Positions 1 through 64,000 of a stretch of DNA of 64,000 nucleotides are shown piece after piece; the first letter of the stretch is position 1, and every line of letters begins with the position of its first letter. Source of the DNA: Octopus vulgaris (lineage: Eukaryota); contig OX597816.1 of assembly GCA_951406725.2 (NCBI GenBank), positions 151,776,001-151,840,000 of the forward strand, in the 5' to 3' direction. The notes below the pieces were generated by a model, which did not search any database, was not told the DNA's origin, and saw only the letters and a list, made by a program, of their open reading frames with translations. The translations under genes were made by a program, and so were the position numbers.

Positions 1-1742
1 TATTTTTGTTTGTTTGTTTGTTTGTATGTATGTATGTATGTATGTATGTATGTATGTATGTATGTATGTATGTATGTATGTATGTATGTGTGTGTGTGTA
101 TATTTTGCTTTATGTATGTATTCTCGTACATATAGTTGCATACCTAGACATGCTGATATAGATTTAGATTATAAACTTCTGGAAAGTTTTACAGATTTTT
201 ACAGTTCCAGTTATACTGGTAGTATAATGGATACTTTTATCCTTTAGACAGTTATTCCAACCTCTAACTCTACCTACCTTATATATATAGGGGGTGCAAA
301 ATTAGTAACCAGGACAAAATGAGTAACTTCTGATTTCTCATTATTTTCTCCCTACCTGTTTGAAATCATCACATTGCAAGTATTGCTTCATTATTTTGTA
401 CTGTTGCATCATATTTAGGAGTAAAAATTGGTCAGCATTGTTGTTTTTCTTCAATTTTGATCTGTTTGTAATTGAGGTTACTAATAAAATATCTGGATAA
501 TTTTTGCTGTTTATCAATCAATATTCTATTCTTTGTTGGATTCCAAGTCAATTTTTTTCCTATACTAATGTCTAATTTGATAATTTTCAAATTTCTATAA
601 AAATGATGCCTAAAATGGGCGTAAAATGAGTAATGTCTAATTTCCATAAATTCTTCTCTTTAACTGCATGGTGAGTAAATATATCATGAAGAAGACACTC
701 CAGTAGATCGTCAAGAAGCTAGAGAACATTTTATGTTGAGTGAAAGTATTTTTGGATTATTGTTGTAAGTGTAATTAGAAAGAAAAAATTATTTATTGTA
801 AATCACCAATTTATAATTTGTTACAAACACACATGTTCTATATATGTGTGTGTGCGTGTGTGTGTTAACTGCAAATGTAGACTTCAGTTTTTGTCTACTA
901 ATATTGCAGAATTCCATGCATAATGGACATTATGATTTTGGGGCCTAAATTCTCTCATAATACCTTGTTCAATATACACTGTTGAACAATTTCTACAAGA
1001 GTAGATGATCTGCTATAGTCTAGTATATTTTTAATATTTCATTTTATGTAAAACATATTGATATATAATAAAACCAATAAAGCTTTATTAATAAAAGTGG
1101 ATGGTAGAACTTAGCAGCTTTACACCCTGTACTACATTTACCCCTAATTTTGCCTTTAATGATTTTGTCTTCTACATGAAATTTTACAGTAATTGTAGTT
1201 AAGGTGATATGCGATTGTTTGGTGCAGTAATAAGATAGGGATTGAATAAAAGTTTATATTAAATACTTAAGGTGATTAGGTATTATCACATAAGCATCCT
1301 TGTGAGTTGTACTTGGAATTACTCCATGTCCTATTTACTGTGGAAGTCTGTTTCTTATTTAGTGTATAATGTTCAGTATAATATTTTCAAGTAAGAATTT
1401 GTATCTATTTTAATCACATTTGATTTAGCACACATTCATTAAAATATGATATTAATTTTATATTTTACACATCTTCAGCACACACTGTTTTAATGCCATT
1501 GTTCTGTAGAATGGTTGGTGTTAGGAAGGGCATCCAGCTGTAGAAACCAAGCTAAAAGGGACTATGGAACCTGATGTGGCTCTTGACCTTGTCAGCTTGC
1601 ATCAAACCATCCAACTCATACCAGCATGGAAAATGGATGTTAAATCATGATGATGATGATGATGATGACAATGTTATATATATGAAATTGCTGAGCAGAC
1701 ATCTAAATATTAAATCGAAACAAAACAAAAATATCTTTGCAG

Positions 1743-1826
1743 TGTTTGATCCAGAGATTGTCCAGAAGCAGATGTTGTTTGAGAACTTTGTGATGTTAAA
1801 GTTTTTCCTCTCCACTTTGGCAACAG
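1743..1826 (+). CDS. yeeE: YeeE/YedE-family sulfur transporter, first exon visible in window (VFDPEIVQKQMLFENFVMLKFFLSTLATG); upstream exon(s) outside window
   Basis: ttgcAG acceptor, ag|GTAAGA donor; phase 1/1 joins in frame to next exon; hydrophobic peptide matching the N-terminal part of eukaryotic YeeE/YedE proteins. Confidence 0.8.
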
Positions 1827-2212
1827 GTAAGACAAACAGAAAAATTATCTCACTATATTTCAATATACCCTTCTCTCTTTCTCTCATTCTCTCCCCCACT
1901 CTCTCATACACGCAATACTACATTTAATATCCTTTCCCTTACTTCACAACTGCTGCCATTTTCCTCTTTATTGTTATTATAATTATCATCACCATTACCA
2001 GTGTTTTGTGCTAAGATGTAATCAGCTAAAAACCCATCATAGGATATAGATTCCCCACTCTTCCACGTTCAATCAACCTTTGTATCATTACATGCCTAAT
2101 GATTATAATTTTTAATACACCTATTCTGTATTAAGATATAATGTTATACAAAGATGGACCATATCTGTACATGAACAATATTAAAATAAAATTTAGGTTG
2201 AGTTCTTAGAAG

Positions 2213-2247
<35 letters not shown>

Positions 2248-2578
2248 TGTGTGTATGTGTTTGCGAGTGGACATTAAATGTTGATGATATATAAATAAAT
2301 ATATATATATAGACACACACATACACATACATACATATATATGTATCTGAATGTTTCATTTGGTGGTGTTAGTGCAATAATATGAGCAAATAGTTAAATA
2401 ATACACTAAACACCAAGTATGTTTATTCTAAGTGAAATCTTTCTTGCTCCCTATTTCACTTATGAGGGATTTTAACCAAGAATTAATTTATAGCAATAGT
2501 TTCACATATACATAATTAAGTAACTCCTTTAAAGGATTTTCATAATTGTTGTAATGATGATATTTGGCTATATTTCAG

Positions 2579-2736
2579 GCATGTTTCTCTGCTCAATTGC
2601 AAGCATGCTTCAAGGACATGGTGGAGCTGTTGAAAATACCTTGATCTACTATTCTGCTAATCTGATTGATCAATCCTACTTGTGTGGCATTCTTGGAGGG
2701 ATGTTTATGGGAGCTGGTGTGGCATGTGCTGGTGCT
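2579..2736 (+). CDS. yeeE: YeeE/YedE transporter exon (GMFLCSIASML...GILGGMFMGAGVACAGA)
   Basis: tttcAG / GTAAGT; phase 1/0; Gly-rich GGxxxGxGxxxxGxC helix leading into first conserved Cys. Confidence 0.9.
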
Positions 2737-3751
2737 GTAAGTCTCTAAAATCTCGATAATAACACTGTCTTTTATCTTTTTCTTGTTTTAATCATTGAAG
2801 AGTTTACTCGAACAAATCTTGGTACTTACTCTATCTCTTTTGCTGAAATACCAAGTTACAAGGACATACACAAAGTAGAGCAGTGGGGTAATACAACACA
2901 CACACACACACACACACACATATGTGCTTCAACACAGTTTCCACCTACCAAATTGCCCAGGGTTCTAGTAGAAGACACTTGCTCTAGGTGTCATGTGATA
3001 GGATTGAACCCAAAACCTTTTGTGGCTGCAAAGTGAAATTCTTAACAATACAGTCATGCCTGTACCTATGAAAAATACAGTCATGCCTGTACCTATGAAA
3101 AACAGATTTTTTAAAAAGTTATCTTTTAAAGTATTAATGATCTTTGTAGAAGAATGTATTGAGATAGATAAATTTTTTTTATATGGTTTTGAGATGAAAT
3201 CCTACCTTGATCAACTTAGCTTTCTTAACATCAGTTGTCACTTTTGTTAGCATCAGTTGATCATTGATCATGTAAATCTGTGCTCAAAGTCATTCAATTA
3301 CTTATCATAATAGCTTACCTTTTTTCTGTCAGTGTATCTAGAAATACATTATCCAATGTGTCCTTTCTTTTCTAAATTGTGAACAGTGGACCAAATTTAG
3401 GTCATATTAAATATCTAGCCCATTGCTGTGTCATATATGCCTGTGTCAAGTAAATTGTGAGAGAGCATCTTCCTGGTCACTTAACCTGCTAGAAATAGAA
3501 ATAAAAATCTTCTTTAAATCACACCTTATTGCCTTATAAAATGACTTATTGGATAATGTAATCATAGATACACTACCTGGCAATAAGATGAGATGAAATC
3601 AGAACATAAGGGACCAGAACAAATAACACAAGGTATTCTGTTCAAGGCCCAAAAGATTCTACCAATCCAACATCCTATAACAATAACAGTAACAAACTAA
3701 CAAATTAAGACAGGAAACTAATTTCATTTTATCTTTTCACATTTTCTCCAG

Positions 3752-3891
3752 TGTCCTGTTTCTATGTTTGTTCAACTGGGTTCAGGTGTACCCCATGCTC
3801 TTTATGTATTCCTTGGGGCTTACTGTGGCACAGTTTTATATGATGTTATTCCTCCTCTTGCTGCTAAAAGTAAAACATCCAGGCAAACTTA
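3752..3891 (+). CDS. yeeE: YeeE/YedE transporter exon (CPVSMFVQLGSGVPHALYVFLGAYCGTVLY...)
   Basis: ttctccAG / GTAAGT; phase 0/2; completes GA|CP motif across the splice junction. Confidence 0.9.
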
Positions 3892-5487
3892 GTAAGTAAC
3901 CATATAACATTTTCTAAGACTTTTGTTGTCTTTGTATCATTTCTTTACTAGCATTAGTTTTAGGACAGACAGGCTTCCAAACAAGAGGGTAGCAATAATG
4001 AGGTAAATTATAATGCAGTTAATTTTTAAGTGGTATATTGTTAGTGCTATATTTTATTTTGAATTGATTGCTGAACTCTATAAAATGGTAGGGATACCAA
4101 GTTTTAGCTGTAAATTAGAGCAGTAAAATAGCAGAATTCAGTAAAACTAGTGATGTTTTACATTGACAAAAAGTTAAACAAATTTTGTGTTGTGAAGAAG
4201 AGAATTCTAGAATTTCAGATACTTATCTTTGAGGAGAAAGAAAAATATAGAAATGCAGTAGCTTAGTTCTTAAATCACAAATGAAGAAGTGAATAAAGAA
4301 GAGAGTAGTCAAGGATGGTTAGTGTTGGAAGAGAAGAGAAAAAAACGAGAACTGATGTGAGTAGGTTGTGAGCTAAGCTGTAGGGGTGGGAGGAAGTAAT
4401 ATAAAAGAGAGGGGTAGAAGAGTTTGTGACAAGATTCAGATCAACTGAAACGAGAGGGAGGTGGTTAGGACCAGGTCAAATGAAGTGGGGGAAGTGAGAA
4501 AGCAAAGTGAGATATGGCCAAATGGAAATATATATATACATGCACAACACACACATGGGAGAAGAAATGAGATGGTAAAGGCAGTTAGCAGAGAAATGAG
4601 ATCTGTGATCATTACATAATATTTATTATTACACTTATGATCATTGGTCTGTATGTAAAGAATTAAATGTTTGTAGAAATGGAGGGAATGATAAAGACAA
4701 AATTGTTCAGAGGAGGGATGGACAGATGTGTATAAATCTCTGTGACAAGAGAGAAGAAAATGAAGATGGAAATGATAGACACATCATCATCATCATCTGT
4801 TTTTCATGCTGGCATGGGTTGGATAATTTGACAGGAGCCAATGAACTAGAGGATTACACCCAAACTCTAATGTCTGCTGTGGCATGATTTCTGTGGTTGA
4901 ATGATCTTATTGCCAACCACTTCACAGACTGTGTTAGGCACATCTTTTTTAGATGGCACTTGCACGAGTGAGCTCAGCAAATAACTCGTAAGATATGACC
5001 CTTCAACTGAGGTGAGTGTAGTGTTGAGTGGGGGTGGATTTATGCAAAGTAATGAAAGTTTAAAGTATGATAGAGAGACAGGAACAGGTATCTTGCTGTA
5101 GAAATGATACATGGCTACCCTAGTTGGGAAAAAAGAAAAGATGGTAGTGTGTGTCAGGGCATATCCTCAAGTTACAGGAAAGATTAATATGAGAGAAGTA
5201 GTCCAGAGGACTGCACAGGGTAAATAGGTAGGTAAGTTTATTTAGGTAATTATATTTAAAACATTTGTATTTCATCCTATTTTGAATTAATTTTATACTT
5301 TTTAAAAAATTAATTGGATACAAAATATTTTAGCTAAATAGTTTTGTGTCTCATATTAAGAATCAAAGAGTAGCATGTGCATTGCAAGACTGAATTTGAT
5401 CATATGTTATAAATACCTATTTTATATCCATTTAGAAATTATAGTAGAATCACACTTTAAAAAAATATTAATTATTTTTTATTGTAG

Positions 5488-5602
5488 TTTACATTACTCT
5501 ATGTCGACACCTTACTTCAATGTGGCAATGCCTTTAGCTGTAATCCTGGCGACTGTAACATTTTTCTTAGAGCTTGATAAGTCTTGGCGGAATGAATATT
5601 TG
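5488..5602 (+). CDS. yeeE: YeeE/YedE transporter exon (YLHYSMSTPYFNVAMPLAVILATVTFFLELDKSWRNEYL)
   Basis: ttgtAG / GTAAGT; phase 2/0; TM helix followed by E...W..E. Confidence 0.85.
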
Positions 5603-6652
5603 GTAAGTGTCATTGTTACATTGAAATTTAGTGTTGCAACTTTTACTCTTGATAGTTTATTCATTTTTATATTTCTTGGAAAAAGAGTTTTCTCAAAGCT
5701 GAACTTTTAATAAAGAATAGCTCCAAAGATAATTTAAATTTATATGAAATATCTTCACAAAGACTAGCTTTTGATATGGAAATTATAAGCATAAACTATC
5801 ACATATGCATGTATATAAGTAGTAGTGATAGGTAAGTCTCATTCCTCTATGTATTCATAATATTTTATCTTCAGCCTTCTATCCACACCTAAGTCTGATG
5901 TTATTTTATATAAATAATTTTACAGCTTGCAGTTGTGTTTAAAGTAAAAAGAAAAAAAAAAGCTGAAACAGTCCCAATACAGTCTAGTAAAGTCCTAGAA
6001 CCTTAGATATTTGAGCAACAGTGAACTAGAACAGATTAACTTGAGCTTTTAAATTATAACTGATTCGCTGACTATATATACAGCTTTTACTGGGTGTTAG
6101 GATTACAGCCAATGAATAAATCAGAGTTTTGCACATTTGCACATGTGGAAGGTATGTGTGTGTGTATGCATATGTGTGTGTGTGTGTGTAATATGATTCT
6201 TTTCAGTTTCACACACCAGATATGTTTTTCTTTGAAAATTTTTATCACATAGATGTAAAACAACAGATAATGCAAAAATAAAATAAAAAACAATTGTGAG
6301 GAAAACTTGTCTCCGAAAATAAAATCTAATGGCAAGTGAATGTAGCAATTCTGACTTCTGGCATGTTGGAAATCTACTTGGCTGAAATTCAAAAACATTA
6401 CAGTTTTAACTTATATATAAATTCTTGCTTCAGATATTTCAATGTGGTCATGCTGGAGCACAGACTTGAAGTATTTAGTTGAACAAATTAACCCCAATAC
6501 TTATTTTAAAGCCTTGTGCTTATTCTATCAATCTTTCTGAACCACTTTGTTACGGGGATGTAAAAGGTTATTAAGTAGTGGTGGGGGAGAAAACAACACA
6601 AAGACACACACGAATATATATATATGTGTGTGTGTATGTGTATATATTCAAA

Positions 6653-7295
6653 TATGAATTAGAAGCAGCTCAGGTGTTGTAAACAATATAGAACACACAT
6701 ACATAATGTAAGTGCTTTGTTGCTTTGTTAGTTTGCTAGTTAGATGTGATTTGAAGTGTTGGAGATGGCTCTTAAAGTGCCGGGTATTAAAACACCTGAA
6801 GGTAAGTCATAGACAGGCGAGACAACTCATGCCAAGTTCCATTCAGGAGCGATGGCCATTGATGTTTTGTCATTTTTGTGACTTTTCAACATCATGTAAC
6901 TGAACTGAACTGAACCTGAGGCAAATTAAATAGCCTGTCTATGTGTGTGTGTGTAAAATGAATCACCAATGGCTGGTATGCCTGAACGATGCATACATAG
7001 GAATAAATCCAAACGTGAATTAGAAGCAGCTCAAGTGTTGTAAACAATATCGAACACACATACACAATGTATGTGCTCTGCTAGTTTGCCAGTTGGCTGT
7101 GATTTGAAGCACCAGATGTTAAGACATTGATGTCCATCACTCCTGAACGGAATTCGGCATGAATTGTCTCACATGTCTATGACTGACTTTCAGTTGTTTT
7201 CACACCTGGCACTTTGAGAGTTATCTCCAATGCCTCAAATTGCAGCTGATTGGTGAACTAGCAAAGCACATATATTGTGCATGTGTGTTCAATAT
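6653..7295. repeat. Local cluster of one repeat in direct and inverted orientation
   Basis: GAATTAGAAGCAGCTCA.GTGTTGTAAACAATAT at ~6656 and ~7017; 7120-7295 is a diverged reverse complement of ~6690-6865. Confidence 0.7.
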
Positions 7296-7415
7296 GTATG
7301 TATGTACATACGTATGTATGTATGTATGCTTGTATGCATGCATGAATGTATGTATGCATACATGCATGTATGTATGCGTGCTTGCACACAAGCATGCACA
7401 CTCACACACACACAC

Positions 7416-7705
7416 ATGGCCTAGTGGTTAGAGTGGTGGACTCATGGTTGAGGGATTGCAGGTTCGAATCTCAGACTGGGCGATGTGTGTGTTTATGAGT
7501 GAAATACCTAAGCTCCACGTGGCTCTGGCAGAAGGTAATGGCGAACTTCTGCTGACTCTTTCACCACAACTTTCTCTCAATTGTTCCTCCTACATCTTGC
7601 AGCCCACCTGTGACAGACCGGTGTCCTGTCCAGGTGGGGAACCTATACGCCAAGAAAACCAGGAAACCGGCCCTTATGAGCCAGGCATGGCTTGAGAAGG
7701 AACAA
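7416..7705 (+). mobile_element. tRNA-derived SINE (related copies ~12758-13070 +, ~49529-49840 +, ~63270-63541 -)
   Basis: A box TGGCCTAGTGGTTAGAG, B box GGTTCGAATC; shared body CTAAGCTCCACG...CACAACTTTCTCTC. Confidence 0.75.
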
Positions 7706-8011
7706 GCAACACACACACACACACCAATCTTCCTCATAGTTTCTGTTTATCAAAATTTATCAACATGGTATTGGTTGCCTTAGTGTTGTAGTAGAAAACA
7801 CTTGCCCAAGGTACCATGGTATCAAGGTTCCAAGGACTGATCCTGAAGCCTGAAGCCACATGGTTGCAAAGTGGGTAGAATGGAATTCTGCTGAAGTAGT
7901 CATCTTTGTTTTTGTACATGATATCACCGAAGTATCTGCATTTGCAATGCAGATATTCATATAGAGTAAATAATGACATGTCTAGCCTACTCTATGTATT
8001 CAGACATTTGC

Positions 8012-8050
<39 letters not shown>

Positions 8051-9421
8051 TGTGTGTGTTAGTTAGTTAATGTATGCTATGAATTCTAAACCCAGAGCAG
8101 GGTATCAGTAAATAAGTCACATGTTTTTTGACACCTGTTTTTTTAATAAGATAAACTGCAGATTATTCTGCTTTGCTTTCTGTTTTTGCATGCATTTTTG
8201 AAAGATATTTTGTTAGTAACACACAAATTTTTAATTCCTAGCCTTGTTGAAAATAGCTGCCACTCCCTCCTCTTACTACTATGAGGAAAAGCCTGATGTT
8301 TTAAAAGTGCATAAGAAAAAAATACAATATATCACCCATTGACAAAAATAAAAGTATGCAATATAGATCCAGAAATAGTTTATTTTGAAATATGAAGAAA
8401 ATGAAATGATAGGCAGAATATATGAACCATTGAAACTAAAGATAGAGATTATATTTAGATGAGTTTAGTAGCTATTTAGAAATGAAACTTACTGAAAGTT
8501 GTAATCAGTTAAGAAAACTTTGATATATATCTGAAGATTATTAAAAAATGTTGACAAATAACTAAACAAATGCTGAATGCTAGACAGAAGTGGTAGTTGA
8601 AGTAAGGAGCTAACAAAGTAGAGCTGGGAGAAAGAACCATGCTCTTGTTTATTTTTACCAAAATATGATCTTTCACATTTTTCTTTTACTTGTGTCAGTC
8701 ATTAGACCATGGCCATCCTGGGGCACCACCTTGAAGAATTTTAGTTGATCGAATCATCCCCAATACTTATTTTTTTTAAAGCCTGGTGCTTATTCTATTG
8801 GTCTCGTTTGCCAAACTGCTAAGCTACGGAGACTTGAGCACACCAGCATTGGTTGTCAAGTGCTGGTAGGGTACAAACATATTTAAGAAATGAATCTCAT
8901 AGTGAGTCTATGTTTGGGGACAATGAATTTAATGTAGGATAAACTGTCACACTCCAGCCTAAATTAGACCAGGGTGCTTAATTAAAATGGAGACAATCCC
9001 CAAATTGTCTAGCCATTAAGGAAGCTGCTGTGGCTGTTGAAGCTTCTTACTTTATTCAGTCTTTTAGAAGTCTTGAACTCAGCATTGCAATCTAATAAAA
9101 TATTCTTTCATTATACGGTGCTCTTACACATTGCAGTAATAAGTGGTATCTATAAATGGTTACTGTTTACAGCTTGGTGGACTTAACTAGTGAAAATTAA
9201 GTGTCTTGGCCACACATATTGCCCAGTAACAGTGGTGAGACACAGACTGTTTGGCTTCTCAGTAATCCAGCACTTTATTGATTCAGTCATTTGTCACTTC
9301 TGTCTTATAAGCAGCTGGAGTTAACATACTTATTAACAAGAAAGAAAGCTAAATAAAATATAAAGATTATGATGTAACTTTAATGATTTGATATATTATA
9401 CATTCTTTTTTATTTAATTAG

Positions 9422-9536
9422 GTTAGATTTGGTGTTGGAAGCTGGTTATTTACTCCAGTTTGGTCTCCATATCTCATTGGAATTTCAACTGCCATATTGC
9501 AACTAATTCTTATAGGATGTTTTAACAAAGTTATCA
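9422..9536 (+). CDS. yeeE: YeeE/YedE transporter exon (VRFGVGSWLFTPVWSPYLIGISTAILQLILIGCFNKVI)
   Basis: pyrimidine-rich tract + ttAG / GTAAGT; phase 0/1; WSPY..G motif opening the second half of YeeE proteins. Confidence 0.85.
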
Positions 9537-10129
9537 GTAAGTCTCACCTTTTCTGTTGTATTTATATTTTTTGTTATGAAAGTATAATCTTTCATGTTTA
9601 AATGAGATATCAGAGTCAATGGCTTGGAGAGAATGCGTAAAATTTTCAGTTTTACTGTTTCTCTTTACAACAGTAGGACCAATTCTTACAAGAGAGACTT
9701 CATATAAAATATCCCATTAATATTTTGATGACGTTTTCAATGAATCATTCTAAATTAAGAATTAAGAAGCTGTAGAAACCATGCCAAAATTGGAACATAT
9801 GAGTGAGACATGGTCCTTAAATTTGTTTAGGCTGGCAGTAATTTAGAATAAGAACTAACTTCAACTGTAAAGACCTGTCCAACACATGACAGCATGGAAA
9901 GAGGCTGTAAGAAGAAGATGGTGATGACAGCACTGATGATAGTAGTTCTAAGATAATTAATATTGATGATTAAGTTGACAAATTTTGTTTGGGCTAACAG
10001 AGAAAAAAAAAAATAGGGGTAGGTGGTGGAAGGATGTTTTATTTTAATCTCTCATCTGTTGTTAAAAATCATGAGGATAAGTTAGTCACAGAGGAGGGGT
10101 GCTACTCTTGAACTTTACAGGCCCTCCTA

Positions 10130-10770
10130 GTGTAGTGGGTTTGATATGATTGGTGTTCAGTTTGAATCTCTAAAGGTTGATGCCTCCAGGAAAATTTAAG
10201 TGTGGAGTGTATTTCTGAAGGTAATATTCTGGTTGGAAGGATTGGAAAAATTGTCTGGATGTGGTGAATGAGATACAGTGGTGTGGGTAAGAGGAAGAAA
10301 AAGACAGATGTGTCAAATAGGCTTAAGGAGTCTGCAGCTAAGCAGTTCCAAGACAGGCAATTGTAGTAGCAACAACAGAGACAGAGAATGGAAACAGCTC
10401 ATCTTTTAGTCAGTGGTTGTAGTGTTGGTAAATCAATCTGTTTTGGGGTGTAATTTAAGATGTTTGTGTAACAACATCACTGTTCTAGATATGTTAGCTG
10501 TACTCTAATGTAGGTCTTAATAGGTCAGCAATTAATCAGAGTTGAAGTCTTTTATGGCCTTGAAGTGGCAGATTTATCTCTGAGATGCAGTTTTGGCAGT
10601 TATATATTCAGCTGTGAGGCCTGTTATCCTGACTTTGTTATTCATGTGTAGAGAGTGCAAGACTGTTTTTCTTGATGGTGTAGTGATTATGTCTTTATTC
10701 TGTTGAAGATTAAGTTGCTAAGTCTTCTTTGGAAGATGTTTGCGGTTTTTGTTTGTGGAAGTAGTGTTGG
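10130..10770 (-). mobile_element. Decayed CR1/L2-type LINE ORF2 fragment (related piece ~53880-54050)
   Basis: - strand remnants such as LIFNRIK of the post-RT region; many stops. Confidence 0.45.
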
Positions 10771-11095
10771 TCTTGCATGAGGTGTCTAGGTTACATCTAA
10801 ATAGTGCTTGTGAATGAAGGATGCATATTAACGTGAAAAATAGATGCCTGTCCATTTTCTTGGTTGAAGGATTAGCTTTAAATACAATCCACATTGTGAC
10901 AAAATATATAATAAAAAAAATTGAATTTGAATAGCTTTCAATATTGAATGATACTGAAAAAAATATATTTGTGTAATAAATATTTATAACAAACTGACAC
11001 ACATTTACAAAGAACAAACAAACAAATACACACTCCCATAATGCAAATAAACACACACAAACTCACTCTCTTATATATTTAAATTTCTTTTATAG

Positions 11096-11199
11096 CAAAC
11101 AGTGAAGTCTTTACTGTTATCAATAAAACATTGATGAGTATTTTTAAAAAAGGAAAACTTCCATCAAAGTCTTCTAAAATTTCAACTGAGTACTTCTGG
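11096..11199 (+). CDS. yeeE: YeeE/YedE transporter exon (TNSEVFTVINKTLMSIFKKGKLPSKSSKISTEYFW)
   Basis: tttcttttatAG / GTGAGT; phase 1/0 fits both neighbours with no stops. Confidence 0.75.
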
Positions 11200-13181
11200 G
11201 TGAGTCCTGCTTTTGACATTTAATATAGAAATTATCTACTCTTTAGCTTAGCAGCTTTCAATCCAGCAAACATCAGACATGTTTTTGTAATTTTAGTTGG
11301 ATTAGAATGATGAAATTCAAATATTGATTTAAATACTGTATTTTATGTATTGAGTGCATGAGATGGAGAAGTTGACATAACATTCATTCATACCTTCTTC
11401 CATATTATTAACAATGGAATAAATGTTGTTGTTTAGCTCCAAGTTATACCTGAGTAAGCTAACATCTGATTGATATTTTTATGGGCATAATGTATCCAAG
11501 ATTACATTATTCAATGTGTCCTTCCTTTTTTTTAAGATGTTAGGATGTTATTTGTGGAGACTTAGCTGCTATTTTGAGCAAGTTGTGCAAACACATAGAG
11601 GCGTTCTCATTTGGCATCCTCTTATCATTAGTTATATTATATGAATGAAAACCTTTCCACTCTGTGCATATACAAAATATCCCTCCCCCCAAAAGCACTG
11701 GTGCTGGCACCATGTAAAAAGCACCCAGTACACTTTATAAAGTGGTTGGCATTAGGAAGAACATCCAGCTGTAAAAACAATGCCAAACAGACAATGGAGC
11801 TTGGTATGGCTCCTGGTTTTGCCAGCTCCACTCAAACTGTCCACCCTGTGCTAGTATGGAAAATGAATGTTAAATGAGGATGATGATGACAACGACAATA
11901 GTTCTTGTCATAACTGTAGGTAAAAAAGTTATGTTGACCATTGGTAATAAACTATCTAACCCAGTGAAATGTAGTGGTTCTATGTGGAAATTGAGATGGG
12001 TTGGCCCACTCTTTTCCAGACATTTCTACATTACTGCATGTACTTTATATGCACTTTCTGACAAGTTGTGGTGCACCTGAGCACTGTATACAATAATTTC
12101 ATTATTATTATTATTATTATCCACCAGGAATTTGCCTCCACAAAAGGTATGGCTATTTGGTTAAGAAGCTTGCTTCCCATCCACACGATTTCAGTTTCAG
12201 TTTTACGGTGTAGTACCTTGGGCAAGAGTCTTCTACTGTAATCCTAGGCTGACCAAAGCCATGTCAGTGGATTTGCTCCATGGAAACTGAAAGAAGCCCA
12301 TTGACTGTGTGTTTTGCTTTGTCTTGATATTACATGACAAGTTGTGAGTGTCACTGTCATTCATTTCCAATATTCTATAGAAACATGTCTGGCCATAGGG
12401 AAATATTTCCTTTCTTGGAAACAGGTGAGGGCTAGTGACAGGAAGGGTATCTGGCTGTAGAATGTCTGCCTCGATAAATTCTGTTCAACCCATGCAGGCA
12501 GTGAGAAGTGGGCATTAAAACAATGATGGTGATGATGATGATGATATTGTTTCACCAGGCATATGATGTATTTTTGTTGTGAATTGATTTCTTTTAATCA
12601 TGGAAATGTTAATGACTAGCATGAATTTGGATAAAACTAATGACTGTTAAAATACCATTATTTTTACTAATTATAAAAATATTTTAACTAGTACACTACC
12701 ATTTTTGCCAACTCTGACAGTCTTTATATTATTAGTATAAGATCTTGGAGAAACCAGATGGCTTAATGGTTAGGGTATTCAGCTATTGATTGTAAGGTTG
12801 TGAGTTCAGTTCTCAGCAGCTTGCTGTATCCTTGAACAAGATACTTTATTTCTCATTGCTCCAGTTCACTCAGTTGGCAAAATTGAGCTGTACCTGCAAT
12901 TCAAAGGGCCAGCCTTTTCACATTCTGTTTCACACTGAATCTCCCTGAGAACTATGTTAAGAGTATGTGTGTCTGTGGAGCACTCAGCCACTTGCATGCT
13001 AATTTCACAAGCAGGTTGTTCCATTGATCGAATCAACTGGAACCATCAAATTTGTAATTGACGGAGAGCCAGTATTAGATCATCCAGTAATCATGTTGTA
13101 GTTCTAACTTTAACTATTGTATTCTATCTTAATCTATAGTAATAACTCACCATATTATTTCTATTCTGCAATAATTTTCAG

Positions 13182-13330
13182 ATATTTTTTAGTCTTGGAG
13201 TAATACTTGGAGCTTACTTTTCATCATTTCATTCATATAATTATGAATACAGTCGAGTTACAAGAAACCAAGCCTTTGTTGGTGGTGTTCTAGTATCTTG
13301 GGGATCAAAGATGGCTGCAGGATGTTACAT
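13182..13330 (+). CDS. yeeE: YeeE/YedE transporter exon (IFFSLGVILGAYFSS...AFVGGVLVSWGSKMAAGCY)
   Basis: ttttcAG / GTAAGT; phase 0/2; GG.....GxRxAxGC motif with second conserved Cys. Confidence 0.9.
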
Positions 13331-13764
13331 GTAAGTATAGTTATATTTATCTTATATTACAACATGTGACCAAACCATTGTTGGTTATGAGTTTCTGTTG
13401 GATGAACCACAGATTCACTGCATTTACAATGGCATCAGTGACCAGAGTTGTTGTTATAATTTGGGTGATAAAATACCATTAAGAGTTTTTGTCTCTAAGC
13501 ATTGGTTATCAGTTGTTCTTAATATTTACATCTTTTGCTGAAATACACATATACACATATGTATGCACACACCCCTTTAATTTTTACATCTGTTTTTCCA
13601 TGCTAGCGTGGGGTAGATGAATATATTATTGCAACATTGTTTTATAGCTGAATGTTTGTTCCGTCACTAACCCTATGAATGATTTGTTGAAGGAGATATG
13701 AGAACATCAACACTTGTAGCTCAGCAATTTTCAAAGAAAACAAATGTAAATATATATATATATA

Positions 13765-14137
13765 CTAGCAGTATCGCCCGGCGTTGCTCAGGTTTGTAAG
13801 GGAAATAACTTTAAAGCATTTTTAGAGAGTTATAGCAAAAAAATGGAAAAAAATGATGGTAAATTTTTTTTGAGATTTAAAAAAGGTGGAGTTGCGTCCC
13901 CTAGACAGTTTGTGGTTCGTGTTTCTGATTCTCGACCCCATGTCGAATTTATCGATTTTTTTCAGAACTGGGAGAACTTTTCAAAATTTTCGCTGCGTTA
14001 GTTTTGAATTATGACATTGGGCTATGTGTGTGTCAAGTTTCATCAGAATCTTTTGAAAGCCGTGGTCAGGGTGAGGGTACAAGCAAACAGACACACAGAA
14101 ACACGCACAGACAAACTGCCGTTTATATAGAGAGAGA
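13765..14137 (-). mobile_element. Non-autonomous Helitron
   Basis: - strand starts TC(TCTCTATATAAA) and ends CCTGAGCAACGCCGGGCGATACTGCTAG (hairpin + CTAG), between A and T, no TSD; 3' end shared with the array at 46.6-48.2 kb. Confidence 0.75.
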
Positions 14138-14143
14138 TATATA

Positions 14144-15747
14144 CAGTGGCGGCCAAAATGTTCAGAACAGCATTGTTTTCGTCAGAAAAGTAGATATACT
14201 TTTTTATCAAAGTTGTTTTATATTCTATAATTTTCTCAGACAATAAATACGATATTATTTGTTATTGCCTGAGATTTTGGTGTAATTTGAGAGGATAATA
14301 CAAAAGTTATGGATGATTTAGTGATTTACTGCAAAACCCATGGCAGCCAAAATGATCAGAACGGTTGCTTTTACTCCGTGTTTTAGTATATTTAACCAGT
14401 GAACTCTAATGTTTTGAATTTGTTTACGTGACGGTTCGTTTACTAAACATTAGTAAGAATATTTGCAGTGTACTTTGTTAATATAATGCCACTTACTCCG
14501 TTACCAATTCGTCAGCAGATTATTAAGCTTCGAAGGAAGGATAATTTAAGTATTGGATCTATTGCAAAGATTGTTAACAAGTCAAAAAGTGTTGTACACG
14601 GTATTCTTAAGGTCTACGATGATTGTGGTTCGTGTGAAGCAAGAAAGTTTACAGGTAGGCCAAGAAAAACGACCAAGAGAGAAGATTGTGCTATGGTAAA
14701 GTTGGTTAAAAAGGACAGATTTAAAACTACTGCTGCTGTTTCTTGGAAAATGAGCATTGTATTGAAGAAAACTTTATCTCGAAAAACTGTGTCTCGTCGT
14801 TTAGTTGAACATGACCTACAAGCAAGAGCACCTGCAGTGAAGCCACTGATCAGCTCCAAGAATAAAAAGTGTCGTCTTACCTTGCAACCAAACATGTGTT
14901 GTGGTCGCAAGAAAAATGGCAAATGGTGCATTTCAGTGATGAATTTAAGTTTATGTTATTTGGCTCAGATGGGAAAAGGTACGTTCGTAGAAAAGTAGGT
15001 GAAAAATTGTCGCCTAAATGCCTTAAAACTAGTGTTAAATTCGGTGGAGGAAGTGTCATGGTTTGGGGGATGATATCTGGAGATGGTGTGGGCCCTTTGG
15101 TGCGATTACATGGAAAGGTAAATGCAGGAGTTTATAAACAACTTGTAAAAGATCATGTCTTGCCTGTGCTGAGAAATTCAACTAAGCGACCACCCATATT
15201 CATGCAGGACAATGCCCCATGTCACAAGGCTAAGGTGGTCATGAACTTCCTCAAGGCTGAAAAGGTTATTGTTATGAATTGGCCTGCTCAAAGCCCAGAT
15301 CTCATTCATATTGAAAATGTATGGAATATTCTAGGAGAACGTTCGAAAGCCAGAAATCCTAAAACAACTGAGCAATTATGGAATAAGATCACCCTGCAAG
15401 AAATCGAAAATTTAATTTCCTCATGCAGTCGAAGATGTCAGAGTGTGATTGAAGCTAAAGGGCTTCACACTAGATATTAAATAATTCCAGTATTCTCTCT
15501 CATTTTTTATTATTTTGTTATTTTTTCAACCGTTCTGATCATTTTGGCTGCCATGGGTTTTGCAGTAAATCACTAAATCACCCATAACTTTTGTATTATC
15601 CTCTCAAATTACACCAAAATCTCAGACAATAACAATTAATATTGTATTTATTGTCTGTGAAAATTATAGAATATAAAACTACTTTAATAAAAAGTTATAT
15701 CTACTTTTCTGATGAAAACAATGCCGTTCTGAACATTTTGGCCGCAA

Positions 15748-15750
<3 letters not shown>
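14144..15750 (+). mobile_element. Tc1-family DNA transposon, IR/DR type (1607 bp)
   Basis: TA|CAGTGGCGGCCAAAATGTTCAGAAC...GTTCTGAACATTTTGGCCGCAACTG|TA; ~220-bp TIRs (14144-14367, ~15527-15750), each with an inner direct repeat GGCAGCCAAAATGATCAGAAC. Confidence 0.95.
14486..15480 (+). pseudogene. Tc1 DD34E transposase, frameshifted near 14880
   Basis: paired-like HTH + GRPRKT in the first ORF; FSDE, GGGSVMVWG, MQDNAPCH, WPAQSPDLIHIE (34 aa between D and E) in the second ORF. Confidence 0.93.
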
Positions 15751-15805
<55 letters not shown>

Positions 15806-16165
15806 CTTAATTTAATTTATGCAGTGTTTAAGATAAGAGCTATTAATAGCTTCTTGCCACTGAGTCATTGAGATTAAGCAGATTTATATAACATGCCTTG
15901 TGTCTCTTCATGGCCACCCTTGCACCCATTACCAGGTAAGAAATGCTTCTTTATATAAACAGCTGTTAAGTGTTTATGGTTGATCAACTTCTGCTGCTGT
16001 GGCTGCTCTCTATGTTTTTACCATTACCACCACCACTACTACTACAACAATAACATTCTGTTACTGATTTGTTGTCTCTGACCAAGCATTCAGTCTTGTC
16101 AGAGTAAGTTGATGTTTATGCTATGCCTTATTCAAGGAGTGAAGAGTAGATATGTTGAGAAAAAG

Positions 16166-16340
16166 AATTTTTTTAATATTTTATATTCTAATTATAGTGT
16201 CCTGTGTTACAGGTTTTCAATGAGAACTTTTTTTTATATTTTATATTCTAATTATAGTTTCCTGTGTTACAGGTTTTCAATGAGAACTTTTTTTTTATAT
16301 TTTATATTCTAATTATAGTGTCCTGTGTTACAGGTTTTCA
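16166..16340. repeat. ~60-bp tandem triplication
   Basis: TTTTATATTTTATATTCTAATTATAGTGTCCTGTGTTACAGGTTTTCA repeated three times. Confidence 0.9.
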
Positions 16341-16780
16341 TTGGTTCATTGTACTTATGACAAGAGTAACTAAGGAATGTCACCAATTTTTCCTGTTTCA
16401 TACATACACACACCAATTATAGAGGGAGCCATTATGTTTTCCATATCAGTTTATGATTGCTAAAATTTATAGTTATTGCTTCCCTGTTCTTATAAACATA
16501 TCATTATCATCATTTAACATCCATTGTCCATGCTGGCATGGGTGGGACAGTTTGACCAGGGCTGGTAAGCTGGAAGGCTGCACCAGACTCCAGTCTGATT
16601 TGGCATGGTTTTCTACAGCTGAATGCCAACCACTCCAAGAATGTATTGGGTGCTTTTATGTGCCACCAGCACAGGTGCCATTTGCATGACACCGGTATCT
16701 GCCACAACTGCAATTTTGCTTGGCTTGAAGGTCTTCTTCTCAAGCATGACATAATACCAAAGTTCTTGGTCATTGCCTCT

Positions 16781-17098
16781 GTGAGGCCCAACACTTGAAG
16801 GGAACTCAGCCACTTTACCTCCGTGAGGCCTAATGCTTAAAAGGAACTCAGCCACTTTGCCTCTGCAAGGCCCAATGCTCAAAAGGAACTTGGCCACTTT
16901 GCCTCCATGAAGCCTAATGCTTAAAAGGAACTTGGCCACTGTGCCTCCATGAGGCCTAATGCTCAAAAGGAACTCAGCCACTTTACCTTCGTGAGGCCTA
17001 ATGCTTAAAAGGAACTTGGCCACTTTGCCTCCATGAGGCCTAATGCTCAGAAGGAACTCGGCCACTTTGCCTCCATGAAGCCCAACACTCGAAGGGAA
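16781..17098. repeat. 42-bp minisatellite, ~7.5 copies, attached to a retroposon copy
   Basis: unit GTGAGGCCTAATGCTTAAAAGGAACTCAGCCACTTTGCCTCC; yields the 14-aa repeat ORF 16613..17101. Confidence 0.9.
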
Positions 17099-18176
17099 CA
17101 TATATAAAAGAAAATATGTGTGTGTGTATTGTATGTATATATTCTATATATCATCATCACTGTTGTTTTAACATCTACTATTCTTGTTTGCATGGGTCAG
17201 ATGGAATTTGTTGAGATGGATTTTCTAGTTTGATGCCCTTGCTAGGTTTCTTTTAGTTTGTGGCCTGTGGCTAGAGTAGAAGATACTTGTTCAAGGCCAC
17301 CATACAGTGGGACTGAACTCAAAGCCATGTTGTTGGAAAGCAAACTTCATATATACCGGGCTGACATGAAATTTCATTATTTCTTTAAGTTTGAATGTTT
17401 AACAGTAGGAAGGACATCTGGTAGTAGATATCCAAGACACAAAATCTGTATAAAACATTCTTCCTATTTCTTATTATTTTGATTTTTTCCAATACAAATA
17501 ATAATTTATTTGACCCCCAGAAAAAATGCCATATAACATTTGTTCTGATTCTTTACTTGCTGAGTTCAAATCCTGCCAAGGTTAACTTTACCTTTCATCT
17601 TTCGAGGTTGTGGACTACTGCCTCCCTCTGCTAAGATCCTTTTCCTCCTCCTCCTACAATAACAACAACAAACATTGGGGAAAAGCATAGCTCTCCAACC
17701 TGTTAGATCCCGGCAAAACAACCTACCCATGCTACATGGTAAGCAAATTTAAAAATAACGAGATGGATGTGCTTTCACACTCATGAAACTTTTAAGCAAT
17801 GTATAAGTCAACCCTTCCTGCACATATATTCTTTTCTACTCTAGGTACAAGGCTTGAAATTTTGGGGGAGGGAGCCAGTCGATTAGATTGACCCCAATAT
17901 GCAACAGGTACTTAACTTATCCACCCTCAAAAGGATGAAAGGCAAAGTCGACCTCAGCGGAATTTGAACTCAGAATGTAAAGACATCCCCCACATGTACT
18001 GTAGCATGATGCAGTCCTTGAACCCATTAGATTCTGTCAAACCATTCAACCCAAACCAGTTTGAAACATATATGTTAAAAGATGATGATGATGATATATG
18101 TATATAATGAAGATATATGTAAAACAAAAATTGCACCTCAACATCTTAAAGTAATTCTAAATTTTTCTACTTGCAG

Positions 18177-18285
18177 TGGTCATGGTATATCTGGTGTAAT
18201 GCTTCTCTCCAAATTATCATTTGCCGTAGTTCCAGCTCTGTGGGCTGGTGGTTTTATTGCCACATCACTTCTACAATATTTTTAA
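18177..18285 (+). CDS. yeeE: YeeE/YedE transporter last exon (IGHGISGVMLLSKLSFAVVPALWAGGFIATSLLQYF*)
   Basis: ttgcAG acceptor phase 2; completes GC-Y-I-GHGISG (family consensus GCTSGHGxxG); TAA stop. The 8 exons give ~324 aa. Confidence 0.9.
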
Positions 18286-21200
18286 CATCAGCCATCAATC
18301 TTTATTCTGAATAATAATTGACTGTTGAATTTTTTCTGTTTTTCTATTTTGGACATTCAACTCACCTTACTGTGATACCTTTATGCATTGTTTAGGTAAT
18401 TCCCTTATCAGTGCAATGTTGGAAACGGAAAAAAAACATACATAATTGCTGATATTCATTTATTCAAATAACATTGTTATTTCCCACAAGTAAAGAACAA
18501 TATTCTGGTTCTTCATAATATAATCTCCCCAAACATGTTTCATGTATAACAAAGCATATATGAATGTGTGTGTGTGTGTGTGTGTGTAGTGTGTCTTTTG
18601 CTGTGTGAGGAAAATGAAAGCTTGTATATCATCTTTACCTATTCATATTTTGAGCCATATCACTTGTTGCAGAAACCCTTGAGAAAGGAATGAGCTGCTT
18701 GCAATCCCATTTCTCTTTCCTATAACAATGAAATCATATAGCTGTGTAAATATGATTACACTTTGCAGGACAGAACTATAGGGTAAAAAGAACTCATTTG
18801 AACTGATTCTTGTGTCAATAACAGTTATTTTACATTTACATCACAAATGAATACCTTTTGGTGCAAATACAAATTTTATTTACCTTATAGCTTATACCTG
18901 TACAAGAAACTAACATGTAATGTTCACCCCACATGCAATGAACTAATTGTTGACATTCAAATTTCCCAGTGTAATTGTTTAATATTATATAAAGTAATAG
19001 TAAACCAAATTAATGTAGCATTGCACTAACTGAAGAATTGATCATTCATAAACTGTATATTGGTTAATATTTTTAATGCTCACAACACCCAGCTATGAAT
19101 AGGTACATTTCACTGATGCAAAGACTCAGAATATCATATAATTGATGTTTCATTCGATGTCACTGCTAAATTTAAGACCCTTGAGCAGCTTGGCCTGTGA
19201 TAGTTCTTTGCAATGATACCAAGTTGGACTTGATAAGGAGAATAACCAGATAACATGGAATCCAGGTTGAAATGTAAAGTTAACTGAAAATGTCTATTGT
19301 ATTGATGTTTTCTTGGCAGTATCACCTATATTTTGAAGTCTTATACTAAGCAATACATCAATTTTGTAAATATTATCGAATTGGTGTGCCTAGTCATACA
19401 TCAGCTCTTCTCCTTGGACATGTACATAGACTCATCAGTATTGTTTTAACATCTGTTTTTCTATGCTTGCACAAATCAGACAGAATTCATTGAGACAAAT
19501 TTTCTATGGCCAGATGCCCTTCCTGTTGCCAACCCTTGCTTACAATTATCATGTGATGTCAAGATGAGGAAGCACAAACATTGTGGATTCTTCTGTTGGC
19601 TTCAATGCATGAAGGTCTAATGGTATTATAGTTGTTAGACCTTCATATGCATACATAGCAAGCTTCTTTCATTTTGTCTATGAAATCCACTTCTTCAGTT
19701 GGCTCAGGGTTATAGTAGAAGACAATTGCTCAAGGTGTCACACACTGGGACTAAACCCAAAATTACACCTGGAAAGTAAACTTCTTAACCACACAACTAA
19801 TGAGACATCCTATTTATGCAATAACATACCAAAATAAAGCTGACTGTTCATCAGTAGACAGTTACTTTAATAGCTTGACTGGCAACTTTTGTTAGGTTTA
19901 CTAATTGATGGATTTCTTTTCTTTGTGTGATCATCCTAATGAAATTATTTTTAATTTTCCACCACTATTGATTCTATTGGCTCACAAAGTACCTCTTATC
20001 ACAGTCTTTTTCTCCTAGTTTGCTAAAAAGACATAATTGAATCAGTTGTTTTGTATCTAGATTTCATCTTGGATCTTTTCAGTTGCTGTCACAGATTTCG
20101 TATTTTTTGTTTTGTTTCAGTTGTTTTCGAATTTGGAATCCCAATTTAATTTTGTATGCTAATTGTGAAAATGACATTCATTTTTGCCTAAAATTAATAA
20201 ATAAAAAGTTAATAGCTTTTTAAAATTTGCAAGTATTGGGTAATTTTAACCAATCAAAAATTACCATTATACACATGATCATAAATCTCACATTAGTAAC
20301 AAGCAAAGCTGAAGTTTGATATTTCCACTACTGCAACTTTTGATGAGTAATATTTTGTGCCTGTGTTATTTCTGTCAGTCATTTTGTAACACAGAAAATA
20401 CTGGTTTTCAATTCCTGTTTTCTGATTGGATTAAAAACCATCAAACTTTGAACCTTGATAACATTTCTCTAAATTTTTCTGGGAATAAATCCTAAATGTA
20501 GATTCATCATCATCATTTAACGCCCGCTTTCCATGCTAGCATGGGTTGGACGGTTCAAGGGGGGTCTGGGAAGCCAGAAGGCTGCATCAGGACCAGTCTG
20601 ATCTGGCCGTGTTTCTACAGCTGGATGCCCTTCCTAATGCCAACCACTCCGTGAGTGTAGTGGGTGCTTTTTACATATCTATATGTATCTAAAATCATAT
20701 ATTCACTTACATCCATTTCGCCAAGGCTAGCATGGGTTAGATGAATATATTTTAGGCATTGTTTTACAACTGGGCAGTCCTCCCCAAGTAGACTGCTCAT
20801 TTGATTGAGTATGAAAAATCACATCAATATACCAAATTTGAAAATTTTCAATTCATTTTAAAATTTCCAAACCTGTGATGACAACGAAAAAGATTTCACT
20901 TTCAGACTTTCCACTTGCAAAGCTAGCTATAACATTACTTATCTTTTGGAGGTGAGTCCTCGTTTATACTTCTACTCACTCAATTACCTGAAAATATTAC
21001 CATAACACCAGTTTGTTGGTGTTAACTTGAAGTGTTTTCTATTTTTGAGTCTACTTACCTGAAAAACAGACATTGGTTTCATTTTTTAACAAAACTAGAG
21101 CTAAAAAGGTCATTCTGCTTGTACATTACTTACCTTCAGAATTCACGAACATCTTTGAATTTGCAGTTATGTAAAACCTATAGCCACATAGTGTAAAAAG

Positions 21201-23509
21201 TATTTCATTAGCCTAGACATATTTTACTTGTGTCTTCAAAATTCATCAGAAATATTTATGTATTGAATTAGACAGGACAGTGGCCAAGGGAATGAAGTTC
21301 GATGCTTTATAGAGGTCAAAGTTTGAAATATTTCAGTCCAAGCTTCAAACACTGTCCAACAGTCAAGTTTTGTAAGTTAAATAAAATACCAGTTCAATGG
21401 TAAGAAGCAGTTTTTAAATTTGTCTACTCACTCACATATCTATCATTGTTTTAAAATCCATTTTCCTATTCTGGCATGGTCAAACAAAATTCATTGAAGC
21501 AGATGTCTTTCCTGTCACTTGCAAAGTGAGGTAATATTTCCTCATGATCAGACACATTTTCATGGAAGATTGGAGATGAAGAAAACTGTTTGTATGACAG
21601 TGATACCCATTTATAACTATCATATGCTGTCAAGACAAGGAAACACAAACACACACAACATATATATAATTGTATGACAGGCTTCTATTAAATCATCCAC
21701 TGCAAAGCTTTGGTTGGCCCAGGGCTACAGTAGAAGATTCAAGTTAAGCTTAAGACACCAAATTAATGATTGCAAAACACAAATTCAATTACATTTGACT
21801 TTTGGTTTCTGATTTTATATTTATAAAAAGAAAAACGAAAATCAAGAGAATTTTAAGATTTAATTTTATAGATTTTTTTAAAAAACAGGAATATCAATTT
21901 CAAATTACAAATATGTTTCCAAGAATTCAGAATAAATAAAATACTAAATGTCATGTAGAAACTAAAGTGGATGCATTTATCTTTGATTTACAATAACAAA
22001 TCAAAAGAAAATAGTAAAATATTTTTTTTTATTTCTGTTGGTTATGTCATCCTTGTATTTATATTTTAACCATCCATATGGTTATTCAAATTGATTTTTG
22101 TAAATTGTTAATTAAATATTCATGTGCTTAATTAGGTGTGAATCATGGAGATGAAATAGTCGTGGAGTTTGGGTCTTTCCCAAGTAGATTATCATGGTCA
22201 ATGAAGCTGTACCAACCAGAATTTTAGACAAGTCATGGATTCTGTTAGCTATGCATTCAACATTGAACCATGCCTCATATAATAAAGATTTCTTACATTG
22301 ACACAAAGCTTCACTATTGTAGAAGAGGTATACATTGAACTAACCCCTATACACAAGTACTTACTTTGTCAATACCAAGTGAAGTGAAAGACAAAAAGTG
22401 TCCTTCGCAGGATTTCAACCCAGAATAAAGTGAGACATAGTTAAATACTGCAAAATATTTAGTCCAGAGCATTATTTGTAATTTCTCCAATCTATTAATA
22501 ATGTTTTCTAATATAGGTACAAGGCCTCAAATTTAAAGAATAGGTATAATTTTAATCAAACCCAGTACTTGACTGGTACTTTGTCACTCTAAGAAGGATG
22601 AAAGGCAAAGTTGACTTGACTCTGATCATATCTGAACACAGAATGTAAAGAACCAGAATTAAAAACTGAAAAGTATTTTGTCTGATGCTCTACTGAATTA
22701 ATAAAAGGGATTTCTAACATTAACACATGATTAGAAATTTCTTTAGGGGATGTGTGTGTGTTTGAGGAGGGGTACAGTCAATTCAATACCAGTATATTAC
22801 TGGTGCTCATTTTATCAACCCCAGAAGGATGAAAAACAAAACTGACCCCAAATTTCAAACACTAACACATAGCCAGAATTTATAATCAATTAAATTGAAC
22901 CAATTACTAGATTGGCATAGCATTTTGATTTCCAGAGGGATTGTAGCCCAGAGTGCAAAGAAACATAGTTAAATAAGCATAAGGCATTTTCCTCAGCACT
23001 CTACTGACTTTGCCAATTGCAGCCCTTATTTCAAAATAATAAAAGCTGGAAAGTGTGGAGACAGTATATCAAAACATACAAAGACACATGACATATGTTT
23101 GGAAATGGTTTAGGGAGGGATGGAATAAATCTTAATGAAAATGTAACAATGATGTGAATAATTAATTTGAAATTTTGTTGATGAGACAAATTGATCAAAT
23201 GAGCTTTGGAACCTCTAATTCATTGGCACTAAGATAGAATCCTTGTTAGGATATCTCCAAAGACAAAACTAAATAGCTTTTCCATCTTTCACTGAGTTAT
23301 TATACATTTATATTTTTCTGCATATATTTTATCTCCTCGTTACAAGAAGATTTAGATTTCTTATTAAATAAATAAACTGATGTACTCTGTCATCCTCAAA
23401 TATAGATTTTGTGTCAAAATAACTAACAATTTAATGATTTTCTTATTTGTTTTAACTTAGATCTTATTGTTCTTTCCCTTATAACCGAGAAACATTTTAT
23501 GTATGTATG

Positions 23510-23551
<42 letters not shown>

Positions 23552-23631
23552 CATACATACACACCCACTAAACTGTAATTTGGTAGTTCCAGTGACCAGC
23601 ACTTGTTTGTTGGGGTCAAGGTTCAGGTCAT

Positions 23632-23780
23632 CTAGATCTTATATATATCCGTTTGTATAGCTTGAACAACACCCTCCCCTGAGAGACTATGTTCTGATCC
23701 TGTTTTCAAACTTGTGTTATGTAATAAATGGCTTCCACCATTTGATTCACTTATTGTGTCCGTATCTTCACCTTGGCACC
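23632..23780 (-). CDS. GPATCH2: GPATCH2 terminal exon with degenerate G-patch (GCQGEDTDTISESNGGSHLLHNTSLKTGSEHSLSGEGVVQAIQTDIYKI*)
   Basis: long T-rich tract + gatAG acceptor, phase 1; gap-free spacing match to the G-patch of GPATCH2; TAG stop at 23634-23632. Confidence 0.7.
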
Positions 23781-23918
23781 CTATCAATGAAAAAATAAAT
23801 AAAGATAAAATACAAATTTCAGATAATTTTCAGCCTTCATTTAGTTATAATTACAGTAATTCCAAAATATTCCAAGCAAAAAGACAACCTGAAAATACCA
23901 TTTAATTCAAAACTCTAC

Positions 23919-24054
23919 CTTCACAAGATGCAATTTTTCTTTGCCGTTTATGATCGCATGATTCATGCCCATGTAAAGATGTCCGATGTCTCATCTGTAA
24001 AGCACTCCATTTTTGCTGTTCCTGTAGAAATCTTGACATGGAATACCCAGGAAT
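23919..24054 (-). CDS. GPATCH2: GPATCH2 exon (IPGYSMSRFLQEQQKWSALQMRHRTSLHGHESCDHKRQRKIASCE)
   Basis: tttctAG acceptor; g|GTAGAG donor (weak); phase 0/1; KR.RK motif that precedes the G-patch in GPATCH2. Confidence 0.7.
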
Positions 24055-24543
24055 CTAGAAATAAAATAAATCACAAAGAAAATTGATTAATAACACAACT
24101 ATGTAACTGGGGAAAGAAAAAATAAGCTATAAATTAAATCTTGTTTACTTTGAAACTTTATTCTAACTTAAATGATATTTGAGGTGTTACAAAACGCAAC
24201 TTGATGAGGCACAGATATTTAGGTTAAAGAACAGGTAAAAATAACCAAGGGAAAGAGAAATAGTACATGAAAGGATTTGCAAATTGAGGTCTAGTTATGT
24301 AGTTTTCAGTTTCAGAATCAAATCATCATGAATCAGAATGAAAGGTCACTCATGTACAACACAAATATACATGAAAAAATCTATATGCAGTTGCTCACTT
24401 TGCAAGAAATAGCAACCAAACTTCCCCTACTATTGTAAAAAATAGGAGACATTCGACAATGTAGTTTGGACACATCCCCAACTAAAGAGGCTATAATTGT
24501 GTATCCCAATGATATCGAAAGCAAGAAGTTAATATGATCTTAC

Positions 24544-24588
24544 CTTTCCTTTTAATTTTCTTCGCCCTGAACGGATTTGTCTTCCACA
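24544..24588 (-). CDS. GPATCH2: GPATCH2 45-nt exon (CGRQIRSGRRKLKGK)
   Basis: ttttAG / aag|GTAAGA; phase 0/0; basic peptide. Confidence 0.7.
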
Positions 24589-26484
24589 CTAAAATGTACA
24601 TAAAAAAAAAAGCTATCAAAACAGCATTGGAAAAGAAATAAATAAATTTTTCTCTCTAGTTTTTACATATATGAGATAAAATGAGATCAAATTGACTGGA
24701 CAGTTAAACTCGCTGATGATATTTAAATACAAGAAACTGGAACCTTGTGATTTTCATTAACAGGTTTGTGAGTACAGTTCTAACCCAAGAGAAGATGAAT
24801 ATATAAACAAGTAAAGCAGCTGAAGTGATCAGATAATATATCAACTGAGATTGTTTAATATAGAACAGGAAATTGGTACAAGACGAGCATTTTTCAGCAG
24901 GAAGCCCATGCCCCAAACAATTGGAAAAAGTACATATAGATAATTTTTTGTGTGCAGTTTTTGACATCTTTATCAAGAAACATTTCTCATGGTCCCAGCA
25001 GACAAAATGGAAAACGTGTTGCCCCAGAGGATGGCAAGGAATGGCCACTCTTACTCACAGGGCTTGCACTTGTAGACAGTCATTTCTGTCCCGACAGCAG
25101 TGAGTGGGAATATGGTTCAGGGACCAAGAATACCAGAGGTCTCCACTGTCATAGGCTTGACCATAAACCTGTCAGAGAGCAACTAATACCTTGAGTAAAT
25201 ATAAATATATTATCATCACCATTGTCTAATGTCCATCTTTCATGCATGCATGGGTAGGACAGATGACAGGCGCCTGCCAGGTAGAAAAAAATTATCCTAG
25301 GCTCCTGTGTCTGTTTTGGCAGAGATTTTACAGTTGGATACCCTTCCTAACACCAACCATACCACAGAAAAATGGAATTAATAGCATAATCAGTGTTTAT
25401 GCTATTTTATTTACTACTTTATTTAATTTTAATAAAGTAGTATTTATAAATAGTACTTTATTTAATTTCTTATTAACACAGAGAACTTTTAATGTTGATA
25501 AACTAGAGTGGGCAGTGAATGTTTGAAGTTAAAATTTCAGGATAATCTTTTGCCTTTTACCATTTAGTGATCAATAAAACAAGTAACGGTAACAGCTTTT
25601 ATTTAATGAAACTCCACCACTCAATAAAATTTGGTCTTTTGTCTAATTAAAATCAATCAATAAAAGGAAATTATGAAAAAAGCAAATATCTAACTTTAAA
25701 ATATGGAAGTTTAAAAAAATATTTGATTCAATTTTCTGATTAGAATTATAAAGAATGGTACATAAAGTATCTTGTGAACTTGCTACTGGGTCAGCCACTG
25801 CATCTTTGGGTGACAAATTGTTCTTGAATACTAAAGTTTAATATAAGTAGAATATGAAGAATTTTAGCTAGTGTTGATTCAACATGTTTCTAGGAATACT
25901 GGCTCTATATTGATAAGTATAATTACAAATGACAGCAACTGTCTTCAAAAAATTGTTGTCTACTATGGTACTCCAAGTGGACCAAGATTCACATGAACTG
26001 TGTGCTCTAAGTACTGGTATTTTCAGCTGTGAAACTTGGATTGTATAAATTCAGATTATCTGCTATTTGAAAATATTTGACAAATGGTGTTTGAAAAGAA
26101 TATTGTGTGTGCCTTCCCTAAAACAGTAGCTTCTGCAAGAACAATAAAGCTAACATCTATACTTAAAACTCCCTCTGTAAGACTTCATTATGTTGCTGTT
26201 AATTTGAATCCATATTTAACTTGGATGGTGGACAGCTGAAGATATGGCAGGTGATCAAAGCAGATCTTATACTTGACAGCATGTTTAAATCTCTACATTC
26301 ATCACTGATGAAATATTGACCAGCTTCAAATCCAGCCAAAAATGTGCACAATTTAAAGATGGTAACAAAGTTTGAACTCAGTAACCCTTGCATCAGTGCT
26401 CCAAAATCTTAATTTTTTTCTGATTGTATACCAGTTACAATACATGATACCAAATATAGAGATGATAATATCTGGTTTTCTTAC

Positions 26485-26681
26485 CATTAACTTTTTAACT
26501 CTGGCAGTATAACTTAGCTGTGAAGATTTTGGGAGATGTTCAAATGTCCCTGTGAAAATCTTTTGAAACTCATCCTCTTTGTCTTCATCATCCATCTTAT
26601 CTGTTTCCCAAATAGGAATAATGCTTGGTACTCCACATGCAGACCCTGGTTCATAGTAGAAATCACTCTGTTCGTCATCAG
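26485..26681 (-). CDS. GPATCH2: GPATCH2 exon (ADDEQSDFYYEPGSACGVPSIIPIWE...FQKIFTGTFEHL...YTARVKKLM)
   Basis: ttacAG / GTAAGA; phase 1/0; DDEQSD(W/F)..E...CG......WE motif. Confidence 0.92.
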
Positions 26682-26915
26682 CTGTAATTAATAATAGGAA
26701 AATAGAATCAGTTCAAACCTGCTTGAATCCAAATTAACCCTTAATTGCACTTATGTCAGATAACCACTTTCATTTTCCAATCTAGTTTAGCTGGGGGTCT
26801 AGCAACAACCATGAGCAATATCCTTCCTTCTTTGTTGAACAAAAATATTAAAAGCTATCCTTTAAAAACAATATATGGAGCAATTATCAATCTATGTATT
26901 TAACTCAAGTAAATA

Positions 26916-26972
<57 letters not shown>

Positions 26973-26982
26973 ATAGGATTAG

Positions 26983-27025
<43 letters not shown>

Positions 27026-27503
27026 AAAAGTTAATTGATAACTTTTTCCAGTCAGATGCATTCTTAATTGGTGATTAATACTTTTAATTTCAAGAGAAAA
27101 TTCCAATGAAACACTTACCACTTATATATATATAGAATCAATTTATTCTTGTGTCATGGAATCTATCAATAGGAAAGTAGAACAGGCTAGCCACAATTAA
27201 GGAACTCTGACATGAGTAGAATATGAAGTTAGATCCTACATTGACACCCTATTACATGGTCAGCAGTAGCTAATGAAGAATTATACATTTATAATGGATT
27301 TAGGAAATAGTTTCATATGAACACCAACAATATAAACCTACCTTCCAAATACTTAATAAAAAGGTTTCCTTTTTCAGTTTATTTTAGAATGCTACAGGTT
27401 TATCCAGTTACTGAAATAGTGTATCACACAAACCTAATATTATCTAGTAAGAAAAATAATAGTGACACTTAAACAATGGTACAACTTTGAAGTGCAGCCT
27501 TAC

Positions 27504-27577
27504 CTTCTCTAGATTCATCATTGGTAATTAAACCTGCATCACTCTCGCTGCTACTTAATGAACTGCTAGTATTGTCA
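27504..27577 (-). CDS. GPATCH2: GPATCH2 exon (HDNTSSSLSSSESDAGLITNDESRE)
   Basis: tttcAG / GTAAGG; phase 2/1; matches conserved SSSLSS.DAGL.TNDE.R motif. Confidence 0.9.
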
Positions 27578-28889
27578 CTGAAAGATAAAGAAAATGGTTT
27601 AATTTTACTAAGTTTAAGGCAACTCCAGAACAGATAAATATTAAGCAAGAAATTGAAATGTCTGCAATAGATTTGAATTCACAACCCATGAATTTGTAAT
27701 TCACTACCTTGTCAACTTAATCATTTTTTCTTTCAAATAAATAAGTATAACAATAAGCAGGTATGTTATTCATGCTTGCACAGGTATGGTGGTATGGTTA
27801 AGAAGTTCACTTTGCAACCACATAGTTCTGAGTTCACTCCCTCTGTGCGTCACTTTTGGCAAGTGTCTTTTACTATAGCCCCAGGCCACCAATGCCTTGA
27901 AAATGAATTCGGTGGATGAAAACTGCATGGATGTCTAGCATATGTATGTGCATGAATATTGACATTGTATGACACAGCTTGGCTCACCAAAATGGTGATA
28001 AGTTTACATTCCTTGCCTTGTTGATAGTATGACAGGTCACTTTGTGCTTCTGAAAACCTGTAGAAGAGAAAAAACCCTTACTTGAAAATCAGGTAAGAGT
28101 TTGCAACAGAAAGAGCATCTGGTCTTAAAATCCTACCTCAAATATGTTCCTTGGCCAATTCATGATATCAAAGAAAAACATATTGAATGCACAAATTACT
28201 CAAAGATATATAGTTTAAGTATAATTTCTTTTGAAGGATAAGCTGGCTGGCTTGATCACATCATGCTCTCATTTTAAAGTTTTGTTAAACATTTGTGGAT
28301 AGAATGCATCATGAATTGTTAAGGGTGGGTACTTATAAAAGTGGTAGGCTAAGGAAAATGTTTCAGATTTGAAATTGTTAGACCCCCAAAATAAATGAAT
28401 ATAGGATGGAAATGTATGGAGAGATGTTTGACTAGATTTATCCAATCCATTCCAGCACTGGAAATGAATGGTTGGAGAGGTAGATGGATGGATATTAAAA
28501 CTTCAAGATATGAGTTCCAAGTATCACAATCTGCAGATTTTACCTTCTATCTAGTGAATTTGCAAATTACCAAAACCAATTTAGTAACCATGTGTGGAAA
28601 AGACAATATGTATTCCTGACAATATGACTATACCTTCATTTTTCTAACAAATTCAAGAAAGAAATGAAATAATAAGAACATAAAGACAGATGAACCATCA
28701 TGGCATGTTCCTAGCTATTTAATTTGCATTTATAGACAATATAAATTCATTACTATGGTATACAACTAAAACAAAATGTATGACAGTTTTAATAATTACT
28801 GACCATAAACTATAAGATAGGACCAATAAAGAAACCAATCTAAAGGAATGGTTATTAAGTATTTTTATATGTCAATATAAAATTAGTTG

Positions 28890-29220
28890 TGTTTTATTTA
28901 TCACCCAGAGCAGTTTAGTATTCGTAATGACCTCGAGAATTCTAGTTGTGTGCTTTACATGTTTAGAGGGGATGGGATAAAAAATTGTTTTCTTGATATA
29001 TGTAGTGAATGTATCTTTGGGCTGTTGAAGGCCCCAGGATTGGCTAATATGACCTCATTGGAGAAAGTTTTGGAAGACTCTCTTTATCAAGTCATCGACA
29101 AATTTGTCATTAGGAGTCTTAGTCATATGTGGATGATGTTTGGTGCAGAATGTGAGTGTAGTATCATCAGTACAAGTGTGAGTGTAGCTGAATGTAACAG
29201 CAGGGAGGTTGTTGATGCTA
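28890..29220 (-). mobile_element. Decayed CR1/L2-type reverse transcriptase fragment
   Basis: - strand INNLPAVTFSYTHTCTDDTTL resembles the FINDL...YADDTTL catalytic region. Confidence 0.6.
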
Positions 29221-29250
29221 TCATAATAATTTCAACAATATTCAAGAAAT

Positions 29251-29815
29251 AATAAGAGCATTCAGAGAGCATGAGACCTTTTGGTTTTCTCTTCTTTTAA
29301 ATTCCAGCCTTCCTTTAGTATTCCTGTTGTTTTAGAATGATGTATAGATGTATGTATATATGTAAATATACTGTAAAGTGTTAATATGTATGTATAATAT
29401 ATTATAAAAATATGCTAGTGTTATTTAATTTTTGAACGGTTTCGCTACCATTTATTTATGTACTTTGATTTCTTTATCCATCAATTTCTACTAAGATAGA
29501 GATGTGAGTAAAATTAATAATAGACGAAAATAAAACTTTGGGAACAACCTAAAGGGAGATAATTGAGAAAAATTTGAAAGTTAACGCAAGATTGTAATCA
29601 TGCAAAGTAAAGTAAATATAACAAATAATCCAGAATCCTTGTCTGGTACTGGATTGATCCCAAAATCTAATCAGTTCATGCCAGTCACAAGGCCAAATAT
29701 CCCTGAAAGTTTCATCCAAATCTATCCAGTGGTTCTTGAGATATCTTGTCCACGGACAAACACACAAACATGACTGAAGACAATACCTTTGCCTTCACTA
29801 AGGCGGAGGTAATAA
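29251..29815. mobile_element. HINE/DINE-1-like (Helentron-associated) non-autonomous element
   Basis: AATAAGAGCATTCAGAGAGC at one end; ...GGACAAACACACAAAC...TACCTTTGCCTT-CACT-AAGGCGGAGGTAATAA terminal hairpin at the other. Confidence 0.5.
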
Positions 29816-32325
29816 CGATATTTAATAACCGACTTTTAAACATTTACATATTTGTTTCACTTATTCAGGATATCCATGAACCAGAAAAGTACAAAAATAA
29901 ACTTGAGTATTCCAAGTAAGCAAAACGAATTTGTAAATGTTTAAAAATCACTTTTTAGGAGCGATTATAATGTATTTCTCTCTTCAATTACTGAACAGCA
30001 TAATTTTAGAGAAAACACTTCTTATAAGGATGAAAAAGTATATTCAAAAGTATAGCAAACTGCATGGTGCCATGAAAAAAAAGCACCCAGTACACTCTGT
30101 AAAGTAGTTGATGTTAGGAAGGGCATCAAACTGTAGACAATGGAGTACAATGCAGTCCTTGGATCCATCAGATCCTGTTAAACCATCCAAACCATGCCAA
30201 TATGGAACATGAAGATTAAATGATGCTAATAATGACTGTGAAATACAAAACATTTAAAACATAATGAGGGCTGTAGCATTAAGGATGTGTAGGAGGGTAG
30301 CTGATATTGTTGTCAGCTGGTTTTTAAGTTTTCCAGTAGTTACTTGGATCTGTGCATACAAAAGGAGATCAATTCTGATGTAAGCTCAAACCTGATCCAG
30401 TATGATATGTATGTACACAAGCAACAAACATTGACTGGATAAAATATTCAAAAGAAGGTGCAGAGTCAAATATTTATTAAAAAGGTTGACTGTTCCTTTG
30501 TAGTTTGATGGAAGTATTTTTCGAAAACAATGTGTGTGTATGTAGAGGAGAGTGTTATCACGACAATTTCAATCTATTTTTTCCATGCTTGTATAGGTTT
30601 AACAGGTCTTCTTTAGCACACATACGACATGCTTTTTTTTTCAGTTTTCATCAACTAAATTCACTGAAAGTCTTTGGCAGTCTAGAGTTATAGCAAAAGA
30701 CACCTGCCCATGGTGCTGCAGGGTGGAACTAAACTCAAAACACATGGCTGTGAAGCAAACTTCTAAACCAAACAGCTATGTCTGTGTCTAATTATACCAG
30801 GTTTTTGAATTATAAAGTAAGCTTCAGTTTTTGAATACTATCACTAATTATAACATATTAAGAAAACATTTCTTTTTAAAGAATATTTTTGCTTATTTGT
30901 AATCATGTTTTAAAGTTTCACTAACGAGATTGCTTTCATGATAAAATGTGAAAGAATACTATTATACTTTCATTATTCTGGATCTTTACATTTTGAATTT
31001 AAGTCTTACTGAGGTCAATTGATAAAATAAAGTACCAGCCTAGTACCAGGGTCAATGATATTGACTATCATCTCTAAATTGTTGGTCTCATGCATAAATC
31101 AGAAACCATTGCTGAATATACATTACTTTTATCATTTGGCTCAGGAAGATTGTGATTTGGTGGAATCGTTAGACTGTCAGATTAATTATCTCATGATATT
31201 TGTTCCAGCCCTTTATGTTTTGAGTTCAAATGCTACTGAGGTCAACTATATCATTTATCCTTTGGGGTGGATAAAGTAAAGTATCAAGTGTTAGTGTTGA
31301 TGGTATTGACGTATTTCCTTCCCCTCAAAAGAGCAGACCTTATGCATTAATTAGAATCCATTATTTGGCTCCAGATAAAAAGTGAAAGATGTATCTGTAA
31401 TGAGAAACCTCATCAACTGATGAAGGTTGTCTGATGTGTGGTTATTGGAAACTGAAATTATTAAGTCTGAGTATTTAGCTCTGGAAAAATTCTCTGAAAG
31501 AAATTCTTCAAAAATGAGTATTGAACTATACTAATGCTTTCGTTTCTGATTACATATTAGTTTAATTATTAGACTCACTAATTGACTTTTTTTTTTGTCT
31601 TGAAGCAAAAAGAAAATCAAAATGCAACATTGAAGTTGTGAACTTTTTTTTTTTTGTCGGAATTATAGAAGCTAAAGAAATTTTCTTGGCAATAAATAAT
31701 AATAATAATAATAATAATAAAAGTGGAAGAATGTTAGTACGAAAAACAGAATAGTTAAATCCTTCACCCATCCTCATTCAGGCAAATTACGAGGATCAAA
31801 GACCCCTGTTTACATCCCGAAATAGATATGGTTAAGAATGAATAAGGTCAGTCCTCTTCTAAATATAGATATTGTTCAGAAGGACAGAGTATGAACTGAA
31901 AAATTCAACAGAATCAATGAATGGATACCAGTTGTTGATATTTTGAAGGTTTCTAACATGAAAGTAAACGTTAATGAATGAAGTCACAACATTTTTGTTT
32001 TTGTTTTTTTTTGTTTTGTTTTTGAGAGAGAAAGAGAGAACAGGTGTAGGCAATGAAACTCTACAACACATACAAAAAAAAAAAAGGGAAAGGAAAATAC
32101 CCCAACCCATCACGTATACAAACACGTGAGTAATTGGGAGAAGTAAACAAAAATAAAACATGATGGCTCGTGTTAACTTGCTGGAACCAGTTAAAGAGAG
32201 TTCCTTTACGGGTTCCAGTTAACATTGCCCATGCTGGGGCACGATAACTCATGAAAACTTGTTGTCAACATATCAATAAACAAACACAGAATATACAAAC
32301 AAATACAAGTAATCTTTCAACTTAC

Positions 32326-33038
32326 TGATTGAAGGACGAAAGTTCGATTTTTCTGATATCACCACTGTTACTTCCATTCGTACAAAAAAAGTCATATTTG
32401 CGACTTCGTTTTCGTTTCCCCGGTAAAATGTTCATAGCGTCGTCTGACTCGGTTAAACATTTTAAATTCATGTTGCCATCGTGAAACATCCTCTGTCGCG
32501 TCGAGATCCGTGAACCCTTGGTTTTACATCGAGTCAAAGTAAAGTGGTCGCAGGAGATCGGGTCGACAGTCATACTGCGAAATTTTCTCCGTCTCCGTTG
32601 CGTGTCAGTCGGGGAAAAAGTTTCTGGTACGGAATCGGATTCCACAGGTGGAACCATAGCAGGAAGAGGAAGTCCTATTTGGGATAGATGTTTAACAACG
32701 TCCAAGTCATCCGAATCACTGTGCTGAACAACACTCTGGAGGTAGTCTTTAAAAGCTTCATCTAAACTGCTTTCTGAGGCTTCGCTGAAGTTGCCACTTT
32801 CCCATATCAAGTTGGTGTTCGACCGCCGTTTTCGGGGTTTTTTCTTCTTGTAATGCCTTCTGATAATGGTCGGTGCCGAATTTTCTTCCCCATTGTTCCT
32901 GGATGTTTCTTCAAGAGCATTGGTTAAATCTTGAACTAATTCGTCCATTTTCTCTAAGTTACATGTAGACAAAACATGTAAGTTTTGGAACTCTCTTACG
33001 ATGTAATTCTCCATTTGCTGCCTGCTTCCATCACACAT
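32326..33038 (-). CDS. GPATCH2: G patch domain-containing protein 2 family, first large coding exon
   Basis: MDELVQDLTNALEETS, RKRRS, SEASESSLDEAFKDY, HSDSDD, ESDS..E.FSP...QRRRRK resemble GPATCH2/GPATCH2L N-termini; acceptor just upstream of 33044, ca|GTAAG donor at 32325. Confidence 0.9.
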
Positions 33039-34334
33039 GTCAAACTATAAAACAAATAAAGAAAATCAAGAATATTCTAAAATTAGAAGAAGAAAACAAA
33101 AACAACAACAAAAAACAAAAACAAAAAAAAACAAACGAAATAAACCCAAGAAAACTTTCCGAGCTATCGGATTGTTTTCTCCTCCTTATTTCAGTACGCA
33201 GAAATGAATCTCTACAAAAACATTACAAATAGATACTGAAGAAACCTCACAAACATTAAAACATGGAAGATTAAACAGACCATTTGCAGCAATCCAACAT
33301 GCATAAACAAACACATGCACCTACAACGATTAACCTCACCTCTTCATACAAATAAACATCAGTAAAGCGACCGACAAACGGAGAGAAAAATCTAAGCTGG
33401 TGTTTCATAACCTCTATAGTTTATCGTCATAGATATTACATAATAATAATAATAAAACGTATCGCACTATCTCCTTCATAAGCCCGAACTATTGCGACTG
33501 TAAGAAGTTGAAGGTGTAAAACGAATAAAATATTAGATTAATTGTAAGGGCCTTACACTCGATCATAGCACTATTATTGTTATAGAAAGTACAGCATCAG
33601 TGGGAAGTAGCAATAATGCACGCACAACTTCAAAAGAGATGCAATGTAAGCTCTATCTCCTCTCCATATGGTTATTTACGAAGACAACTAAATTCATACA
33701 AAGCTGGCCAATCGAAATACACAGCAGAATTCTTTATAGAATAGTTCAGGAATAACACGGTGGCAATCGAAGTTAACTGCTATTTGAAGCACTTTGCAAA
33801 CTTGGAAAACCATTCAGAAAGTGTAAACATGGATGACTGGATTTAAGGTGAAAGTTAGATAATGACTGGATTTAGGACACTTGCTGCATTTATTCTTCAC
33901 TTGACGATATACTTGACGGTAGCCTCAACGCGATCACTCGCCATGCTAGAAACAGTAGTCAAATCTCCCCATGATCATAAGATCATATTTGTAATCTTAG
34001 ATATAGTGTTTTTAAATAAAAGAGGGAATGAACACAGAACGTCCTTGATCAAAGGCTAAACAAGGGTGGGAGTCACTAAATGGTTGTACGATCAGCTAGA
34101 AAGAAGTAACATTAGATAATGTGACCCGACAAAAAAAAAAAAAAAAAAAAAGAGGGGGTGTTCAAGGCCAGATTATTTTTTATCATAACTTTTTCCAGTC
34201 CGACCTTGGGTCTAAGCAACAAATCATCCTTTGTATATCATGAATATTTGTGTCGCAAGTGAGGAAGCAGAATTATAGAAAACATTCCATATTAGAAAAG
34301 TTATAAAAAATTAAAAAATTGCCGAATTTGTATA

Positions 34335-34369
<35 letters not shown>

Positions 34370-34370
34370 G

Positions 34371-34762
34371 TATACAAATTCGACAATTATATATAGATAC
34401 ATATATATATATAGGTCGCCCATACACACACAGAGAAATAAACACATTTTCTTTTAATCATTAGCGACTATTTTTGTCACTTGTCGAGCAAGTTCACAGG
34501 AGAGAAATAAAGAAACATTTCATATTTCTCACGGATTGGACAAAGGTTTCACTTTTATATATATATAATATACAAATTCGGCAATTATATATACATATAT
34601 AAATATATATAGATCGCCTATAAATACACACACACACAAATAAATACATTTTCTTTTAATCATTAATGACTATTTTTGTCATTTCTCGAGCAAGTTCACA
34701 GGAAACAAATAAACAAACATTAGATATTTCTCAAGGATTTCCTTGGACAAATGTTTTACATT
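34371..34762. repeat. Diverged ~200-bp tandem duplication
   Basis: TATACAAATTCG.CAATTATATATA...CTTTTAATCATTA..GACTATTTTTGTCA...CGAGCAAGTTCACAGGA present at ~34371 and ~34569. Confidence 0.8.
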
Positions 34763-35899
34763 TCACGAAATGTCGCTGATGAATTACTTTGGGAGAGGCA
34801 CTATTATAACAAATCGCCTCTCTGTTGATATCTCAAACAAAAGTTCGTCGATAGAAAAACAACTTAGCTTTAAAAATAACTCAAAATAAAATAGTTGTGC
34901 TGATAACATCGTTGATAACGATTTACTATATAGGCATAAGATTTAGGGTGAGATGAATGAAATGCAAATAATGCCAAAAATCATAATAGTCGAAGAGAAA
35001 CATTGGTAGTGAATGGTATTTATGTAATTATCTTGAGAAATGAAAAACAAATTTGGCCTCGGTGACATCTGAACCGAGAAACCTATGATACTGAAAGAGA
35101 AACTGTTAAAGGATTTATTCCAGGTCGAAGTTATTTCATTATATAGACATGCAGTTTGAAAATTTTAAGAAGGTTTGACGTTCGTGTATTTCCCAAGAGT
35201 ATTAGTGACGAAGTTGGAAGTTATAACATGACATAAAAGAGACTTAAGCATTTTGGTTGGCATGGGGTGTTGTTGATTTAATCGCTTTATATCGATCCCT
35301 TTCTTCGATGAGATAGATATTTCGTACTGATATATTTTAGTCGACTGAAACTATTCCATTGTACATTCTTTCTGTTTAAGTACTATTTGTCTAATATTTA
35401 CACGAGTGCGCGTGTGTATACATAACTATCACCATAACAAAGAAAAAATAACGAATTAACACAGAAAGCCTCAATGATTATAATCTGAAGTCGGTATATC
35501 ATTACTGATTAGTTAGAAAACAATTTATGGAAAAGAGAACCCATTAATTCTTTACTACTTTTCGTTATAGAATTCCAGGCATTGAGTGTATGTTTCAAGG
35601 AGTACTTACACGCGCACAAACACATACACGCGGGAGTGTACACACACACACACTCACACAGTTGTGGACAGATGCATTAAAACAAGTCACGAAATAAATA
35701 TAGCTTCATCAAGTATCCAGTGCTATATTTTGTATCAGTAAGCAAGCTTTGTACTCGCGATTAAAACTAAGGCATTATAAGCATGCATGCACACACATAT
35801 GCATTATAAGCATGCATACACACACATATGCTGCATACATCTGTCTATGAGCTTTCGATACTATAAGCAAAACACACTAATAATTGACAAGATTTTCTA

Positions 35900-36500
35900 A
35901 TTAGAAAGGCGCCCTACATTTGCGATCTCTCGATGCGACGATATTAAATTTAACTTATTGCAAATTTTTTAATGGGTAAACAAAAAATAGGGTCTGATCA
36001 TCACTACTTCTCATTCCTTTCCCGCCCTCTAAATATCTCGAGTTTCATACCTGTATAAAGAAATATTATAGAACAACAAATGGTTAAGTTTATTCGCTTG
36101 TGGTGGTACCTATCTATCTTTGTACGAAGTTTTCGTTCCTTTGCTTTTTTTTTTTTGCGAAAAAACTAATTAATCGTCAAAGGGATTTACGTGGAATACA
36201 ATTGAGATGCAAAGAAAAGCGGCAAGGAACCCAACAAATAGACGAAAAGAAAAATAAAGCAAGAAGGATATAAGTTTATGTACTCACAACAAATGCTGCT
36301 GTCAAAAGTGTAATAGAAAGCTCGTGACCTCCTCAAGTCTCGCAATTTCTCGTTTACTTTCACACTTGCCATTCACGTCTGTCAGTCATTCAGTCAATAG
36401 TTCCTAGATGTTTTCGTCTTGATACTTAGCTTTACGCTACTACCTTTTTTGAAAAGCGTGACTGTCGTAGAACGCGATTCCTATTTTCTTAATACATAAG
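35900..36500 (-). promoter_or_regulatory. Probable GPATCH2 promoter / first exon region
   Basis: local CpG enrichment in a CpG-poor background ~3 kb upstream of the first coding exon; GTGAGT donor at 36287 on -. Confidence 0.35.
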
Positions 36501-37146
36501 TGGTTTTATGCTTTGACCAGAAATTATTTATATATTTTTCTATATATACACAAGCCCTCATATTTATAGGAGAGGAAAAATAATGTTTTTAACAAGAGTG
36601 TTATTACTATTAGATGCAAAACTATTTTTGGATTTTCACTTTGGCTTTTATATTTGAGTGTCACATAATTAATTATACACTTCATGACATAAATTAGATT
36701 ATTTGGTTTTAACCTTTTTGCGAAATACAAACACGTGTAAACAAATATTTATATACTTCCGTAGAAATGAAAATTTTGACATTTTCTGAATATTTCTTAT
36801 CTTTTCCGAAATATCACCGGAGGAAAAAAACTACCTTCGTTTTACCCGCTCATGATTAGATTGATAGATTAAAACTATTTATATCAGGCTGTGTGTTAAG
36901 ACGCTTGGTTCCGGGTATTTGACTGCTATTTCTAAACTTCGGTATGTGGTAAAGCAAATATTTGCTGAACCCTAATTATAAAGTATTACATGTATATATA
37001 TATGTAGATGTATATGTATACATGCATTTGTGTAGATGTATAAATATATATAAATATTAATGCACATGTAATATGTACACACATATATACACATATACAT
37101 GCATACATATCTACACCCATACACACACACACATACACTTAGGTGC

Positions 37147-37480
37147 AGGTGTGGCTGTGTGGTAAGAAACTTGGTTCCAAAACACATGATCCTAGGTTCA
37201 GTACCACTGTGTGGTGACTTGGCATGTATCTTCTGCTAAAGCCTCAGTCCAACCAAAGCCTTGTGAGTGGATTTTGTAGACAGAAACTGAAAGAAATCAA
37301 TCATATATATATATGTATGTATATATGTAAGTGTATGTGTGTGTCTTTGTCTCTGTGTTTCTCCTTCATCACTGTCTCACAACTGCTGTTTATTTATTTA
37401 CATCCCCATAGCTTACTGGTTTCACAAGAAGAAACTGAAAGAATAAGTACCAGGCTTATCAAAATAAAAATCACTGGGCA
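37147..37480 (+). mobile_element. Second tRNA-derived SINE family (other copies ~2920-3060 -, 7735-7870 -, 12147-12300 +, 19660-19800 -, 27783-27930 +, 30640-30780 -, 54420-54570 +, 57350-57650 +)
   Basis: TGGCTGTGTGGTAAGAA...GGTTCAGT.CCACTG...CTTGGGCAAGTGTCTTCTACTATAGCC...GCCTTGTGAGTGGATTT recurring throughout the window. Confidence 0.75.
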
Positions 37481-37532
37481 GTGTCTCATATTTTTATTTG
37501 CCCACTCAGTTGTATCTATCAATCTTTCTTTT

Positions 37533-37571
<39 letters not shown>

Positions 37572-37608
37572 CACACATATATACATGTATGTATATGTGC
37601 ATATTCAT

Positions 37609-38450
37609 ATCTATTATATAAAAGTCAATGTCTTTATGTGTGCTTGTGTGTTACTTATGCATTGGAAAACTACTGGAACACAAAATCCAAACCTGGGGAG
37701 AAGGGTAATGCTGTGTGTTTCATACAATTTCATGGACCAAAATTACTGATTAGGTCCTTATAATATTTGGAACTTGGATTCAATGCATAAGGGCGGGTAT
37801 AATGCAATATGTTTGGTTTGAATTAAAGATGGCTTAAAGGGGGCAGAACCTCCATGAAAATTCATAAATTCTCGATATTGATGGAATTTCAACCATGGGA
37901 ATCTGATTCCGTACCAGAAACTTTTTCCCCGACTGACACGCAACAGAGACGGAGAAAATTTTGCAGTATGACACACATGAAGAAGTATTCTCAAAATTCC
38001 CACTCATGAGGATTCTAAGACCTCCTAATGGGGGCCTTAGCTCCCAAATTTTAGTCATTTTTTATGATCCAAAACTAGGTCAAAAGAACTGATGGATCTT
38101 TATGAAATTTGGAAATTATATTCTATGCATAAGGGCCATAACCCCCATGAAAATTCATATATTTTTGCTGTTGATGAAATTTTAACCATAGATATTCAAC
38201 ACAAATGAAGTAATATTTCTAAAATTTCATCTTCTTAGAAGTTACAAAGACCCCTTCATGCAGACTTAACACCCACAATTTAGTCATTTTATCTAAGCAA
38301 AGATGAATACAGTTGTACTCTTGGAAGCTATAGGGTCACCTGAGCATAAAGATGAGCATTATTTGTAATTCAACGGTACAACAGTGTAAGAGTTTGCTTT
38401 GAGATATACTTAGATTGTGATTTTTGCAATGTGGTGCATAAATTGTCTAG
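37609..38450 (+). mobile_element. Possible old Helitron-like element with two internal diverged repeats
   Basis: A|TCTATTATATAAAAG start; ATGCATAAGGGC...CCATGAAAATTCATA...TTTAGTCATTTT occurs twice; possible CTAG|T end near 38450. Confidence 0.35.
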
Positions 38451-39119
38451 TAAATGAGAGGCATCTTTGCCTCCACTGATTCAGTTGCAAAGTGTTCAGT
38501 AAAGATATTTGGTTGCAGACCTCCTTTGAGTCATTTTATTATTACTGGATCACACATAGTCCCCCAATGGTAACATTGATTTCAAGGCCTTCCCAGATGA
38601 GTGACTGGTTATTGAAAGACATTTATAGATTGTAAATTTATTCTGTCCAGTTACCTATCGGTATAGTGGTAATTTGCAAACTCCAGAGGTGACACTTTCA
38701 TTTCCCCTTAGCCCTCACGTCACACAGTTGTTAATGTTTGAGTTGGGTCATGCCCTTCCAATTGCTGTAGATCTGTAATGCATCTTACAGCTGTGCCTGT
38801 CACTAGTATGGTGAGGAATCCTACATTGGAGAGTAGTAACAACTAGGATAGGGTAGCTGATTGCTTATTGTGATCATTCGTCTTTTGGCTTCCCGTAGCT
38901 TTTCTCTCTTTTACAAACCCAGTGAACATACATATATTTCCTATTTCAAAGAAATTTGAACAATACATATGAGATCCAAGTTAAAAAGATTCTCAACAGT
39001 TCAACTTCTCTGGTTGACATTAAGACACTCACTCCCAAAGGCCTTAACTCCATGACATCCATTATAACAGAAAAGTCTAATTCTCCAATTGCCTGTAACA
39101 CGGGCAACGCCGGATATCT

Positions 39120-39420
39120 CTGCATCATTATCCATGGCCTTTTCAGTCCTCCACGCAGCGGACGCTGACTGAATGGCCCGTCTGACCAGCGGAATACGTC
39201 CTTTCCACAAAAAACGGAAGAACAAGCTCTCCATTCTAGTCAAACATGAAATAGAGGAAAATGGATGTGACATAGATATTCACTACCTCCGCCCGACCCT
39301 TCAAGGATAGTTTCCTCTCAGCCCATTTCTGAGTGAGACTAGTGACCCTAACCGAAGCAAACCAAACTCCGAACAATGTAACCGTCTGTTCAGTGCTGTT
39401 GGATGGCATAGTCCTGTTTC
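39120..39420 (-). mobile_element. L1/Tx1-clade LINE ORF2 fragment (post-RT)
   Basis: - strand KWAERKLSLKGRAEVVNI and MESLFFRFLWKGRIPLVRR. Confidence 0.7.
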
Positions 39421-39433
39421 CTAGGTATCAAAC

Positions 39434-39721
39434 TGTAAGCCTAACGACTAATTTTTGATTTCCGTATCACCCTTACAGCAGTGCCGATCACTTCGATGTG
39501 TTTGGTGCTCGACACAGTGATGTCGTCCACACGTAAACACTGATCTTCCGCAACCCAGTTTTCGCGGGATGCTTCTTGAAAGCGGTAACTTCTGCAGAAC
39601 CATAGAGACTGTATGTATAGAAGAGAAGAGAAGACAAACTTTTGACGGACCAGACACATGATACCAAATAATTCCGATTGGTAGTAATTAACTCTGACAA
39701 CTGAATAAACGTGGCTGTACA
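39434..39721 (+). mobile_element. Candidate solo LTR (288 bp)
   Basis: TGTAAGCC...GGCTGTACA imperfect terminal inverted repeat; AATAAA at 39704; CpG-rich; no TSD seen. Confidence 0.4.
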
Positions 39722-40859
39722 TTGCAGCTAGCCATCTTCTGAAAATGGGCCCTACTCCATCCGCCTTGAGAACAATATTGAAATTTGACCCTATTGACAG
39801 TGTAGCGAACTCTAGTGAATTTCATCTCTCTATTAAATACACATTCATACGAACGTAACAGGTAACAACTAACCGTTGGACGCTGTTTTGGACCCCGTTG
39901 TGTCAACCATTCAGATTGGTTGGTATTGGCGCAATTTGTCTCTTACTCTATCGCGTGCCAATATGCAATCCAACCAATCGCAGCCTCCAAATGAATCACG
40001 CGAGACAGTCAGTTCTAAACAAAATTTAAGCATACTGTTAGCTATATAAACTCACCTCCTTCTAGTCTCGAGGTCTGTTGGTTCTAGACCTTCTAAGGTC
40101 CAACCACTGACCACATTACAGCGACCCCCATCTTCATCGCCACCATCATGTCTCTCACTGGTGTCAACAATATCTCTACACAGCACCAACACACTGCACA
40201 GGTTCTAACATATCGCTGTTCGTGAGTTCCTCACCAGGGTTAACAGCAAACATACAACCCACGCAGATGCATGTAGATATATGAATAAATGTCCATCAAT
40301 CACTTCCATTCATCATTTAGTTTGTGTATATATACGTGTGGTTGGCATTAAAGACATTTAAAGTTACCACCTTATTCCATGTATTTCTTTATATAGTGTT
40401 CCTGTCAAATGCTATTACAGCCTTCTGAGTAGAGTCACATTTGATGGAATACAACCTATTCATCTAAAATTGTGACCCCGACGCAACATGGACATCTATC
40501 CATCTAAAACAGCTTTCGAATGATTTAAATTGATTAGGGCCCCACTAATGCCTGGCTTTTTACCTATGCCTTTTCTATAATGTATCGCATGAGGTGATGG
40601 TTGTCATAGACAGACCTATTTAGGATGGCACATCTGCACACTATACATCAACGACAAGAACATCAATAACAAGCGCCAGCTTTTTGGCTAACACTTACGC
40701 TAAAATCTTGAATTCTAAAATTATCGGATTCGTCAACCTTTCTCAACAGCACCGTTACACCACGGCTCTCAGGAATGGTAATTCACCTGTTACGCTGCTA
40801 GGTGAAGCAGACATTTACTAAGAGGTTACTGAACAAGTCTGGATTATGAAACTAAAGCT

Positions 40860-41450
40860 CGTAGGGCAGAGCATCCACCCTCGGCAACATCTCGTCCATG
40901 CAGCCAAAGTTTCTCGAATTTCATCAATTGTTATCGGGCTTTCGCAGAATTTTGCATCCCTATCCGAGATCCGCTGAAAGCCGACTCAATAAAGTTCATA
41001 TCCATCTATAACACGTCAGTTGTCCCGAACAGTTGAGTGAAGTGCTGCTGAAAAGTTGTAGTACACATCTGCTTCGAATCGAGTAACACGCACCATAATA
41101 ATGACTTTGTTTCTACATTGTGCCTCTACTACTCGGATCCATTGAACACCTTTCGTTCCTTTATATCTCAGAGCAGACATCCTAGCTCTGATAATGTAGC
41201 TTTTGTGATTTGTCTTGAAGAACTGGTCAAAGACCAGCCTCGCCGTGAGCTCGTCGGTCACGATCTAAGTCTCCTTACCTGGTTTCTAATTACAGCTCTC
41301 TCTGGTCTAGACTTCTCTATCATTATTTCCTCACTAAACCACTTCGTGCTCTCAAGCTGCCTCGCTCTGGTCACTTGTTCTGCGTTTGCTCATATATCTT
41401 TCAGGGCTCTTTCGACCTCGGTGTGTGTTCTGGTGCTTCTAGGCGTCATA
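40860..41450 (-). mobile_element. L1/Tx1-clade LINE ORF2 fragment (between endonuclease and RT)
   Basis: - strand YIIRARM and FCESPITIDEIRETL remnants. Confidence 0.55.
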
Positions 41451-41928
41451 CCGCGATACAGTACCGTTTCCCGGGCAGTTGCTGCTAAAACCTCGGTTGA
41501 GATTGCAACTTGAAATAACCTTCCGTTTACTTTTACAAGTTGTGACGCTGTGTCAGGCGTGCCTCCTCATTGCTAGGGAGAGCGAGAAATATTTCATTAA
41601 ATTCTCCACCATACCAGCAAAAGATTGGTTACACGTAGAGTCGCTTTTACCACTTTGCCGTCGTCGTCGTTAAAAATGTCGCCATTCCTACTGCCGACGT
41701 TGTCGTTACCATTGTTATCATTGTTGTTGTACCTGTGCTAATAATGCTTCTTGCACCCACTTTGGGCGGCTGCGGTATTAGAACGAAAGGAAGGATAATG
41801 TTCTCTAATGAAGATAGTCGTGGTAAGAACCATTCTTACGGTCATCTCATCTCTGAATCTGATATGTGTTACTGACTCTAAAGTTCCAAGTTCCAACAGA
41901 GAGAGAGGGGGAGAGAGAGAGAGAGGGG

Positions 41929-41962
<34 letters not shown>

Positions 41963-43129
41963 AAAGACGAGTGCAAATAAAATTATACAAAACTGGTGTC
42001 CTTTTGGGCACAATTTGACATCCCCTCTCTTTATGCAATGAAGTAGGAATTTATAAAATTTGTAACTGTTACCGTCATACATTACTTCAACGCCTCATTT
42101 GGAATCCAGTTCCTTCTGACTTGGATATTTTCCCCTCTCTTTTTTACTAGCACTGCACACTTATCTATTCCAAACTTCATACCAGTCTTGTCACTCACAA
42201 TTCTGTCTGGACCAATGAACCTAAAGCTTTCTCACTTCTGGCAAATAATTTTAGGTTATTCATAAACAGGAGATAATTTATTTTCTCATTACTGCTAAAT
42301 TCGCAGAATGACCTTTGTCTCTCTCAAAATTAACCTAAGAGGAATATGACCAACTGTATATAGCAGCAGCAAGAATGTACCACCTTCTAATATACCCTTT
42401 ATATGCTGACCACTTCTAACTTATCTCAACTTGATGTTAATTTAGTTTTCCATTTCGATATATTGTTTTGTAAGAGATGAACAACATTCTCAGCTATCCC
42501 AAATATATTGAAGCATTCTTGGGTGTGCCTTTTCTACACCCATCTTTTTTTCTTCTGGCAGTAGACCTCTCTTTTCAAAATATTTATACATATCCTTTAC
42601 AATAACACCTTTCAATAACATCAATGGAAGGTAGGTTATTGGTCGGTAGTTCCTTGCCATATTTCGTTTTTTAATTTTTAACTTTTTTTTTTATATATTT
42701 CATTATCAATATTGTATTTCGGGAACATTGCTTATTCCCGAAAGGATGTGCACTCATTCTCTCGCAAAGTGCAGAGAAATTTTTGAGCCAAATTCCTTGG
42801 ATCATTAAATATTAAATACTATTTAGACTGAACGTGTTTGTCATGATAAGCAAGATCAACGATAAGACGACAAAAAATAAAAAGAAGAAAAAGAAAAAAA
42901 AATACCCTAGAAGACGTAATTTAAAAAAAAATCCTTAAAAACACATTTTATGTGTCTAGATTTCTAAAAAAAAACAAAAACAAAAAAGCCTCGTGAGTAA
43001 ATTTGGTGGACGGAAACTATATGGAAGTCCATCGTACGCTTTTTCTTCAGATTACGCGCTGCCATCTTACAAAATGAACACATTGGCCATGAAAAAAAGT
43101 GAAATAATCAAGACTGGAATGCTTTTGAT

Positions 43130-44631
43130 GGTACTTGTCAATTGTCGTGGTCCCGGTTTTGCACGCGCGAATTCGCGCGCGCGCGCGCGCGCGTCAGACA
43201 TAGGTACTCGATACTCGAGATCCTACGAGGTGACTTGCGCATGCGCAGTGCAGAATTCGCGCGTGCGCGTTAACCCCCCCCCCTAAAAAAAAAAAGGTGT
43301 TGGATTTCACTAAAAATATATATGTGTGTGTGTGTGTGTATATATAACATTTTCAATTTTACACAAAAAAATTACATAGTCGCTTTCCTCGCGGATTTAC
43401 AGAGAAATGAATTAATTACTATTTTACAGAATAAAATTAATGAATTAATTATATAAATTAAATAATTCTTGAAAATTAATTAATATTAATAATATTTTTT
43501 GAACAAAGTAAATAATTTATAAAACTTGGTTAATAATTTTTTTTACACAAACGCGAACGTATATAATTTGTGAAACTTTTTTTTTTACAGACGTATATAA
43601 TTTGGTAAACTTAATGAATTAATTTCTTCTCATCATCATCATCGTTTAACGTCCGTTCTCCATGCCAGCATGGGTTGGACGGTTTGACCGGGATCTGGGA
43701 AGCCAGAAGGCTGCACCAGACTCCAGTCTTATCTGGCAATGTTTCTACAGCTGGATGCCCTTCCTAACGCCAACCACTCCGAGAGTGTAGTGGGTGCTTT
43801 TTACATGCCACCCGCACAGGTGCCAGGCGAGGCTGGCAACGGCCACGGTCGGATTGGTGCCAGTCGAGGCGGCTCTGGCATCGGCCACGATTCGGATAGT
43901 GCTTTTTATGTACCACCAGTCCAGGGGTCCTGGCATTTGCCGGGTGCCACACTTGCCCCAACATGTCTTCGCAAGCAAAGGGGGTTGGCATGGGTGCCTG
44001 TCGTGGGATGAGGTTCGATATCAACTTCGCTTGCCTCAACAGGTCTTTGTGTATAAATGTATAAATTTTTCGCACTAAATTCTTTCCGTAGAATTTATAA
44101 AAAAACGCGCAAAATTATTCCGTAGACTTTATCAAATTAAAAAACGCAAAATTAATATATTTTTTGAAATTGCAAATTATTTAGAATATAAAACAAATTA
44201 AGTTAAATTTTAAAAATAAATGTCATATACTTATACTCTGTAAGGTGCTGTGTTCACACTTCAATTTACTATTTTCTAGAAATGTTGCTTTTCTAATTGA
44301 AACAATTTTTCTCAATCTCCATTTAAAAGTCCATAATGCCTCTTGAGCCATATCAAAATGAACAACTTTGAATTACCCGGTGGTGGTGGTGGTGGTGTGA
44401 GGTTCTAATCTTTTTTCTGATCTCTCTTTGCCCCCTCTTTATCTCAGTTGTTCATTCAGCTAATATTTAGAAAAATTTTCGCGCCCAATTTTTGTTGTCG
44501 CGGGAAAAGATGAACGATTTAAAATAAATATATCTTAATTGTAGTGTGAGAAAGTATATATATTCTGATGACAAAATATATTATCTTTCAAAAACATCCC
44601 AAATTTATAGACTATATCGTGTAGGTTTAAG

Positions 44632-44664
<33 letters not shown>

Positions 44665-46032
44665 TATATATATATATACATATATAGTAGAGAATGAAAC
44701 ATCTTTCATCTGTCTCCCCACCACACCTCCATCTAGGGGGGGGGCAAAGAGAGATCAGAAAAAAAATTAGAACCTCACACCACCACCACCACCGGGTAAT
44801 TCAAAGTTGTTCATTTTGATATGGCTCAAGAGGCATTATGGACTTTTAAATGGAGATTGAGAAAAATTGTTTCAATTAGAAAAGCAACATTTCTAGAAAA
44901 TAGTAAATTGAAGTGTGAACACAGCACCTTACAGAGTATAAGTATATGACATTTATTTTTAAAATTTAACTTAATTTGTTTTATATTCTAAATAATTTGC
45001 AATTTCAAAAATATATTAATTTTGCGTTTTTTAATTTGATAAAGTCTACGGAATAATTTTGCGCGTTTTTTTATAAATTCTACGGAAAGAATTTAGTGCG
45101 AAAAATTTATACATTTATACACAAAGACCTGTTGAGGCAAGCGAAGTTGATATCGAACCTCATCCCACGACAGGCACCCATGCCAACCCCCTTTGCTTGC
45201 GAAGACATGTTGGGGCAAGTGTGGCACCCGGCAAATGCCAGGACCCCTGGACTGGTGGTACGTAAAAGCACTATCCGAATCGTGGCCGATGCCAGAGCCG
45301 CCTCGACTGGCACCAATCCGACCGTGGCCGTTGCCAGCCTCGCCTGGCACCTGTGCGGGTGGCATGTAAAAAGCACCCACTACACTCTCGGAGTGGTTGG
45401 CGTTAGGAAGGGCATCCAGCTGTAGAAACATTGCCAGATAAGACTGGAGTCTGGTGCAGCCTTCTGGCTTCCCAGATCCCCGGTCGAACCGTCCAACCCA
45501 TGCTGGCATGGAGAACGGACGTTAAACGATGATGATGATAAGAAATTAATTCATTAAGTTTACCAAATTATATACGTCTGTAAAAAAAAAAAGTTTCACA
45601 AATTATATACGTTCGCGTTTGTGTAAAAAAAATTATTAACCAAGTTTTATAAATTATTTACTTTGTTCAAAAAATATTATTAATATTAATTAATTTTCAA
45701 GAATTATTTAATTTATATAATTAATTCATTAATTTTATTCTGTAAAATAGTAATTAATTCATTTCTCTGTAAATCCGCGAGGAAAGCGACTATGTAATTT
45801 TTTTGTGTAAAATTGAAAATGTTATATATACACACACACACACACACATATATTTTTAGTGAAATCCAACACCTTTTTTTTTAGGGGGGGGGTTAACGCG
45901 CACGCGCGAATTCTGCACTGCGCATGCGCAAGTCACCTCGTAGGATCTCGAGTATCGAGTACCTACGTCTGACGCGCGCGCGCGCGCGAATTCGCGTGTG
46001 CAAAACCGGGACCACGACAATTGACAAGTACC
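43130..46032. mobile_element. Non-autonomous foldback DNA transposon (Merlin- or MULE-type), 2903 bp, ~1.3-kb arms
   Basis: arms 43130-~44436 and ~44735-46032 are near-perfect reverse complements; termini GGTACTTGTCAATTGTCGTGG; 9-bp TSD GCTTTTGAT at 43121-43129 and 46033-46041; ~300-bp noncoding spacer. Confidence 0.92.
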
Positions 46033-46631
46033 GCTTTTGATTATGGGTCAGCTCAATAAAACCTGATGTGGCGCTAAACAACAACATGCATCATACACAC
46101 ACATGGATACATGCATGCATGCATGTATGTATGTATGTATATATGTATGTATGTCTGCATGCATGCGCACAGACGTATCTGTGTTTGCGTTCACTTCTGC
46201 TGGACAACTAGTGTTTGTTTATTTACGCCCGTAACTTAGTGGTTCGGCAAAAGAGACACATAGAATAAATAACAGAGTTAAAAATGATACTGGGGTGACA
46301 TGTTCAACTAAACTCCTCGTGTCGGTGCCTCAGAATGGCTACAATCCAATGACTGAAGCAAGTAAAAGATAACAGATGAAGGATTTTTGAAAATCACGTA
46401 CAAAAGGAAATGAAACAAAATTGATTCGTATTTTCTTTGATAACTCGAACCACAAATGTCATTGTTATAGTTGGATAATCAACACGTATAGAAAAAAACT
46501 GCAAGATTTTAATGGAAGTTGGTTAATCAGATTTGAGAAATATTTGCGCCGAAGCGAGAATGAAACAAAATTTATAGTTGCTGAGTTATCTCCCTTACAT
46601 TCATAAAGCCTGTTTTTCCCCCAAGACATCT

Positions 46632-48184
46632 TCTTTATATATAAAAGTGAAGTTGTGTGAGTGTCTGTCTCCTACGATTTAGATTCCTAACTACCCCTAC
46701 ATTTTGCGGTGCAGTTTAACCAAAACCGGGTATCGTATAGTCGTGATTCATATCGAGCCCTTCTGGGTATTAGCGCGCGTCTACGATGAGTACGATTTAA
46801 AAAAGAATTTACCATCATTTTTTCCCATTTTTAATGCATTTTTTGCTATTATATAAGGGAAGTAACTCTCTAAAAATCCTTATATAGTTATTTCCTTTAC
46901 AAACCCGAGCAACGCCGGGCGATACTGCTAGTCTATATATATAAAAGTGAAGTTGTGTGAGTGTCTGTCTCCTACGATTTAGATTCCTAACTACTCCCAC
47001 ATTTTGCGGTGCAGTTTAACCAAATTCGGGTATCTTATAGTCGTGATTCATATCGAGCCCGTCTGGGTACTAGCACGCGTCTACGATTTTAAAAATAATT
47101 TACCATAATTTTTTTCCATTTTAACGCATATTTTTTAAATAAAGGGAAGGCAGCAGAGTTGGCATCCATGCTCACACCTGCACCTGTGTTGCTTCTCCCC
47201 CTTCTTCCCTCCCTCGTGAAGCTGTGGGGAAGGGAGTGTAAGGAAATCAACGTCGTAAAGCGTTGTCAAGGAGACCAGCGTTCTTTTAGAACAACGACTT
47301 CATGGCTTGAAGTCGCCAAAACAGAAATCGCTAAAAAAGGTGAAACAGATCCACAAAAACGGCAAAAACCGCCACACAGGGCAGGTTTCCTGTGCAAACA
47401 ATTTGCACAACCGAATGTTTTAGTTGTTGCACAAATCTTTATATATAAAAGTGAAGTTGTGTGTCTGTCTCCTACGATTTAGATTCCTAACTACTCCCAC
47501 ATTTTGCAGTGCAGTTTAACCCAAACCGGGTATCTTATAGTCGTGATTCATATCGAGCCCTTCTGGGTATTAGCGCGCGTCTACGATGAGTCTACGATTA
47601 AAAAAAAAATTTACCATCATTTTTTCCATTTTAATGTATTTTTTCGCTATTATATAAGGGAAGTAACTCTCTAAAAATGTCTACGATGAGTCAACGATTT
47701 AAAAAAAAAATACCATCATTTTTTATTCCATTTTTAATGCATTTTTTGCTATAACTCTCTAAAAATGCTTATATAGTTATTTCCCTTACAAACCCGAGCA
47801 ACGCCGGGCGATACTGCTAGTCTATATATATAGAAGTGAAGTTGTGTGAGTGTCTGTCTCCTACGATTTAGATTCCTAACTACTCCCACATTTTGCGGTG
47901 CAGTTTAACCAAAACCGGGTATCTTATAGTCGTGATTCATATCGAGCCCTTCTGGGTATTAGCGCGCGTCTACGATGAGTCTACGATTTTAAAAATAATT
48001 TACCATAATTTTTTTCCATTTTAAAGCATAGTTTTTTAATAAAGGGAGGTAACTCTCTAAAAATGTCTACGATGAGTCAACGATTAAAAAAAAAATTTAC
48101 CATAATTTTTTGGCTATAACTCTCTAAAAATGCTTTATAGTTATTTCCCTTACAAACCCGAGCAACGCCGGGCGATACTGCTAG
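46632..48184 (+). mobile_element. Tandem array of non-autonomous Helitron units (46632-46931, 46932-~47145 truncated, 47436-47820, 47821-48184)
   Basis: units start TC(T/A)TATATATA.AAGTGAAGTTG and end CCCGAGCAACGCCGGGCGATACTGCTAG; CTAG|TC junctions at 46931/2 and 47820/1. Confidence 0.88.
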
Positions 48185-48383
48185 TTAGTTATAAATTGTC
48201 TTACAAAAAACAGGCTTTATGTATATGTGGGAGTAGGGGTTGAGAGTATAGTTAGCTGTATATCCAATTTCGTTGCTCATGGATTTGAGAGATAAAGTAT
48301 CAATCTCAAACATCATATAGAGGATCTATTTGTTGTCTTCTTTACGCACAATTTTTTTCAAAGGGATATTCTTTTAGATATTT

Positions 48384-48421
<38 letters not shown>

Positions 48422-48633
48422 TACTCGAATTACCAAGAAAGCCTTTGTGCTGTCGTTCAACCTGCAAAAAATACCAAATTTTCCTCAAATTTCGCGCTGC
48501 CATCTTACAAAATGAACACACTGGCGATAAAAAAACAAAACAAAGAAACAAAAAAAAATGGTCATGAGGGGAACGCCTTTGATCATAGGTCTGCTCAATA
48601 AAAGCTGATATGAAACTAAACCACAGCATGCAC

Positions 48634-48666
<33 letters not shown>

Positions 48667-49440
48667 CTATATCATCATCATCATTATTCAACATCCATTT
48701 TCCATGGTTGTTTGGGTCAGACGGAATTGGTTGAGGGAGATTTTCTATGGATGGGTGCATATCCTGTCGCCATTTCCAAGTAAGGTCACATTTCTCCATA
48801 CCGAGAGATGTTTTTCACGAAAGTCTGGAAACCAGCATCATCATTTATGTCGGTGATGCCTGTTTACAATCATCACATGATGTCAAGGACAAGAGAATAC
48901 ACAGATACATATGCAAATATACAACGGGCTTCCTTCAGTTTCTAACCACCAAATCCGCTCAGCAGACAGCCCAGGGCTATAACAGAACATACTTACTCTT
49001 TGGTGACACCTTAGTGAAATGTATTCTACTATTGTTAATGTTTGACCAACTCCTTGGAGCAAAAATTGTTAGACGGAAGCTATACAGAAGGTAGACGGAA
49101 TCAAGAAAGGGCTTCTTCCAGCTAGAACGACTTGGTGAATGAATTTCTCTCCTTCTGTCTTTGTTTCTCTCAGCCGAAATTGTGAAGATAATCTGGTACT
49201 CGACTGAGAAAAAAAACTCTGAATGACTCGTCCTTGTTTTCTTTGTATCGTCTATCTGGATGTTTTGTTGTCCCATTTTGTATTATATATATATATATAT
49301 TACGGAGATGTACTCGCATAGCAAGTAATTTGATCTGAGATCGTGTGCTGAAACGAAAACAATTGCAGCGTGGAAGGTGTTTATAAGCCATTTAAGAAAC
49401 ACACAAAAGCCGTTCGATTCACTCCAACATTTAAGTTTAA

Positions 49441-49490
49441 TTTGTCAAAATATTTTCGTCGCTAAAATCCGCGACCTGTTCACTGACAAA
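49441..49490 (-). ncRNA. Minimal type I hammerhead ribozyme with G3-C8 core variant, in a ~205-bp element (49301-49506) flanked by (TA)n
   Basis: - strand: UUUGUCA [GUGAACA] G GUCGC-ggauuuua-GCGAC [GAAA] AUAU [UU] UGACAAA. Confidence 0.7.
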
Positions 49491-50499
49491 GTCCGTGCTG
49501 CATCTCTATATATATAGTGTGTGTGTGTGGAGGCGCAATGGCCCAGCGGTTGAGGCAGCGGACTCGCGGTTTTGATTTCTAGACCGGGCGCTGTGGATGT
49601 TTATTGAGCGAAAGCACTTAAAGCTCCACGGTAGGGAGTGGTGGCGAACCCTGCTGTACTCTTTCATCACAACTTTTTCTCACTCTTTCTTCCTGTTGTT
49701 CAAAGGGCCAGCATTGTCACACACTGTGTACACGTGCCTGTGGAGTGCTCAGATACATGCACGTTAATTTCACGAGCAGGTTGTTCCGTTGATCAGATCA
49801 ACTGGAACCCACGTCGTCGTAACCGACGGTGTGCCACGACAACGATATATAATAATGAAATTAGTGTGTATAGTGCTCAGGTGCACTACAACTCATCAAA
49901 GGTACATGTACAGTACATAGAATTATGTACAAAAGTCAGGAAAGTGAACAGTGTAAGAATCATGATATGCATACGTATGGATCGGGGATATCAGGTGTAG
50001 TGTTGGCAAATTTCAGGAAGCCTGGAGGTTTTAAAGGATGAATGTATGTGTGTGTGTATAGGTCGGTTGTCCATAAGTCTGAAAAAAGCATACTAAAATG
50101 TTTTTGTGTTTGATCAGTAATATTTTATGTAGTCGTTTGGTATGGCCGGTCAGATAGTTATCATTAGTCTCAGGTCTACTGTTGCATTTAGCAATATAGA
50201 CGAGATGTTAGACTTCCTGACCGGAGGTACATAATCTCTTTACATCAGCTTGGTGACAAAATCCCTGTACAGAATTTGTTTAAAGCAAAAATCCCTATTG
50301 GGGGAGACGAAGTTACCTCCCTTTGAACAGTTCTAGTTGTGTTCAAAAACGGGTCAGTTTTCGCACATTTCCTTCGGTTGAGGAGGAGCGTCATTTGGGA
50401 GGGAATGGGATATAATTTGTACAATACTGCTCTCAGGTGCGACTGAAAATGCAGTGGGAAGAATGCTTGATGTGTCGAGTAGAGAGGAGGAGGAAAAAC

Positions 50500-50695
50500 A
50501 GGGTGGGTCTTCTTGAGCACAGTGAAATACCAATCATCCTTTGTTATCTCCTCCGTAAGGTACAACATCTTGAGATCAGCTTTCAATACTTCATACCATG
50601 TCTTCACGGGTCTCCCTCTTTCACAAGTTCCATCCTATTTAAGTGATTGGCACTTCTTTATGCAACTGTCCATACCCATTCACATCACAAGATGA
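50500..50695 (-). mobile_element. RTE LINE 3' ORF fragment
   Basis: - strand RGRPVKTWYEVLKADL, typical RTE C-terminus. Confidence 0.6.
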
Positions 50696-50735
50696 AACAA
50701 GTGCATTTTTCTAGCATATATGCAAATGTATAAAA

Positions 50736-50787
<52 letters not shown>

Positions 50788-50835
50788 CACATGTATATAT
50801 TGGTGATGATATATATATATATATATATATATATA

Positions 50836-51057
50836 CAGTAATTCCTCGACTGTCGCAGGTGTTACGTTTCAAAACATCCCACGGTAGGTGAAAATCCGTG
50901 AAGTAGAAACAGTACTGTACTGCATATTTTAAAAATTATTTTTATAATTTGTATATATTTATTTTATTATAAATGCAAAACAACACCACAGAGGAATCGA
51001 CATAAGCTTAAATAATAAACTATGATAGGTGAACCACAATATGTTGAGGGATTACTA
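50836..51057. mobile_element. pogo/Tigger-like MITE
   Basis: TA|CAGTAATTCCTCGAC ... GTTGAGGGATTACTA imperfect TIRs; subterminal TAGGTGAA repeats; inserted in (TA)n. Confidence 0.6.
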
Positions 51058-51094
51058 CATACATAAAATAATATATATATATATACATGTATAT

Positions 51095-51408
51095 ATATCA
51101 TCATCATCATCGTTTAATGTCTGCTTTCCATGCTAGCATGGGTTGGACGATTTGACTGAGGTCTGGCAAACCAGATGGCTGCACCAGACTCCAATCTGAT
51201 CTGGCAGTGTTTCTACAGCTGGATGCCTTTCCTAACGCCAACCACTTCGAGAATGTAGTGGGTGCTTTTACATGCCATCGGCACGAGGGCCAGTCAGGCG
51301 GTACTGGCAACGGCCATGCTCAAATGGTGCTTTTTATGTTCCACCTGCACAGGAGCCAGTCCAGCAGCACTGACAACGACCTCGCTCGAATGTCTTTTCA
51401 CATGCCAC

Positions 51409-51412
<4 letters not shown>
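51095..51412 (-). mobile_element. Abundant (GAT)n-tailed non-autonomous retroposon (SINE/RTE-derived); copies at ~1510-1667, 4783-5120, 11690-11890, 16500-16780, 20505-20670, 25210-25360, 30065-30230, 43631-44050, 45120-45540, 53570-53750
   Basis: shared core GTGGTTGGCGTTAGGAAGGGCATCCAGCTGTAGAAAC and 3' end CCATGCTAGCATGGAAAGC.GAC.TTAAACGATGATGATG. Confidence 0.8.
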
Positions 51413-51445
<33 letters not shown>

Positions 51446-52028
51446 ATATATATATGTGCGTGTGTGTGTATATATATATATATGTATGTATTTATGTATA
51501 TACATATACACATATATGTGTAACCTGTACACACACACATAGATTGCATGCACACACAATCTGCACTCACACACATATATGCACATCTACATAGATTCAT
51601 AGATACATCCATGCATATTTTCATACATGTGTATATTTCTGAAGTGCAGTATATACATTGATCTACCAGACAAAATTATACCATTCAATAATTCACATTC
51701 TAATGATTTAACACCTGCTTCTGTTTTGTGAAAAAGAATTATTGCTGTCTAATTGCCTTCTGACTATGCATTTATCTGGAGTTATCATATAATGACAGAA
51801 AGTTTTGAGAAATTTGTGTTTACAGGATATCATGCATTTACCTCTATGATTAAGTTATTTCTTATCAGTAAGAAAAGTATCTTAAGTCCTATTGTACAGA
51901 ACCTACAATCTTTTTTGTTTGCTGTGTATGTGGGAGCTGTTGTGTTCTGAGACATCTGTATTATCTTTCAAATATGAAAGGTTGATTTGATTATCTACTA
52001 CCTGTTAATCTTTATTAGAGGTTTGGTG

Positions 52029-52060
<32 letters not shown>

Positions 52061-52136
52061 CATACATACATACATACATACATACATACATACATACACG
52101 CACACACACATGTGTGTGTATGTGTGTGTGTATGCA

Positions 52137-52197
<61 letters not shown>

Positions 52198-52559
52198 TGA
52201 CTGTTTGCTACTCTCTTGACCTGATTATTCATTGCCATTTTAATATAGGTCTTCATAAATTGATTCTGTACCTAAATAAATCATTTTGAATGTTTTTTGA
52301 GTTATTTGAGAAATTTATGAAGCCTTTATGTATAATATTTCTGTCAGTTTTATCCCTGGAAATGGATAAATATTTTGTTAGTTTACAGTACTGATATTAA
52401 GTTCTTTCAAATGTAACAGAAAACTGCAAGAATTCTCTGCAGTGCCAGTGCTAATGAACTTCAAAGAATTATTACTCATACACTCATTCATTTTGGCCTT
52501 TGCTTTTGATGAAAAATTAAAATATAATAATAATGATGATAATAATAATAATAATAATA

Positions 52560-52598
<39 letters not shown>

Positions 52599-54866
52599 TT
52601 GTTGTTGTTGTTAATAATAGTTTGTGGGTCATGTCATTCATTGTTTTTAGTGTTACTTTCATTTTAGTAGTGTGTCTGACATTTGTTTGTGAAATAGCTT
52701 CTTCTTTGAAAAAATGTCAACCAGTTGAAAAATTAATGAATGCTTATGATTCACTGTCAGTGGTTCTAGAAAATAATGATTTATTCTGATTAGCCAAAAG
52801 GCCAATTTTTTTAAGGAAAGGAGATATAATCAGTTGGCTCAACTCAAGTTTATTACTGGTATTGTTTTGCTCAATTCTCCTGAAGGATAAACAGCAGAAT
52901 CAACTCCAGTTTCAATTAAGTAGACACAGTAAATACTTACTATAGGATTTAGGTTTCCTAGTTTCATAACCATCTTCATTGCCCTGTATTGAATGGGAGA
53001 AGATCTAGTGAATATAATCGATCCTTTATTGAGATTTCTTTTATCAATATTAAGGTGGATGAAATGTTAAGTTAGCATCTGGCATGAATCAAACACACAA
53101 GGACAAAGAATTACAGAGGTGGGTACATTTCAGTGGTAGAAAGTGGGTTTTGGCTACCTTGTGTAGCAATCAAGTTGGCTACACACTTTCTTAAATGTAA
53201 TGCCTTTAACTACAGTAAAAACTAAAGGTTGCACATCAGCTGCACTGGTGCCTGTCAAGGCACTTGACATGCACCACATGCATTGCACCAGATAATGAAC
53301 CATCACTCGGTGACAGCCTGATCCTTGTTCATCACTCATTCATCACTCACTACATTCTTCTCACTCCCCCCTATATCTAACCATCTGTTACTCCTCCCTC
53401 ACTTTCTTATGAAACTGTACCTCCACGTCCCTAATCCACTCTCTGTATCCTCCCTTAGGCTCACCTTCTTGTACCTTGCGAATTTGTTCTGGTACCCCAT
53501 CACTACTATCTTTATTTTCTTCCCAGCTATTCCTGTCCAACCTTACAGTGTAGATCATGGCTGCAGCAAGACACCCGTGAAAAAGAAAAAAAAAAAAGTA
53601 AAAAGCTCCCAGTACAGACTGTAAAGTGGTTGGCATTAGGAAGGGCAACTATGCCAAAGATGACATTGAAGTTTGAAGGCATCCTCTAGCTTGCTGCATC
53701 CTGTTAAAACATTCAAATCATGCCAGTATAGAAAACATGGTTACATGCTGATGGAAGGGGAAGGGTAGTGTTTTTGGGTTCACACCTATGTTGCTGAGTT
53801 GGTATGATTAGTACAATTAATGCTTTCTTTGATTTATTGTCGGTTATAGATGGAGGGCAAAAACAAACAGGAATGGAATTTTTGTAGGATACACTTCTAA
53901 TGAAGTGAATAGTCCAGGGAGTTAGGGACAGTGTTTGGAGTTGGAAGGGGAGATAGTAATGGGGTAAAATGTAGAGGTAGTTGTATCTGGCTTTTGCTCT
54001 GAAGTATTTCTGCAATAAACCTTGCCTGAAGAAGAAAATTTTGGGTAATTTACACTTGAGAAGAAATGTATAATAAGTGTAAAAGAGCTGTCTATTTATC
54101 ATATTTAATGTATATACACTATTGGCATGCAAGATACTGTGGCTTTCAGCAAAACTAAAATGCTATAGATTTGCAGTGTTAAAACACACTCACACACACA
54201 CATGTAGAAGGTTGAAAAAGAACACATGAGTTGATATATATGGAAAAAAAGTCATAGAAAATGCTAAATTAATTTTATAAAAAACATTTCAGTACTGGTT
54301 TCAGTCATTTCTTTATTATCACTTGGGAAGTAGTCATCATATTCATCCAAATACTCTATTTCTAAGACTTCCATAAAATAATAACTCATGAGCATTCTTT
54401 CTTTCTCCAAAGTAGATGCAGCATGGCCGTGTGGTTGAGAGGTTTACTTTGCCACCAAGTAACTTCAGGTTCAATTCCAGTCACATTACCTGATCCCCTG
54501 GGAATGTGTCTACTACTGTGGCCTCAAGTTGGCCAGGTGAGTGAAATTTGATAAAAGGAAACTGTGTGGAATCCTGTAGGAGGCATTGTTTCTGCTCCTA
54601 GTTGGTAGGCTTAGTTTGGCATTTGGGCATTGGGTACCTTTAGTGCAGCTTACTCTGTTGCAAGTGATAAAAATACATATCATAGTAAATTAATCAACAG
54701 AGAATTAATGTTATCAAAAGATGATGATGGTGAGGTGAATGAGTGGGGGATCACTGAAAACTTAGTTTGATATATATATATATATAAGAAGGATATAGAT
54801 ATGTGTGTATATATATATCCTTCTTATATATATAAGAAGGATATGTATATGTATATATATATATAT

Positions 54867-54945
<79 letters not shown>

Positions 54946-57000
54946 CAACTTGAGAAAGTCAGTCCCATTCTAATCATTATTGAAGGAAAGAGTTGAATAG
55001 AGTATTACAAGTTAATGAAACATTCATTGATTTTATAATGTAGTGAATTGCTCATATCCTATGGTACTTATTGCTAGCAAAATGGACTATATTATTTGTG
55101 AGTTAAGTGTCTTGATCATTGATCTCAGGCAGAGCTAGTTGAGAATACACAAACTTGTGAGTCTTTAGCTCAACAACAAAATCTTTTCAATTTGAATATT
55201 TTCAGCTTTGCAACTAAAGTTATTCAATAAATACATAAATAACCAAACAAAAGTGAATGAAATAAAACAGTTTAACTTTATGTAAGAATTTATTTAATGA
55301 AAAATATTAATACTTCTTTAAAGGAAAGAAAATATAGAGTCTCAGAGTCTGAACAATTTTTAATACAAAGAAATCAATAAATCAATACTCAGCAGTTTTT
55401 TTCCTGACTAAGGAAAGCAAGGTTAAAAAAAATTACTTAGGACAAGATTTCAGAGTCATGAAATTATAAACAGTCCCAAAAAGAAAATCATAGGAATGAA
55501 AGAATTTTCAGAAATTTCTATAAGAGGAAATTAAATGGTGGAAAAAGAATTAGAGAAGAAAAGTAGTGACTAACTTTTTAACATTAGAAAGAGATACAGT
55601 TGATCTTTCTTTAGATTTTTTCCTTATTTTTGAAAAACATACTGTGGAAAATAAAATATTTGATAAATATAGATTTGATGTCTCCAGTTTTATATTTCAC
55701 TGCCATAAAAGGAATAGAAAGTTCTCTGTAACAACAGGAATTTTCATGATAAACTTACCTTGGAATCTAAATCTGACATCTTGACATCTTATCAACTTTG
55801 AATTGAAAAGAAAACATAGAATATTGAAAATATTGATAAAGAAAGATGTTTTTTTTCCATAATTATGATTGTAATAGATGATTAAAAGATATGGATAATG
55901 TACAGAGCAGATTAAAACAGATATGATTTGAAATAACAAATAACAAGCAAACATATCACTGTCTTGAGAAGCATATTAGAAATGGAAAATAATAGGATAT
56001 ATTTGGTTAAAATTTTAGTGAAAGAATATCTGAATCAATTAAAAAAAGTATAAAAATAAAAGGGAAAAGAAGCAGGCATTGTTTAATGAAATTGTGAGTA
56101 TGGGGGATGTTTAGTTAAAAAAAAAATGGAAAGCTTTGAGACCAGCATATTTCATTTGTGGTTCATTTTGATTTGCAAATAGCAAAGACATCAGAAGCAA
56201 ACATTAAAAGTACTTCCACCGAGATTTAGAAAGAGGAAGCTGTTCATAACAATTATGTCACAGTTGATATTGAGTAAAAGCTAACTAAAAAGAAAATAAA
56301 CAAATAATACAATTTTTTGAATTCAATAACATTTATGAAATTTTTAGTGTTGAAATGTAGCAAGAAATGATTTGAAAACATTTGATTTGGTCAAAGGTTG
56401 GAGTTCTTTTAACTCACTGTCACATACATCATTGTAGTAAACACTAAATTTTATCACCCAATGGTTTTTCGCATAAATTATATTATGCAATGATGATGAT
56501 GATGATGAGTATGATGATGATAATGATGATGATGAAGATGATGTTGACAATAATGATGATGATGATAAAAATATTAATGAAAATAACAATGTTATTGAAA
56601 TGATTAACAAAGGATTAACAGAGTAACAAGCAGAGTAACAATAACAATAAGTCTGAGGTATACATTAGACATGAAGCCTCATATTTATATTTATAAAAAA
56701 ACAAGAAATAGCAGGTAGTCACATTTATGCCTTTCCTAAAGGCAGTAGGGATGTTGGTAAATGTAGAAACAGTACCCCTGTGACTATAACAATTGCAACA
56801 ACAATAATCTTTTAATGCCAAGTTGACACAGCCTAAGGAGAGTGTTCTTGTGGTATATGAATTGTAACATTTTAGTCCATCGGCACAAATTTCCCTTTCA
56901 TCATTGAGTTACAGAAATAGTCTATTGTCATCGCTTTCTTAGTTATGAGTCTTGTAAATTTTTCATTTTGTGCACATGGGCACACATGTGTACACATGCA

Positions 57001-57140
<140 letters not shown>

Positions 57141-57792
57141 GATTTCTTATGAAAGATAATTTTTCAGGATCAGGATCTCATTTTCAGAAAAACAAACATT
57201 TAGACAATGTATTCTTCATCCAAGCTCATACTAAACCTGAAGTTAAATAAATTAGTAAATCAGTACATTACCAATCAACTGATAAGTAAACTATGATGCA
57301 TCAAATTATAAATTTGTGTATTTTTCAAACAAAATACTGACTTGCTTTGCAACTATGTAGTTTCAGGTTCAGTCCCACTGTGTGGCATCCTGGGCCAGTA
57401 TTTTTCTTCTATAGACCTGGGCTGATCAACGCCTTGTGAGTGAATTTGATAGACAGAAACTTTGTAGAAGTCCATTATAAATGTGTGCATGTGTGTGTGT
57501 GGTTGTATCTTTGCATTTGCATTTGTCCCCACCACCTCACAGCTTGTCAGTGTTGGTTTGTCTTCTTCCCTGTAATTTAGCACTTTAACAAAAGAGAGAT
57601 TAATAGAATAAATACCAGAATTTTAAAAAAGGAGAAAAACGTAAGTACTGGGCTCAATATAACAGTTTGATTCAGCCCTACACATGGGGCTAAATCAAGC
57701 TATTTTAAATAATGATATGCGTAACCCCTATTTAAGGTGCCTTTTTCTTTGCGTTTGTCCACTTACTGGTGTGTGCATTTATATATATGTAT

Positions 57793-57881
<89 letters not shown>

Positions 57882-57887
57882 CATATA

Positions 57888-57918
<31 letters not shown>

Positions 57919-57936
57919 TTTAATTTATTATATAGG

Positions 57937-57987
57937 AGCTTCTACAGGACTAGAACTGTTTCATTCAAGAAAAATCTTCAGGAAGCT
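57937..57987 (-). ncRNA. Type I hammerhead ribozyme (inverted copy of 61648-61698)
   Basis: - strand: AGCUUC [CUGAAGA] uuuuucuugaau [GAAA] CAG-uucuaguc-CUG [UA] GAAGCU. Confidence 0.7.
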
Positions 57988-58599
57988 AGTTAACAAGAAT
58001 TGTATTGGCATTTATACATTTAGGCAGGTTTAAAGGGGTGGTGGTGGGGGACTATAGTTCTTGTAGTTTGCAACCAGATTGATGACACCCCACCCACAAA
58101 CCCCCCCAATCCCACCGTTCCCCTAGCACCCCCGATTACCATTTCTCCTAAGACCTTTCACATATTGTATGTGCACGCTTGTATATGTGTATTGTATATA
58201 TGTATAGAAATGTATGGGTATAGTAGGAATATACGCATGTATTATGTGTGTGTGTGTGTGTATGTATGTAAAAAAAAAAATATATATATATGTATGTGTG
58301 TGTGTGTGTTTGTATATATGTATATATGTATATATATGTGTGTATGCATATGTATGTGTATATGTATGTGTGTATGTATGTGTATGTATGTATAAAATAT
58401 TATATAATTAGGGCTTAGTAAAATAAATTACTTTGCCACATACTGAACTTTCTAGAAATAGCAGCCCAAAAAGTTTTTTAGCCTCTTCCACTACTTAAAG
58501 AATATTTTCTATCAGACATTGTTTACTCAAAAAAATAATGGTCCTTTTACATACTGAATACTTGGTGAAATTGATTAATAACTAATTAACTTTACCCTC

Positions 58600-58605
58600 A
58601 ATTGT

Positions 58606-58683
<78 letters not shown>

Positions 58684-58934
58684 ATGTGTGTGTGTGTGTA
58701 TATATGTATATATGTGTGTGTATATATGTATTTATATGTTTGTATATATATATGTATATGTATGTGTGTGTGTATGTGTATGTATATATATATATATATA
58801 TATAAGTGTACGCGAGTATGTCGATGTATATGTAGGTTTGTAGAGTTATGTGTATGTGCATGTATGTGTGTGTATATACAGATTGTAGATGGGTATATAT
58901 ATGTGTGTGTATATATGCATATATATATGTATAT

Positions 58935-58988
<54 letters not shown>

Positions 58989-59154
58989 GTGGGTATGTAG
59001 AGTTATACGTATGTGCATGTGTATATGTATGTATATGTATATGTATATATATATGTATGTGTATGTGTATGTATGTATATATATGTGTGTGTGTGTGTAT
59101 GTGTGTATATATATGTATGTATATATGTATATATGTGTATATGTGTAGGTGTGG

Positions 59155-59190
<36 letters not shown>

Positions 59191-59422
59191 ATATGTATGT
59201 GTATGTGTATATATATGTATGTATATATATATATGTATGTGTAAGTGTATATATATATGTATATATATATATATATGTGTATGTGTGAATATATATATAT
59301 GTATACATATGTGTATGTATGTATGTATGTATATATGTATGTATATATGTGTGTAAGTGTGTGTATATATGTATATGTAAGTGTGTGTGTGTGTGTATGA
59401 GTATGTATGTATGTTTGCACAC

Positions 59423-59490
<68 letters not shown>

Positions 59491-59627
59491 GTATATATGT
59501 ATGTGTGTGTGTGTGTATATATGTATGTGTGTGTGTGTATGTGTGTGTATATATGTATGTGTGTGTGTGTATGTGTGTACATGTATATGTATGTGTATGT
59601 ATGTATGTGTATATATATATATATATA

Positions 59628-59674
<47 letters not shown>

Positions 59675-59919
59675 ATGTGTATGTGTGTGTATGTATATGT
59701 ATGTATATATGTGTGTATGTGTGTGTATATATATATATATATAGAAATATATATAGATATATATATATATGTATATATGTGTGTATGTATATGTATGTAT
59801 GTATATATATGTGTGTATGTGTATGTGTATATGTACATATACGTGTACGCTCGTGTGTTTATGTATATGTAGGTACGTAGAGTTATGTATGTGTGTATGT
59901 ATATGTACATATGTGTAAG

Positions 59920-59994
<75 letters not shown>

Positions 59995-60341
59995 AAGTTT
60001 ATATGTATGTATCCGTCTGTATAATAGGTAACTGCACGTACATATACTTAATATTTATTATTTATTTTTGAGTATGCATGTATGAATAACTGCGCGTATA
60101 TATATTTTATTATTTATTTTTTGAGTATGCATGTAAGTATGAATATAAGGAGGCGCGTGTGTGTGTGTGTATGTGTAAGCATAGATATATGTATACTTTT
60201 ACGCATGTGTGTACTTATGTGTATATATGGATGCGCGTGTGTGTGTGTGTGTATGGGTACGCATGTACATGTGTATGTGCGTGTATGTGTATATGTGTAT
60301 GTATGTGTGTGTGTATATTTGTATATGTATGTATATGTATG

Positions 60342-60382
<41 letters not shown>

Positions 60383-60521
60383 GTATATGTGTATGTGTAT
60401 GTATTTGTATGTGTATGCATGCGTGTATATATATGTATGTATATGTATACGTGTGGGTGTGTGTATGTGTATATATGTATGTATGGATGTATGTGTGTAT
60501 GTATGTATGCGTGTATATGTG

Positions 60522-60620
<99 letters not shown>

Positions 60621-61240
60621 ATGTATTTGTATGTAGGTGTATATGTATGTGTGTATATATATTTATTGGTGTATATGTATAGACTAGCCTTCTAAGAGTG
60701 TAGACATGAATCTGTAGGTACGCGTACGTATGTGTATATACGTGAATGTATGTAGATGTATGTATGTATGAATATAACGCGTGCGTGTATGTGTATGAGT
60801 GTACGAATGAGTGAGTGTGCGTGCTAATGAGTGTGCGTGCGTGAATGAGTGCTTGTTTTCAAGTAGAAAGATAAATGGACTTGCTGTCAGAGCCAAGATG
60901 CTTGTGACCAGCGGTCAAAGATAACAAAAGTAATAAATGAAGATAATAAAATTAAAATTAGGGAATGGGTCTGTATTTGTATGTATATGTGTGTATGTGT
61001 AGGTATGTATAGGTACACATATGTATATATATATATATGTATATGTATGTGTATGTGTGTATGTGTATATATGTGTATATAGGGACTTGTGTGTTGTGTG
61101 TGCATGTGTGTATGTGGATATGTGTGTGTATGCGTGTATGTGTATGTGTGTGTATGTATATATTTTTTTGTGCGTATATGTATGCGTGGTCGTGTGTGTA
61201 TATATACATGTGTGTGTGTATATGTGTATGCATATATATA

Positions 61241-61290
<50 letters not shown>

Positions 61291-61430
61291 TATATATATG
61301 TATATATATATATATGTGTAGATATATGTATGTATGTGTATGTGTATATATATATATATATGTGTGTGTGTGTATGTATGTGTGTATGTATATGTGTGTG
61401 TGTGTGTGTATATATGTATACATATGTGTA
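58600..61430. repeat. Compound (TA)n/(TG)n/(TATG)n microsatellite field
   Basis: directly visible; source of the many Y/I/C/V/M/H/T ORFs. Confidence 0.95.
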
Positions 61431-61647
61431 TAGGTATAAGTGAGAATCTCCTTATTTACCTAAAACTCTATTCTTTTTTATATATTTTTTTATTCTTTTA
61501 TTTATTCTTTTATCTAATTTACCACTGACTCCTTGACCACTCCCCCAAGTATGATATTTTGCGCTATGCCTACCCCCAAAAAGTCCCCCACCACCACCCC
61601 TTTAAACCTGCCTAAATGTATAAATGCCAATACAATTCTTGTTAACT

Positions 61648-61698
61648 AGCTTCCTGAAGATTTCTCTTGAATGAAACAGTTCTAGTCCTGTAGAAGCT
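61648..61698 (+). ncRNA. Type I hammerhead ribozyme, predicted cleavage after GUA at 61692
   Basis: stem I AGCUUC/GAAGCU, core CUGAAGA, stem II UUC-ucuu-GAA (U.U closing), GAAA, stem III CAG/CUG, GUA triplet. Confidence 0.75.
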
Positions 61699-61781
61699 CC
61701 TTCTATATAATAAATTAATTTTACTCTGCTATGTATTGAGTACCTTATTTACTGTGGTTAACCCCGAATCAACCCGGGACC

Positions 61782-61831
<50 letters not shown>

Positions 61832-62574
61832 TGTGCACACGCACACACACACACATATATATCTCAGAGGTCATCAGCATCACTCGGGCTCATCACAGAT
61901 TGTGCATAAGACACATGTATAAAAGAAGGTAAGAGACCTAATGCAGACTTATATGTGCACTGATAATTTAACAATAAGGCAGAAACATAGTTTTAATGTC
62001 TTTCTCCATTTTTAAGCTAAGGGTAAAAATAGTTTTGATATGTCTTTCTCCATTTCTAAGTTAACCTTGCAAAACACAGCTGATCTTTAAACACAGATGC
62101 ATAGAATAACAGCGATTAAATAATGACAGCTGAGTGCACAGCAAACATCAGTGATCTGACTGTCACCTGTACTCTTGACAGTTAGTCTTTTACACCTACC
62201 AGGATTGTTCGTATTAGCCCTAGTTGCTGTATAAGGTTTCGTTCCTTTAAGAATATTGTAGAACGGAAACATTTCATAGATTGGAATTTAAATCCTAATC
62301 TCTATAGAAATTTATTGTTTCAAGAAAACATTGAATTTGAATTACTTTTAACTTTTACGATTATAGATAACAACTTGGGCTGTAACTTCTGAGTCCGAGT
62401 TAGGTGTGTGTGAACGATGTTAAGAGAATGTCTGCTACAAATGATATTTTTTGACACAGGGCACCTCTAAGATGGCTGTCAGACACTGAATGAAAATAAA
62501 TGAATTGCAACCAGGCTCAATAAAAGGAGCCCTAGTTATTGGCTGCAATTATATACTTGAAGTTAGTGTTAGCA

Positions 62575-63163
62575 GAACTGGAATTTGCATCACCTGTCTG
62601 GAACCCCTATCTTACCCAGGATATTAATTGTCTGGAAACCATTCAGCGATGTGCAACCAAGAGAATACCCTCCATCAGGCATTTGCCATATTCTGAATGC
62701 CTTTCTTCCCTGGGCATGGATACATTGAAACTCCAGCGTCTGGCAGCTGACTTGGCAGACACCCATAAAATTATTAACCATCTTACAAACAATAACTCTG
62801 AGCACCTTTTCAAACTCCACCTGTCTAACACCCGTGGACATGTTTACACAGTCAGAAAACAGCACAGCTCTCATGACTTTCGGAAATATTTTTTCACGCT
62901 AAGAGTTGCTGAAGCATGGAACAAACTGCTGGCATCAGTTGTTAATTGTCGGAGCACTGCATTCTTCAAAACTTCCATGCTTCCTGAGATTCGCCAACAC
63001 TATACCTGATTTTCTCCCTTCCATACACACGCAAGCATGTATCTGATTTATACACTGTTCACTTTCCAGACATTTGTACATTACTGCATATACTTTATAC
63101 GCACTTTTGACAAGTTGTGGTGCACCTGAGCACTGTATACAATAATTTCATTATTATTATTAT
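62575..63163 (+). mobile_element. 5'-truncated CR1 LINE: ORF2 C-terminus + 3' UTR + (ATT)n tail (short 3' copies at ~12010-12120 + and ~49850-50040 -)
   Basis: LEFASPVWNPY...LETIQR.ATK.I...Y...L...L..RL..DL....KI...TRGH...FF..RV...WN.L; tail GTGGTGCACCTGAGCACTGTATACAATAATTTC(ATT)n. Confidence 0.9.
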
Positions 63164-63540
63164 GTAACTACATGTTCACTTCACTTCACTAAATTTATCC
63201 TCAGTTTAAGCCTGAACAGCCCAAGTGCCAGAGTCACCACTGATATATATATATATATATCACTTGATGACATGACTGACCAGGCCATCAGATGTTGCTA
63301 CACATCACTGGTCACAATGCGCTTCGCATTGTTTTAGCCTTCAATGACGCCACCCCACTGGCTAAGCGAGCAGGCCAATAGAAGAAAGAGTGAGAGAAAG
63401 TTGTGGTGAAAGAGTACAGCAGGGATCACCCCCCCCCCCCTGGAGCTTTAGGTGCCTTCACTCAATAAACACTCTGGGAATCGAAACCGCGATCCTACAA
63501 CCGCGAGTCCGCTGCCCTAACCACTGGGCCATTGCACCTC

Positions 63541-63583
<43 letters not shown>

Positions 63584-63770
63584 CATTTTATAAAGGGCTT
63601 AGTAAAATAAATTACTTTGCCACATACTGAACTCATTAGAAATAGCAGCCAAAAAATTTTTTTAGCCATTTCTAATACTTAAAGAAAATTTCTCTCAGAT
63701 AGTGTTTACTCAAAATAACCCACGAAGGTATGGGGGTAAAAACATTAAAAAATCACAAGTGCAAAGATTA

Positions 63771-63832
63771 TTTGAGAACGTACGTTTCTAGATCAGCCAA
63801 ATACAATTCGACATTTCTTTCGTCAGCTCAAA
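63771..63832 (-). ncRNA. Type I hammerhead ribozyme, third sequence family
   Basis: - strand: UUUGAG [CUGACGA] aAGA...UCUa [GAAA] CGUACG [UU] CUCAAA; palindromic stem/loop III ACGUACGU. Confidence 0.6.
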
Positions 63833-63954
63833 ATTTCTTAATTCGGATTTGTAAACACTGAAAGTAGGAGCATACCCTTTTGGCGACTTTTCACCTCCGA
63901 AGATCCGTTCAAACTATATACATATACATATATACACATATATACCATACAGAC

Positions 63955-63991
<37 letters not shown>

Positions 63992-64000
63992 TATATACAC

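What the first reader, a model, noticed from the sequence alone, without database searches (positions are those of the whole stretch)
43121..46041. 2.9-kb foldback transposon: 1.3-kb near-perfect arms, 9-bp TSD and an empty-site paralogue in the same window
Seen: the arms differ only at a handful of positions (several CpG transitions, homopolymer lengths); termini are GGTACTTGTCAATTGTCGTGG; the TSD GCTTTTGAT is exact. Joining the flanks recreates a repeat found uninterrupted at ~48494-48630 (GCGCTGCCATCTTACAAAATGAACAC...CTTTGATCATAGGTCTGCTCAATAAAA), supporting a true insertion. Established: 9-bp TSDs fit MULE/Foldback or Merlin; GG termini fit Merlin, and GGTACTT recalls the nematode PAL8C elements from memory. 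Inference: a young, probably uncatalogued non-autonomous family with unusually long arms, able to form a cruciform or a 1.3-kb dsRNA (siRNA/ADAR substrate).
Basis: partly seen in the sequence, partly recalled or inferred. Interest (0 to 1): 0.75.

Follow-up and report, generated by a model that had tools for sequence, protein, structure and literature searches.

The report
Mirror-image Merlin transposon family in octopus
This is one of about fifty near-identical copies of a young jumping-DNA family, in what is likely an octopus genome, whose two halves mirror each other over 1,300 letters; it descends from a Merlin-type transposon, is likely moved by that transposon's enzyme, and its two halves likely keep copying from each other.

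Summary
Observation confirmed: a 2,903-bp element (43130-46032) with 1,306/1,293-bp inverted arms, an exact 9-bp TSD and an empty-site paralogue. It is no assembly artefact. The genome holds 114 exact termini; of 45 paired copies examined, 28 have 9-bp and 12 have 8-bp TSDs. One insertion seen in two independent runs is empty in this assembly. The superfamily is Merlin, not MULE: the outer arm is the 3' end, and the spacer the 5' upstream region, of a Merlin transposase family found at three loci, one with an intact 294-aa DDE ORF. The arms are chimeric (parent 3' end, a high-copy repeat, a scrap of a second Merlin family) and appear to evolve in concert: 16 variants sit on both arms of one copy against 1.05 expected, and the spacer appears to have flipped in one clade. 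Copies are about 0.1% from consensus. Long arms are known from Galileo and MULE foldbacks; my searches found none for Merlin (published TIRs 24-462 bp), but an unseen octopus repeat library may list it. dsRNA or editing is untested. Verdict: new variant of a known kind, moderate interest.

The parts
43121..43129 (.). left target-site duplication GCTTTTGAT
   Evidence: exact 9-bp direct repeat
43130..44435 (+). left arm (arm A, 1,306 bp), collinear with the parent Merlin read from its 3' end inward
43130..43524 (-). 3' terminal 395 bp of the parent Merlin, including the terminal inverted repeat
   Evidence: 353/428 columns (353 of 373 ungapped bases) to L095:759-1164, downstream of the transposase stop; same at the C9 and C14 copies
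43525..43629 (-). AT-rich subterminal segment shared with related Merlin 3' ends
   Evidence: 68-82% to L153 and L139
43630..44045 (-). high-copy dispersed repeat with a (GAT)n end, present at the same place in both arms; SINE-like identity is recalled, inner boundary approximate
   Evidence: 43630-43860 matches six other places in the window at 73-89%; mirror part 45144-45591 has by far the highest summed contig depth of the element
44080..44397 (-). internally deleted scrap of a second Merlin family (GGCAC termini): 5' piece, transposase fragment, 3' subterminal piece, no TIRs
   Evidence: 68-96% pieces against L124, L125, L127
44251..44312 (-). Merlin transposase N-terminal coding fragment (mirror copy at 44860-44921, + strand)
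   Evidence: 62 bp at 92-94% inside the L124/L127 transposase; tblastn E 1e-9 against in-genome Merlin ORFs
44436..44739 (.). unique 304-bp spacer; 44487-44656 is the region upstream of the parent transposase, followed by (TA)n
   Evidence: 96% over 78 bp to L095, 87-90% over 157-175 bp to L118, 88% to L148; all 305 query bases matched at 92-100% in 37 of 40 scored candidates
44740..46032 (-). right arm (arm B, 1,293 bp), inverted duplicate of arm A
46033..46041 (.). right target-site duplication GCTTTTGAT
48479..48645 (+). empty-site paralogue of the host repeat (not part of the element)
   Evidence: 74%, E 5e-27 to the joined flanks; member of a dispersed family

Best explanation
It is a non-coding foldback derivative of a Merlin (IS1595-like) DNA transposon, present in about fifty near-identical copies, that is likely cut and pasted in trans by a Merlin transposase and whose two 1.3-kb arms are likely kept alike by recombination between them. 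Shown: the family, the 8/9-bp TSDs, descent of the outer arm and spacer from a Merlin transposase locus, the chimeric arm, and an excess of variants shared by both arms of a copy. Inferred steps: (1) a Merlin copy lost its transposase and took up a repeat and a scrap of a second Merlin family, likely by template switching during gap repair; (2) its 5' end was replaced by an inverted copy of the 3' 1.3 kb, likely by break repair templated on the other end, which gave two identical 3' ends; (3) the related transposase, perhaps from the immobile intact copy at G000:C11, amplified it within roughly the last 0.3 Myr; (4) arm-to-arm conversion copies new variants across, crossovers flip the spacer, and aborted repair deletes most of one arm.
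For: 114 exact termini, 0 for the control. 38 of 45 paired copies are 2.84-2.96 kb; 40 of 45 have exact 8- or 9-bp TSDs of differing sequence. The same terminus lies downstream, and the spacer sequence upstream, of one Merlin transposase family at three loci. The C11 ORF is 294 aa, PF12762 71 bits against a cut-off of 27, with D137 invariant and D198 and E239 at least 90% conserved in 30 aligned proteins. Both-arm variants: 16 in 11 of 41 copies against a permutation mean of 1.05 (max 10 in 20,000); 9 against 0.71 (max 5) without the three older copies. L121 and L123 carry three older terminal states on both arms, the consensus carries the newer states on both arms, and L085 is old on one arm and new on the other yet has a TSD. 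A 36-bp deletion sits on arm B in L036 and L049 but on arm A in L058, and all three share one both-arm variant. Older relatives with other TIR variants have the same TIR type at both ends and one-arm deletions at four different breakpoints. One flank joined to the terminus in runs X2 and X14 (two studies) is empty in G000. Divergence from consensus is 0.0012 per site.
Against: Transposition by this enzyme is not shown. No complete parent with both ends was found: the three copies lack a 5' TIR in the DNA fetched, the C9 copy has a stop and the C14 copy is frameshifted. The young TIR differs from the C11 parent at 2 of the first 27 bases, and at least 150 Merlin-domain matches exist, so another family could be the mobiliser. 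Most variant calls are single-arm (61 against 16 both-arm), so conversion is partial. Private both-arm variants could come from assembly polishing that cannot tell the arms apart. The older short-ended copies L202/L203 (ends about 10% apart) could be precursors and not deletion products. Three of 45 copies have no TSD.
Confidence: 0.8

Rival explanations
1. It is a Merlin-derived foldback, but the arms were duplicated once, recently, from a one-armed precursor and have evolved independently since; both-arm variants are polishing artefacts.
For: 61 of the variant calls are single-arm. L202/L203 have one long arm and a 133-bp, about 10% diverged other end, as a precursor would. The assembly has N gaps inside two copies, so these loci are hard to assemble.
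Against: Full palindromes of an older type exist (L121, L123) with old states on both arms, and there is a mosaic copy (L085). Polishing cannot turn whole subfamilies over on both arms. Older short copies keep an inverted piece of the inner arm end or break near it, at four different breakpoints.
Confidence: 0.14
2. It is a MULE/Foldback element (like Drosophila FB or nematode Tm1), and the Merlin similarity is captured sequence.
For: 9-bp TSDs predominate (28 of 45), and long arms with 9-bp TSDs describe Tm1 (PMC3169594, passages).
Against: The very terminus, base 1 onward, is the 3' end of a Merlin transposase family at three loci. Twelve of 45 TSDs are 8 bp. The arms lack the internal tandem arrays of classical foldbacks (one search finds only one 2 x 34-bp repeat per arm). 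I did not search the genome for MULE transposases.
Confidence: 0.04
3. The palindrome is an assembly fold-back artefact.
For: The arms are near-identical, and N gaps occur in two copies. No read spanning a whole element was available.
Against: The arms differ at 15 places, are flanked by a TSD and enclose a unique spacer. The same layout recurs in 38 of 45 paired copies with different flanks. Contig record 9 of run X11 carries 308 bp of arm joined to 114 bp of spacer.
Confidence: 0.01

Closest known systems
Merlin superfamily DNA transposons (IS1595/IS1016-related; Feschotte 2004 as summarised in PMC8101967, 12 passages read)
   Same: 5'-GG termini, 8- or 9-bp TSDs, and descent from a locus encoding a DDE_Tnp_IS1595 transposase with intact D, D, E. 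The closest named protein is an Octopus sinensis uncharacterised protein at 91%.
   Different: Arms of 1.3 kb against published TIRs of 24-462 bp. Both ends are copies of the parent's 3' end. No transposase gene; the arms are chimeric between two Merlin families and a high-copy repeat.
Galileo '2RT' extended-TIR copies of Drosophila mojavensis (P superfamily; PMC3573991, 12 and 6 passages read)
   Same: Non-autonomous copies lengthen their TIRs to about 1.2 kb by recruiting internal sequence (TIR1-F1-F1-TIR2), proposed to arise by break repair templated on the other TIR; chimeras between subfamilies occur.
   Different: Galileo is P-superfamily with 7-bp TSDs and often tandem repeats in the TIRs, and its longest arms are 95% alike. 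Here one uniform palindrome has amplified to about 50 copies, with arms differing by about 1.5 substitutions per 982 sites.
MULE/Foldback elements such as Tm1 (PMC3169594, 12 passages) and maize Mu homomorphs (PMC10401008, 2 passages)
   Same: Long arms and 9-bp TSDs. In Mu, left and right TIRs of a subfamily resemble each other more than the autonomous element, with recombination or conversion proposed.
   Different: Different transposase superfamily; here no internally repetitive arms.

Membership tests
Merlin | terminal 5'-GG | tested here: met
   both ends GGTACT in the window; the copies were picked by this terminus, so they add nothing
Merlin | 8- or 9-bp TSD | tested here: met
   28 of 45 exact 9 bp, 12 of 45 exact 8 bp, 1 ambiguous in (TA)n, 1 with two mismatches, 3 none
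Merlin | link to a DDE_Tnp_IS1595 transposase with conserved DDE | tested here: met
   termini and spacer map around the L095 ORF; arms hold a 62-bp Merlin coding fragment; the element itself encodes none
Merlin | TIR length in the described range, 24-462 bp (descriptive, not diagnostic) | tested here: not met
   1,306/1,293 bp against PMC8101967; this is the variant feature
Merlin | mobilised by a Merlin transposase | not testable with these tools
   needs a binding or excision assay
MULE/Foldback | 9-bp (8-10) TSD | tested here: met
   shared with Merlin, so not diagnostic
MULE/Foldback | termini shared with a MULE (PF10551) transposase element | tested here: inconclusive
   termini belong to a Merlin locus; no genome search for PF10551 was run
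MULE/Foldback | modular, internally tandem-repetitive arms | tested here: not met
   Tandem Repeats Finder gives only a 2 x 34-bp repeat in each arm
C. elegans PAL8C-type elements (recalled) | shared terminal sequence | not testable with these tools
   no Repbase; PAL8C had 0 occurrences in the 15 papers listed

The most novel reading that the evidence does not exclude
Octopus Merlin elements repeatedly convert into head-to-head '3'-3'' palindromes (this family, the C9 parent copy, and two copies of an unrelated GGCAC-ended family), and this one is a still-segregating foldback family whose 1.3-kb arms undergo ongoing gene conversion and spacer flipping. That would be the first foldback lineage in the Merlin superfamily, give about 50 replicate loci for measuring inverted-repeat conversion in a mollusc germ line, and supply mobile perfect 1.3-kb RNA hairpins in an animal group with very high ADAR activity.
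Probability: 0.45. Interest if true: 0.6.

Novelty: new variant of a known kind. Interest (0 to 1): 0.42.

Why it matters
It extends the foldback architecture, known from P-type and MULE-type elements, to Merlin, and warns that long arms plus a 9-bp TSD do not identify a MULE. The parent, older subfamilies, mosaic copies and deletion products are all in one genome, so the route from an ordinary transposon to a palindrome can be traced. About 50 young copies with at least one polymorphic site make arm-to-arm conversion and spacer inversion directly testable with long reads. An intact transposase ORF offers a substrate-enzyme pair for a superfamily whose mechanism, by my recall, has not been worked out biochemically. 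No effect on the host is shown.

Tried and rejected
Coding capacity: none of the 8 element ORFs among the 52 ORFs scanned hits Pfam. Rfam: no family reaches its gathering score in 42500-49000; the weak hits are microsatellite look-alikes. A larger autonomous element starting at one of the 10 unpaired termini: all are truncated, gapped or variant-ended copies. A 5' TIR for the parent: none by motif scan in 10 kb around the C11 and C9 copies or in 30 kb at C14. The sister TIR GGTACTTGTATCGCAGAG (72 matches) marks MITEs and other derivatives; it abuts a transposase fragment only in L152. Swapped TSDs explaining the no-TSD copies L053 and L056: no partner among the termini fetched (14 termini were never listed). 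Expression: no RNA holder listed on record. Runs X11 and X14 are only guessed to be RNA; their contigs cover arm and spacer but cannot show strand, level or editing. Contig depths were not used as copy numbers. Earlier notes of the scan: none on this family. Literature: no Merlin foldback in the listings; subscription journals, Repbase, Dfam and the Zenodo library of PMC13282606 were not visible.

Full report
Observation. The element is 43130-46032 (2,903 bp), bounded by an exact 9-bp duplication GCTTTTGAT. Arms are 1,306 and 1,293 bp around a 304-bp spacer and differ by 6 substitutions and 9 gaps. Four substitutions are in a CpG context: three are CpG losses in the left arm and one is a gain against the family consensus. 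Joining the flanks gives a 74% match (E 5e-27) to 48479-48645 with one copy of the target, and that host is a diverged dispersed repeat. As RNA the element is computed to pair 1,287 of 1,306 left-arm bases with the right arm (-2,433.5 kcal/mol); this follows from the sequence and is no evidence of transcription.

It is a family. The 21-base terminus occurs 58 + 56 times in the 2.8-Gb genome, and 0 times for the reversed control. Of the 100 places listed, 90 form 45 facing pairs and 10 are unpaired; 14 were not listed. Of the 45 pairs, 38 are 2,844-2,958 bp. TSDs are exactly 9 bp in 28, exactly 8 bp in 12, ambiguous in (TA)n in 1, 9 bp with two mismatches in 1, and absent in 3; targets are AT-rich without a consensus. 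The unpaired termini are truncated, gapped or variant-ended copies. Public runs under four organism labels hold half or more of the sampled words. A contig of run X11 joins 308 bp of arm to 114 bp of spacer. One flank attached to the terminus in runs X2 and X14, from two studies, occurs once in G000 and is empty there, so insertions segregate among individuals or haplotypes. An assembly fold-back is excluded for practical purposes, although no read spanning a whole copy was available.

The parent is Merlin. A search with PF12762 gave 150 scored matches among 476 candidates; I examined the 30 best loci. At L095 (G000:C11) the element's first 395 bp match the DNA downstream of a transposase, from the first base of the terminus (353/428 columns, 55 of them gaps). 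The spacer matches the DNA upstream of the same ORF (75/78). The same arrangement holds at a C9 and a C14 copy. The C11 ORF is 294 aa without stops, scores 71 bits on DDE_Tnp_IS1595 (cut-off 27) and keeps D137, D198 and E239, which are invariant or at least 90% conserved among the query and 29 homologues chosen from the 120 listed. Its best relative is a 91%-identical Octopus sinensis protein, followed by O. bimaculoides, so the host is likely an octopus. The C9 ORF has a stop, the C14 ORF is frameshifted, and none of the three shows a 5' TIR in the DNA fetched. GG termini and 8/9-bp TSDs are the Merlin hallmarks given in PMC8101967 (passages), which puts TIRs at 24-462 bp.

Anatomy of an arm, outside to inside: the parent's 3' end (43130-43524); a subterminal segment shared with sister families; a very high-copy repeat with a (GAT)n end (from 43630; SINE-like by recall only); and an internally deleted scrap of a second Merlin family with GGCAC termini, including 62 bp of transposase coding sequence at 92-94%. 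Arm A plus the start of the spacer is collinear with the parent, with its transposase replaced. Arm B is an inverted copy of arm A standing where the 5' end should be. The repeat and the scrap sit at the same place in both arms, so the duplication, or a conversion over the whole arm, came after they were acquired.

The arms evolve together. I aligned both arms of 41 full-length copies (37 of the 38 full-length pairs, L062 dropped because its arm end was not found, plus L075, L085, L121, L123) over 982 non-microsatellite columns. Arms of one copy differ by 1.46 substitutions on average, arms of different copies by about 2.2. Sixteen variants lie on both arms of the same copy, in 11 of 41 copies; re-pairing arms at random gives 1.05 (maximum 10 in 20,000), and without the three older copies 9 against 0.71. 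Against this, 61 variant calls are single-arm, and polishing could double a private variant. Evidence that polishing cannot make: L121 and L123 are full palindromes with three older terminal states on both arms, the young consensus has the newer states on both arms, and L085 is old on one arm and new on the other yet flanked by a TSD. A 36-bp deletion lies on arm B in L036 and L049 and on arm A in L058, three copies that share one both-arm variant, which points to a spacer inversion. Older relatives (91-94% alike) have other TIR variants at both ends and have lost most of one arm at four different breakpoints; young copies L032, L047 and L063 show the same kind of loss. L202/L203 could alternatively be precursors. 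Transitions hit 16 of 86 CpG positions against 14 of 322 other C/G positions (p 5e-5), which suggests some germ-line methylation. Mean divergence from consensus is 0.0012 per site in the arms and 0.0010 in the spacer: roughly 0.3 Myr at the 0.0036 per Myr rate used in PMC13282606, an upper bound if assembly errors contribute.

Mechanism. Shown: family, TSDs, Merlin descent, chimeric arms, excess of both-arm variants, one polymorphic site. Inferred: template switching built the chimera; repair of a break at the 5' end using the other end as template made the palindrome, as proposed for Galileo's TIR1-F1-F1-TIR2 copies (PMC3573991, passages); a related Merlin transposase moves it in trans; recombination between the arms converts variants and flips the spacer; aborted repair deletes one arm. 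The folding tendency recurs in this genome's Merlins. The C9 parent has a 1.1-kb inverted duplication of its 5' half (98.5%), the C11 and C14 parents end in a short hairpin at the spacer sequence, and an unrelated GGCAC-ended family has two palindromic copies of 2,345 and 2,103 bp, which did not amplify (5 termini) and show no clear TSD.

Comparison and novelty. It works like Galileo's extended-TIR copies and like MULE foldbacks (PMC3169594; Mu homomorphs, PMC10401008), but by membership it is Merlin. My searches of the held library (listings only, apart from the papers named) showed no Merlin foldback. PMC13282606 (parts 1-2 of 3 and one supplement look-up read) reports 18 Merlin families in O. 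vulgaris, 2 of them recently active with 11 insertions totalling 28,998 bp (about 2.6 kb each). The family may therefore already sit unnamed in that library, which I could not see; the parts I read do not describe its structure. The scan's own notes hold nothing on it. The dsRNA, siRNA or ADAR idea is untested: no run is on record as RNA, and no gene was identified around the window's copy, which lies in a CpG-undepleted stretch.

Verdict. A real, young Merlin-derived foldback family: a new variant of a known kind. It is of interest to transposon specialists for its traceable origin and its testable arm conversion, with no host function shown. Interest 0.42.

Noticed in passing
window 14124-15770: Tc1/mariner element with 244-bp TIRs (93%); transposase split over two frames (HTH_Tnp_Tc3_2 and DDE_3 hits).
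   Followed up: partly
window 32322-33044 (-): 240-aa open frame behind a splice-acceptor-like stretch, probably a host exon; Atlas lead 'G patch domain-containing protein 2-like' at only 0.75, which agrees with my recall of GPATCH2. About 10 kb from the element.
   Followed up: partly
L119:2741-5085 and L120:2501-4603 (G000:C1, C20): Palindromic derivatives of a second Merlin family (GGCAC termini); L119 carries two outward-facing 3' halves of the transposase.
   Followed up: partly
L118:5671-8506 (G000:C9): Parent Merlin copy with a 1.1-kb inverted duplication of its 5' half around an insert that looks like a Helitron helicase fragment (recalled likeness, not tested).
   Followed up: partly
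L095:160-380, L156, L166, L171, L176: MITEs of 220-360 bp with related GGTAC... termini and 8- or 9-bp TSDs.
   Followed up: partly
L053 (G000:C9) and L056 (G000:C11): Full-length copies without a TSD; could mark rearrangements or adjacent deletions; no partner flank found.
   Followed up: partly
L079, L082, L054: N gaps cut two copies, and L082 shares its left target with L054 12 kb away, a possible assembly duplication.
   Followed up: no
window 43236-43247 and its mirror: Perfect palindrome TGCGCATGCGCA in the CpG-rich arm head, resembling the NRF1 binding motif (recalled); it lies at the parent's 3' end, so it is not the transposase promoter.
   Followed up: no
window 46563-48185: Four or more dispersed direct copies of a 225-390-bp unit at 85-93%.
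   Followed up: no
window 30001-64000: Sharp CpG mosaic: o/e 0.0-0.4 at 30-32, 37-39 and 52-59 kb against 0.6-1.4 at 32-37 and 39-51 kb, suggesting methylated gene bodies beside unmethylated DNA.
   Followed up: no
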